Assembly: GCA_951406725.2 (NCBI GenBank) | Contig: OX597828.1 | Span: 7,936,001 to 8,000,000, forward strand | Length of the DNA: 64,000 bases | From: Octopus vulgaris | Lineage: Eukaryota | Direction: 5' to 3' | Part shown: piece after piece, positions 1 through 64,000 of the stretch | Position numbering within the stretch: the stretch's first letter is position 1 | Layout of the letters: every line of letters begins with the position of its first letter | Made by a program: the position numbers and the translations under genes | The notes under the pieces: model-generated | The model's input: the letters and a program-made list of their open reading frames with translations, nothing else | Told to the model about the DNA's origin: nothing | Databases searched by the model: none

Positions 1-243
1 ATAATCGACTTAATCCGTTTGTCGGTCCTCGTTTGTCCTCCCTGTGTGTAGCCCCTTGTGGGTAGTAAAGAAATAGGTATTTCGTCGGTCTTTATGTTCT
101 GAGTTCAAATTCCGCCGAGGTCGACTTTGCCTTTCATCCTTTCGGTGTCGATAAATTAATTACCATTTGCGTACTGCAGTTGATCTAATCAACTGGTCCC
201 TTCCCCAACAATTTCGGGCCGTGTGCCTAGATTACAAAAGTAA
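1..243 (+). mobile_element. SINE family A, tail-to-body junction of a tandem multimer (truncated by window start)
   Basis: Core gagttcaaattccgccgaggtcgactttgcctttcatcctttcgg (B-box-like GTTCAAATT) shared with many copies in the window, preceded by the family's own tail ttaatccgtttgtc...gtaaagaaatag. Confidence 0.85.
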
Positions 244-535
244 AGAATATTACTAGCAGAACCATCAGCTTCACCCAGCTGTTTTATAGTGGAGTGGAGA
301 ATAGGACGGTTATTTGGCTATGTCCTTAGAGCAAAGGATAACTATGCTATATTCAAAGATCAAAGTACGTATCCCATCGAGTTCAAATTTGCCTTCCATC
401 ACACTAGGGTATATAAAATACCGTTCTAGACAGGCACAAGGTTGCTGCAATGGAGAAATCTTCTCGTGTGTAAAGTCCAGGGATGTGTGCTTTTATGTAG
501 GTATGTATAACGTATATATGTATTACGTATATATG

Positions 536-606
<71 letters not shown>

Positions 607-612
<6 letters not shown>

Positions 613-1086
613 TTGTATACTGTCAACTTAACGTGACAGTCCCGTAAGACTTCGTAGATATATATATTTTTTTTCAGTGAAATTCATTCACTGATCACCA
701 AAATCAGAAATATTAAATTTCTAAATATCTCATAGAGATATGTGCGGTGGTGGAGCGATAGAAAAAAAAATGTTTACGAAGTCTAGACAAATATCTTCAG
801 CTAGCAGGCCTTGCTACTCTAGACCGATGATGGGCAAGACCCTGAAACATGCATGTATCTAGATGCAGGCCTAGCTGTTGTGGGTGTTTGTCTCCCCTTC
901 GTAAATATATAAGGGCACAGGAAATGTGTCAAGGCCGACAGAAAGCGTCGATGCTTCCTAGGGATAAATAGCTGTGGTGTAATTCCCTTACGGGACTGTC
1001 TCGTTAAGTTGACAGTATACAACCACTCTATCGCTCCACCACCGCACATATCTCTATGAGATATTTAGAAATTTTATATTTCTGAT
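607..1086. mobile_element. Penelope pLTR-like or retrozyme-like relic with permuted inverted repeats
   Basis: 607-648 is the reverse complement of 987-1028 and 703-760 of 1029-1086 (one mismatch each); contains a hammerhead fold; flanked by (TA)n/(GA)n. Confidence 0.6.
818..863 (+). ncRNA. Type I hammerhead ribozyme-like motif (U4>C core variant)
   Basis: tctaga-CCGATGA-t-ggg-caaga-ccc-t-GAAA-c-atgcat-g-TA-tctaga: stem I, stem II, palindromic stem III and GUA cleavage triplet in canonical order. Confidence 0.7.
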
Positions 1087-1115
1087 ATATATATATGTAT
1101 GTATATATGTATGTG

Positions 1116-1166
<51 letters not shown>

Positions 1167-1376
1167 ATATATTTATTTATATACATATATATATACAAGT
1201 CTGTGTGTGTTTGTATGTGTGTGCGTTTATGCACGCGCTGTGTGTATGCGTAAACGAATGTACGATTGTCTATGTAAAATTTCTCTGAGCACATGGAATT
1301 ACATTTTGCAATGTATGCTTTCCCGATTCCAAAATGCCACCATGTATTTTGATGAAATCTCCTTGATATGTCTATG

Positions 1377-1609
1377 TATTTCTTTACTACCCACAAGGGG
1401 CTAAACACAGAGGGGACAAACAAGGACAGACAAAGGGATTAAGTCGACTACATCGACCCCAGTGCGTAACTGGTACTTAATTTATCGACCCAGAAAGGAT
1501 GAAAGGCAAAGTCGACCTCGGCGGAATTTGAACTCGGAACGTAACGACAGGCGAAATACGGGTACGAATTTCGCCCGGCGTGCTAACGTTTCTACCAGCT
1601 CGACGCCTT
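1377..1609 (-). mobile_element. SINE family A, near full length
   Basis: Reverse complement runs from ggcgtcgagctggtagaaacgttagcacgccgggcgaaat through the core to the gtaaagaaata tail. Confidence 0.9.
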
Positions 1610-2207
1610 GATATGTCTATGTAGCAGATTACTTCTCCATGCAGAAGCACATATTTGTTTCCTAGGCATCCACATTGCGAGCCTAACACACTGAAGTTCG
1701 TTCAAGAAACCCTGGTACGTTTTATGCTAAGAGAACGTTTGATGTAGCTATAGTTCTTTTATTTATATTAATAAACAAATTTTTAAAATATGAATCATGT
1801 AAAAAAGAAAACAAATATGGCGTAAAATTGTATGACATAAAACATATTCTGAATTGCATTTGCTTTCAATTCGGAGTGCCGTTTTTCACTACTCGCTACT
1901 CAAGCTTTTCAGCAAACTATTTCCCCTCTGATAGAAGCAATAATTTGTCTACATATTATGAAGCCATTCGCATATAGTTGAAATATTTCACTTGAAAGAG
2001 TATTAGACTGAAAATCTGGCGGTTCTTTGTAGAATCATAAATCTCAGAAAGAACATAGCGAATTACCGAAATTTTTATAGTGTGATTTAGTTATGATGGA
2101 CTTAATTATGAAAAGGGGATGTTTGATCACATATTTACATATCAACGCATAGTCATCGTTATTATATTGTCTTTTAAATTGGTCTACACAAACATAAAAC
2201 TAAAATA

Positions 2208-2386
2208 GAAAACAATTACAGCGTGGAAGGTGTTTATAAGCCATTTAAGAAACACACAAAATCCGTTAGATTAACTTCAACATTTAAATTTGATTTGTCA
2301 AAATAATTTCGTCGCTTTGAGACCGTGACCTGTTCACTTAAAATATTCCATGCTGCATAAACACCTTCCATGCTGCAATTGTTTTC
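2208..2386. repeat. 30-bp inverted repeat (28/30) with 119-bp spacer
   Basis: gaaaacaattacagcgtggaaggtgtttat (2208-2237) vs ataaacaccttccatgctgcaattgttttc (2357-2386). Confidence 0.8.
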
Positions 2387-3620
2387 GTTCCAGCACACGA
2401 TCTCAGATCAAGTCACTTGTTCTGCAAGTACATCTCCGTAATAAAATAGAAAAAATTATGATAATATGCATTTCACTATATTATAGATGAAATGAAATAC
2501 AATATTACAGGTGAAATATTTAAGAGTTCAGATTCACTCATCTTATTTAACTTTAGAAAATATTTCCGGAAATATATTTGTGTTTTTATTTTTGATGATA
2601 TAAAACGTAATAAATTACTGGTGCTAAAGAGTGTTTGGTTTAGATATTATAATTTGCTGTCGAATATATGTATAAATTTCATCCTACAATTAAAATGTAG
2701 TATAATACACGCAGTACTGACTGAACCTTATAAATTTATTCTATAATACATTATAGAATCTATTAAAGATATCTTGTGGTGACATTTGTTCACCTGTGTT
2801 TTAGTATTTGGGTGTCAAGGATGTGAATTTCAAATTTATTTGTAGAAAAATACTGCAACTCACAATGCCTTGCAAGCATTAGTCAGACTTTCACAAATCC
2901 ACCCAATTTCTTAATTATGCGACCGTGAGGCCAAAAAATAAAAAGTAAAATAAAGACATTTGAAAAATATGCACAAATTTCGTCAGACGAACGTAAAGGG
3001 AAATATAATAATTATAGTAGAATTAACAACACGAAAATGTTCGTAATACAAGACTTTCTGACAAAACATATTTCGAGAAGAGTTTACGACTCTAACTCTA
3101 AATTGCAAGATTTATTTATGTATGTATGTATGTATTTATTTATTTAGTCATTCATTCAATCAGCCATTTATAGAAGATGTCCATTATAATCACCGAATTG
3201 TATCCATAATGAACATTAATGTCTTTCAATTAAAGTTAGGGCGGTGAATTAGCAATTCCACGTTTTCTCAGCATTTTATAACCCGAATTCAAACCCTGCA
3301 AATGTCAACTTCGCCTTCCAATCAGTCGATAAAACAATGTAACATTGTAGTTGGTGAAATTGTTATATAGAAGACGAAATGCTTTGCATTATTTGTCGTA
3401 TATTTTATGCTCTAAGTGTTCAAGCAAGTGGGTCTTTGAAAAAAAGATCAATGGACATAAATGAAGAGCCTCTTTTCTATTCTTCCGTGAAATATCTATG
3501 GCAAGCATGTAGCACTTACATGTGAAATCACAAGGGCCATTGATGTACTTTTACATTTAAAGGAAAACTTACGTTGCGTGGAAATCAGCAATTGGAGATG
3601 TAAACATACATACATACATA

Positions 3621-3681
<61 letters not shown>

Positions 3682-3683
<2 letters not shown>

Positions 3684-4025
3684 GGTGTAGGAGTGGCTGT
3701 GTGGTAAGTAGCTTGCTTATGAATTACATGGTTCCGGGTTCAGTCCCACTGCGTGGCACCTTGTCCAAGTGTCTTCTACTATAGTCTCTGGCCGACCAAA
3801 GCCTCGTGAGTTGATTTGGTGGACGGAAACTGAAAGAAGCCCGTCCTATATATATATATGTGTGAGTGTGTGTGTGTATGTGTGTGTCTGTGTTTGTCCC
3901 CCCAATATCGTTTGACAACCGATGCTGGTGTGTTCGACAAAAGTGACCGATAGAATAAGTACTAGGCTTTGTGTGTCTCTGTTTGCCCCCACCAACATCG
4001 CTTGACAACTGATTTTGGTGTGATG
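3682..4025 (+). mobile_element. SINE family B (tRNA head, CORE-like), 3' truncated with internal duplication
   Basis: ggagtggctgtgtggtaagtagcttgc head, ggttcagtccc B-box-like, caccttgtccaagtg CORE-like motif, internal (TA)n(TG)n. Confidence 0.85.
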
Positions 4026-4276
4026 TTTTTGGAGCGATTTAAATAAGAGTTTTGACTGTTATTTCCAGCGGATAGACATACTTAGTATGTCCTTTGATTA
4101 ATTTTAATCCTTCAGCTGTTTAACGATTTTTGGGCCCAACAATCGTCTATATCATTGATTCTGTTATTATCATTATTATTTGTTACACCAGATAATAACT
4201 GAGTCCATAATACCTTCACAAATATTTTCTGAATTATTGGCTCTATATTGAAATATATAATATATATATATATATA

Positions 4277-4490
4277 TAGTTAATCCAAACAAGAAAACAC
4301 AGAAAAAAAACACAGCAACGCGAGGACGTGGAACAATTAAAGTATTATTTGACGCTCAGGAAAGAAGGGAATGAGGGTTTAACGTTTCGAGCGGAGCTCT
4401 TCGTCGGAAACAAAGGAGAAGGAAAGATCCCGAGAAGGGAAGACAGGGGAAAAAAAAAATTTTTGCTGGTGGTGCTCAAGAGATCACATG
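4277..4490 (-). mobile_element. (TA)n-embedded repeat carrying a minimal hammerhead (Penelope-like relic)
   Basis: Homologous to 45844-46050 and 60720-60783; begins agttaatccaaac directly after (TA)n. Confidence 0.65.
4377..4411 (-). ncRNA. Minimal hammerhead ribozyme-like motif
   Basis: Minus strand gttt-CCGACGA-a-gagc-tcc-gctc-GAAAC-GTT-aaac; stem III reduced to the palindrome AACGTT. Confidence 0.6.
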
Positions 4491-4702
4491 TATATATATA
4501 AATGAAGTTGAAAATGCACAGAGGGGATATTAAAATAAATTAGTATTTTTCATATTTTTAAATTTAGGAGTAATATATACTTTACATTTTTGAAAATATA
4601 ATGTAAACCTGGCAAAGTGTGTTTCTATATTTGAAAATGTATTTAAGCTCTAATTATTTTCAATATATTCTCTGTGAATTTTCAGCTACATTTCATATAT
4701 AT

Positions 4703-4741
<39 letters not shown>

Positions 4742-7020
4742 TAGGGGGAGAGAAAGAGGGAGAGAGATATAATAATTGAGGAATAGCATTGATGTCTATA
4801 TCCTTAACTAATTAGGAAGTGTTTAATGTGAGAAATATATGAAAACGTCTCTTCTCATTCATCTTCGTAGAAAATTGCACGAGTTACTTTCTCTTTTTTT
4901 ATTGGTCAAAGGTAACGTTTTTGTCTACGTAATTACTTTACTCGCCCGTAGGAATTTGTAATACTAAAAGGCAGTCCTATCAAAATATGCAAAATATATA
5001 GTGAGGGCAGGTAATATTTTTCACACTTAAATTTTATGTGAAACTTCTGATTGTCATCAGTGAATCTATACCGAATTAGGCTTATGCATAGAAATTATTT
5101 GCAGATACATTTCGTCCACGCAATATAATATTCTTATATGTACATTTATTGCTAGTCTCAAGCAAAAGTATTGTGTAAGACCCAGTGTTGTGAAAACGAA
5201 AACATTTTGTGATATTTTTTTTAACAATGCAGTCCACGATCTCATTGTGATTTCTCTATTCCCGTTAACCCTCTTGATATGTAAAGCAGAATTGTATGAA
5301 TTTAGCTTTCGCTAACGAAACAGAGTATAGATTCGTACATTTGATTTGAAATTACATGTCGTCTGCTGCTACTAGACTGACATTCTGTATGTTCTGTTAT
5401 TGTATGTCTTCAAAACGAAATAAATGAAATATATGCTTTGAAATATGTAAATCGGGGAATAAGTATTTAATCATCATGCCTAGATTATCACGAGGAATTC
5501 CATTAATGCGAAAGACCTTTATCTGAATGCCTCATCTCTTTCCTCCACTATATATTTGCAGTAAGGCAGGAACTTTCATAGATATTAAACGTATCAGTAT
5601 GAATAATTGCTTGTGAATATGAAGTGAATATCATAGAGTTATTATTTCATAGGTTATTTATGGGATATGATGTGTCTATATGTGCATCTGCGACAGTTTA
5701 TGAGCGATTCAACGTGCCTTTGTGAATTCATGTATATGTATGTGAAGTTGTGTGAAATTTGGGGAATAACGTAGGAGAGGACAAAAGGGTAAAATAGAGA
5801 GGAGCAGAAAGAAACGTGTAAGTGTATGTATGTTGGATATAGTGTGATAGTATAGCGATCGCGTTTGCGTGAAAGAGTGTACGATTTTAGGTGTGGGAGC
5901 GAGAGTAAGAAGTGAACGACAGAGACATATATGCATCAGTGTACATGCATGCAATAGCATGATATGAGAAGCGGAAAGGGGAGGTAGAAATAGTGTGTTA
6001 GAGTGACAAAGTGAGTGGAGAAGGGGAAGAGGTGGTGTAAGCGAGATAATAGATGAGAAGGAAAGAATGCGAGTAAATTTAAATGGGAGAATAAGAGTAA
6101 GGAAAAGGGAGTAAGTGAAAGGATGGGTGGGTGAGCGAGAGCGATGGAAAGATAGATAATAGAACGTGAAGAGATACCTGAATGGATGTGATAGATAGAT
6201 AGATGGACAGATAGATAGATAAATAGAGAGAGAGAGAGAGTGAGGAAAGAAAAGGTGAGAGGGAGAGAGATAACTAGATTCGTATAATCCAGTGTTGAAA
6301 TATTCAGATGTTTTAAGAACTAAACGTTATCTTTTGAAGAAACACCGCGAAAAACATGTTAATTGATGTCTAATTTAATGAAAGAGCAACACACCGCCAC
6401 AAGTTTGGTTGTTTACCGAAGATCACACGCGATACTGCAGGATAAATCTTTTCAGCTAACTCTGCATTTAAAGAAACGGGCAGAAAAAAAAAACCCAACT
6501 GCTTGTTATCTACATAAATGCTGCAAGCTGATTTTTCATTACATGGTTTGCTAAAAGTAAGTTAATAGGAGAAATCCGACAGAATTTTCATAATATTCCT
6601 CCCGTTTTTTGACAATTACTGTATTGAAAGTGACTAAACAGTATTACTTTTTTTTATATACATATGTATAAATTTCAATTAATTACCATTTTTTCCTTCT
6701 ATTTTTTCTATCCTCAGGTCAATGGTATTTTCTGTGTAATTAAGAGTGCAAGAAAACCTAATTCTATGTACAAACATACATGCACATTCTCAACGCACGA
6801 ACAGAAGCACTTGCATGCATACACAAACAGATACAATCACATATACATATACACTTTTCTACATATACACATACAAAAAGAACATATAATATATATATGT
6901 ATATATATATGCATATACATATACATATACATATATGCACACACACACACATATATAGATGTATCATGTATACATACATGCATACATATATACATACACA
7001 CACACACACACACACACACG

Positions 7021-7070
<50 letters not shown>

Positions 7071-7579
7071 CATACACACACAAATATATATACTTGCACA
7101 CATATATGAGTGTAGTGTAGGCTTGTACATTTTAGCACGTGCATAGTTGTTTTAATACAAGAGAGCCATAAGCTGTATCTACAAAAATGATATTATTTAA
7201 TAAAACCAAAATTCTTCAAACTTCTCTTCTGGCTGATGAAGCATGCACCATAACTTTCAAGCTTTGCCCTATTTATTAGTAACATCAAGTTAAATTTCTC
7301 ACTACTCTACTAGATATTCAATCTAGGTCGTTATGGAATATATATACCAAACACCACCACCACCACCATTTCAGTTATGACATTATTCTGATTACTTCTA
7401 TAATAAAGGTGAGCTGCGGGTACTGCTCAGTAAAAAGAAAAAGAAAAACACGGGTAGGAATTCTATTGGCGTGTGGCTAAGTAGCTACGTTGTAAGAGTT
7501 ACGGGCATAAGTTCAGGGATCGATTCCTGTGCCAATGACATGTCTTTGAATAAAGAACTACATTTCACGTTGCACTTAT

Positions 7580-7614
<35 letters not shown>

Positions 7615-7642
7615 CTCTGTCTCTCGCTTTCTCTGTTTCACA

Positions 7643-7719
<77 letters not shown>

Positions 7720-7814
7720 TTTAACTGTTGCTGGGTCCAGAATAAGTGAACCAAGAAAATATCCATGCAACAAACCATATAATAATGATGATGATGACGA
7801 CGACGATGATGATA

Positions 7815-8030
7815 ACCCCTTAATATTTGATTAGATGGATAAAGGAAATAGGCATAAAAGTTAGTTTAGTGCAGGTCTAAAACACAGTATTATTAGGGAC
7901 AGCAAGGATTAGCAGGAGGGTTCTAATTACTGGTAAGAGAAAGACTGCCGAAAACGTGTGGATACTTAAGGCTACAGGTAGTAACCACATAAATCCTAGT
8001 AGGACTGAGACCAAACCTGAGCTCTGTTTC
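7815..8030 (+). mobile_element. R4/Dong-like LINE, extreme 3' fragment
   Basis: Encodes NTVLLGTARISRRVL, matching the C-terminal LLGTARILR.VL motif of the other copies; followed by an AAT-type trinucleotide array. Confidence 0.7.
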
Positions 8031-8073
8031 TATAATGATAATAATGATAACAACAACAATAATAATAATAATA

Positions 8074-8131
<58 letters not shown>

Positions 8132-8272
8132 CGACGACGACGACGATGACGACGACGATGACGATGAGGATGAGGATGATGATGAGGATGAGGATGAGGA
8201 TGAGGATGAGGAGAATCATGATGATGATGTTGATGACGATGATGATGACGATGATGATGATCACAATAATAG
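8031..8272. repeat. Compound trinucleotide microsatellite AAC/AAT/GAT/GAC/GAG
   Basis: Directly visible. Confidence 0.95.
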
Positions 8273-8534
8273 AGAGCGTGATTGAGATTACGATGATTCA
8301 GAATATGATATCTGTAAAGGATGTACCTGTAATAATAATTGGTGCATGACGGCGTGCGAGTAATGACATAGACATATGCTAAACAGAGAGTGAAACACAA
8401 TGTCCTATACAGCTTTTACAGAAGATTTGCTTCTTAAGACCGATAAAGCGTTTTGAGCTGCTGTAGGCTTATTAAAATCCTGTGCATGTCTGTTGTATCC
8501 TCCGGCTCCAAATGCCGTGGTACCGCCACGATAT

Positions 8535-8799
8535 TGTGACGCTTGGTTTAGATACGCTGTTACCAGTGTAGTAACAGTAAACAATATAACGATGCTGCCG
8601 TGATAACAAAGTAACGATTCAACAATCTCATCACGAACCAACAATCAATATTCCAAACGGACTTACCAACCGACGCCTTCCGACTTCACTGCGAACTCAA
8701 CTCGAACTAACACACAAACTTCACTCCGACCGCTACTATTAATAATCGCTCGGTCCTACCTATTTCTCGCAAGGGGCCGTCATGACTCTCATCACAACA
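8535..8799. mobile_element. Probable solo LTR (265 bp)
   Basis: TGT...ACA termini (tgtgacg / catcacaaca) flanked by ATAT at 8531-8534 and 8800-8803; complex sequence, less AT-rich than surroundings. Confidence 0.45.
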
Positions 8800-8940
8800 A
8801 TATCTAAGGCTACACGTAAATTATCCGCTGCCCGAATAAATTCTGCCAGAAATAAAGAACAATCCCGACTCAATTCAAGTAATAATATTAATAATAATAA
8901 TAATAATAATAATAATGATAATAATAATAATAATAATAAA

Positions 8941-9065
8941 ACTCCCAAAATATATGGCACACTAGGCATAACAACAACATGAACTTCCAACCTATTGTCT
9001 CTTGAGGTCTCTGGGTGAGACTTGGAGCCAACTTGTACAAATATAAAGCAAAAGTCAAACATAGA
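8941..9065 (+). mobile_element. Probable Dong-like LINE 3' UTR fragment inside (TAA)n
   Basis: Short complex segment (…tgaggtctctgggtgagacttgg…) bounded on both sides by (TAA)n; assignment by context only. Confidence 0.4.
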
Positions 9066-9104
9066 ATAATAATAATAATGATAATAATAATAATAATAAT
9101 AATG

Positions 9105-9162
<58 letters not shown>

Positions 9163-9242
9163 TATTGATAATATAATAATAATAATAACAAAAACAACAA
9201 CTACAACAGAACAACCACCACCAGCAACAACAACAAGAAGGA

Positions 9243-9380
9243 CAGATCGACCCCAGTACGCAACTGGTACTTAATTTATCGATCTCGAAAGGATGAAAGG
9301 TATAGTCGACCTCGGTGGAATTTGAACTCAGAACATAAAGACAGACGAAATACCGCTAAGCAATTTGCCCGGCGTGCTAT
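9243..9380 (-). mobile_element. SINE family A fragment
   Basis: gaaaggatgaaaggtatagtcgacctcggtggaatttgaactcag core in reverse orientation. Confidence 0.85.
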
Positions 9381-9386
9381 AATAAA

Positions 9387-9459
<73 letters not shown>

Positions 9460-9460
<1 letters not shown>

Positions 9461-10312
9461 CTCAGAGAAATCGAAGGGAAAGACAAGAGCAACACCTAGA
9501 GATGGCTGAGAAAAAGTGATCTGATAAGATGCACTCAGCTTCTGATATGTAGCGCCCAGATACAAGCTCTGAGAAATAATTACACAAAGTTCTGAATAGA
9601 TAAGACCAGTGAATCGCCTTTTTGTAGGATGTTTGGTACCAAAAAAAATGTCACATATTGTGAGTGAATGTAGCAAGCTGGTCCAAAGGAAGACACGATA
9701 ATGTGGCTAAATTTATTCATTTGAGACTGGGAAAAGTACGGTCTGGACAGAGCACGGAAATGGTACACGCAGAGAGTGCCACTGGGAACAATGAATATAA
9801 GATCCGGTGGGAACTTTACAATCTAGTCTGATACCCTAATCGATGCTTGGAGCCGGACATTGTTGTGGTGGAAAAAAGAAATAAAGGAATGAAGATCTCT
9901 TTCTTTATTTTTTATTTTTTATTTATTTAAAGGAATGAAGATCATAGATATTGCCACAGCTGGGGATGCAAACGTCAATGAGCTAGAAAACACGGAGAAA
10001 TACAGACTACTAAAAGACGAAATAGCAAGAATGTAGGCAATGAGGAGAGTAACTGTAACCCAAATAGTTGAAGGGATACTAAGCGCGCAAATAACCAGGT
10101 TTGAGAAATATATCAGAGAAATTGTTATTGACATGAGGACAGAGCAGTCCCCAAAACTGTTCTATTGGGGACAGCTAGGATTTTGAGATTGGTGCTTGAG
10201 TAACTTCCAGGTATCAAAGCTTATGATTTGCGGAAAGAGAACCTGACAACAGGGTGCTGTCTGCTGTCACAGAATCAACCAGAGCAGGTAAGTTCGAGAG
10301 CTCTGAGAAGTA
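9460..10312 (+). mobile_element. R4/Dong-clade RLE LINE 3' fragment (pseudogenised)
   Basis: Decayed translation WLRKSDL..LICSAQIQALRNNY..PFCRM..HIVSEC (zinc knuckle remnant), PDIVVVEK..IIDIA (PD..D endonuclease), KTVLLGTARILRLVL; starts in (TAA)n. Confidence 0.85.
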
Positions 10313-10672
10313 AAACATTAATAATATCAAACTTTAGCACAAGGCCAGCAATTTTGGGGGAGGATGCTAATTGATTACATCATCCCTAGTAGTCAACTGG
10401 GACTCACTTTATCGACCCCGAAAGGATAAAATGAAAAGTTGACCTCGGTGGAATTTGAACCTAAAACATGTAGCTAACCATTTGCTCAGCGTGCTAGTGA
10501 TCCAACCAGCTCGCTGCCTAATGCGTTCTCCTATAACCACAAGGTTTATAGTACAGTACCGGATTTACTCACTCCCCCAAAATTTGCTGTTATTTTGCTC
10601 TAAATATTTATTATTAATTTTATTTTTAGTAGTAGTAGTAGTAGCTATTGTTGTTGTAGTAGTGGTAGTAGT

Positions 10673-10704
<32 letters not shown>

Positions 10705-12097
10705 TATTAAGTTATAGTTGATTATTGAAGACTCTCAGACTGGTGTGTGATTTATGGTTAATATATGTAGGTTTCCCCGTTTTGAACCGTATTAAATGCC
10801 AGGTGTTCTCTGGGCATACCGCACATAAGGTGTTCGACCTCATCTGCTTCTTTGCTAAGATCACGCAATCGCAGCTGCGGCAATAAACTAACAAACGAAA
10901 GCAAAATAGAATTACTACAAGTGCAACAGTAATGATAAAGAACAATCGTCGGTGGCGGTGTCATCATGAGCGAAAGCAGCGATAGAAGTAGCTTTTCATC
11001 AGGATCAGCATCAATAGCAGCTTCAGTATTGGTGATCTTATGAACACAGTATCATTGTCAGTAGTATCAAAATGCCAATAGCTCGGTAAATGTATAAAGG
11101 TAACAGCAACAAGAGCAACAACGGTGATGACGGTGACAACAGCAACATCAACGAAATAACGATAGTAAGAACAATACGTAATAATCAATTACTGTGTAGT
11201 TATTTATTTATTCATTCGGTTTTGGTTATTTTGCTTGTCTCTCCTGCAATAGATCGAAAGTGGCATTGTCAATTAAAGGAATCAGACACAAGAAGAGTAA
11301 ACCACATATTAAACAGATCACTGGCAATAAAAACCCGAAGGACATTGATAACCCCTGTCGTAAAGCTAGCCAACAGATGGACATTTTTTGGCTGTATTAC
11401 CATCATTTTCTTGATATATAATGACAGGTCCTCCAGCCATACTGTCCGTCAATTATATTCTGATGGCTACTTATCCTAATTGATATCAAATTTCCAAGTG
11501 GCTGGACATCTCACCTCAAGGCCAAGCGAACGTCCAGCACACCTGGTGTCTTCCGTTCGAATCACTGTCACAATCCCAAGGGCCAGTCAGCGTAGAGTGA
11601 CCACAAATAGTCATATATGTGTGTGTGTGTGTACGTGTGTGTGTGCGTGTGTGTGTGCGTGTGTGTGTGTGCGTGCGTGTGCGTGTGTGTGTATATATAC
11701 ATATGTATACACACACAAACACACACATACACACACTCACTTATATGTATGCGTGTATGTGTATATATACACCATTATATATACATGCATACTTACATAT
11801 ATACATACAAGTCCAGTTCTGATAATTCACTTAAAAGCAGGAATAAAAATAAGAGAGTAACACACACACACACATACATACAGACGCACACACACATTCA
11901 CGCACACACACATATACACACACTTAGAAAAGTATATATACATATACAGAGAGGGGAAGGCAATAAGTAACTTTAGAAAAACGGATATGGATTTACATAT
12001 ACATACTTACAGTTTTATTTAGATAGATAAATACATAGTTAAACAGATAAGTATATATACAGACATACACACACACACAATCACACACACATATATA

Positions 12098-12142
12098 GAT
12101 AGATAGATAGGTAGATAGATAGATGGATGGATAAAAAGATAG

Positions 12143-12177
<35 letters not shown>

Positions 12178-12189
12178 TAAATAGATAGT

Positions 12190-12225
<36 letters not shown>

Positions 12226-12255
12226 AAGATAGAAAGATAGCTAGAGAGATATGTT

Positions 12256-12339
<84 letters not shown>

Positions 12340-12342
12340 GAA
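12098..12342. repeat. (AGAT)n/(AT)n microsatellite
   Basis: Directly visible. Confidence 0.95.
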
Positions 12343-12682
12343 AAGACTCGGATAAACAGACAACTAGAGGAGTATTGCCCTCTTTGATGCGGGTGGCCTT
12401 AGTGTCATCTGTGTGATCTTTGCTTCCAGCTTTTCTACCTTTCTATTTTCTCATGGGGTACCGACAGGCTGTCTTCCTAACCAGTGGTTCAAATAGATTG
12501 AACATTGACATGAATATCCGCAATGGAGAAAAATGCTGTTTCGATAATATGAAGGCATAGTCGAGAGGAAGGGGAAGAGATGGAAAAAGTGGATATTAGA
12601 GAATCTTGAGAATTTTGAGCATAGGAAAGAGGGATTGGGGAGAGAATAAGGGATAATAAAACAAGTAGAGAGAGAGAGAGAG

Positions 12683-12720
<38 letters not shown>

Positions 12721-12732
12721 AGAGAGAGAGAG

Positions 12733-12791
<59 letters not shown>

Positions 12792-13242
12792 GTGGGAGAA
12801 AGACAGGAAGAGATGGAAACATGTGGATCAGATTTAAAGGGATATATTTGTATAGATGTGAGGTGGACAAAAGAGGATGTAGTAAATGTGAAAAGTTGAA
12901 AAATTCAGAATTGCCTTTTGCGATGATGTGGTAGTGATGGTGGTGGTGAAGGACAATATCTGAGAATCGCAGAAGAAAGGGATTTGGTCAGGGAAATTTT
13001 TTGAGCAGGCAAGGAATGTGTGGTGTCAAGCATGTACCTCACAACCATATACACATACATAGTCACTTATCATTGCATACAATCTTTTATAAGCAATATT
13101 AAATTATAGAATTGTATGCAATAAATGAAGAAGTAAAAATACCAACGATTTTGAAATACGAATTTGAGACAGCTTCTATTAAAGTTACTCATCCACACTA
13201 CAAATATACTGTCGTATCTTAACGTGCTGTTTTTTTGTTTTG

Positions 13243-13538
13243 TTCCTTCTCGAGTCATGCCTGGTTCATAGGGGCCGGTTTCCCGGTTTCTTGGCGTATA
13301 GGTTCCCCACCTGGACAGGATGCCGGTCCATCGCAGGTGAGCTGCAAGATGCAGAAGGAAAGAGTGAGAGAAAGTTGTGGCGAAAGAGTCAGCAGAAGTT
13401 TCGTCATTACCTTCTGCCGGAGCCGCGTGGAGCTTAGGTGTTTCGCTCATAAACACACACATCGTCCGGTCTGAGATTCGAACTTGCGATCCCTCGACTG
13501 CGAGCCCGCTGCTCTAACCACTAGGCCATTTGCCTCCA
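13243..13538 (-). mobile_element. SINE family C, tRNA-Arg-like head
   Basis: Minus strand A box TGGCCTAGTGG, B box GTTCGAATC, TCG at about the anticodon position, A-rich tail; homologous to 50675-50965. Confidence 0.85.
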
Positions 13539-13964
13539 CCTTAATGTGGTGGTGGGTGGAGCAGACGATTTTCCGAGGATTGATGCAATAGATGTTACAG
13601 AATCTTTGCTATCTAACAACGGGTGTAACTTCACTTTTTTGGCTTAAGCTTTTAATCAGACAGGTATGTGAGATAGAATCATAAATAGGAATATAATCCT
13701 AGACGTGTGGAAGTGAGGGGGAGAGATAAACATAACCAGGGGACCTGGAATAAATGATTATACCAGAGTAAACTCCGCCAAAGGTATCCGAGGTATCACG
13801 CCGTGATTTTAGCTGGTGACGGATTAACTAAATCATACAAGAAGATGTTTATGGTATTGAAGCTTAGAATACAAAGAAACGAAAGAAATATCTCAAATAT
13901 CTGCTCCAGCAGCTTTACAAATCTACATTATACAAAATTGAATATGTTAGATTGTATTTCAGCA

Positions 13965-14370
13965 TATGCTTTAATATGAATGGCCTCTTCAAGACACCCG
14001 CGACCATCCTGTACAGCGATCGCGTCAACGGGAAACGACATCGAGGCGTCCCAAAACGCAGATTAAAAAAAACAACTGATGTCACTCTTTCAAGCCGAAG
14101 TCACCCGTAACTGGGAAACGGAAGCTGTTGCCCGTCCATCTTGCTGTTCCATTTTCGAGAAGAGGAGAAAGTTTGAAGAAGTAAAATGTAATGCAAGGCC
14201 CGGCAAAGCGAACCATGACCACCACCCGCCCTGCTATGCGATCACTGCCCGAGACTGTTCCATTCCACACTTGGCCTTCTGAGTTGTGCCAGATTTAAGC
14301 ATCATGGAGTCACCGGATTAAACGAATTCGGACACGAATTCGGACGATAACAATGACGATGATGATAATT
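13965..14370 (+). mobile_element. RTE-clade LINE 3' remnant
   Basis: Decayed translation PATILYSDRVNGKRHRGVPKRRLK, WETEAVARPS and terminal LCDHCPRLFHSTLGLLS finger; ends in short tandem repeats (acgaattcggac x2, GAT-rich). Confidence 0.7.
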
Positions 14371-14748
14371 GGAAACAATAACGAATCGATTCATTCTTAA
14401 TACGTTCGAACGTGAATATCTGATAGCTATTGTTATTCGCTATTAGAAGACATGTCCTACCTTTAAATGATGTGTGCTCACAACACACGTGATTGACCAG
14501 TGTAAGGGGTCTTTGATACTACGCAGTCTTTCAACCTCGTTTTGCGTCTCTTCTGTCAAAGCTACCCCACACCGATCTATCTCACAAGAGCATTAACCAT
14601 TGTTTATAGGAATCTACAAATTATTTATTAATGCGTGTTGATATTAATTCATGATGTAGACGACAATCAGATATTAATTCATGAGGTAAATGCAGAGCAG
14701 CGAAAATTCAAATAAAGTATGTATTCATTCCTAATACGTTCTGGCATA

Positions 14749-15068
14749 AAGGCACGTGGCTTAGCGATGAGGGTATTCGGCTCACGATGATAAGGTCACT
14801 AGTTCGATTTTTGGCAGCGCGTTTTGTCCCTGAGTAAGACAATTTATTTCATGTTGTTCCAGTTCACTCAGCTGGCAAAAATGAGTAGTACCTGCGTTTT
14901 AAAAGGCCACCCTTATTACATTCTGTGCTACGCTGAATCGCCCTGAAAACTACGTTAAGGATACGCGTGTTTGTGGAGTGCTCAGCCACTTGCACGTTAC
15001 TTTCGCGAGCTGTCTGTTCCATTGATTGGATCAATTGAAACTCTCATCGTCGTAAGCGACAGAGTACC
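14749..15068 (+). mobile_element. SINE family D, full length with 13-bp target-site duplication
   Basis: A box-like tggcttagcga, B box gttcgatt; acgttctggcata repeated exactly at 14736-14748 and 15069-15081. Confidence 0.85.
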
Positions 15069-15710
15069 ACGTTCTGGCATATTCGAACATATCTGATTAC
15101 TGTTGCTATTAGGTATCAGAGGGCATCTTCCTTTTAAAGGATAAGTATACATACTACCCGTGTTTCACCGGTGCAAGGGACTTAGAGCTAATGCTCTGGT
15201 GAGATTCGTCAATCCGAGGTAATTTCGACTGAAGTGATGCACAAAGTGATCAAACCAACGCCATTTTTCAAAGTCTCCGTAAAATAATTCATTATCAAAG
15301 AAGACAGAAGCAGATTTTATTGGTTGATTATTTTGCCTTATTGCACTTATTTCTCTTCGAATATCTTTGGTAATCTTAAGAGAAATATTTGAATGGAATG
15401 CGCATAATTTCATTCTGCTTGATTTAATGATACGAGTGAGCAAGTATAGCTGTGTGGGTAAGAAATTCGTTTCGTACTTTCCACCCCATGTGATTTGTCT
15501 CAGTCCCACGGTGAGGCGACTAAGGCAAGTAACCACTACTCTTGCCCTGCACTGAATCTGTGTATGCCTGGGTGCGTGTGCGTGAACCTTTTTCCTTGCT
15601 TGTTCTCCCATAGCTTGACAAATGCTGCTTTTTTACGTCCCTACAATTTTTGGTTCGTGCAAAACAATAAAAGAAACGGATAAATATCAGGTTTAAAATT
15701 TGTGGGACTC

Positions 15711-16276
15711 TCGGGTTGTTCGGAAAGTTCGTGCCGATTTATACTAGCTTAATTTCGACTTAATTTAGAACATGGTTGAGTCCATAAAATAGGATTTGAC
15801 TACACCTCCATTTAGAGCACAGTTTAAGCTATCTTTTCGTGGAAGAAGGTTTATGTTCCTATAAGCTGTGTTAATTCTATAACCTTTTAAAATGGAAGAT
15901 AAGAAAGTTCATTTTCGGCACTTGATGTTTTGGGAACCAGACAAAAATTGCTGCAGCTCGGCTGGGATGTGTTACCCCACCCTCCATATTCACCAGATAT
16001 TGTTCCTTCGGATTTCCACTTACTCAGGTTTCTGCAGAATAGTGTTTATGGTAAAAAATTCAATTCCTTGGATGACGTAAAATAGTACCTTGATGAATTC
16101 TTTGCCATGAAAGCACCTCAATTCTGACAAAACGGTATTTTCAAGTTAAAGGAAAGATGGAGATGCATTGTGCAACAAAATGATTCATATTTGGTTGATT
16201 AAAAATGTAATGGCAAAGTATTTATTGAACTTTTTCTTTTCTTTAAAACTCGGCACGAACTTTCCGAACAAGCCAA
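15711..16276 (+). mobile_element. Internally deleted mariner transposon
   Basis: About 30-bp TIRs (gttgttcggaaagttcgtgccga / tcggcacgaactttccgaacaag), TA at right end; N-terminal MEDKKVHFRHLMFWE fused to LGWDVLPHPPYSPDIVPSDFHL (YSPD.APSD-type motif). Confidence 0.9.
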
Positions 16277-17345
16277 TAAATCCTCTAAGACAATGCCTAG
16301 CATGGCTACAGTCCAATGACAGACAAAGAATACCTAATAGGTATTCTAGCAGGTCGAAAGCCTGAAATGCTGTACCTATGCATTAAACTACCGCCATCAC
16401 CACAACAACTAAATTCACAGTCATCTTCATCATCGTCGTAGTCGTTGTCATCGTTGTCACCATCATAAAAGTCTTCATCATCATTGAACGCAGAGTCTGC
16501 ATTAAACTCTTTGCTCTATCTAACCAACCAGCATTATGTTCTGAGATTGAATGTAAAGCAGCTACAACAGACATCATCAATATACTGCAGCATTAACCCC
16601 TTCCTCTATAAATTTGTGCCAATTCGGAATTCATCGACGTCAACATCGTTATCGTTGCTGTCGTCATCTTTATTGAATATTATTTAAATTAACAGAAACG
16701 CTGAAATTCTGACAACGACTGAGTGCCATCCGCACGCAAAATGAAAATCACGTTAGTACCATCACACCTAATGCAGTGAGGAAAACACTCTAACAGACAA
16801 TATAATAATTGTCATGGTGTATTTATATATTTTGTGTCACGTAAAGTGTCCTGACTATATTTGAATATTTTTGCATATTATTCTTAATCATAGCTCCGAA
16901 TGTTGTAATTTATTTTTTCAGAAATGATTCGATTTGCCGGAGGAAATATCAGAGTGAAATCGCACAAAATGTGCAATATTAATCATCTTCTGTACAGAAA
17001 ATTTGTATATATAATAGACGACAGGCTACACTTAACTACACGTTCGTTTGTTTAGAATATTCCTAAATATAATGCATAGATTCTGTGGAGTTAGCCTATT
17101 ATTTTCAGAGGAATGTCACCATATGTCTGGAATCTAGTGTTCGGTATTTATTATTACAATATTACACAACTTTTACTAGTGTCTCTGCTTTCCTGCGTGT
17201 TTCATATATGTTTATGTGTGAGGATGAATGTGAGGCGCGAACATGCTTGAATGTAGAAATTCTATGTGTGTTTCTGTGAGTATGTCTAAGATTATGCGCG
17301 TGTGAATGTACAGATATATGTGTGAGTAAACTTGAATATTTTGGA

Positions 17346-17409
<64 letters not shown>

Positions 17410-17419
17410 CACAGAGGTA

Positions 17420-17597
17420 GATACATAAATGTATATATATACGGCGGGATTCTGTCATTTCCCGTCTACCAAATCCACTCACAATGCCTCGATCGGGCCG
17501 AGGATATAATAAACACTTATGCAAGGTGACATGTAGTAGACTGAACCTGGAACCATATGGTTGGGATGCAAACTTCGTACCACACACCCACGCCTGC
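17420..17597 (-). mobile_element. SINE family B, 5' half
   Basis: ccgtctaccaaatccactcac…gactgaacctggaaccatatgg reverse match to family B. Confidence 0.8.
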
Positions 17598-17640
<43 letters not shown>

Positions 17641-17647
<7 letters not shown>

Positions 17648-17880
17648 CAAAAGAAAAACAGGATGCAAAGGATTTAGCGGTACATATGTTTCTGGCTTTA
17701 TTGGACAATTTATATCAATGCATAATTGATGTAACATGTATGTCAATAGCCTTCTTCTGCCGCGCACAATTACCACACCAAAGACATGTATTACATTATG
17801 CATTGATATAAATTGTCCAATAAAGCCAGAAACATATGTACCGCTAAATCATTTGCATCCTGTTTTTCTTTTGATAAATA
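17641..17880. repeat. 86-bp near-perfect inverted repeat (85/86) with 68-bp spacer
   Basis: 17641-17726 vs 17795-17880; left arm starts at a (TA)n tract. Confidence 0.95.
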
Positions 17881-17950
17881 TACCCTATCACCTACACCAC
17901 TAACTGGCATATACAGGTGCTTACAGTAATCAAGTATTCACCCTGAATTT

Positions 17951-18031
<81 letters not shown>

Positions 18032-18587
18032 ATATATTGATGTCTACATTCCTTCGGGATATATATATATATACAGTACTTACATATTTTCAGCGGATAT
18101 GTTAATCATATTAATGTTTATGTCCTGCATGCAAAGTCGTTATGCTGCGTTGTGACCAGAAAGAAGCGCATGTATTCAATGAAAGATTAAATTTGACACC
18201 AAGCATAAACCTGCTGTACCCTCATTTGCAGTGACCATCAACAATCCGCATATATTTTCACTTTTATTGAAGAATTATAATTTTCTAATTTTCAAATTAT
18301 TTAAAACGAACATAGTTGATGCTATTATCCATTTATGATGACATCAAGTGGGAATAAAAAAATGATGTCACTACGTTTCCCCCTTTTTTTTTCTAGTTGT
18401 ACTCCTAGGTAAAAGATGATACTTGATGACGCTTACTGGTGTACATTACTGGAGAAATATATAGTAACTTTGTTCACAGAAGTTTCATTTGTAAGCAGAA
18501 GACTATACTATGTTGAGAAGTGTTAATGATAACAAGAGTTGGCGCCCGTCCTTGTCAAATGTAGATTACTATATTATTAGCCATATG

Positions 18588-18800
18588 AAGGTGGCGAGCT
18601 GGCAGAATCATTAACTACTTCGGGAAAATACTTAGTCGCATTTCTTCAGATTTTACCTTCTAAGTTCAAATACTATCGGGGTCGACTTGATTTTCATCCT
18701 TTCGGGTTCGATAAATTTAGTACCAGTTGAATACTCGGGTCCAAGTAATCGGCATATTGACTCCTCATTTGCTGGCCTTGTTCCAAAATTTAAAATCAAT
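18588..18800 (+). mobile_element. SINE family A, diverged copy
   Basis: ggtggcgagctggcagaatc head; gctggccttgttccaaaattt tail. Confidence 0.75.
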
Positions 18801-19483
18801 ATATCAGGATACATGTTTTGAAATATTTTCTTCTCCTCCTCCGTAAGCATTTTATCTTTTATCTCTTGCTTGTTTCAGTCATTACACAACGGTCATACTG
18901 GGGCACCGTCTTGAAGAATTTGTAGGTGAATCGACATTAGTATTTAAATATTTTTAAAGCCTGCTTTCTATCTTATCGGTCTGTTTTGCCGGCCCGCTGT
19001 TATGAGGTCGTAAACACACCAACGCCGGTTGTCAAGCGGTAGTGGTGGTGGTGAACAACAAACACACATAAACACAAACACGCACATATATTTATTACAT
19101 ATGCGTGTGTGCGCGTATGTGTGCGTGCGTGCACGTGCGCGCGTGTGTACAATATGTAATAATTCCAGTTGTTGCCATGATACTTAATATATCAAAGAAA
19201 CAGTCTAATAATTTTAATTAATGAAATGGAATGAATAGTCGCAAGCCTGGCTATGTGGTAAGAAACCTCACTCCCGACCACATGACGCGGGGGTCAGTCC
19301 CACTGTATGTCACCTTGGCCAAGTGTCTTTTTCTATAGCCTCGGGCTGTCAAAGCCTTCTGTATATTTCCTTGTTATATTATATGTGATGGTAATAACTG
19401 GAATTCTTACACATAGTGTAATCATACCCAACTGAACGCCCAACACTTGGGTTCCGGAGAAAGCACTCTTAGATATATGAATA

Positions 19484-19718
19484 CTCTCTCTTTACTCTTT
19501 ACTCTTTTACTTGTTTCAGTCATTTGGCTGTGGCCATGCTGGAACACTGCCTTTAGTCAAGCAAATCGGTCCCAGGACTTATTCTTTGCAAGCCTAGTAC
19601 TTATATTATCGGTCTCTTTTGCCGAGCCACTTACGGGGACGTAAACACACCAGCATCGGTTGTCAAGCGATGTTGGGTGGACAAAGACAGACACAGAAAC
19701 ATATGAACACGCACATAA

Positions 19719-19774
<56 letters not shown>

Positions 19775-19939
19775 ACGACGGGCTCCTTTCAGTTTCCGTC
19801 TACCGAGTTCACTCATAAGGCTTTGGTCGACTCGAGGCTATAGTAGAAGACACTTGCGCAAGGTGCCACGCATTGGGACTGAACCCGGAACCATGTGCTT
19901 CGTAAGCAAGCTACTTACCACTCAGTCACACCTACGCCT
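19484..19939 (-). mobile_element. SINE family B, full length
   Basis: Head, internal (TA)n and (gtaaaaga)n tail all present in reverse orientation. Confidence 0.9.
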
Positions 19940-20277
19940 GAACAATATTTTAAAACTATATTACCAATATTGCATATTAGATTAACTTAGTAAATCAATG
20001 AAACTTACCTAAATAATTTCTAGCTGTAACCACATTATTTCTAAAATTATTTACTTATGTTAGAACGTGTTTCGCCATTCTTCCTTTTGTCCTTTGATAC
20101 TTTTGGAGACACGTAAAATATATCAGTAGAACAGACCACTTACAATCCAGAAAATTCATTTTATCGCATACGCAAAATTTCTGATGTTTTCTTTATTTAC
20201 ACCCCATTTAAATTATCCTACATTCCAATAAAAATAGATTTATAGACAAGCAAGACTCCGTAAATAAATAACTAGAT

Positions 20278-20297
20278 AAATAATAATAATAATAATG

Positions 20298-20360
<63 letters not shown>

Positions 20361-20618
20361 GTAATAATGTTAATGAGACAAAGAAGAAGAAGAAGAAGAA
20401 AAAGAAGAAGAAGAAGAAGGAGGAGGAGGAGGAGGAGGAGAAGAAGGAGAAACAACAACAGAAAAAAGTGGGAGATAAAATGGTACTTAAATGGCTGATT
20501 GCTTTGGAAGAATTTGAAGTTACATTTAAATTAATTCTAGAAGACTTAATCAAAGCTACACCATTTTAGAAACAACAACACCAACATTAAGAGCAACAAT
20601 ATCAACAACGAGAATGGG

Positions 20619-20650
<32 letters not shown>

Positions 20651-20821
20651 ATGATGATTATGATGATGTTGACGACGACGATGATGATGATGATGATGAT
20701 GATGATGAAAACCAGTGCCTAGATTTAGTAACAAATGATTGATATCGTATTTCAAGAGGACATGTCACTACACTACATGCAATCTATTCTGTGATACAGC
20801 ATGTACTTCAACGATAACAAG

Positions 20822-20864
<43 letters not shown>

Positions 20865-20952
20865 CGACGACGATGATAATGGAAATAATATTAATAACGA
20901 TGATGATGCTGATGATGATGAGGATGACGACGACGACGACGACGATGACAAT
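20278..20952. repeat. Cluster of trinucleotide microsatellites (TAA, GAA/GGA, GAT, CAA, GAC)
   Basis: Directly visible. Confidence 0.9.
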
Positions 20953-21570
20953 AATGCGATTAATAGTTAGTGGCAGTAATAATTATAGTTGTAAAGACAA
21001 TAGTAAAATGACTGCAAAATACTATGTAGATATATAAACAAAATATAAGAATGAATAATTAATTTGCGGACCAGAAATATTTGCTTCTCATATATCTCAC
21101 ACTTGTGTCGCTGGTACACATTTTACTGTTGATTTTGGTCCACTCAATAATACCGTTTCCTTCGTTATGCATTTCTATTAATCGATGTACGTGGTATTGT
21201 AAGCGTATATTTCTATATTTATTATAAGAACGTTTGCACAACAGTAAATGAGAAGTTTGTTTTGCCTTCTCTGTTTCATTGTATATTTCTTTCTTTCTTT
21301 CTTTCATTTCATTTTGGGGGGGGGGCAATTTTCCTCTTTACTTCCTCCTGTTTGTCGAAGCTCTCGAAATTATTAGTCTGATGTCTGTCTGTGCTTCGGA
21401 TTCAATATACAGTAATATCGTCATGTGGTTGCACACACACAGGCACACACACACACACACACACACACACAAGCACACACACACATACACACACACAGAG
21501 AGGAAAAGGCACTGACGTGCACACACATAAATTGTCATACATATGCTTACATATATTCTTATATTTATAT

Positions 21571-21676
<106 letters not shown>

Positions 21677-21811
21677 GAGCCATAAGTGTAATGAGAGTGA
21701 AGAGGGAGGCATAGAACACAGATTGTCAACCTCGCAAGCTAGCTGTACGTGCTCGTTACAAGATGGTATAACTTTTAACTGTAGAATAACGACGTCGTCG
21801 TCAACATCGTT

Positions 21812-22266
21812 ATTATTACCTCCGCCTTCGCTAAGGCGCTGGTATTTTTTCAGTCGTGTTTGTTCATTTGTTTGTCCGTAGATCTTACGTTAACTTTCAA
21901 GTCTTTTCCAATTATCTCCTTTTAGGTTGTAAGTATTTTGAATTGTGAATCTGTTAACTTTGGCTTGTATTAAATAAAAATAAACTAACTATTACCGTCG
22001 CAACATTTTCTACAACGACTTTCACATTCCATGACTATCATTGTGGCCGGTCAGGTACCGGACAAGGATTCTTGATTATTCTTTGTTTTTCTTTTTTTTT
22101 TTAATTTAATTTTTGAGAGCGGTTGGGTTCATTTCTAGTATTCTAGTTTGTGAGAGCAGTCCAGTTTCTTTCAGATATTCTCATTTCAAATATCATCTTT
22201 GGCTAATTGGTGAGAGGACATTGGTGTTGCCTTGGCGGAGGTTTGCGCTCACAGCGAGCTCTTGTT
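21812..22266 (+). mobile_element. Non-autonomous Helentron-type element (HINE/DINE-1-like)
   Basis: Sub-terminal inverted repeats acctccgcc (21818-21826) / ggcggaggt (22234-22242), 5' self-complementary gcctt…aaggc, (TTTG)-like run, 3' hairpin gctc…gagc, T-rich ends. Confidence 0.7.
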
Positions 22267-22680
22267 TCTCTTTCCTTTTAGAGAAATCACTCATGCTTAT
22301 GAATAACAGATTGCTTTCAGCTTTCGAGAAGGGATTCTCTTACACTAAGATGAAAGGAAAAGATGAAGCAAGTACTAACTTTGTGGGTCCTCATAATTTT
22401 GAAAGCTACACACGTTAATAGTGATTTTTTTTAATACTGCAAATCAGTTTCCGGATCCCAGCTCAGAGTACGATAAAGTTGGTCAATGCTTTCTACAACC
22501 GGTTCGGGTAAAGCAGTGCTCTGTGAATGGGACTCGATAGTACAAGGCTGAAGAATAAGTACTTGGATTGATTCGTTCAGCCAAAATTCTTCAGGGTGAT
22601 GCAGCAGCTTGGTCGCAGACGAATGACTGAAGCAGTAAACGATAAAGGTTAAAAGATAACATCTGTGTGTGTGTGCGCGT

Positions 22681-22744
<64 letters not shown>

Positions 22745-22887
22745 CGATCGATCGATAGCTAGATAGATAACAACACACTCGTATAAAACTATGATAAATA
22801 TGATGTAGTTCCATTCTTAAAACTTCGTCCTGAAATCTTTTGAAAATATACCTTGATAATCCCTTCGTTAACAATATAATAAAGATC

Positions 22888-23091
22888 TATTTCTTTACTA
22901 CCAACAAGGGGCTAAACACAGAGGGGTCAAACAAGGACAGACAAACGGATTAAGTCGATTACATCGACCCCAGTGCGTAACTGGTACTTATTTAACCGAC
23001 CCCGAAAGGATGAAAGGCAAAGTCGACCTCTGCGGAATTTGAACTCAGAACGTAACGGCAGACGAAATACGACTACGCATTTCGCCCGGCG
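22888..23091 (-). mobile_element. SINE family A
   Basis: Close match to 1377-1609. Confidence 0.9.
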
Positions 23092-23539
23092 GATCATTCT
23101 AACATTCTTTTATTAAGGTTATATTTTCCTATATTTCCCTTTGATTCCATAACTATCGATTGCAGTTTGAAGGGGATTTTCTAGTCAAGCCATCATGCAG
23201 GAGATTCATCGTATACCTATTATCAGTTATCTCATACCATTTGCAATTTTGGAAAATCACCATTATATTTCTTGCACGAAATTTTGGCCAACGTTCATCC
23301 ATTTAAATCAAAGTTTCTCAAAGATTTTTTATCTATCGACCCCTTTGATTACTTTTTATTCCGGTGGATCCTCATAGCAAATAAATGTTTCAAAACTAGT
23401 TTTATAGAATCTTCTTTCAAAATTCTTATTTTGTCTTTCCCACATTAACTTATGTAGGTTAAACTATGTAAAATTGTAGTGAAAGAAACTTATTTGTTTC
23501 TTGCAATACATATATCTGAAGCAAAATTTTTTCAGGGTG

Positions 23540-23647
23540 TCTTAAAATACTGCTGTGTGTCCCCCAATTTACTATTTTGCGGCGTGGAACCCATATAATC
23601 TTATATGGTCTCTCCGAGGCCATATGGGTCCCGGTTGAGAACCACTG
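23540..23647. mobile_element. Possible hAT/Charlie-type MITE end
   Basis: Ends ggttgagaaccactg (reverse complement cagtggttctcaacc, a typical Charlie-type TIR); no partner TIR found. Confidence 0.4.
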
Positions 23648-25027
23648 GGTTAGATCACTGGCTTTCCGCTACTTTTGAATTCCTCGAGTACTAAGATCAA
23701 ATAAAAAACAAACAGCTAATTCGTATGTGAAGCTAGAATCCAATTTATTGAATGTTAAAATTTAGAAAGAATTGTTGAAAGCCCTTTTTTACCGTGTTTT
23801 ATTAGTAATACAAGTGTGTAGGAAATTATGCCCTTCAAGCTTTAGTATGAATTTTCTTTTACCTTATATTACGTATTTTGAATTCCACAATGCACCTAGT
23901 TTTTCTTTGGGGCACAACAGCGTCATATACATGTACAAAATGCTTGGAGGATATGGACTTTATTATGTCTAAGAACCTATTCTAAGAACCTATGTCGCTC
24001 AGCGATTTACAAATAAATAAATGAACAAACACACGAGCAAATAGCCATTTTCCCTTTCGATAAACCTATAAGTATTTTGAAACCTATTTTATTCCAGGAT
24101 ATGCAGTTTCTCCAATCTTTTAAAAGAAAACCACCGATTCTTTATGCCTTAACATTTTAGAGATTGTGTTACCTTCCAGGAAACTTGCTGTTTTTATCCT
24201 CATTGAACAACCCTTACCGAAATGAAATGTTAGAAACACATGAAATAATGCCCCTTATATTTAGTTCCCCTTCTCTTAAAAACTTAATAATATTATATTC
24301 CTGCTTCGTTTCTATTACATGTCATTAAGTTTTGTCTTTTTTTTAATCCATATTCTTCCAATAATTATTAACACCAGCGTTTCTATCAAGACTACTAATA
24401 CTCCCTCTTCACCACTAACATCACCATCAATGTCAGATCACAACCACCAATACCACACTCAGCGCCTTCTACATTACCATCACCATTACCGCACAACACG
24501 GACCAACGAAAGAGTCGCTGCACAGCCACTCAACCTGCTAGAAATAGCTGTCTAAATCACACCGTTTTTCCCTTAAAAAATGGTGGGGGGAATCATGGAT
24601 AATGTAATCCTAGAGTCTTAGAATTAGGCAATGACCACGGATTGCCTTTGGTTAGAGATCATCTCCGATCAGGGTCGATTTGGTATTATGCAGGAAGAAT
24701 AACATCAGAGTGACTTACACGATCACACCACTCAAAACTCCTCCTCATCCTCCTCCTCTCCTCCTACTACCACCCTCACCACTGTTGTTGCTGCTGCTGC
24801 TGATGTAGCAGGAGTTGTTTTTCAAAATGCTTAATTTTGCGATGCCATCTGTTCATTCCATCACCAAACGATGCCAATACCTTTCGGGTGTAGCTGGTTC
24901 CTGACGAAGGAAATTTCGGTGTTAATTCTAACAGATGTCCAGTCCGGGATATTTAGAGAGACATATTAATTACTAATTTTCGTTTAAGGAACAAGAATAT
25001 ATTCAAATTAATATTGGGGAAGAAAGT

Positions 25028-25455
25028 AAGGCAGAGAGGTGACAGAATCATAAGCACCCCGAACAAAATGCTTAGAGGTATTTCGTCCGACTTGACGTTC
25101 TGAATCAAAATTTCGCCGAGGTCGACTTTACCTTTCATCCTTTCGGGGTCGATAAAATAAGTGCCAGTTGAGTACTTATTTACCCCCTTCCCCGAGGTGG
25201 CTGGCCTTATGCCAAAATTTCCAACCAATATTATAGAAGACGATTAAGGCAGTGAGCTGAAAAAAATCGTTAACCCTGCCGGGGAAAATGCCTAGTGGTA
25301 TTTCGTTCGTCTTTACGTTCTGCATTCAAATTCCACCGGGGTAGGCTTTTTTTTCCCTCTATTTGGGGTCGATAAAATCAATAGCAGTCGAGCACGGGTA
25401 ATTGGTTTACCCACTCAGCTGAAATTGAAGCCCTTGTACCAAATTTTGAAACCAA
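25028..25455 (+). mobile_element. Two adjacent diverged SINE A copies
   Basis: Two head-core-ggccttgtgccaaaattt-like units (about 25028-25230 and 25247-25455). Confidence 0.75.
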
Positions 25456-26473
25456 TTTAGGGAAGTAATTTTTTTTATTTTGCATTGCTGTGATACTGTT
25501 GATGCTGACACGACTGCTACGTACACCCGTGTACAAGCAGTTTCGGTTCTAACACCATTTCCTTCCGTACAGATAGCCTATATGCCACCCAACTCCAACA
25601 AACTAATTCAGCACTACCTCCACAAACATAGAATACGAAAATATTGCGTCTCTCACTCTCTCGTCTTGGTAATATGCAATGGAAACATTTCAAGGTACCA
25701 CAAATACTAGACAGAAGCATCTGATATTCTACTTTCACTGTGTCGTTGAAATTCGATCTTACCAATCTCAAAAGTCCTGGAAAATTACTCTTCTAACTTT
25801 TCTGCTCTTTACCATCACCCAACATACTGTAACAATTTTCTGAATTTAAAAAAAAAATAATTTGTTAAAAAATAATGAGGATAATTCTAAGCATTAGAAA
25901 ATGCTAATTTTCGTTTCCACATAATTTCTCTGTATTGATAATATTTGATGAGTTAACTTATATTTTTTGCAACATCATCAATTCTGACATTTTAAAAGAA
26001 AATTTATCTTATACTAAAAAGGATGTGTGAAAAAAAAAGTAAATGAGAGATAAATAAATTAATGACCTATGGAAAATTGGAAGAAAAATATAGATAAAAC
26101 CAGAAAAAAAAAACAAATTTTAAAAATATGAAATTTTGAAGAAAAATGCTTTTGCAGTTGCGAGAAAAATTGTTTAGATTCTCTAAATACTTATATTTAT
26201 CTATATATATTTTTATTAATTTATTTATAACTCTACAATGTGTGATGTATATAATTTTTTAATTTTTCATCATTTTCTTCTAAAACTGAAACTGTCTTTT
26301 CTTGAGTTAGTTTCACACTTTATTTGCCGTTCACACTATATTTGTCTGTTGTTCAAGTTCTGTCCAGGCCAACTTCGACTGCTATTTCCCCCTCCTTGCA
26401 AACTTATTGGTCTTATGCCTAAGTCATACAATTGTAGCACAGTAAGTAGAGTGGTAGAATAGTTAGCGCATAA

Positions 26474-27600
<1,127 letters not shown>

Positions 27601-27639
27601 TTGTTATTAGTATATTTTTATTACAAGTTTTATAGGAGA

Positions 27640-28128
27640 TTCTAGATAGAGTCTTGTATGCGTAGCGGGCCTTACTACCTAAAGCCTGCGACACCATACT
27701 ATACGTTCTTTTCAGTTATCTGATACTTGCCTGGTTATTCTGGCCGTGCGAAGGAGGCAATACTTTTGTAACAGTTCTACTGGGCACTCTGTTCCAATTT
27801 TCTTTATATTCCTCGTGATGACTCCTCGTACTGTTCCCAGGGACCCAACAATTATTGGCACTATCTTCACCTTCTTCATTTTCTATAGTCGGGCTATTTC
27901 GTACTTAAGAGGGTTGTTTTTATCTATTTTTTCATCTTTCCTCTTGATTATTCATGGGTGAATCGCGCACGCAACATCAACTATATAGCACTTGTGGTGC
28001 ATCTTGTTGAACAACCGCTAGATCTGGTCTGTTATGCTCTAGCACCTGATCTGTTTGCATTGGGAAATATCAGAGGGTTTTGCTAGTGTCCGACTCCGCC
28101 AGTCTCTGCGGTTTGTACTCATACCACA

Positions 28129-28130
<2 letters not shown>
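27640..28130 (-). mobile_element. R4/Dong-clade RLE LINE 3' fragment
   Basis: Minus translation WYEYKP..QTDQVLEHNRPDLAVV..CYIVDVAC..KIVPIIVGSLGTV..LLRTARI; 5' end abuts (TTA)n. Confidence 0.85.
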
Positions 28131-28170
<40 letters not shown>

Positions 28171-28172
28171 GA

Positions 28173-28275
<103 letters not shown>

Positions 28276-28278
28276 CAT

Positions 28279-28758
28279 TGCCTTTGCACAGCTTCTAACG
28301 CTGGAGATGTACTACGGTGTCAATTGTTCACTACCAGAGAACTAAGGTAACACCTCTTACTTAACGAGCACCTTCCGGAGTATTCGAGCGGTTCCAAGCA
28401 GTGCTGTTTTCTGCAAGTGCTGCACCCTCGAAGATTTTGCTCACTGTTCTCAGGGTTCCGACAATTATTGGTACTACTGCTACCTTTTCCATCGACCACG
28501 ACTGCTTAACTTCCCAAGCTAACCTGTCATATCTCTCGAATTTTCTTTCTTTCTTCCTTATCGCATAGCTTGTTGTCAGCTGGGCATGCTATATCTATGA
28601 TCCAGCATAGTCGCACTGATTCATGGTCGTACTGAATCATAAAATTCCATAGGATTTTTTCATTTCTATTTTCGACGATGCCTTCAGGTTTGTGGACGTA
28701 CCAATTTTTTGCTCTGTTAAGTTCATACTTGTTGCAGAGTGTCCAATGGACAAGCCTG

Positions 28759-28760
<2 letters not shown>
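28279..28760 (-). mobile_element. R4/Dong-clade RLE LINE 3' fragment
   Basis: RLVHWTLCNKYEL..WYVHKPEGIVEN..KILWNFMIQ..CWIIDIACPAD..LQKTALLGTARILRKVL; (TTA)n on both sides. Confidence 0.9.
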
Positions 28761-28851
<91 letters not shown>

Positions 28852-28853
<2 letters not shown>

Positions 28854-29192
28854 GTGGCGAGCTGACAGAATCGCTAAGATGCCGATCAAACTGCTTAGTG
28901 GTATTTCGTCTGTAGCTACGTTCTGAGTTCAAATTCCGCCGAGGTCGACTTTGCCCTTCATCCTTTCGGGGTCGATTAAATAAGTACCAGTTATGCACTG
29001 GAGTCGATATAATCGACTTAATCTGTTTGTCTGTCCTTGTTTGTCCCCTCTGTGTGTAGCCCCTCATTACGTTTTTTGAGTTCAAAATCCACTGACGTCG
29101 ACATTGCCTTTCATCCTTCGAAGTCGATAGCTTAAGTACCAATGGAACACTGTTCCTTACACAAAATTTCAGGCCGTGTACCTATAGTAGAA
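28852..29192 (+). mobile_element. SINE family A copy plus fragment, between (TTA)n arrays
   Basis: ggcgagctgacagaatcg head and core; second partial unit runs into (ATT)n. Confidence 0.85.
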
Positions 29193-29257
<65 letters not shown>

Positions 29258-29299
29258 TACTACTACTACTATTATTATTATTATTGTTATTATTATTAC

Positions 29300-30062
29300 G
29301 GGAGTTTGTACTGCCTGTTAATTCACAAAAAGGACCTCAGAGAAAGAGTACTTTACGCAATATGTGTCCAAGTAAAACGGATTTTTCCAATGGATCTAAA
29401 GTTTCCAGGTGTCTTTTCGGGTTGGGTGGTATTGAGCTCAATGCTCCGATGACAACTAGGATAACCTTTATGTTTGACTCTCGCAGCTGCCACATTTTGA
29501 TTCTCAGGTCTCCGTATTTATCAATCATTTCTCTTTCTTTCATGATGATATTTTCATCTCCTGGCACTGCCACGTCAATTATTAGGCACTCTTGTTTGTC
29601 CCTCCTAAAGGTTTCTATATCCTGCCGTCGGTGCTCTAATAGCTTGTCTATCTGGATGTCAAAAGTCGCAAACAATCTTTGCTTTCCCCTTTTCGTCCAT
29701 TATCTTTTCCGGTGTATGTTGGTACCAAACACCCATCACTTCCTATCCATACTTCCGGCATAGTAACCAGTGCATATTTTTTGGGCTACTTTGTCGTTTT
29801 TGCACTTGAACTCTTTCTGCGCAAGACTTTCACACGCACTAACATGTGAGTTACACTATCGACCCTCTTTCCGCACATTCTGCAGAGATTCGTTGCACTG
29901 GTGTGGTATATATCCCTTTTCACTGAGTTGGTATTCAATGCCTGATCCTCGGCAGCAATGATCAGGCTTTCAGTCATCATTTTTAGGTCACCCTTGCCGA
30001 GCCACCTCCATGATGCTTCTTGCTCTTTTAAATTCTTAGTTTCACGGTAAAACTGACTACGT
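29300..30062 (-). mobile_element. R4/Dong-clade RLE LINE 3' fragment
   Basis: ORF-track peptides TESLIIAAEDQALNTN..LCRMCGKRVDSVTH (zinc knuckle) and EHRRQDI..CLIIDVAVPGD..KYGDL..VVIGAL..VLLGHILRKVL; (TTA)n on both sides. Confidence 0.9.
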
Positions 30063-30063
30063 A

Positions 30064-30219
<156 letters not shown>

Positions 30220-30836
30220 GCTATGTTGCGGTTATTGGTTAAATCACGGTCATCCCTGGTTCAGCAGGACCCAGGGCAAAGTCGTTGTAACCGTGCCCAA
30301 CTCTTGGTCGGTGTTTCTGGGATTCGATAGTCGTCAGCCAACTTTACTCTCAAGAATCCCGAAGAGTGTGTTTCCTTAAATTTTCCGCTGTTTCTAACAA
30401 GTGATGTGGTTATGTATATGTCAAGTTAGTGTTCGGGTTCTTGTATATAACCCGAAGAGGTAATAAATTTGAGTTTGTTGCCCTAGTGACGTTGAGGATG
30501 CTCCTAACTTGATGGTGACCTTGGTTGTATCGGTGTTGTTGTTACTGTTGTTACTGTTGTTATTGTTGTTGTTGTACTTGTGGCGGTCGCGTGGTGTTGT
30601 ATTTGTATCTGTTGCACTGTTCCTGTCGATTTCTGTTGCGTGGCTATGTTTCTAGTAAGTGTAATGATTTATCACATCGTTAGAGATATTTTGTTGTTGT
30701 TGCTGTTATGATGATGATGATGATGGTGATTCATTGTGTTGCTATTAACTATTAGTGTTCGTGTTGCTTGTGTTGCTGGTGTGATGTTGGTGGTGATAAA
30801 GATTTGCATTTTTAGATGATTGTATATATATGTATA

Positions 30837-30904
<68 letters not shown>

Positions 30905-31303
30905 CACACATATATATAAATATATAGTTACATATAAGTGTGTGTGTCTGTGTTATACATACAGGTATATGTGCCTCTGTGTGTGCACATATATTTTCTG
31001 GTAAAAGAAAATAAGTAAAAACGATAAATAAATAATACATATATATATTTAAAAAAAAGAAAGAAGACAAGACAAAGAGAATAGAAAGTGATAAAAGGCG
31101 TAAAGAATGAATGACGCTACGTATCAAAGGAAATAATTGATGTTCTAACTCCCCTGAACTTACAAAATAATTATTAGGTTAGTCACATTGAGACAAACAG
31201 CAAGAAACTGTCCTTTTTTGAAGTAATTCCGCTGAGACTCGCCTTCCATGATTGTTTTGCTGTATTATAATAGATGTTTCACACCTAAACATTCCATCAA
31301 CAC

Positions 31304-31339
<36 letters not shown>

Positions 31340-31693
31340 ACAAACATATATACGTAGTTATATACATGTTTAATATACTATACGTATAGTCATATATAAT
31401 ATTTGTTCTTTTTTTCCTCTTACTTGTATGTATGTATGTAAAAATCCTATACATCAAAAAAATGTATACATATACACACACGCAAAAAAACAATGTAGAA
31501 TTACAAAAAACAGAAAATATAAAGAATGTAGACACGGATACGCATATATACACACAAATACGCACACACACTCTCACACACAGAGGTATATATTAGTATT
31601 AGAGACACGTACATACACACGTATATATCCATCGACTTGCAGAAATTACTTATCAATCCTCAGAAATACACGCACAATATACACACACACACC

Positions 31694-31844
<151 letters not shown>

Positions 31845-31910
31845 ACAGGATTGAACAGGGTGATGGGAAGAAAAAAAGAGATCGTGGAAAAGAGAAACAA
31901 ATCATATTTT

Positions 31911-31952
<42 letters not shown>

Positions 31953-32388
31953 AAGACATACAGGAAGAGATAAGGAGATGGGGAGAGAGAGAAAGAGAGA
32001 CAGTCAGAAAAAGGTATGTCTAAGTTCGGTTTACATGTCTCCTTCATAGCAACATTCAGCTATGGGCTCGTACCTACTACTAGGTGTTTTTGAAGCAGGT
32101 ATATGATTGTATTTATATGTTAGTCTATCTAACGACAAGGGCTAATTTTTATGGCATGTAAATTAAAGACTCAGCAAACAGGGGTTAATGTAGCTACAAA
32201 TAACAAACTTTATCATGAGTAGTTATTAACTAAAATACTTGAGGACAGTTGCCCTGCATAACCGCTGTCTAATGATGGAAATTTTAAATAATGAAAACCA
32301 TATATGCATATATCTAAGATTTTAAGGACTAATTTTTATCCTAACCTTATCATGGTCAATCCTCATCGGGATATATTGTTACTATATA

Positions 32389-33561
32389 CATAGGTTGGAC
32401 AAAATAATAGAAACACCTTAAAATTTCAAACAAATATATTTTAATATGGAGTAGAACCGCCTGTGGCAGTAATTACAGCTTAAATTCTATGAGATATGGA
32501 CTCGTACAAAGTTTGAATTATTTCCAAAGGATTTTTGTTCATTCTTCAGCTAAAACAGCCTCCAGTTCTTGTAGTAATGATGATGGAGGATATCGACTTC
32601 TTACTTGTTTTTCTAAAATGCACTATAAATTTTCAATAATATTGAGATCTGGGGACTATGTTGGCTAGATAAGATTTTCAACTTCAATAGAATTTGTGCC
32701 AGTTAGCTGTGTGAATTGGCGCATTATCATCCTGAAAGATGGAGTTTCCCCCCGGAAACAGCTCCACAACCATAGGATGAATTTGATCAGATAAAATGCT
32801 TAAATAGTCTTCACTATTAATTCTGCTATGAAGGGAAACTATTGGGCCAGCGGATTTTCAAGATATATCCCCATAGATCATCACAGATCTTCTTCCATGT
32901 TTAGCAGTTGGAAGAAGGCAGTCTGGATCAAATGCTTCTTTTGGCTGTCTCTACACGAATACTCGATCTATGGTTGGAAATAAAGAGAAGGATGACTCGT
33001 CCGAGAAAATAACATTCTTCCACTTCGCTAGGGACCAATTCCGTAAGCTTTTACTCCACTCTAAACACTTTGCAACATTTGTTTTTGAAAGTAGTGGTTT
33101 TCTGATTGCAGCCCTCCCGTGAAGTCCGGCTTTGTACAGCTCCCAGGGAACAGTTTTTATGGAAACTGGGATCTCGAGGTAGTCCTTAAGCTCTGCAGTA
33201 GTTTTGGGAGCTGTACTTTTGTGATCCTTTCTAACAATTCGCGTAAGAGTCCGACGGTCCTATCTGAAAGTTTTGGTTTTCTTCCGGAGTTTTGTTTCAA
33301 TGAGGAGGTTTTTCTCTATTTCTCAAATGCTGTCATTACTTTCCAGCACCAACAATCTGACCTCTTTGAAAGTCCGATAGATATGAATTTTAATGAATTT
33401 TAATTCCCTATTTCTGATGATATCTGAAAAGAAACAGCAATTTTAGCAAAGCATATTAAGCAACACTAATAATAAATAAAAAAACATAAAAATAAACAAG
33501 CTTTTGACGGGTTTATAGATATTTCATAATTATAATGCTATGATGCTGGTGTTTCCATTAT
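32389..33561 (-). mobile_element. Decayed Tc1-family (DD34E-type) transposon
   Basis: Minus translation LSDFQRGQIVGA, SGRKPKLS, VIFSDESSF, IFQDDNAPIHTA, SPDLNIIENL with in-frame stops; TIR ggttggacaaaataatagaaacacc after TA at left, partial ggtgtttccattat at right. Confidence 0.9.
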
Positions 33562-33587
33562 ATGAGTGTGTGTGTGTTTATGTTTAA

Positions 33588-33618
<31 letters not shown>

Positions 33619-33752
33619 TGTATGTATGTATGTATGTATGTATGTATCTATCTATTTATCTATCTATATATGTATCTATGTAACTATCTATCTATGTATC
33701 TATGTATCTATCTATCTGTCTATCTATCTATATATCTATCTATCTATCTATC

Positions 33753-33789
<37 letters not shown>

Positions 33790-33850
33790 ATGTGTGTGTG
33801 TGTGTATGTGCGTACATATATGTGTATGTGTGTGTATGTCCTGTTTATGC

Positions 33851-33920
<70 letters not shown>

Positions 33921-34504
33921 GGACATACACACACATACACATATATGTACGCACACACATAGAGGAAAAATAGTGGATAGATAGATAGAGAGAAAGGGAG
34001 ACGGAGAGAAGCAGATAAATAAATAGACTAAATGTGCCGAGGGAATCTCTCGACTTGATCAGTAACCAGATTAGATAATTCTTAAGATGTTGATTTTAGG
34101 TAAGCAAAACTTTTCTGAACGAATTGTAATTTGTCTTTTAATTTGGAAAAGAAATCTAGTCCAATGCAATTAGCAATTGCAGTTGCTGAGATAATTTCAA
34201 GAAATAAAGAAGTAATTACTCGGAAAATTTAATGATTATATGTAGTTAGTAAAACCATTTGATGTTTCTTAGCAGGAAAAATGGGAGCAACGGAAATGAT
34301 TTGCTTTTGTTAGACCTGAAAGTAATAGGTATATCTGGGAAAGTGAACAACTAGAAAACGACTCTTAATTCGCAAGTCCCCTTTTAAATTATCTTATGTT
34401 CTCTCCGTTATCAGAAAAAAAATTATGATGTCGAAGACACTTTCTCCTTATCACTGGTGAATGAATTAAATTATGTTTCGACTTACTTTCACTTTGATAT
34501 CTAC

Positions 34505-34604
<100 letters not shown>

Positions 34605-34619
34605 ATATATATATATTTA

Positions 34620-35050
34620 TCTTTGCCCATTACCTCCCGAACGACAACACGTGCCTCTACTGTCTCCTCTCTAAGTTCATCTTCCTAGCGTTCATAATAA
34701 TTTTTCTATCGTCTTGGCTTAACAGCCCTCACCGTTTGTTTTTACCGTTTTGTTCTCACTGTCCTGTTCTTGTTACCACTTTCATCCTCCACAAAAAATC
34801 CCAAATTTTATTTAATTTGCTTTGCGAGAAGGACTGTTTCAACGAAGTCGCGTATTATCCTTGCCTTCGAACGCGGATTAGATGAAACAGGCATAACTGA
34901 TGAAGGGGAATATTCTTTATGTTGCATGTCTCGTTTCTCTGCTTGTGTTTTACGTTGTTCGAAAAAAATTTCGTTTCTTTGTTTTTGTTTTTATGTTTTC
35001 GTTTCTCATTGTGTTCAACGTTTTTTAATGTCCTGTACCCATATATGCAT
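34620..35050. repeat. Unclassified (TA)n-embedded interspersed repeat, copy 1
   Basis: Reverse-complement homolog of 41105-41476 over about 350 bp. Confidence 0.8.
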
Positions 35051-35080
35051 GTATATATACATATATATGTAGGTATGTAC

Positions 35081-35130
<50 letters not shown>

Positions 35131-35993
35131 GTATGTGTGCTTGTGTCGGTTTATGTATGTATGTACGCATGTATGTATATATATATATATGTATACCCAC
35201 ACATACACACACACACACACATACACACGCATATATGTATATGGCTAATGAGAGACTGAAGAAGGAAGATACGAGAAATTTTATTAATCACTACGATTGT
35301 TTCGACCCATCTGGCATATACATGTCAACACGTTCTGGTGTTTGAGATTTTGTAATTTACTCATTTGGAGTTGATTCCATTTGCAACCGGACATCTTTTA
35401 AACATTTATAGAAGCAGAGATATTTTCAAGAAAACAAGTGTGTTTACTTGTATAGTATTTAATATGCATCAAGTCGTTAGGACACTGGCCACTCTGAATT
35501 GTTTCATCCAACACTTCTTAATTCGGCTCTGATGAATGAATTAATTTCCGCTTGTCCAAGCATTTCTCACATCATTGAATATACCATTTACTGTTGTAAT
35601 ATACGGACAACAAGTTCATGGTGGCTCAGAAAAAAGACTTGGTATCCGGTGCTGATGATGCACAACCACTCAAAAACGCATGTCTTGTTGTCCAGTGATG
35701 TCATTCATAGCAAGATGGTGGGTATTTCTTCCTACACAAAATGTCTATAATAAGAATGTTTTCTCTCGAGACAGTTTCTGCGATGTATGTCTTTCTATCT
35801 CCAAGTATACGCGAACATTTTAAGTATGACTGTACTCACCTATCTAATGATATAATATAATGGAACATATATATCATATTTGCAAATTTATATACGTATA
35901 TGCAGATACACATACACAAATACACGCACTTACATATATATTGATTGATAGATTATGTGTATGTATACATATGTATATATATATGTATATATG

Positions 35994-36035
<42 letters not shown>

Positions 36036-37182
36036 TGTGTGTGTATGTATGTATGTATACAAAATCATACACACTAACACGTAGTATTTTCCGTCTATAT
36101 GTTACAGTATAAAGTAAGCAGTCAGTTTATTGTCGCCTTGTCTTCTACTCACATATAATACAAATGTCTGGTCACTATTGCCAAATTTTTGAAATTGTTC
36201 TTCCGCTGCATCTTTTAATGTCTTTTCATGCCGATCCCCCGAGAAACAAATTCATGAATCTGAAATTTTCATTTTTTCCAATATCCAATATATATTATCG
36301 TAGATTTAATTTATTATCTTCAAGGCGTCTATAGGAAATTAGTAATTTTTATAAATGTTCTAATCCTAATCAGTCAAAGTACCAAATATTGGAATGTCAA
36401 TCAATCATTGTGGATGAAGTAATTATTTTTCGTCTGATAATGTTCAGCCAGTGGCAACTTTAAACGTCTATTTTAAAGTTTCTGAGCAAGCATTTATTTC
36501 TCCCTCCCGCCACTTATTATAAATACATAGACCTGTTATATCTGTGGACAGTGTCTCATCCCTTGAAGGCGATCGGAATGTTTAGTCAATTTCCTGTGCT
36601 TCAGTTGATATTACGAATACCTAAACTTTTCAACGATGCCAACATCCCACCTCACGGCTAGTAGCTCTGACAACCTTATACTTGAAGATTTTTCTAGTGG
36701 TCTGACTAGATACATACATATATACAAACGCTATTTTACGCACATAAAGATACAGACAAATTTAGTATATATTTAGTTATACAGAATAATGCCAACGCAC
36801 ACAGATTTATACATATGTGTGAGTAGTTAGAAATATTCGCAAGTCACACACGAAGACATGAGCTCTCGACTTTGAAGAAGAAATATGTGCCCAAGCATAT
36901 ACGCGCACATTCATACGTAGGCCACATGTATTTATATGTGCATGTGCGTGTGTGCGCGCATTTGTGTGTGCATGTGTGTGTCTGTGAGTGTGCTTTATGA
37001 AATCATCATATTTTTCATTTTTTTCTTTTTTTAAAAATGCACAATGATTGTGACTATTATTACCTCTTTGGTCTCTAATGATTTAATTGTTAGTAAGAAG
37101 TTCTGTTCATGATTTTGGACTTCTGTTTTATTGTTTCTTAATTATTGGTTTAGCTTCTGTCATGTTTTCTTTTTTTGTATAT

Positions 37183-37330
37183 TCTTTTCTACTCTAAACC
37201 CAAGGCCCGAAATTTTGGGGGAGGGGACCAGTCGATTAGATCGACCCCAGTGCGTAACAGGTACTTAATTTATCGGGCCCGAAAGAATGAAAGGCTAAAT
37301 CGACCTCGGCGGAATTTGAACTCACAACGT
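37183..37330 (-). mobile_element. SINE family A, 3' part
   Basis: caaggcccgaaattttgggg…cgacctcggcggaatttgaactc. Confidence 0.85.
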
Positions 37331-38564
37331 CAATTATTTTTGTATATTTGTGTGTATGAGAGACTTTCTCTATCGTATGGGGAGTGCGCGCGCGTACGAA
37401 TGTAAGAACTGCTCTGATTGTGTGTGCTGGTGGATGAGGCTGCAAGACCTGATGAAGTGAAATGTGATAGTAGATATGTTAATATATGTATTGAAGTATA
37501 TGTCCGGATGTGGCTGTCGTGTTGCTTCTTTTATGCTGTAATGCTTTTATCCGTCATCTTCAGACAACAATTATAACAGTAAGCAGTTTCATTGACCTCG
37601 AAACATCTTGCAGTTTCCAATTAATTAGTTTGAGAGGCATTATAAAATCACTACAGCTTCAGTGCAAGGATACTGCCATGTTTTTCAGTTCTTCACGCCA
37701 GTACGCTCGTATTAGGTCAGGAACAAATAGCACTTATCATCTTGCTGCCGTTAACATTACCAGTAGTGATATAATAAGAGTCTAATCAATTCTCTAACAC
37801 GATATTTGATTTGACTTTCCGTTTGATAAAAGCTCACTCAAAGTGATTTGAGCTTCCTCAAGGTCAAAATTGCGTTGCTGGACAGATCTGGGATACTTAT
37901 GCCCAACTAATGACATATTTGTCAGGAAACACACCTCCAGGTTTTACGTGACATGCGATGAATTTGAAAAACAGACTTTCTTTTAACATTATGTTATAAA
38001 AATTTTATTCATAAACATTCACCTGAAACTGAACTACGCATACACATGTCAGTGACAGTGAAATTACAAAATTATTAACGAAATTAATATTTCGAAAAGT
38101 CGGACTGAAAAGTTTCAGCATCGCTGACATATGAAGAGTTATTACGCATTGAATGCATTTTATCCCACCACAAATCACCCAGTTGACTTAATCAGGATAT
38201 CATATAAAATTTAGTTTTAGTTCTAATAATGTTTTTTACATCTTATCTAGGAATGAAAAGCAGCATTTATGAACTCCAGAAACAGTACTGGACAATATTT
38301 TTCTGCATAAAGTCAACTAAGATATAAAATAAACATCAAGAGATAAAATATGGTAACGAAAGAATGTGAAAGGCAGTTGTTGAGGGAGATTGGTCGTTGT
38401 TTGTCTGAAGCCAACTTATTCAGAGGAGCAATTTTCTTGGAAAGAACGTGGTTTCATATAATGCATTAGGTCATCGAATGAACCTCTGTGCAGTTGTTAG
38501 ATCTGTTAGATAGAGTAGTCAAGATTCTCTGAAATCAAATACTCGTCTCTTAAAGGGAAGATAC

Positions 38565-38938
38565 ACTCTTTTACTATTTTACTTGCTGGAGAACCGCCTT
38601 TAGTCGAGCAAGTCGACACCAGGACTTGTTCTTTGTAAGCCTAGTACTTATTCTATCGGTCTCTTTTGCCGAACCGCTAAGTTACAGGGATATAAACACA
38701 CCAGTATCGGTTGTAAAGCGACGGTGGGGAGACAAACACAGACCCCCCCATATATATATATATATATATATATATATGACAGGCTTCTTTCAGTTTCCAT
38801 CTACCAAATTCCACTAACAAGGCTTTGGTCGGCCCGGGGCTATAGTAGCAGACACTCGCCCAAAGTGACACGCAGAAGGACTGAACCCGGAACCATGTGG
38901 TTGGTTAGCAAGCTACTTACCACACAGCCACTCCTGTG
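38565..38938 (-). mobile_element. SINE family B
   Basis: Reverse match including head and internal (TA)n. Confidence 0.9.
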
Positions 38939-39079
38939 CCCAAACTGAAAAAATATACATTCATATACACTAAGTTAGAAAACAAGCTGTTATGGCTGTT
39001 GCCTATTTACATGAAGGGAACTATTTTAAGGCAAAAGCCATCATCCCAACACATATACATAGATATTTAAGTAAAACTC

Positions 39080-39131
<52 letters not shown>

Positions 39132-39144
39132 AGAAAGAGAGAGA

Positions 39145-39320
39145 AGGTACATAACCTAAGTGTCAGGGTGTTGCACTCATAATCGCAAGATCGTGGTTTC
39201 GTAGACCAGACCGGCGACGCGCTGTGTTCTTGAGCAGGACGTTTCCTTTCACGGTACCCAAGTACACTCAGTTGTCAATGAATAGTCCTGCGACCACTGG
39301 CATTCCCTTAAGGGTGAGGT
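39145..39320 (+). mobile_element. Diverged tRNA-derived SINE (C-like head, D-like body)
   Basis: gatcgtggtttcg…agaccggcgacgcgctgtgttcttgagcaggac…cactcag…cctgcgaccactggcattcc. Confidence 0.55.
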
Positions 39321-39459
39321 GCTAGCCTTCCTGTGTAGACAATAGCTTTGTCCCATTCAAAGTGCCAGAACACTGCAGTGAAATACTTTTCTACCAGCAG
39401 TAGCTGATTTGTCTTGTCGGTACAATGATATATCGATAAATACATCTGACAATATAAAT

Positions 39460-39504
<45 letters not shown>

Positions 39505-40132
39505 CACACACGAATACACACACTCTCTTTCTCTCTCTCTCTCTCACACACACACACACGCTCTCACGTATATTCTTAAACAGAGACCCTCGTACACATA
39601 TACACACGTAGACAAATTAACTTACTTACTCACATGGACGCATCGTGGCCAAAGGGTTTAAAAGATTACTTCACATTCAATGAGTTCCCTACTTCGGTAC
39701 TACAGTGTATCATCTTGGGCAAATAAATTTTACCAAATTTTTTGAACGACGCCGTTTTTCTGCTTAAAATTGGAAACCCGACAACCCGTCGAATGGGTTA
39801 CAATTGTAACTCTGAATTCCATTCTTGTGACATCTTGTATTGCACTCTTGTATTATATTCTGCTTGAAAATAATCTCGAGCACACGTCGGCTTGTTGAAT
39901 ATTCATATGATTTAGACGCTTATATGATGAGCGGATATTTAAATAAATCAATCAAACCACTGGATAGTCATCGTCGAAATCGACGATATTCCGCTTACTT
40001 TTTTATTTATATAGAAGTGTGTGTTTGCATGACTGTGAGTATGTGAATGTGTTTGTTTCTGTGTGTCTGGGTATGTGTGTATGTGCGTGTGTGTATATGT
40101 AGGTATTCATATATATGTATATATATGAGTGT

Positions 40133-40181
<49 letters not shown>

Positions 40182-40862
40182 CATACACATATACATATAT
40201 GTATGTGTGTGTGTGTACATGGGTTAATGTACCTTTCTTTTTCCTGTCCTCTCTGTCTGTCTCTCTCTCTCTTACTCTCTGCTTCTCACTCTACGCATAC
40301 ACAAGCTCACGGACACACATGCAGACGTTTAAGTTATTTTGTCATTCATACAAATGCCTCAGTGGTAGGAACATTGCAATGATACGCTGTATTAAATATT
40401 TTCCATATGTGTTTGACGTTCATCATAACACAGAACCATCTGCTGAATGTATGCTGACTAGAACATTTCCGAAACTAATTCCTGAGATTTGACGGCAAGA
40501 ATTTGCTTTTTAGTAACACACTTGGACAAATGACTCTCCGAAGTCTAAACTCCATACACTTCCTCTACTGGATGTGTTACAGAAGAAATCTACGTAAATA
40601 GTAATATATCACATTTTCCCGTCCCTCTCTGTCTTCATTCTCTCTTTCTTTCTACATCATCCTCACATTTCCTTATTTTCCATCTCACACACCTTCTCTC
40701 GCTCTCTCTAACTCTCTCTCAGTATATATATATGCGAATAAATTCTTCGTCCCACATTTTCATTCTAGCTCCCTCCCTCTCTCTCACCTACTCCCTCAGT
40801 CACACTCTGCTGCACACGAATAAAGACAAAGAGACAAATGTATAAACATGTAAATATAAGTC

Positions 40863-40936
<74 letters not shown>

Positions 40937-41104
40937 GGGTTACTGCGTATGTGATTATTGCGTGTTTTAGCACGTGCATGCTTAGAAGTCTGTGGAAATA
41001 TATACGTATGCATGTATGTGTCTATGTGCGTACATGCGTATGTTATGGATCTCTCTCTATATATATATAAATATATATAATATAAATAATATATAAAAAT
41101 ATGC

Positions 41105-41472
41105 ATATATACACACATATATGTACATACATGCATATATGGGTACAGGACATCAAAAGAAACGTTGAACACAATGAGCAGCGAATACAGAAAAACAAAA
41201 ACATAGAAAAGAACTGTTTTTTGAACGACGAAAAAAAACAAACAAAGAAACGAGACATACAAAATAAAGAATATTACCCTTCTTCAGTTGTCCCTGTTTC
41301 ATCTACTCCGCGTTCGAGGTCAAGGACAAGACGCAACTTCGTTGAAACAATCCTTCCCGCAAAGCAAATTGAATAAAATTAGGGATTTTTTGCGGAGGGT
41401 GAAAATGGTAAGAAGAACAGGACAGTGAGAACAAAACAGTAAAAACAAACAGTGAAATCTGTTAAGCCAAGA

Positions 41473-41476
<4 letters not shown>
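41105..41476. repeat. Unclassified (TA)n-embedded interspersed repeat, copy 2 (inverted)
   Basis: Reverse complement of about 34700-35050. Confidence 0.8.
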
Positions 41477-41519
<43 letters not shown>

Positions 41520-41561
41520 TATATATGTATGTATGTATGTATATGTATATATAAGTATCTG

Positions 41562-41684
<123 letters not shown>

Positions 41685-41689
41685 GTATA

Positions 41690-41751
<62 letters not shown>

Positions 41752-42054
41752 AGTATATAGATAAGGTATAAATATATTTCCTGCATGCATTAATAAACAG
41801 AGCGTCACTGCTGCATATACCACGTGGTTTGCCTTCCTCAGCGCGGTTATGCATGTTTATTAAACGTATTCATCAACATTATTTCAAGGAATAAATTAAT
41901 ATGCAAATGACTATCGGCAGTGCCTGTTTATCATTGCAGTTCGTACAAGTTGCTCTAGTTTTCTCTCCCTCCCTCATTCCCTCCGTCTTTTCCTCTATGT
42001 GTATGTGTGTGCGTGAGCGCGTGCGCTTGCCGTGGATAAAGGGAATACGCTTAT

Positions 42055-42229
42055 TGTGGCTCCGTGGTAAGCAGCTTGCTTCTCAATCACATGGTTCCGG
42101 GTTCAGTCCCGCTCCTTGGCACTTTGGTCAAGTGTCTTCTCGGCCCGACGAAAGCGTTGTGAGTGGATTTGGAAGAGAGAAACTGAAAGACGCCCCACGT
42201 ACACACACATGTGTCTGTGCGTGACTGTA

Positions 42230-42262
<33 letters not shown>

Positions 42263-42465
42263 GTTTATTTGTGTCTGCGCTTGTCCCTCATAATCGCTTT
42301 TCAACTGGTGTTGCTTTGTTTACATCCACGTAACATAGCGACGCGGTAAAAAGTATCGGGCTTAAAAGAAAAAAAAAACAGGTAATGGTATCGATTCAGG
42401 GACTAAAAGTTCTTGAAGGCAATGCTCGGCATGGCTGCAGTCCAATGACTGAAACATTTAAACGA
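42055..42465 (+). mobile_element. SINE family B, diverged
   Basis: gtggtaagcagcttgct…catggttccgggttcagtccc head; gcatggctgcagtccaatgactgaaac tail. Confidence 0.8.
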
Positions 42466-43245
42466 CAGACTCAGGGGCATCTGTATAATTTCAACGTAGT
42501 ACTTATACAGATACGAAGATTTTGTGCTTCTGAATTTGCTAACTTCTTGTAGTCTCTACACAGCGCCTGACGATCTACCCTTCCCATTGTTTTCATCACA
42601 GTAACAGTGTCTCGCATTCCATAATACTTATTTTCAAGAAAAAGAATTATTTGGAATTATCTCCCTGTATAAGCGTTTTCCGCAAGCACTGACCTACATC
42701 TATTCAGATTGTTCAAGTCAAATATTAATATTCATTGTGTGAAATGATTGAACATCTTCTCTTTAACACTTAATCCAGTCTCCACGACAGTGAGAGGTGA
42801 AGGGCATTCATTCAACTTCAACATACACAGGATCAAATGTCCACAAATATATCTTTGGGTTTCATCTCAATTTAATTTGTATTTAGTATATTATAAACAG
42901 TGCATCATCATCATTATTATCATCCGAAAGGATGAAAGTCAAAGTCAACCTCGGCGGAAATTGAACTCAAAACCTGAAGACGGACGAAATGCCGCTTAGA
43001 GTTTTGGCCGGCATGCTAACAGTTCTGCTATCTCGCTGCCTTAAAGCTATTTATGATAGTGAAATACAGGAAGAGCGTACTTGTGAGGAATGAGGGGATG
43101 GCGTAGGAGATGTAGGATGGTCACGGCTAGAATGCATTAAATTGTAAGCATGTTCCCTCATGAATGTACTGAGATTAGATATCAACAATAAGGGCAGCAA
43201 TAACAACTAATAATTATTTTTAAAAACGCTCAGATTTGATAAATA

Positions 43246-44118
43246 TGAGGTTTGATCAGGACTGTCCCCATAGTAACGAAACTAAAGTACGCAGCATAAA
43301 TTCGCTAGGCATAAATTGACCTTGGACTCACCTTGGATACTGCTGTGCATGTGCACTAAGCGTTAACGTTCTGGCACACTTCTGCTGTTTACAGCAGTGT
43401 TTGCAAGGAAGGTGTGTTGCGTGTGATTGTCGCATTGACCACGACAGAGAAAGTTGTCATGGCGATATCTAGTCAGAGGCCTACGCAAAGCTGCGGCAAG
43501 TGTATACAGAGGAATGTATGAACCGCACACAGGTGTAAGAGTGGTTCAGACGTTTCCAAGATGGCCAAGACAATGTCGATATTGACGAATGTTCTGGGAG
43601 ACCCGCAACAAGCATAGCTGAGAAAAAACATTGCAGATGTGCGAGCAGCTGTGAGGGAAAATCGTCGAATCATCATCCGTGGGTGATCAAAGGATGTGCA
43701 GATTAGTTACAGTTCATTTCTGCTCATTATCACTGAATATATGGGTATAAGATGCGTGTCTGCCAAGTTTGTGCCAAAACTGCTTTCAACTGACCAAGAA
43801 AGCACTCGGGTTTGAGTTGCACAAGATCTCCTTGATTGACTCTAGAATAATGAAAACGTTTCGAAAACGTATCATCAAGCTTTTGGCAAGGTTTGAAGCA
43901 GATTCTCTGCCCAACTGTCTCTGTCATGTTCAATGCGACGATCACACGCTACACCCCTGTCTTCCAAGCCCTGTAAACAGCAGAAGTGAGCTAGAACGTT
44001 AAAACTTAATGCACATGCGCAGCAAAGATCAAAGTCAATCTGTACCCAGCGACTTTACTCTGCGTGCTTTAGGTTTGTTACTATGGCAATAGTCTGAATA
44101 CTTATTAATCAGACATTG
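43246..44118 (+). mobile_element. Non-autonomous mariner derivative with about 210-bp TIRs
   Basis: TA at both ends; plus translation AYAKLRQVY..RTQV*EWFRRFQDG..SGRPATS..VRENRRI..VSAKFVPKLLS (HTH region and WVP-type linker); catalytic domain absent; right arm is an inverted copy of the 5' end. Confidence 0.85.
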
Positions 44119-45154
44119 TATGCAGATTTAATGATTCTTTGAGATCGTAGTTTCTACAGATATTCTGCTAGTTATTTTGTTTTGAGCGCTAGCGAAACTC
44201 TCACTGCGTAGAGCTAAAATAGAATCTGTTGCGGCCATGATGATCCCTATCTGAACTTTTGATGTCCAGAGAAACATTGAATTTTCCCCTTCTATTCACT
44301 CCGTTTATATTTTGAGGGAAATTTGGCTGGTATATCTAAGTGTTCGATTGGACAAGGAGAAGCTCTTTCATTGACACACGCAACTGGTATGGTTTTAAAA
44401 AGGGGCATCCTGATTGGAGAGCTCTCTAGTCAAAGGGTTTCTTGGAAGGACCTTCCTGCAGTTTAAGGCTATCTAAGTCGAGTAAGTTACTGCCTTATAC
44501 AAGATTTTGGTTTGTGATTTAACGTAAATATCTAACAATCTGAGCTATAACGTAGATATTTTCTCATTTTGATATTTATAGCAGCTGACGATGAAGATGA
44601 CAAAGACGGGAAGCAGAACGTTGATGATGAGGATGATGTTTATCATAGTACTGTATATTGTAAAAGAGACATTGAGATTAAATCCAAAGTCAACATTTGT
44701 GGGATTTGAACTTAGAAGAATAATGTAACAGACTAGCTAATATATTTCCTTCAGTAACCGCGATTGTACTACCATCCAAGCATAAAGAAATATAGAAGAC
44801 GTTAATCGAAGCAACAACAAAAACAAAATAAAAAAATAATAATCTGTTTTTAGTAATGTCAAACTGAGAAAGTTTATATTTTGCGTGACAACCAGATTTC
44901 AACTTTAGAAGTAGTTCCAAGCTAATTCGATAGCTAAAGCAGCCATTCCTAGATGGCAAAGAAAACCTGATCGGTTTTGTGCCAATTTTCAATATACACC
45001 TGACACTTATTGAAGAAACCTCTCTGAGCTGTTGCGTTTTAGATGATGTTATTCACAACATGATGTCCATACTCATCATAATGTTAACGTCGTTTAATTT
45101 TAGTAATTATATTGGGAGATCACAATTTTAATTGTCTCCTAACATCATCACATG

Positions 45155-45263
<109 letters not shown>

Positions 45264-45270
45264 TATATAA

Positions 45271-45307
<37 letters not shown>

Positions 45308-45843
45308 TAATATGCATATATATATGCATATATACACGCACACGCATATACATACATGCACACATTTCCACTTGTGAGTACACTTGCAAACGAATACGAA
45401 AATACAAACGCGCTAATATGTCAAAAAATAAAAAAAAGAGAAAAAAGAAAGGAACGCATTCCTATGTATATACGTATATATGCGCGTGCACACACACACA
45501 CATATATACATATGTGTATATTTACACATATATATGTATACATGCATATACATGTGTGCGCATGCGTGCTCGTGAATGTTTCATATAACGCACAAGATTT
45601 ATTCCAGAAGTATCAATAATATTTTTAATAACATTGCCTCTCGGTGACACAGACTGTGTGTGAGAACGACTTCTTTTCAACTTCTACACGAATTATTCCG
45701 TATAAAATGTTATTGCAGATGAGGCTTGGTTTTTATTTGACACACGCACACAACCAGCCACCCTTGAATGATAATTAGAGATCTGTCTGCCTGTCTAACT
45801 CTCTCTCTTTCTAGCTATCTATCTATCTGTCCATATATATATA

Positions 45844-46050
45844 GTTAATCCAAACATGAACAAAGAGAAAACGGAACAACACGAGGACGTGGAATAAGTA
45901 TAGTGTTATTGGACGCTCAGGAAAGGAAAGAAAGAAGGAGGTATCAGCGTTTCGAGCGGAGCTCTTCGTCAGAAATATAGAAAGAAAGAAAATGTCCAAG
46001 GCAGGGAAGACGGAGAAAGAAAATCGCCAACGATACACACGCGATCACAT
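45844..46050 (-). mobile_element. Second copy of the minimal-hammerhead repeat
   Basis: Homolog of 4277-4490; minus strand attt-CTGACGA-a-gagc-tcc-gctc-GAAAC-gct at 45941-45976. Confidence 0.65.
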
Positions 46051-46166
46051 ACACACACATACTAGCTTAAAAGCCGACCGATTTTCATTGGGCCTTGATT
46101 GTCATGTTCATTGGGCTCTTCATTGGGCCTTGAGCCCAATAATGACTCTTAATGCATTGAGTACAT

Positions 46167-46536
46167 ACTCTTTTACTCTTTTACTTGTTTCAGTCATTTG
46201 ACTGTGGCCGTGCTGGAGCACCGCCTTTAGTCGAGCAAATCGACCCTGGGACTATCTATCGGTCTCTTTTGCTGAACCGCTAAGTGACGGGGACGTAAAC
46301 ACACCAGCATTGTTTGTCAAGCAATGCTAGTGGGGTGAACACAGACACACAAACACACACATATATGTATACGACAGGATTATTTCAGTTTCCGTCTACC
46401 AAATCCACTCACAAGGCATTGGTCGGCCCGGGGCTATAGCAGAAGACACTTGCCCAAGATGCCACGCAGTGGGACTGAACCCGGAACCATGTGGCTGGTT
46501 AGCAAGCTACTTACCACACAGCCACTCCTTCGCCTA
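46167..46536 (-). mobile_element. SINE family B, full length
   Basis: Head, body and (gtaaaaga)n tail in reverse orientation. Confidence 0.9.
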
Positions 46537-47197
46537 CATATTAAATTTTATGTAACTTGACCAATATTTTTGAAGTAATGAACAATTTTCATCAAAACAA
46601 TTATATATGTCGACTTGGAACTTGTTGCAAAGCTTCATGATAAACAATATATTTTGTCTTCCTATTCGGGGGTCAGTACGATTGTTTCTTCTCTCTAACC
46701 TCTTCCTCTCTCTCTCTCTCTTTCTCCCTCTCTCTCTCTCCCTCTCTCCCTCTCTCTTTCGCGATTTCTGTAGATTGTTTTCAACCATCACCATCACTAG
46801 TACCATCAGCCACGCCACCACAACTGCTATACACACACCATTCCGAATTTTGACGCCACTACCATCAACACCTTTGTCTTCGCCACCTTCCCTCCACCAC
46901 CATCATCATTGTCATTCACATCCCTTACTATTACCGTCATACTTGACTGCCTCAGCTACCACCACCACCACCACCACCACCACCACCACCATCATCACCG
47001 TCGCCTCCGCCTCCATCACATTACTGTTACTATCACCTCATTACCTTCTTAATTGTCATTCTGCTACCGCCCTCACCATATCTGTGCCTACTATTACTCT
47101 CACCCCAGGAAGAGAAGTAGAAGAAGTATCGTTGAATAGTGAGTGAGGGGGTCAAGGTGTGACACATTGACACACAGAAATTCTTTTTGATATTACA

Positions 47198-47305
<108 letters not shown>

Positions 47306-48245
47306 ACAGATGAGATCCAGAAGTTTTCACTATATAAAACAGTAGTTCTCAAGTGATCTGAACGTATACTCCGAAACTTTTCAGCAGTTTTATTTGTTTA
47401 TTTGCATTATTGTATTTGTACTTATATACATGCATGCATACATACATACATACATACATACATACATACATACATACATACATACATACATACTTCTGAA
47501 TGGCGTAAAATGTGTCATGACGCATCTAAACATTTTGAGTTGGAGAAACAGAAAAATAAAAGAATTATCTCATGTAACTAACAGACACATTTGTGCTATC
47601 CCCAGCAAAAAACAGCAATGCCCCCATTGTGACTTCATTAAATTACGCATCCATCGCAAATAGATGCCGCTTCTTTTACTCTTAATCTTATTTGTTTTGG
47701 TCCTTTCCTTCAACACTGAAGACGTCACTTCTCACTTTGCCCGTTCATGGATATATAACTCAAGTAAGAAGTCACTTCGCTCATAACACGCAACACGCAT
47801 TTTTTTTCTTCCTTAAGACAACCTATATTCAGTGAAGCATTCTGGGTGGCCACGCTGGGAAAGTTGTTAAATGTTTTGGCTTTCGTCATTGAGAGTAGCA
47901 ATAGAACTGTCACTTACTCTTCCAATTTCATGAAAATCGTTAATGAGGCTACCACATTTTTTGTGAACTTCTTGCTACCATCTTGCTACCCACTGGGTGC
48001 TACATTCACTATATCTATTTTAAAAAATTGTCTGAAGAAAATTAAAAATTTCAAAATTTGAAGTCTTGTTTACCTACAAACATAAAATTCAGATGGGAAG
48101 ACAGTGTACAAATCTGTATATAGAGACTCACAGGCACTTCACAAAAAAAAAAACAAAAAAAAAATCTATCGAATTTGGAAAGTAATTGGATATTTTTCAG
48201 AAAATCTCTAGCTTGTAAAAGGCATGTTTGTTAAAAGCTACTCCA

Positions 48246-48289
48246 GTGATGATGATGATGACAACAACGACGACGACAACTACAGCAAA

Positions 48290-48370
<81 letters not shown>

Positions 48371-48374
48371 AATG

Positions 48375-48473
<99 letters not shown>

Positions 48474-48483
48474 TTAATAATAA
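48246..48483. repeat. (AAT)n/(GAT)n compound microsatellite
   Basis: Directly visible. Confidence 0.95.
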
Positions 48484-49241
48484 AGGCTTCTTATTTAAGC
48501 ATATGGCCAATAATTTCTAGGGATTTCTAAATAAAATTGTTTTCAATACTTGACTGCTATAATATTTTATGCCCTCCCCATAAATGGATGAAATACAATG
48601 TTGATCGCGATGGGAAATGGTAACATATATAGCTTGAGTAAATATCTTGAAGTATTTTTAGGTGAGAAAGCGGAAAATTTTATCAACCTACAGCATGTAA
48701 CAGGTACTTCACTTATCGACTCCATTAATGCAAAAGCGGACAATATTGACATCAGAAGGATTTCAAAAGTGAAATAACAATAAGAATTTTTTGAGACATT
48801 ATGAAGAGATTACGGTGTGCAGAGTTTGAATGAACATTTGATAGTCAACTGTAGTGTTTTTGATTTACTGCATGGGGAACGAATAGAAATGTTTCCTATT
48901 TCTTCCTGTAAGGTCAAGAATATATAATATATAACATATGCATATTTATAGAAACTTGTATGCGAGTGTATGTGTGTGTATGTGTGTGTGTACGTGTATG
49001 TGTGTCAGAGCGCATATGTGCATGTATTTGTATATACAAAAACAAAACTTACGCCGTACGTTATTGATACACGCACATATATACATATATCATACGGGTA
49101 TACACACAATATATATATGCATGCATACATGCATTATACATACAAAAGCAGGGAAACACAAACACATATCGCTAAATATGCATATACATATACGTATAGA
49201 TACATACACAGTCACACAGACCCGTATATATACATATACAT

Positions 49242-49302
<61 letters not shown>

Positions 49303-49335
49303 CATATATAAATATATATATACATATGTACATAC

Positions 49336-49396
<61 letters not shown>

Positions 49397-49670
49397 TCAT
49401 ACGAATATATACATATATATTATTCATTCGAGCTAACAACATAGGGAGAAATTCAATCTTCTGAACTGTTGTATGTAAATAAATTATGTTTTCTACCACA
49501 TTGTTGCCATTTATATACTCCTAAAAGCTTCATTCGCCAATTGTTTATTTGCCTGTCTTATCTTTTCACACTACACAAAAATACACACTGCTTCCTACTG
49601 CTATCTCTATGCTATTTAATGTGCTATATGTATATGTATGAGCGTGTGTGTGTATATATATATATATATT

Positions 49671-49711
<41 letters not shown>

Positions 49712-49754
49712 ACGTAAATATATATGAATATATAACATATGAATATATATATAA

Positions 49755-49796
<42 letters not shown>

Positions 49797-49945
49797 TATA
49801 TACATATATTTATATACAGAGAGATATATGCATGAACATAGACATATATATATATATACATATATATGTTCATAGATACATAAATACACGCGTATGTGTG
49901 TATGTTTGTATTTGTATGTATGTGTTTGTGTTTGTATGTGTGTGT

Positions 49946-49977
<32 letters not shown>

Positions 49978-50545
49978 ACACGCGCAGATAGTGGAAAGAT
50001 TACAATAGCAATATCAATCTCGGAGATATTATTTTTTTTTTGTACTTTTTTGTTAATTCACTATTGTGGTTTATTTCCAAAGAAAGAAGGCTGATACAGT
50101 TGCTAGAATTGCTAAATGTAGCGACTAGATCTCCCTAAAATTATGTACAATTAGATCTGTCTTGAGTCATCAGAAAAAAAACATTTATTATAATGCTATA
50201 CGTATCTTTCCCAGCAAGAATAACTTTTAGTTAAAGACTTTCAGATTTGTGCTGGAATGGGTGAAACAGTCAAAGCTTTACATGACAATTAATGTTTTAG
50301 AGTTGATTTGATAATAGTACACTCAAAATTTTAGATGTCTTTCATTTAAAAATTACTGGTTATATCGACACTGAGTAATTGATCTCTTATATATTTCGTC
50401 AGTCAGGAAGATATGAAATATAAAATAAGACCGCAGTAAGAGGAGATATTTCAATCAGACAAGAATATCATTGTAATGTCTGTCTCTGTTGGAATATAAG
50501 GTGTAGAGCTCACGTGAATATACACACACACACACAAACAAACAA

Positions 50546-50576
<31 letters not shown>

Positions 50577-50582
50577 AACAAA

Positions 50583-50618
<36 letters not shown>

Positions 50619-50674
50619 TACGCACACATATACGCAGGTATACATATGCGTGTAGGTTTGTGTGTATATAATAT

Positions 50675-50965
50675 TTTTTTTTGGCCCTTTTCAAATCTAG
50701 TGTTTCCCCCCGTATGTGTTTCCCCCCAGCTGGACAGGATTCCAGTCCATCGCAGAATTACTGAAGAAACAGGAAGAGAGAGAGAGAGTGAGAGAAAGTA
50801 GTGGCGAGAGAGTACCACAGGGGTCGCCACCACCCCCTGCCGGAGCCTCGTGGATCTTTTAGGTGTTTTCGCTCAATAAACACACGCAACGCCCGGTCTG
50901 GGAATCTAAACCGCGATCCTCCGACCGCGAGTCCGCTGCCCTAACCACTAGTCGATTGCGCTTCC
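50675..50965 (-). mobile_element. SINE family C with candidate 9-bp TSD
   Basis: Homolog of 13243-13538; poly(A) tail on minus strand; atataatat at 50666-50674 and 50966-50974. Confidence 0.85.
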
Positions 50966-51354
50966 ATATAATATATATACTTACATTTAAATACAAGCAT
51001 ATCAAATACCATATAACATAAAATCTTGATTCGTCAAATTTATCTGCGTTACCGGAGGATGTACATATTTACCAAATGGCAACGATGATCTGCTCCACAT
51101 AAGAAGGGGAGATAATGTCAAGATAAAAGTTGTGCAGACATTTATTGAGCGAGAAAGGCGTGTACATGACTGTCCTATTATCTCCAGACAAAATCCTGTT
51201 CTTTTCTTTGATGGAGAGTTTTTAAATGTTGAGATTATCTCCATTCATGAGGTGGATTGTTTTCTAATTTGGTAATTAAGATAATCCATTCCAGAAGGAG
51301 ACAATTTTAGTAAATCAAGAATTTATTTTGAATCGTATTTGACATACCTGGGTT

Positions 51355-51725
51355 TTCTCTTTTGCTTGTTTCAGTCATTTGACTTCGGCCATGCTGGAGC
51401 ATCGCCTTTAGTCGAGCAAATTGATCCCAGGACTTATTCTTTGTAAGTCTAGTACATATTCTACCGGTCTCTTTTGCCGAACCGCTAATTTGCGGGGCCA
51501 TAACCACACAATCATCGGTTGGCAAGCGATGTTGTGGGGACAAACACAGACACACACACACACACACACATACATATATACGACGGGCTTCTTTCAGTTT
51601 CCGTCTACCAAAACCACTCATAAGCCTTTGGTCGAAGATACTTGCCCAAGGTGCCACGCAGTGGGACTGAACCCGGAACCATGTGGTTGATCTGCAAGCT
51701 ACTTACCACACACCCATTCTTGCGC
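51355..51725 (-). mobile_element. SINE family B
   Basis: Reverse match across head, internal (TG)n and tail. Confidence 0.9.
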
Positions 51726-54019
51726 CACTCCTGGTTTAATTATGTTGTTCAAAGATATGCTACTAGCCACACTGAGCAATTGGTGTTTGCTCCTTTTTGT
51801 CTATATAATAAACAGTTGTGGTTATTATATAAAGTGGTGAACAGACATAAAAAAATATTTCGCGGCATTTCAAATTTTCATTTCATAAATCGGATCTGCT
51901 CTGCTCACTTTTCAGTTTCTTCAATTTGTTGTACCAACTGATTTCTTATTTGGTGTATTGGTGTAGTTTTATGTGGTAATCGTTGACATGAAATTCGTTT
52001 TGGTCATAAATCAATAAATAAAGTGTGAATAGCTTTTAAAGTTAGCAAATTTTGGGTAAATTTAGCTAATCGAAAGCCACAGACATAGATCTCACTAAGC
52101 AGTCATTTTTCGCTTATCAAATGGTAACCGTGAGTTATGCTAAACTTAATAACTAAGTATGCCTTAAATAACGCACATTCTTTTTCTTTTGTTGTTTTTG
52201 CATACTCGTTATGAATCCCCATATTTAGAATACAAATTCGCGAAAAGTTTCTGAAAATTCCAAAAGATAAAGTTACGCAGGTTTATATGGCGTGCATAAA
52301 GCAGAATTCCACCAATATTTCATTCGTTTACAGTTCATAACACATTCTGTCAGGCACAGAATGACCACTTCCAAATCCTGTTTTCTGACTGGGTAAAAAT
52401 GATCAAAATTTAAACCTCTGTAACCTTTTAAAATCTTTCCGGAAAATACGTGAATAAAACGTGAGATTCAACGTGGAAAATTACATCAATACTCCAAATA
52501 TGGGCAGCCATACTGAAAAGATCCCATATTTCAAAGCATATTCAAACAATGAATATTTTGAACGAAACCCAGATTCAGTTGACCAGCTGGTTATTGGAAA
52601 CGAGTGACTTTAAGTACTGAAAATCGGAGCCTTTCAGTTATAATACTTTAAAGAATAATGTACGTTTGTATTGTGTCTAGTAATTTATATCTCTTGGTGA
52701 ATTAAATTTATATGCATGTATACATACATATATATTTATATATATGCAAGATAATCAACAAAACAATTTTTTCTTCTTTCTCTCCCTTTTCTTCCTTTCC
52801 TTTTTTTTAAACATCTCTTTCAGATACAAAAACACACACACATGCATACACGCACACACATGCTATATCTCACTTTCTCCCCATTCATCACCCTCTTGTA
52901 CAATCTTATATCCCTCCCCACCACTACACACTCAATGACACTATAAAATGGTCAAATTTTCCCCAAGAACTTAATTCAATTTGAAAACTCCACCAGAATA
53001 GACGAAAGTGCTAATATATATGATATATGATGAATAAAAACATGTAATATACAAATAAATATCTGTAAATATAAAAGCATCCGAATTTCTGAGTACCTCA
53101 TTTCTTCTAATATAAAAATACCTGTACATCATCTCGAAACATTCAAATATATATATATATATATATACATATTGAGATAGGGGTTGTAAATGCAACCCTC
53201 CATGGGATAACATATATCCAATATACTGCTAGTGAAGTACCCAACAAAGTTAATACATAAATGTTAAGAATTGCGATGCAATTAATTCATTTACTGTATT
53301 ATATGGGCAAAGGTAAAATGATTTACCACAATTAGATGTATTTCTCCATTTTCTTATCTTGTATATATATATATATATATTCTTATGTGTTTGCGTGCAT
53401 ACTTACATGCGCTTCAGTGTGTGTGTGTGTGCAGATTCACTAGATATTTGCTCTATTTAACATAGGCCTGTATGAAACACTAGGTATTTTGTATGTTTTT
53501 CTGAACTTTTATTCTACGTCAGTCAGTTCGATCGAAGAGAGGTCAACAGCCATTGTTTGAACGTCAAAGCTAGAAGTTTGAGGATTTTGCTAACCCCTGC
53601 CACTCCAGTATCTCTGGTATTTAAAGTATCAGTGATTATAGCAAGTCGTTATCTTTTGACATCTTGACTCAGCTAAACCATCCATCCATTCATTAATATA
53701 TCTATTCATACGTACATGCACACACATACACTAGCCTGCACGCCTCCCCGCCCGCAAATATATTCAGAATCTCTCCTTGAAAATACTTTGGAATTTTGAA
53801 TCGAGGGAAGAGATATACAGAAGCATGCATGTGTGTATATGTGTGTATGCTTGCGTGTGTATATAATATGTATTTATATATGTATATTAGGCGTGTATAT
53901 ATATATATATATGTATGTATGTTTCTATCAGATACATATATGTGCATGCTTGCATGTACGTGTGTATATATGTGTATATACATATATATATATATACATA
54001 TATATATGTATACATATGG

Positions 54020-54020
54020 G

Positions 54021-54095
<75 letters not shown>

Positions 54096-54111
54096 TTGAC
54101 TATCTATATAT

Positions 54112-54201
<90 letters not shown>

Positions 54202-54254
54202 CGGTGCTCCAACACGGCCGCAGTCAAATGACTGAAACAAGTGAAATGATAAAA

Positions 54255-54299
<45 letters not shown>

Positions 54300-54529
54300 C
54301 ACATACATACATTCATAAACCATACGTACATTTACATATATATGCATAGCTATACATACATATACACACACATATATATATAAAGTGAGAGACGGGGAAA
54401 GAAAGCGAGAGAAAAAGAGATTTCATATATTTATACAGAGAGAGACAGGAGAGAGAAAGACAGATATATAGACAGACAATCAGAGAGACAGACAGGCAGG
54501 CAGATAGATAGATAGTCAAATAGATAGAT

Positions 54530-54608
<79 letters not shown>

Positions 54609-54789
54609 TCAGATAGATAGATAGATAGATGAATAGATAGATAGATAGCCAAATAGATAGATAGATAGATACACATATACAAACATTCATACATACATAC
54701 ATGCATACATAGATACATACATATACATACATACGTATATATACATACATACATATACATACATATACATACATACATACATACATACA

Positions 54790-54821
<32 letters not shown>

Positions 54822-54895
54822 CATACAAATATATACATACATACATACAACATACAAACATACATACATACATACAAACACATACATACATATGC
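54020..54895. repeat. Large compound microsatellite field (ATCT, CT, TA, AGAT, ATAC) with a SINE B tail fragment at about 54200-54255
   Basis: Directly visible. Confidence 0.9.
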
Positions 54896-56147
54896 GTGCA
54901 AATAGTCTGAAAATGAATGATCGTCATCAGTTGACACTAAACGTGATCTTATCTGACCTGCAAATATGACATTTGCGGAGCGAACTAATTGATTGACATT
55001 TGTCATTTAATGAGATAGGAGGGTTTATCCATCATAAAATATTAGTCAGTTCCACTGACCAGCCAAGGAACTGTCGAATGGGTGGACAAACAAACACTTG
55101 GTTAGTATGCATGTTGACCTGCTCTTAATCCCAATAAACACTCTTTTCGTCTCTCGCCTTCTCATTATTATCATTCCTCTTATTATTATTGCAAGTGTAG
55201 AATCCAGGCTTCATCCCCGCTCTTCTGAATAACTCTAATTCAATGAGCCAATAATTAGTGGCTCTGCTGGAGCCTATCTGTCTGTCCTACTAACAAACTG
55301 TCCACTCCTTCATCATCCAAATGCCCCAATTGCCGAAATGCTACACAGGATATGAGCTTGTTAAAATTCTTTTTTTCAAAATAAAACGAAATAATAAATG
55401 AATGAATAAATGATTGTACATATTCACCGTCATGACATCTGCATGAGTCACAGTCTGCTAGAAATAGCCACCAAGTTTCCTCCATTCGCTAGCCCACACA
55501 TATACACGCGCACATTAATTCATCTCAGAATATCATGATTGACAATGATATCCTTTCACTGTGGAGAGATGAAAACAACGTTGATCCTGCCGAATCTGAG
55601 CGCTAGTAAAAAGGATGCAACTTAATTGTACAGCGTGTGTAATCCGGCAATCTTTCATTGCAAATTCATTGATATTAAAAGTATTATTGACTTCAAATAT
55701 CGAAGTTTCTCACATTTCCGTGATATGGCGGTCAGTGATATCAATCCAGTATTGTCTGATATCCTATTTTCCTATTTTATGGACCCTAGAGGGATTAAAT
55801 ACTAAGTCAGCTCTGATACGATCTGCAATCAGAATGAGACCGGACAAAACTAAATATTAAAATCATTTAATCCATTACCTGTTTTGGCAAGGGAAATCCC
55901 ACAAACTTAATCTATAATTGGTAATTTCTAATCTATAATTCTGCCGAAACGACGAAGTCGAAGGCTTCAATACACTGAGACATTCGTGTATTAGGTTTAC
56001 AGCAACCTTGTCTATGGAACAAAATCGAAGACATGCGAGAGATTTTTATGATAATGAAACAAAGATCCTATAGATTATCATACATTAATATTAGTTACAA
56101 TAAGATATTTCCACGGCTCCCACTTGTTATTAATAATGTTCTGCTTG

Positions 56148-56332
56148 TCGGTATTTCATCTGTCTTTGTGTTCTGAGTTCAAATTCCGCCGAGGTCGACT
56201 TTGCCTTTCAAAGCAAATTTAAAGGGCGCTCATTTTGCGAATGAGAAAGACTAGATCCCAGTTGCGTACTGGGATCTAATTGACTGGCCACTTCCCCAAA
56301 AATTCCGAGCCTTGTGCCTAGAATGGAAAAGA
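56148..56332 (+). mobile_element. SINE family A fragment
   Basis: ggtatttc…gttctgagttcaaattccgccgaggtcgactttgcctttca core and ccttgtgcctagaatggaaaag tail. Confidence 0.8.
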
Positions 56333-56365
56333 CTTTTTGCACAAAGTGACTCTTTGCCCGATATT

Positions 56366-56426
<61 letters not shown>

Positions 56427-56564
56427 GGTGATAGATAGATAGATAAACATAGTTGTCATAATGAAGTCAAACGAAATCATTTAATACGTACGTTTCTGCT
56501 TTGCATATATGCATATATATGTGTGGGTGGGTGTGCCGGATATTTTGATTTCATTAGCGTGGAT

Positions 56565-56941
56565 CTACTCTAGGCACAAGGCCCGAAATCGTTGGGGCGG
56601 GGGCCAGTCGATTAGATCAACCCCAGTACGCAATTGGTACTTAATTTATTGACCCCGAAAGGATGAAAAGGCAAAGTCGACCTCGGCGGAATTTGAACTC
56701 AGAACGTAGCGGCAGACAAAATACCTATTTCTTTACTACCCACAGAGAGGACAAACAAAGACAGAAAACGGATTAAGTATATTATATCGACCCCAGAGCG
56801 TAAATGGTACTTATTTAATCGACCCCGAAAGGATGAAAGCAAAGTCGACCTCGGCGGAATTTGAACTCAGAACGTAGCGGCAGACGAAATACCGCTAAGC
56901 ATTTCGCCCGGCAAGCTCACGTTTCTGCCAGCTTGCCGCCT
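56565..56941 (-). mobile_element. SINE family A head-to-tail dimer
   Basis: Two cores joined through aaatacctatttctttactacccac. Confidence 0.9.
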
Positions 56942-58071
56942 AGGATCGAGAAATATAGCTTTATTAATTATATATGTCTAAGCGAAATATACTTGTAACT
57001 TTATTTATTTCGTTTTATAATACATTAAGTGATGGAGTCAATTTTACAAGTTATGTATTATTAGTTCATAAACAATTTAAAGTATTATGTGTATTTTTTC
57101 CAATTAATACTTACAGTAGTTCAATAAAATGTGACATATTGCCAGTGATTTTTTTCCCTAGACAAAATTGTGCCTATTTCTGTTAGCCAGTTTAGCCAAA
57201 CCAGGAAGTTGAAAAATAAAGACAACTTAGATAGGAAGTATACGTGATCCGGAAAAAACACCACCTCGGAAAAAAACCCTTAGTTACAGTGCAAAAGCTG
57301 GCAAAAACCACTCGGTTATATATCTTGGTTATCATAAGTTTTTGTCTTTTTACTTGCTTCAGTCATTAGACTGCGGCCACGCTGGAACACTGCCTTGAGG
57401 AATTTTTAATTGACTGTATCGAACCTAATTTTTTTTTCTTTTCTTGTTTCTGTCATTAAAATGCGGCCGTACTATGACACCGTCTTGAGGAATATTTAAT
57501 CGCAGAAAAATCAGCATTTTAAAATTAAAATTTTAAATTTTCTGTTTTCTTCTCTCTGCACTTAGAGATTAATGAGAATAAGATGACCTTTTGAAATTTC
57601 TCCGGCCGTTGACGGTTATACAGAATTAGGGCGCCGAAGGCTAATCGTTTCTATTTTTCTGCACATTTCTTGAAGTAAATGCTTTCCCTTTTGTTAGAAT
57701 TCAGACAATATGTACATCGAGCAGTAAAGAGTTTTGTGTTCTGTTATTGTATTCTACTTATACATTTTCTACTGAATATTTTTGTTTACTTAAAAATTGG
57801 AATTTTGGAAAATAAAAGTCATTTTACAACCGCGATTTCCGTTTTTGTTAATGTGTAGTTATAAAAAAAAAATCAAGAGATTTGGCTGTTATTTGTAGCA
57901 TGTGGTGAGACCTAGGCTTAACTTCATGTGCTGGTGAAAATAATCTAAAAAATTCTGGGGTCAAAACATTTGACTAAAACGTCTTCAAGACGGTGCCCCA
58001 GCATTGCTGCAGGTTGATTTAACAATTACAAAAAAAAAAAAAAAAAAAAAAAAACTGAGATGGTTTTGACA

Positions 58072-58478
58072 AGCAAGGACAGACAAACTGATTAAATCAA
58101 TTACCTTGACCCCAGTGCGTAACTGGTACTTAATTTATCGACCCCGAAATGATGAAAGGCAAAGTCGACCTCGGCGGAATTTGAACTCAGAACGTAACGG
58201 CAGACGAAATACAGCTAAGCATTTCGTCCGGCGTGCTAGCGTTTCTTTTTTTTTTACTACCCACAAGGGGCTACACACAGTGGAAACAAACAAGGACAGA
58301 CAAACGGATTAAGTCGATTACATCGACCCCAGTGCGTAACTGGTACTTAATTTATCGATCCCGAAAGGATGAAAGGCAAAGTCGACCTCGGAGGAATTTG
58401 AACTCAGAACGCAACGGCAGACGAAATAGAACTAAGCATTTCGTCCGGCGTGCTAACGTTTCTGCCAGCTCGCCGCCT
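58072..58478 (-). mobile_element. SINE family A head-to-tail dimer
   Basis: Two ~200-bp units giving near-duplicate ORF-track peptides (58106 and 58233). Confidence 0.9.
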
Positions 58479-59009
58479 TACTTCGTGCAAAAATTAAGCA
58501 CAAGGAAATAGATTTACTAGGAGTCAATTTCGTTCAGTGTTAAATTTTCACTCAAGTTTAATTTGTCCCACGTCCTACTACCGTTACCATGATGCTTTCA
58601 CATTCCCTTATATTAATTAACCAGGCATTATTTACTTAGGATGGAAATAAAGAGACGGAAAAAAGAATCCAATTTTTCCTCAGAAATATGTCACAGGGAA
58701 AATATCACATTTCACTTAAATACCAAAAATAATGGCCCAAGTAACGAAACAAATAATTCATGTCACTTATTTTCTGACTATGCAAATCTTGTACACTATG
58801 ACAGCAATTCATGGAATGGCATTACGCGCAGGTGACGAAATTCCCATTTTTATCTGATGGTTTAAGTAAATAAAAATTGAAGCAAAAGAAATTATAGACT
58901 TGTTATTGATTGGAATTTTCTTCTGCGATTTTCTGTGGACTTTTGTGATATTTTACCGAGTTAATTATTTACTGGTCTCGGTTCACTAATGATACACTCA
59001 CTAAGAATA

Positions 59010-59238
59010 TTACTCTTTTACTCTTTTACTTGTTTCAGTAATTTGACTGTGGCCATACTGGAGCACCGCCTTTAGTCGAGCAAATCAACCCCAGCACTTA
59101 TTCTTTGTATGCCTAGTACTTACTAGTACTTATTCTATCGGTATCTTTTGCTGAACCGCTAAGTTACGAGTACGTAAACACACTAGCATCGGTTGTCAAG
59201 CGATGTTGGGGGGGGGGATGACAAACACAGACACACAA

Positions 59239-59275
<37 letters not shown>

Positions 59276-59440
59276 CGACGGGCTTCTTTCAGTTCCCGTC
59301 CACCAAATCCACTCACAAAGCTTTGATCGGCCCGAGCCTATAGTAGAAGACACTTGCACAAGGTGCCACACAGTGGGAATGAACTCGGAACCATATGGTT
59401 GGTAAGCAAGCTACTTACCACACAGCCACTCCTACGCCTA
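59010..59440 (-). mobile_element. SINE family B, full length
   Basis: Head, internal (TA)n(TG)n and tail in reverse orientation. Confidence 0.9.
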
Positions 59441-59453
59441 TGTTCAGTTAAAT

Positions 59454-60778
59454 TATACCACTGTTGCTTATCACCAATACTCAACAAAAAGACCTATGCT
59501 ACATAAGAGTTGATTTAGCAAACATTTAAGGTTAAATGGCAGATTTAGTAGGAGGACCAGTGAAAACTAGGAGTGAGTAAAAATAGTTTAAATCTAGTTT
59601 TCACAAAGTGTTTTATCCAAACAATGAAACTCCTTTTAACGCGGATAATGAACCAACTTATAACACTTTTGAACTGCTTATAAATAACAGTGACTTCGGA
59701 AAATATTTCAAAGTGATGCACTACGCAAAATATTGGTTTCAAATTTTGGCACAAGGCCAGCAGATTTTGGGGTGGGTCTAGGTAGATTACATCGACGCCA
59801 GTGCTCGACCTGTACTGATTTTATCGACTCCAAAGGGACGAAATGCGCGCTAATTTTTAACTTTCCAGCTCACTTCTGTTGTTTGCAGTAGTGCTTGGAA
59901 AGAAAGCGTGAAGTGTGTGATCATCGCTTTGACCATGACAGAGAAACTTGTCATAGCCATACTTGCTCCGATGCCTACGCCAAGTTGCAGAAAGTGTATG
60001 GAAGTATGTGCACGAGGCGCACACATGTGTGCGAGTGATTCAGACGTTTCCAAGTTGGTCGAGAAAATGTCGATATTGACGAAAGTTCTGGGTGACCCCG
60101 CAGCCAGCAGAACTGATAAAAAAACATTTCAGAGGTGCATGCAGCTGTGAGGGAAAATCAACGAATCACTGTCCGTGAGCGATCAGAGGATGTGCAGATT
60201 AGTTACAATTGAGCTCAGTCCATTATCAAGGAAGATTTGGGTATGAGATGCGTGTCTGCTAAATTTGTGCCAAAACTGCTTTCAGCTAAGCAGAAAGACA
60301 GTAGGGTTTAAGTTGCATAATATCTTCTTAATTGTGTCGAGAACGATAAAATATTTTTGAAAACTTTGCGTAGGTTCTCAGCTCAACTTACACTGTCGTG
60401 TTCAATACGACGATCACATGCTACATACCTTTCTTCTGAGCACTGCTGTAAACAGCATATGTAAGCTAGAATATTAAAACTTTGGGCGCATGTAGAAAAA
60501 CTGTTAAGGTCAATCTATGCCAAGCGGCTTTACCGTGCACGCTTTAGCTTCGTTACTATGGCAACAGCCCTGATATTTATTGATGGGACAACGCGAATAT
60601 ATATATATATATATATATATATCTATAGATAAATTTCCTCTATTTACATAATATTGAGGTCTCTTTCTTTCTTTTGTTATCTTACCGTTTTATCAATATA
60701 TATATATATATATATAATACTATATTTGTTCCACGTCCTCGCGTTGTTGTGTTTTTTTTTGTGCTTTCTTGTTTGGAT

Positions 60779-60862
<84 letters not shown>

Positions 60863-61156
60863 TGTGTGTATGTGTCTGTGTACATGCGTGTGTGTGTTTG
60901 TCCCTACCACCGCTCGACAACCGGTGTCGGTTTCTTTACTTTCTCGTAACAATGGTTCGTTAAAAGAAGCATGAGAGAATAAGTACAGGCTTAAATACAC
61001 ACACACACACATATAGATTTAAACTATTTTTACTCACTCCTAGTTTTCGTTGGTCCTCCTCCTAAATCTGCCATTTAACCTCTATTGGTTGCTAAATCAA
61101 CTCCCATGTAGCATAGGTCTTTATATTGAGTATCGGTGATAAGTAACAGTGGTATA
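59454..61156. repeat. 143-bp inverted repeats (about 90% identical) 1.4 kb apart
   Basis: 59454-59596 vs 61014-61156; outer ends tataccactg / cagtggtata. Confidence 0.9.
59846..60595 (+). mobile_element. Second copy of the long-TIR mariner derivative, left end truncated
   Basis: Colinear with 43350-44118 (gattcagacgtttccaag, gtgagggaaaatc, tttgtgccaaaactgctttca, gttactatggcaac). Confidence 0.85.
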
Positions 61157-61159
61157 TAA

Positions 61160-61427
61160 GACGGCGAGCTGGCAGAAACGTTAGCACGCCGAGCGAAATG
61201 CTTAGCGGTATTTCGTCTGTCGTTACGTTCTGAGTTCAAATTCCGCCGAGGTTGACTTTGCCTTTCATCCTTTTGGGTTCGATTGAATAAGTACCAGTTA
61301 CGCAGTGGTGTCGATATAATCGACTATATATTTTATTTTTCTTACTGCCCACAAGGGGCTAAACATAGAGGGGACAAACAAGGACAGACAAACGGATTAA
61401 GTCGATTATATCGACACCACTGCGTAA

Positions 61428-61430
<3 letters not shown>
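61160..61430 (+). mobile_element. SINE family A with inverted 3' tail
   Basis: Head and core on plus strand to 61325; tail on minus strand about 61338-61430. Confidence 0.85.
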
Positions 61431-61519
<89 letters not shown>

Positions 61520-62062
61520 GTACTGTAGTCAATTCGTTCGAAAAAATTCCACGAAGGCGCTGCTCTAGTATGGCTGCAGTCTAATGACTGTAACAAGTAA
61601 AAGATAAGATAAAATATTCGTAAAATAACGACATATAATACTCAAGTGTTGAACACTTTGACCAGGACTGACCTAGGGCTACAACGCCATCATCATCATC
61701 ATCATCATCATCAACATCATCATTAACAGCAACAAGGAAGCTAAGTACTATAGGGTAGTTTGTGTGGTTTATTACTTTCCACCATCCATAATAGAAAAGA
61801 AGGCTTAGAATAACAATAGAAACAGCAAATAAATCCAGCTGTGTCTATAGACTCTCTGATCTCCCAGTGGGCCCTAGCAACACATGTTGACCCCTACGGT
61901 ACTCACTCTACTGACTGACTGGCATCAATTTACATGACTAGTGCATAGCTCTTGACCATGACCGCTGTGTAAGTAACATAACTATATCCGGATGTGCGGC
62001 AGGCATTTAATGATGTCAAACACACACACACACGCACCGAACACACACACACACACACACAG

Positions 62063-62095
<33 letters not shown>

Positions 62096-62347
62096 CACAC
62101 ACACACACGCACACATACACACGCATGCACACACACACACACATACGCACGCACATGTAAGTATGTGAATGTTATCCTAAAACTGTGTGTATATACACAC
62201 GGTTTTAGGATAACAGTCTATACCAGTTGTTTGCTCGAAATGCGCTGTATAAAGCGCATGCGTTTGTGTTTATTGTGCTTATGTGTGTGGAAAGGAGAAA
62301 CAGAAAGCGGGATATATGTATAAATAAATATATATATATATATATAT

Positions 62348-62393
<46 letters not shown>

Positions 62394-62548
62394 GAATAAA
62401 AGGGATAACAGGAAGGCATTGTCATTAAAATGTTGTGGTAGGTAAACGTCGAGTCAGCTCCAACCGTCACACTATGAGAGGTGACCTGCGACCAAATGTA
62501 CTCAGATCAGGATCAATCAGCTCTTTTTTGTATATTTAAAATTAATGT

Positions 62549-62890
62549 TGGAGTGGCTGTGTGGTAAGTAGCTTGCTTACCAGCCACATGGTTCCGGGTT
62601 CAGTCCCACTGCATGGCACCTTGGGCAAGTGTCTTCTACTATAGCCTCGGCTCGACAAAAGCCATGTGAGTGGATTTGGTAGACGGAAACTGAAAGAAGC
62701 CTGTTGTATATATGTGTGTGTGTGTGTGCATGTTTGTGCGTCTGTTTGTTCTCCCAACATTGCTTGACAACCGATGCTGGTGTGTTTACGTACTCGTAAC
62801 TTAGCGGTTCGGCAAAAAGAGACCGATAGAATAAGTATTAGGCTTACTAAGAATAAGTCCTGGGGTCGATTTGCTCGACTAAAGGGGGTG
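62549..62890 (+). mobile_element. SINE family B, 3' truncated
   Basis: ggagtggctgtgtggtaagtagcttgc…caccttgggcaagtg…ggggtcgatttgctcgactaaagg. Confidence 0.9.
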
Positions 62891-64000
62891 TGTTTGATTG
62901 TGAGGGAATTTGGCCGATCATTTTAGCGCGTCGAGTCATCACTTTGTACAGTTAAATTCGTGGGCTGTATTAAGTTTTCAAAACGTTAGACATACATGCT
63001 TTTTAGCCCCAACATGCGGCTTACAGGTGACTTATGTTCATGTAAATGTACCGAGTGTATTTATATGGAATATCTTTCGAATTTCGACTCGAAATATTTT
63101 CGGAAATTTGTTTCCAACTTGTAAACGACATAATATTAGTAAATGGGTTATTCAGTGTAGATGACAGAACGAATATCAGAAGACGTTGGGATATTCTTAA
63201 CCTCCTAGGAGCACATCACATAAATCTTCCATTTAGCTGCATTTTATTCTGAGTTCTAGTGCCTCCAACCACAGATCTTAGAGAGACTGCGGAGGTTTAT
63301 TTACATGCCTCGTTTCTGTGAATCCTATGACGTTTTTCATCTCGTCAGCTTTTGTTCGGGTTCCTATGTCTTTGCTTGCTGTTTTTACCGTTCATATACT
63401 TCAGGGATGAGTTATTTTTTTATATTCTTTCCTATTCATCTCAAAATTTGTTGTTATTCTCCCTTGGGGAGAGGGTTTCACGCTTGTTTACAGAATCCGC
63501 AGCAACCGTTCTGTGTTCTTGAAGTTACTTTGGTAAATATGCCTGTTGCTATTGTTGCTGTGACGGCTGCTCTACACAGCTTTCCTTTTTACACCGCATT
63601 TGTGACGTTTCCGGTTTTTCGGGGCAAAATTATCTGCACCCATTTCTGTATTACATATAAAGGAACTTGTATTTTGCTTTGTTCCATGAAAATCATACCC
63701 ACTGATTCGATGCCTTCAAGTTGGTATTGTTCAGTATTGTTTTACTAATATTCGAAGAAACCTCTCCTCCTGAGACTTCTCATCACTCCTGCGTTAACCA
63801 GTCGTCCAGATTCTGACACAAAATGTACAACAAACAAAGAGTTCAACATCATTGAAATTACATTTGCCCATCATATTCGCATTTTTATATGCCACAAAAT
63901 TTGGAGGAAGAGTGTTAGGGCAGGAGCATGCATCAGCAATTCAACCTGCTTTGAACGAATCATTTCTATACAAAAATACTAAAAAAATGGTATAAAAAAG

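Follow-up and report, generated by a model that had tools for sequence, protein, structure and literature searches.

How does a non-coding insert of 480 bases come to consist of two head-to-head, reshuffled pieces of one repeat of about 355 bases, itself present in many copies? The question is raised by positions 607-1086 of a 64,000-nt stretch of Octopus vulgaris contig OX597828.1 (below, the window), which is animal-like and repeat-rich, with GC content of 25-43% per 2 kb. The answer we favour, with moderate confidence, is a single head-to-head insertion of a 353-358-nt repeat that lacks an open reading frame (ORF) and carries a hammerhead motif; it would likely be a non-autonomous, retrozyme-type unit mobilised by a Penelope enzyme, with an uncut multimer as the most likely template.

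The locus and its two microsatellite flanks divide into the following features (coordinates, strand, description, source).

537-606, no strand: left target, (TA)n and then (GA)n microsatellite (sequence)
606-648, minus: outer end of the left arm, block A' (equivalent to 987-1029; blastn and sequence comparison)
647-658, minus: left arm, opening 12 nt of the unit (one mismatch to the equivalent 773-784; sequence)
659-666, minus: left arm, head-to-tail junction 1, where (TA)4 separates the tail from the unit start (sequence)
667-702, minus: block Y', an optional 3' extension of 36 nt made up of 28 nt, including an 8-bp hairpin, and A8 (sequence, contig depth)
703-762, minus: inner end of the left arm, block B' (equivalent to 1027-1086; sequence)
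761-772, plus: start of the right arm, G, A9 and TG, that is, tail end and short spacer, head-to-tail junction 2 (sequence)
773-905, plus: predicted rod of 133 nt with the ribozyme at its tip (minimum free energy, MFE, -56.4 kcal/mol)
798-877, plus: predicted type I hammerhead motif (descriptor, fold, family letters)
906-986, plus: rest of block X', non-coding (sequence)
987-1029, plus: right-arm block A' (sequence, contig depth)
1027-1086, plus: right-arm block B' (sequence)
1085-1195, no strand: right target, (AT)n-rich microsatellite (sequence)

An earlier note on these letters had described blocks A and B as inverted and permuted, and the comparison bears this out. Block B at 703-762 and the inverted 1027-1086 agree at 59 of 60 letters (blastn E 1e-24), and block A at 599-648 matches 987-1036 in inverted orientation at 47 of 50 (blastn E 2e-16), with one mismatch within 606-648 versus 987-1029. 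Read in reverse complement, the 9-mer 648-656 is identical to 775-783, and the match grows to a 10-mer (647-656 and 775-784); by a rough, post hoc estimate, the chance of such a 9-mer at that position is about 0.001. Its reading as a direct copy of 895-903 was rejected: 7 letters match there, and 10 do in the inverted comparison with 775-784.

In RNA sense, the right arm (plus strand, 761-1086, 326 nt) comprises the tail end, X' with the ribozyme, A' and B', while the left arm (minus strand, from 762 to 606) comprises B', the Y' tail, (TA)4, the first 12 nt of X' and, after a deletion of 204 nt, A'. Without this deletion (785-988 equivalent, with 2-nt microhomology), which takes away the ribozyme, the left arm does not fit the unit; the model that includes it leaves 3 mismatches in 157. 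The left arm, given the deletion, is not a plain permuted monomer. The left arm begins at the equivalent of 1027 and finishes at that of 1029, that is, at the same point between A' and B' within 3 nt. Letters 761-762 are common to both arms and form a 2-nt inversion microhomology. At the outer ends, the right arm stops at 1086 without the tail and passes into (AT)n with 2-nt microhomology, and the 3' end of the left-arm A' in RNA sense enters (TC)n, again with microhomology; microhomology is present at every junction of the locus. The arms face outward, with the RNA 3' ends of both running into microsatellites. Comparison with other copies shows about eight letters of the right arm that nearly all of them lack (857, 881, 915, 942, 964, 973, 1001 and probably 1075). 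The left arm looks nearer to the family majority, the differences being too few to call the arms unequal in age.

The repeating unit measures 353 or 358 nt, depending on the choice of junction, in agreement with the estimate of about 360 nt made earlier from summed blocks. Its order in RNA sense is X' (with the ribozyme), A', B', tail and A8(TA)n, followed by the next X'. The tail-to-head junction occurs twice in the window, once per arm, with unequal spacers, A8+(TA)4 and A9+TG. The GC content of the unit is 41%, and the longest ORF starting with ATG encodes 40 aa on the strand that carries the ribozyme, as compared with 76 aa on the opposite one. Letters A and C make up 78% of 1017-1048 versus 49% across the unit. 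Folded as a circular monomer, the unit reaches an MFE of -117.5 kcal/mol with 66% of letters paired (z -5.4, none of 60 shuffles being as stable); the opposite strand folds equally well (z -5.9). The self-pairing stems mostly from 773-905 (z -6.1 versus -2.5 for 906-1086).

No second copy of the element was found within the 64-kb window. Neither were tRNA genes (0 in the same 64 kb), so the window holds no intact tRNA-type head. A 26-letter family motif had no matches in collections of metagenome, prokaryote-genome and viral contigs, as expected of an animal repeat. Among the neighbours, SINE-like repeat copies at 2-194 and 1377-1600, opposite in orientation and 86-91% complementary, flank the element; this repeat has 23 further matches in the window, so the flanking pair is probably ordinary. 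In appearance it resembles a SINE of octopods. A Tc1/mariner transposase fragment lies at 32954-33259 on the minus strand (Pfam PF01498, E 5.8e-12), its relatives showing 63-82% identity (6 matches among 9 candidates), the only named one being from a crustacean (71%). A broken LINE-like 3' region occupies 29340-30064 on the minus strand, with a weak zf-RVT match at 29789-30064 (E 0.0033), next to which lies a segment that we take to resemble the endonuclease end of Dong/R4-type elements; a protein search with this fragment gave no matches among 207 candidates.

Copies outside the window were sought in public contigs. The listing comprised 24 runs, of which 20 (4 organisms, 10 studies) contain part of the stretch and none contains half of its words. 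Four of the 24 (X1, X2, X6 and X12) were compared with the element at 80% likeness, the matching contigs numbering 3,679 of 40.6 million, 3,382 of 35.8 million, 1,661 of 14.2 million and, for X12, 423 of 6.6 million. None of the listed holders is recorded as RNA; that X12 is RNA is a guess, DNA being possible as well, so its 423 contigs are not counted as expression evidence. The family statements below draw on 40 of 49 variants, 15 of 33 joints and 24 of 614 loose ends.

The element is a many-copy family. The earlier note would have abandoned its repeating unit for a single-copy sequence, or one lacking the junctions of Y to B and B to A elsewhere; the contigs, at 423-3,679 per run, show neither. 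In particular, Y continues B in other copies, with a Y depth of 13,000-49,000 in X1 and X2, and four contigs (two of X1, two of X2; three of the joints considered) join 658/659 to 770, 773 or 774 on opposite strands at a depth of 21-61. Read in the direction of the family order, these joints suggest the tail-to-head junction, from Y to the start of X, at other loci, at single-locus depth as against that of Y; none was found in X6 and X12 among the joints listed. The contigs, which break in repeats and are all too short to display two ribozymes, contain neither an array with two whole hammerhead units nor, among the joints listed, a high-depth one expected of long arrays. Loose ends behind 643/647 show A continuing normally into X in all four runs, so the deletion joint of the left arm (647-658) looks private to this locus.

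The 3' side of the family is graded. Between A' and B', summed depth drops by a factor of 1.75-4.1, and entry into Y' from the end of B' brings a drop by a factor of 6.1-9.6; both hold in all four runs, with a ratio of Y to B of 0.05-0.10. Among the matches listed, 11 contigs of X6 have loose ends behind 1031 that start with (AT)n, 12 contigs of X6 have AT-rich ones before 608, and 9 contigs of X1 have unrelated ones before 701. The AC-rich 3' edge of A' is likely a major family 3' end, and together the data suggest three such ends (the A' edge, the B' end and the tail end), two of them at the outer ends of the locus, a soft count given that summed depth is not copy number. The outer ends of both arms thus appear to coincide with the 3' ends of family copies. 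The tail (674-694, minus) and B' (about 1065-1085, plus) each finish just past an 8-bp hairpin, and two of the three apparent 3' ends therefore come after a stem-loop.

These ends bear on whether the layout arose by reverse transcription at all. A rearrangement at the DNA level (fold-back repair, or an older tandem that was inverted and partly deleted) or a mis-assembly between microsatellites could leave microhomology at every junction, as observed, and no contig spanning the whole locus is among those listed, the inversion junction resting on the assembly. Both outer ends, however, lie on apparent family 3' ends facing microsatellites; a simple inversion of a tandem would need further deletions to give the observed order; and, with 2 disagreements over the roughly 102 letters common to them, the arms are not a single read counted twice. 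We consider an origin of this kind very improbable.

The ribozyme had been placed on the minus-strand reading. A type I hammerhead descriptor matched the 64-kb window once, at 824 on the plus strand, with no match on the minus strand and none in 20 shuffled windows, so the A-X-Y-B order proposed earlier has to be reverse-complemented to give that of the RNA. The core letters stand at 824-830 and GAAA at 844-847. Stem I (798-823 with 858-877) has an internal loop and an unpaired U at position 1.7 (864); stem II (832-834 with 840-842) has a 5-nt loop and stands above a U-U pair; stem III (847-856) is palindromic, and the cut is predicted after 857. A contact of loops I and II by the unpaired U1.7 and a terminal A in loop II has been described (PMC11875169), and both letters are present here in the sequence. 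The copy in the window has C at core position 4 (825) and a GUA triplet. In the family, T makes up 80%, 80% and 76% of the depth at 825 for X1, X2 and X6, and none of a depth of 133 for X12; at 857, C makes up 99-100% in all four runs. The family majority core is therefore canonical (CUGAUGA...GAAA...GUC), the C at 825 of the window being a minority letter and its A at 857 nearly private.

The motif lies at the tip of the rod, whose z score is -6.1 versus 100 mononucleotide shuffles and whose base is a 9-bp exact reverse complement of 773-781 and 897-905. Minimum-energy folds do not form the catalytic core. Rfam gave no match at the gathering threshold in the 64-kb window, and a search over 590-1100 with E up to 10 gave five matches, none of them a hammerhead. 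In a one-sided, per-position table of variants, those at 886 and 843 would strengthen the pairing of the rod and that at 820 would break one pair, the effect of 811, 873 and 878 varying with register. Across the cleavage site, family depth declines steadily from 886 to 811.

Penelope-like insertions often pair a main copy with an inverted 5'-truncated one, bear a tail of 30-40 bp at one of their ends and favour microsatellites (PMC8557442). The inverted copy, the optional tail and insertion into microsatellites are described for Penelope/Poseidon, Neptune and Naiad elements (PMC8557442, PMC11167929), and all have counterparts here. The 5'-truncated inverted copy (606-762, minus) stands beside the main copy (761-1086, plus). 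Block Y' (667-702, 36 nt), missing from the right arm, is likely a Penelope-type tail. Both flanks are microsatellites, compared with a base rate of about 10% simple repeats in the window, and loose ends of other copies pass into (TA)n before 773 and (AT)n behind 1031. Moreover, endonuclease-bearing Penelope-like elements share hammerheads with a palindromic stem III and ends beside an AC-rich stretch (PMC8557442, PMC11167929), while Naiads, as presented in the same sources, are without canonical hammerheads, unlike the element studied here. The element also differs from Penelope-like ones (PMC8557442, PMC11167929) in that its tail leads into the next unit and not into an ORF. The search for adjacent Penelope ORFs that had been proposed gave no Pfam match to the reverse transcriptase (RT) core or GIY-YIG domain in any of the 297 stop-to-stop segments of at least 55 aa in the window (low-complexity segments excluded). 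With no RT/GIY-YIG ORF, the element is not an autonomous Penelope; and since the tail leads straight into the next unit in both arms, the template was ORF-less and crossed the unit boundary.

The 5' side of the family is relevant to another explanation, in which most copies are 5'-truncated pseudo-LTRs of an autonomous Penelope with (TA)n upstream of 773, the junctions come from adjacent insertions and no short unit exists. The depth profile, which climbs from 773 towards A' (from 3,016 to over 500,000 in X1), resembles that of 5'-truncated retrocopies, and hammerheads with a short palindromic stem III are typical of pseudo-LTRs according to PMC6765202, where dimer cleavage is treated. Part of this slope, however, is due to a subfamily, found in all four runs, that diverges upstream of 907-909. 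That subfamily still resembles 880-908. In X1, X2 and X6, the loose ends before 773 end in (TA)n with no shared coding sequence (among the 24 of 614 loose ends listed, a small share that leaves room for pseudo-LTRs), and the share of matching contigs continuing into unlike sequence is 0.01 in each of the four runs; 773 is the 5' boundary of the family. The tail directly precedes the unit start in both arms, so there was no ORF at that place in the template. Finally, stem II and the unpaired U1.7 are features of full-length-type hammerheads (PMC11875169), and the motif is unlike the 'minimal' variants reported in Penelope-like elements (PLEs) by PMC7229834. We therefore regard truncated pseudo-LTRs as an unlikely source of this family.

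The unit itself agrees with the retrozyme hallmarks of 150-450-bp units, GC content under 50% and self-paired RNA (PMC7229834), being 353-358 nt long, 41% GC, non-coding, multicopy and highly self-paired. With metazoan non-LTR retrozymes (Cervera and de la Pena 2020, PMC7229834) it shares a non-coding unit of a size close to the 350-390 nt of Mytilus, the low GC content, one type I hammerhead per unit, the self-paired RNA and the head-to-tail junction; the U-U mismatch at the base of stem II also occurs in axolotl HHR_Amex2 (PMC7229834). The copies here are dispersed and mostly partial; expression and circles, demonstrated for the metazoan retrozymes of PMC7229834, would here be predictions. 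On these grounds, the unit likely works like a metazoan non-LTR retrozyme. Its two suggested identities, a retrozyme-like RNA and a Penelope pseudo-LTR, thus largely merge into a single one, an ORF-less, retrozyme-type unit dependent on Penelope, while the long tandem array that went with them was not seen.

Under the favoured reading, a Penelope-like RT with a GIY-YIG endonuclease would have introduced nicks into the two strands of the microsatellite and started synthesis twice, each time at an internal site. Such behaviour has a precedent in one purified Penelope-type enzyme, which cuts and extends both target strands, and for which the tail corresponds to the interval between two internal RT starts in an AC-rich stem-loop (PMC11167929). 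The arrangement of the locus, with its AC-rich 1017-1048, is that expected of two primings of this sort directed at each other. For the right arm, synthesis primed at the end of B' would have run back over 326 nt, crossing the still uncut cleavage site and reaching the tail before it. For the left arm, priming would have taken place at the end of A', with 204 nt lost by a microhomology jump or a later deletion, and the cDNA would have gone on to copy the tail and the B' that precede. Both cDNAs would then have been joined at the 2-nt microhomology 761-762. As in other animal retrozymes, the hammerhead may cut multimers into monomers able to circularise.

The form of the template can be narrowed by the right arm, in which the cleavage site is crossed intact. 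A linear monomer released by ribozyme cleavage could not have yielded this arm and was rejected; either an uncut multimer or a circle can. The two spacers differ, so a multimer with two junctions suits the locus better than a single circle, and unprocessed RNA was the dominant in vitro substrate of the purified Penelope-type enzyme (PMC11167929); these two observations together make us favour the multimer. Against it, the spacer difference could stem from later microsatellite slippage, and the exact one-unit length of the left arm suits a circle better.

In the latter case, the same family and enzyme would have used a covalently closed monomer RNA as the template, each cDNA halting within one turn, a possibility we entertain tentatively. 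The left arm corresponds to one circumference within 3 nt, a coincidence of about 2% under uniform stops (post hoc), and the right arm, at 326 nt, is shorter than one unit with the cleavage site crossed intact. Genomic head-to-tail joints are scarce among the joints listed (15 of 33), in mussels retrozymes of 350-390 nt are for the most part circular (PMC7229834), and the unit folds well as a circle. The opposite strand folds as well, however, so the fold shows no preference for a circle of one polarity; a single circle does not readily give two different junction spacers; unprocessed RNA was dominant for the only Penelope-type enzyme tested (PMC11167929); and on a multimer, a second enzyme bound at the A'|B' start could also halt the cDNA there. 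That the locus is the footprint of a Penelope enzyme copying closed retrozyme RNA, one arm once round and the other through the re-ligated site, is accordingly a reading we hold as rather doubtful, and the uncut multimer is retained as the preferred template.

Elements of this kind have already been described (PMC7229834; bioRxiv 10.64898/2026.07.22.740005). The second source (Li, Clavereau and Pollet 2026) argues that retrozymes derive from Penelope pseudo-LTRs (pLTRs) and treats them as non-autonomous PLE derivatives, sharing with the present element the proposed origin, mobilisation and dispersed monomers. Its evidence, as presented in the preprint, is co-occurrence and pLTR phylogeny in 31 vertebrates, 3 insects and 1 anthozoan. 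Compared with it, the locus adds an insertion footprint, while showing no linked PLE and no two consecutive whole hammerhead units. The inverted head-to-head insertion, the optional tail and the microsatellite target are not discussed for retrozymes in the main text of PMC7229834. No description of a hammerhead or retrozyme family from a cephalopod was found in the literature searched, Repbase, Dfam and supplements being places where the family may be listed, and it is probably the first such family described from a cephalopod. In the giant squid, 235 hammerhead-1 loci have been counted without context (PMC6962438), and the Octopus vulgaris repeat paper reports 31 recently active Penelope-like families, with 'hammerhead' and 'ribozyme' absent from its text and from its one supplement (PMC13282606).

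The class being known already, the gain is a test case and not a new system. The enzyme and the RNA form that move animal retrozymes are a matter of proposal in the discussion of PMC7229834, and the 2026 preprint calls its own life-cycle evidence limited (10.64898/2026.07.22.740005). An ORF-less hammerhead unit with a Penelope-type tail, an inverted copy and a microsatellite target provides footprint support for mobilisation by Penelope that is independent of phylogeny. In a family of this size, the lengths of inverted arms and their end points could tell circular from multimeric templates by the genome alone, and, if the footprint of a circle is true, thousands of insertions would be available to test the proposed circular-RNA step of retrozyme transposition.

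Follow-up and report, generated by a model that had tools for sequence, protein, structure and literature searches.

Background

The closest described systems are the non-LTR retrozymes of animals, which include mussel units of 350-390 nt and the axolotl unit Rtz_353 with the hammerhead HHR_Amex2, a ribozyme that cut 22 % as a monomer and better as a dimer (Cervera and de la Pena 2020, PMC7229834; here and below, statements on published work refer to the accessible portions of each source). Insertions of Penelope-like elements (PLEs) characteristically show a truncated arm in inverted orientation, a tail that may be present at one of the ends, and an AT-rich target (PMC8557442), and the tail has been traced to two internal reverse transcriptase (RT) start sites (PMC11167929). 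Non-autonomous, pLTR-forming PLE derivatives that have no hammerheads are known from Chlamydomonas (PMC8557442). PLEs have been proposed as the movers of retrozymes on the basis of shared features (PMC7229834) and of phylogeny (bioRxiv 10.64898/2026.07.22.740005), the latter source proposing both a PLE origin and PLE mobilisation of animal retrozymes and describing monomer copies dispersed over chromosomes. Its evidence is co-occurrence and phylogeny, and the word 'tail' is absent from its main text, whereas the evidence presented here is insertion anatomy.

The window analysed is a 64,000-nt stretch of the Octopus vulgaris genome (assembly GCA_951406725.2, contig OX597828.1, positions 7,936,001 to 8,000,000). 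The repeat unit found in it resembles the animal non-LTR retrozymes in its size (150-450 nt), lack of ORFs, GC content below 50 % and type I hammerhead, and in its tandem copies, long target duplications and strong self-pairing (PMC7229834). It differs from them in occurring mostly as dispersed two-armed insertions of 1-1.5 units with few arrays, and in having a 3-bp helix III with a 10-nt palindrome and a U4C subfamily. With the pLTR hammerheads of PLEs (PMC4209133; Anolis PAc, PMC11167929; PMC8557442) it shares the palindromic helix III, the inverted truncated arm, the optional one-ended tail and the AT-rich and (TA)n targets. Unlike these it is without an RT-GIY-YIG ORF and has a tail of ~55 nt as against 30-40 nt, and compared with the minimal PLE hammerhead its helix I is longer, of canonical type, and contains an internal loop.

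We consider it likely that the window carries a type I hammerhead within a protein-free retrozyme of ~360 nt, copied in trans by a Penelope-like RT/endonuclease, and that a private U4C change weakens or kills cutting by this copy. The directly observed basis is the unit, its head-to-tail joining, the two fixed 3' ends, the divergent arms, the target duplications and the covariation. Retrozyme insertions bearing the PLE tail signature speak to which autonomous element moves animal retrozymes, and their ends point to two positions as candidate sites of RT initiation on an RNA of 360 nt, which would be a compact in vitro PLE substrate. The natural U4 and C4 sister subfamilies offer a ready pair for asking whether spread requires hammerhead cutting.

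Features of the window copy

The initial annotation had described a type I hammerhead of a retroelement, and on re-inspection of the window every listed part was found where it had been placed (Table 1); two further features were absent from that description, a U.U mismatch at the foot of stem II and the long rod prolonging stem I. A loose hammerhead scan of both strands of the 64-kb window, which permitted C or U at position 4, gave two matches, this motif and one at 4407, and the interval 790-890 folded with a z of -2.6. Core positions in the window copy follow standard hammerhead numbering. The pattern C3 U4 G5 A6 N7 G8 A9 is broken by C at position 4, while G12 A13 A14 A15.1 and U16.1-H17 are present at 844-847 and 856-857, with H17 being A in this copy and C in most copies.

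Table 1. Coordinates of the retrozyme insertion and of the predicted hammerhead in the window (u, position in the 360-nt reference unit)
Feature	Positions	Strand	Remarks
Whole retrozyme insertion, two divergent arms	607-1086		Inside (TA)n/(AG)n microsatellite
Inverted arm	607-762	-	u301-360 (762-703), across junction u1-58 (702-647), jump u261-302 (648-607)
Forward arm, u44-360	770-1086	+	Carries hammerhead, ends at long 3' end
Long imperfect rod prolonging stem I	~770-910	+	Folding
Stem I extension	812-814/865-867 and beyond	+	3x1 internal loop (815-817 / 864)
Type I hammerhead	818-863	+	Motif inspection, alignment to relatives, covariation
Stem I	818-823/858-863	+	
Core CCGATGA	824-830	+	Position 4 (825) is C
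U.U mismatch, base of stem II	831/843	+	
Stem II GGG/CCC	832-834/840-842	+	Three G-C pairs
Loop II	835-839	+	
GAAA	844-847	+	
Self-complementary helix III	847-856	+	Perfect 10-nt palindrome
GUA triplet	855-857	+	U856-A857; predicted cut after 857
Optional 'tail' from the short 3' end (u~302-305) to the long one (u360)	1028-1086	+	

The palindromic helix III had been suggested to permit cleavage as a dimer, and energy predictions favour this: as an intermolecular duplex it forms 10 bp at -13.3 kcal/mol, whereas the hairpin form has a predicted probability of ~0.01, and the common helix III variant would retain the dimer duplex (-12.5 vs -13.3 kcal/mol, predicted). In predicted monomer folds of one copy each of subfamilies A and B (defined below), stem I competes with an alternative pairing (probability 0.2-0.6). 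The predicted helix III energetics agree with the cleavage in dimeric form that has been reported for hammerheads of PLEs and of amphibians (PMC4209133; PMC7229834).

The forward arm is 96 % identical to the reference unit, and the inverted arm, which contains a match to the unit junction, has lost the hammerhead by deletion, with u59-260 missing. The insertion ends at a short 3' end at ~606/607 (minus arm) and a long 3' end at 1086 (plus arm), and so conforms to the family pattern of one short and one long end described below. It is a two-armed insertion rather than an array, and a target duplication is unreadable at this copy owing to the microsatellite flanks. Taken alone, the window copy is an ordinary repeat that is probably inactive.

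Repeat unit and genomic copies

The reference unit (L002:1458-1817) is 360 nt; units range from 353 to 365 nt with a GC content of 0.41-0.46, and the unit contains no ORF of at least 120 aa. A DNA search of the animal's own 2.8-Gb genome gave 48 matches at 90-100 % among the 40 scored of 2555 candidates. A 22-mer 3' motif had 677 exact genome matches and a core-flanking pattern had 194, with none for the reversed control in either case, and the unit is present in hundreds of copies. Five units folded as circles gave z values of -4.2 to -9.5 (40 shuffles each), and the reverse strand behaved similarly. [quoted passage not shown]

The head-to-tail junction, in which u360 is followed by u1, had 122 matches. 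The arm survey comprised 253 arms at 160 distinct loci, after 33 loci were removed as overlapping or segmental duplicates, and 34 of the 253 arms exceed one unit; the loci were chosen by patterns, and these counts are not a random sample. Arrays are rare, with two among the first 100 listed of the 122 junction matches: L264 has four units, two of them coreless, and L265 has three units, all with cores. At L265 the right end is short, the inverted arm is long-ended, and the target is duplicated over 12 nt. Identity is 98 % between units 1 and 2 of this insertion and 89 % for unit 3, and units inside one array differ by ~10 %. The divergence at L265 implies that a transcript of a mixed array served as template, or that the RT switched RNAs, and a plain rolling round of a single monomer circle fails to account for such heterogeneous units. 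Within L264 (1525-2194) the two adjoining units that are without most of the hammerhead core are nevertheless 98 % alike.

The head-to-tail joining identifies a non-LTR retrozyme rather than a truncated Penelope end. The unit has the size, low GC content, lack of ORFs, head-to-tail hammerhead copies, duplications of more than 4 bp and self-pairing of that class; an RT and GIY-YIG ORF between pLTRs, as in an autonomous Penelope-like element, was not found, and the unit closes on itself. The carrier is a non-autonomous retrozyme unit and not the pLTR of a coding Penelope, which refines the assignment to a retroelement in the initial annotation. In the literature searched, neither this unit family nor any retrozyme with tail-type ends was found to be described, and subscription papers, Repbase/Dfam and supplements may hold such a description.

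Covariation and conservation of the fold

Confirmation by an Rfam hammerhead profile, as the initial annotation had proposed, was not obtained, as the Rfam hammerhead models gave zero matches at E<=10 for the window copy and for the canonical-core relatives L227 and L048. Since the Rfam models are silent, the case for a ribozyme rests on the family, where the proposed comparison of genomic copies found the core and stems kept with compensatory stem changes; this family-level covariation settles that the fold is not due to chance. In an alignment of 27 distinct rows, obtained from 31 copies that represent four subfamilies, the share of cells that pair was 95 %, against 89 % in shuffles and 23-42 % in slid controls. 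Both sides had changed in four of the six stem I pairs and two of the three extension pairs, the latter in subfamily C, and these changes represent few subfamily-level events rather than 27 independent ones. Helix I was 99 % paired, with four both-side changes; helix II kept its three pairs with the basal position mostly unpaired; and helix III was 100 % paired with zero both-side changes. The core was retained across subfamilies while stem I pairs turned over, and such retention of core and pairing implies selection on the fold. Figures for greater conservation of the core within subfamilies were excluded, as loci had been selected on those bases.

Position 4 and the subfamilies

Among the first 100 listed of the 194 core-flank matches, a hand count gave C4 in 64, U4 in 35 and A4 in one. 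These split by loop II. Subfamily A, with a five-base loop II, had 51 exact matches with U4 and one with C4, the sole C4 being the window copy, and subfamily B, with a six-base loop II, had C4 in 89 and U4 in 11 among 100 listed of 105 matches. Subfamily C (55 matches, ~80 % identical) was located with a pattern that included U4. The initial annotation had asked whether the consensus core is CUGAUGA; this holds for subfamilies A and C, and does not hold for B, in which CCGAUGA is near-fixed, so that there is no single family consensus. Random CpG decay as the source of the C4/U4 difference was considered and rejected, because C4 goes together with the loop II of six bases (U4:C4 of 51:1 in A and 11:89 in B); the U4 copies inside B do fit ordinary CpG decay, at 6/66, similar to other CpGs. 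A FastTree tree of the copies had a long outgroup branch and showed no support values, and either a reversion from C4 in A or a gain of C4 in B may account for the difference.

At the diagnostic columns the window copy agrees with subfamily A in all but two cases, position 4 and the base that precedes GAAA. Its distance is 3.5 % to the majority of A and 6.1 % to B, which points to a private change or a short conversion as the origin of its C4. Judged from these distances, it is an A-type copy with a U4C private to it. U4C is reported to reduce in vitro activity considerably, yet to permit viroid infectivity (PMC3088659), and the axolotl hammerhead HHR_Amex2, whose helix II likewise starts with a U.U mismatch, still cuts (PMC7229834). 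The window copy has both U4C and the U.U, and weak or no cutting is therefore likely, in agreement with the earlier suggestion that it may be weak or dead; its C4 is private within an otherwise canonical subfamily. Subfamily B, on the other hand, was amplified with C4, and the near-fixation there means that U4C retains cutting activity or that the element can do without it.

Insertion ends and target duplications

The 3' ends of the 253 arms fell into two clusters ~55 nt apart, with 111 short (u295-311), 94 long (u350-364) and 48 other ends. Of 72 insertions with two outward arms, 52 were short+long, one long+long and one short+short, and 18 had an unclassed end, giving short+long pairing in 52/54 classed two-armed insertions. 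Half of the short+long insertions (26/52) have microsatellite flanks; among the 26 that do not, a target duplication of at least 6 nt was found in 25, against 51/650 mismatched pairs, the test window (3 nt of element plus 6 nt of slack) being identical for the control. The 5' truncations are not concentrated at the cut site (3/253 at u131-132). The insertions thus have the Penelope-type features of an optional tail, an inverted truncated arm and an AT-rich target, and the short (u~302-305) and long (u360) ends would correspond to a pair of reverse-transcription start sites.

Candidate helper elements

Two intact PLE-like families are present in the genome. The first, reached from a decayed ORF at L007, has a 784-aa RT/GIY-YIG frame matching Pfam RVT_1 and GIY-YIG, and scans of its pLTR found no hammerhead. 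The second, reached from an ORF at L197, has an 899-aa frame without a Pfam match at E<=0.01 and carries a hammerhead of its own that differs from that of the unit; its 3' ends are of two kinds, with 12/30 long. Frames of the 899-aa family are 97-100 % alike and unit copies lie 3-5 % from their own majority, and on such comparisons both PLE families look younger than the unit copies. Sequence comparison found nothing shared between either family and the unit beyond TA runs, and both were set aside as coding parents of the unit; as helpers they are at most candidates.

Copies of the young 784-aa family (L081-L086) have an upstream open frame that overlaps the RT/GIY-YIG frame in another reading frame. 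The young 899-aa PLE-like family (L260:1441-8689, minus strand; L230-L259) has a tandem period of ~3.62 kb and lies mostly in (TA)n. Its type I hammerhead-like motif is located ~330 nt before the frame and has a canonical core, a long stem II and a palindromic helix III, and its two 3' ends are ~150 nt apart.

Proposed mobilisation and alternative explanations

In the proposed mechanism, the hammerhead would cut an RNA of more than one unit, most efficiently when the palindromic helix III holds two copies together as a dimer, and the cut RNA may be circularised. A PLE protein acting in trans would nick both strands of AT-rich DNA ~5-12 nt apart, and each nick would prime at one of two internal sites, u~305 or u360. 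The two cDNAs would join at their far ends to give outward short-ended and long-ended arms, as at 607-1086 in the window, and priming from both target strands is supported by the observation that nearly every classed insertion combines one short with one long end. We tentatively suggest that the lineage with fixed U4C reached ~100 copies by hijacking a Penelope RT in this way, through two internal priming sites, one per nicked strand, and RNA switching, with little or no need for fast self-cleavage and in a manner readable from the insertion ends; this proposal is somewhat short of an even chance.

A rather less probable account, which is compatible with the above and not exclusive of it, retains the element and the PLE helper and makes self-cleavage dispensable, such that the templates would be linear, uncut transcripts reading through tandem copies, whether partial or full, and the hammerhead would be carried along as a passenger in B at least. 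It draws on the near-fixed C4 of B (89 of the 100 listed), on a single insertion with three C4 units and another with two coreless units, on the heterogeneous array units, and on the Anolis PLE, in which hammerhead mutants did not impair in vitro insertion (PMC11167929). Set against these are the core and pairing kept among A, C and others despite stem turnover, the retention in B of all other core positions and all helices, and the activity left by U4C, which is reported to be sufficient for viroid infectivity (PMC3088659).

A retrozyme copied in trans also has to be weighed against the possibility that an autonomous Penelope with an ORF gave rise to the copies as its 5'-truncated ends (pLTRs), which we regard as improbable. 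The tail, inverted arms and hammerhead are all pLTR features, and at one locus, L007, the remains of an RT-GIY-YIG ORF are found upstream; there an inverted unit fragment separates the ORF from the arm. What lies ahead of u1 is u360 and not an ORF. ORF pieces of the two PLE queries match few of the ~160 loci, and none runs into the unit in several copies.

Still less probable is a SINE-like element mobilised by a LINE reverse transcriptase. LINE priming yields one 3' end. The unit is indeed short, non-coding, 5'-truncated and flanked by target duplications, and LINEs occur in the genome, but it has no A-tail or repeat tail of its own and shows two fixed 3' ends, combined as short+long in nearly all classed insertions. 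A chance hammerhead look-alike is the least probable of all, since the exact core spacing, compensatory stems and palindromic helix III are kept in subfamilies ~20 % apart, even though the unit is hairpin-rich and had no Rfam match.

Other repeats

The second match of the loose scan, at 4407 on the minus strand of the window, likewise has C at position 4. A hammerhead-like motif with a different palindromic helix III was noticed at L265:~4196 (plus strand), outside the unit matches, and possibly represents a further family. At L177, L178 and L263 the two arms of a unit insertion are 4-6 kb apart and enclose LINE-type RT frames. An abundant interspersed repeat of ~217 nt, partly tandem, occupies window positions 1-230, 1390-1610, 26489-27044 and 58069-58463.
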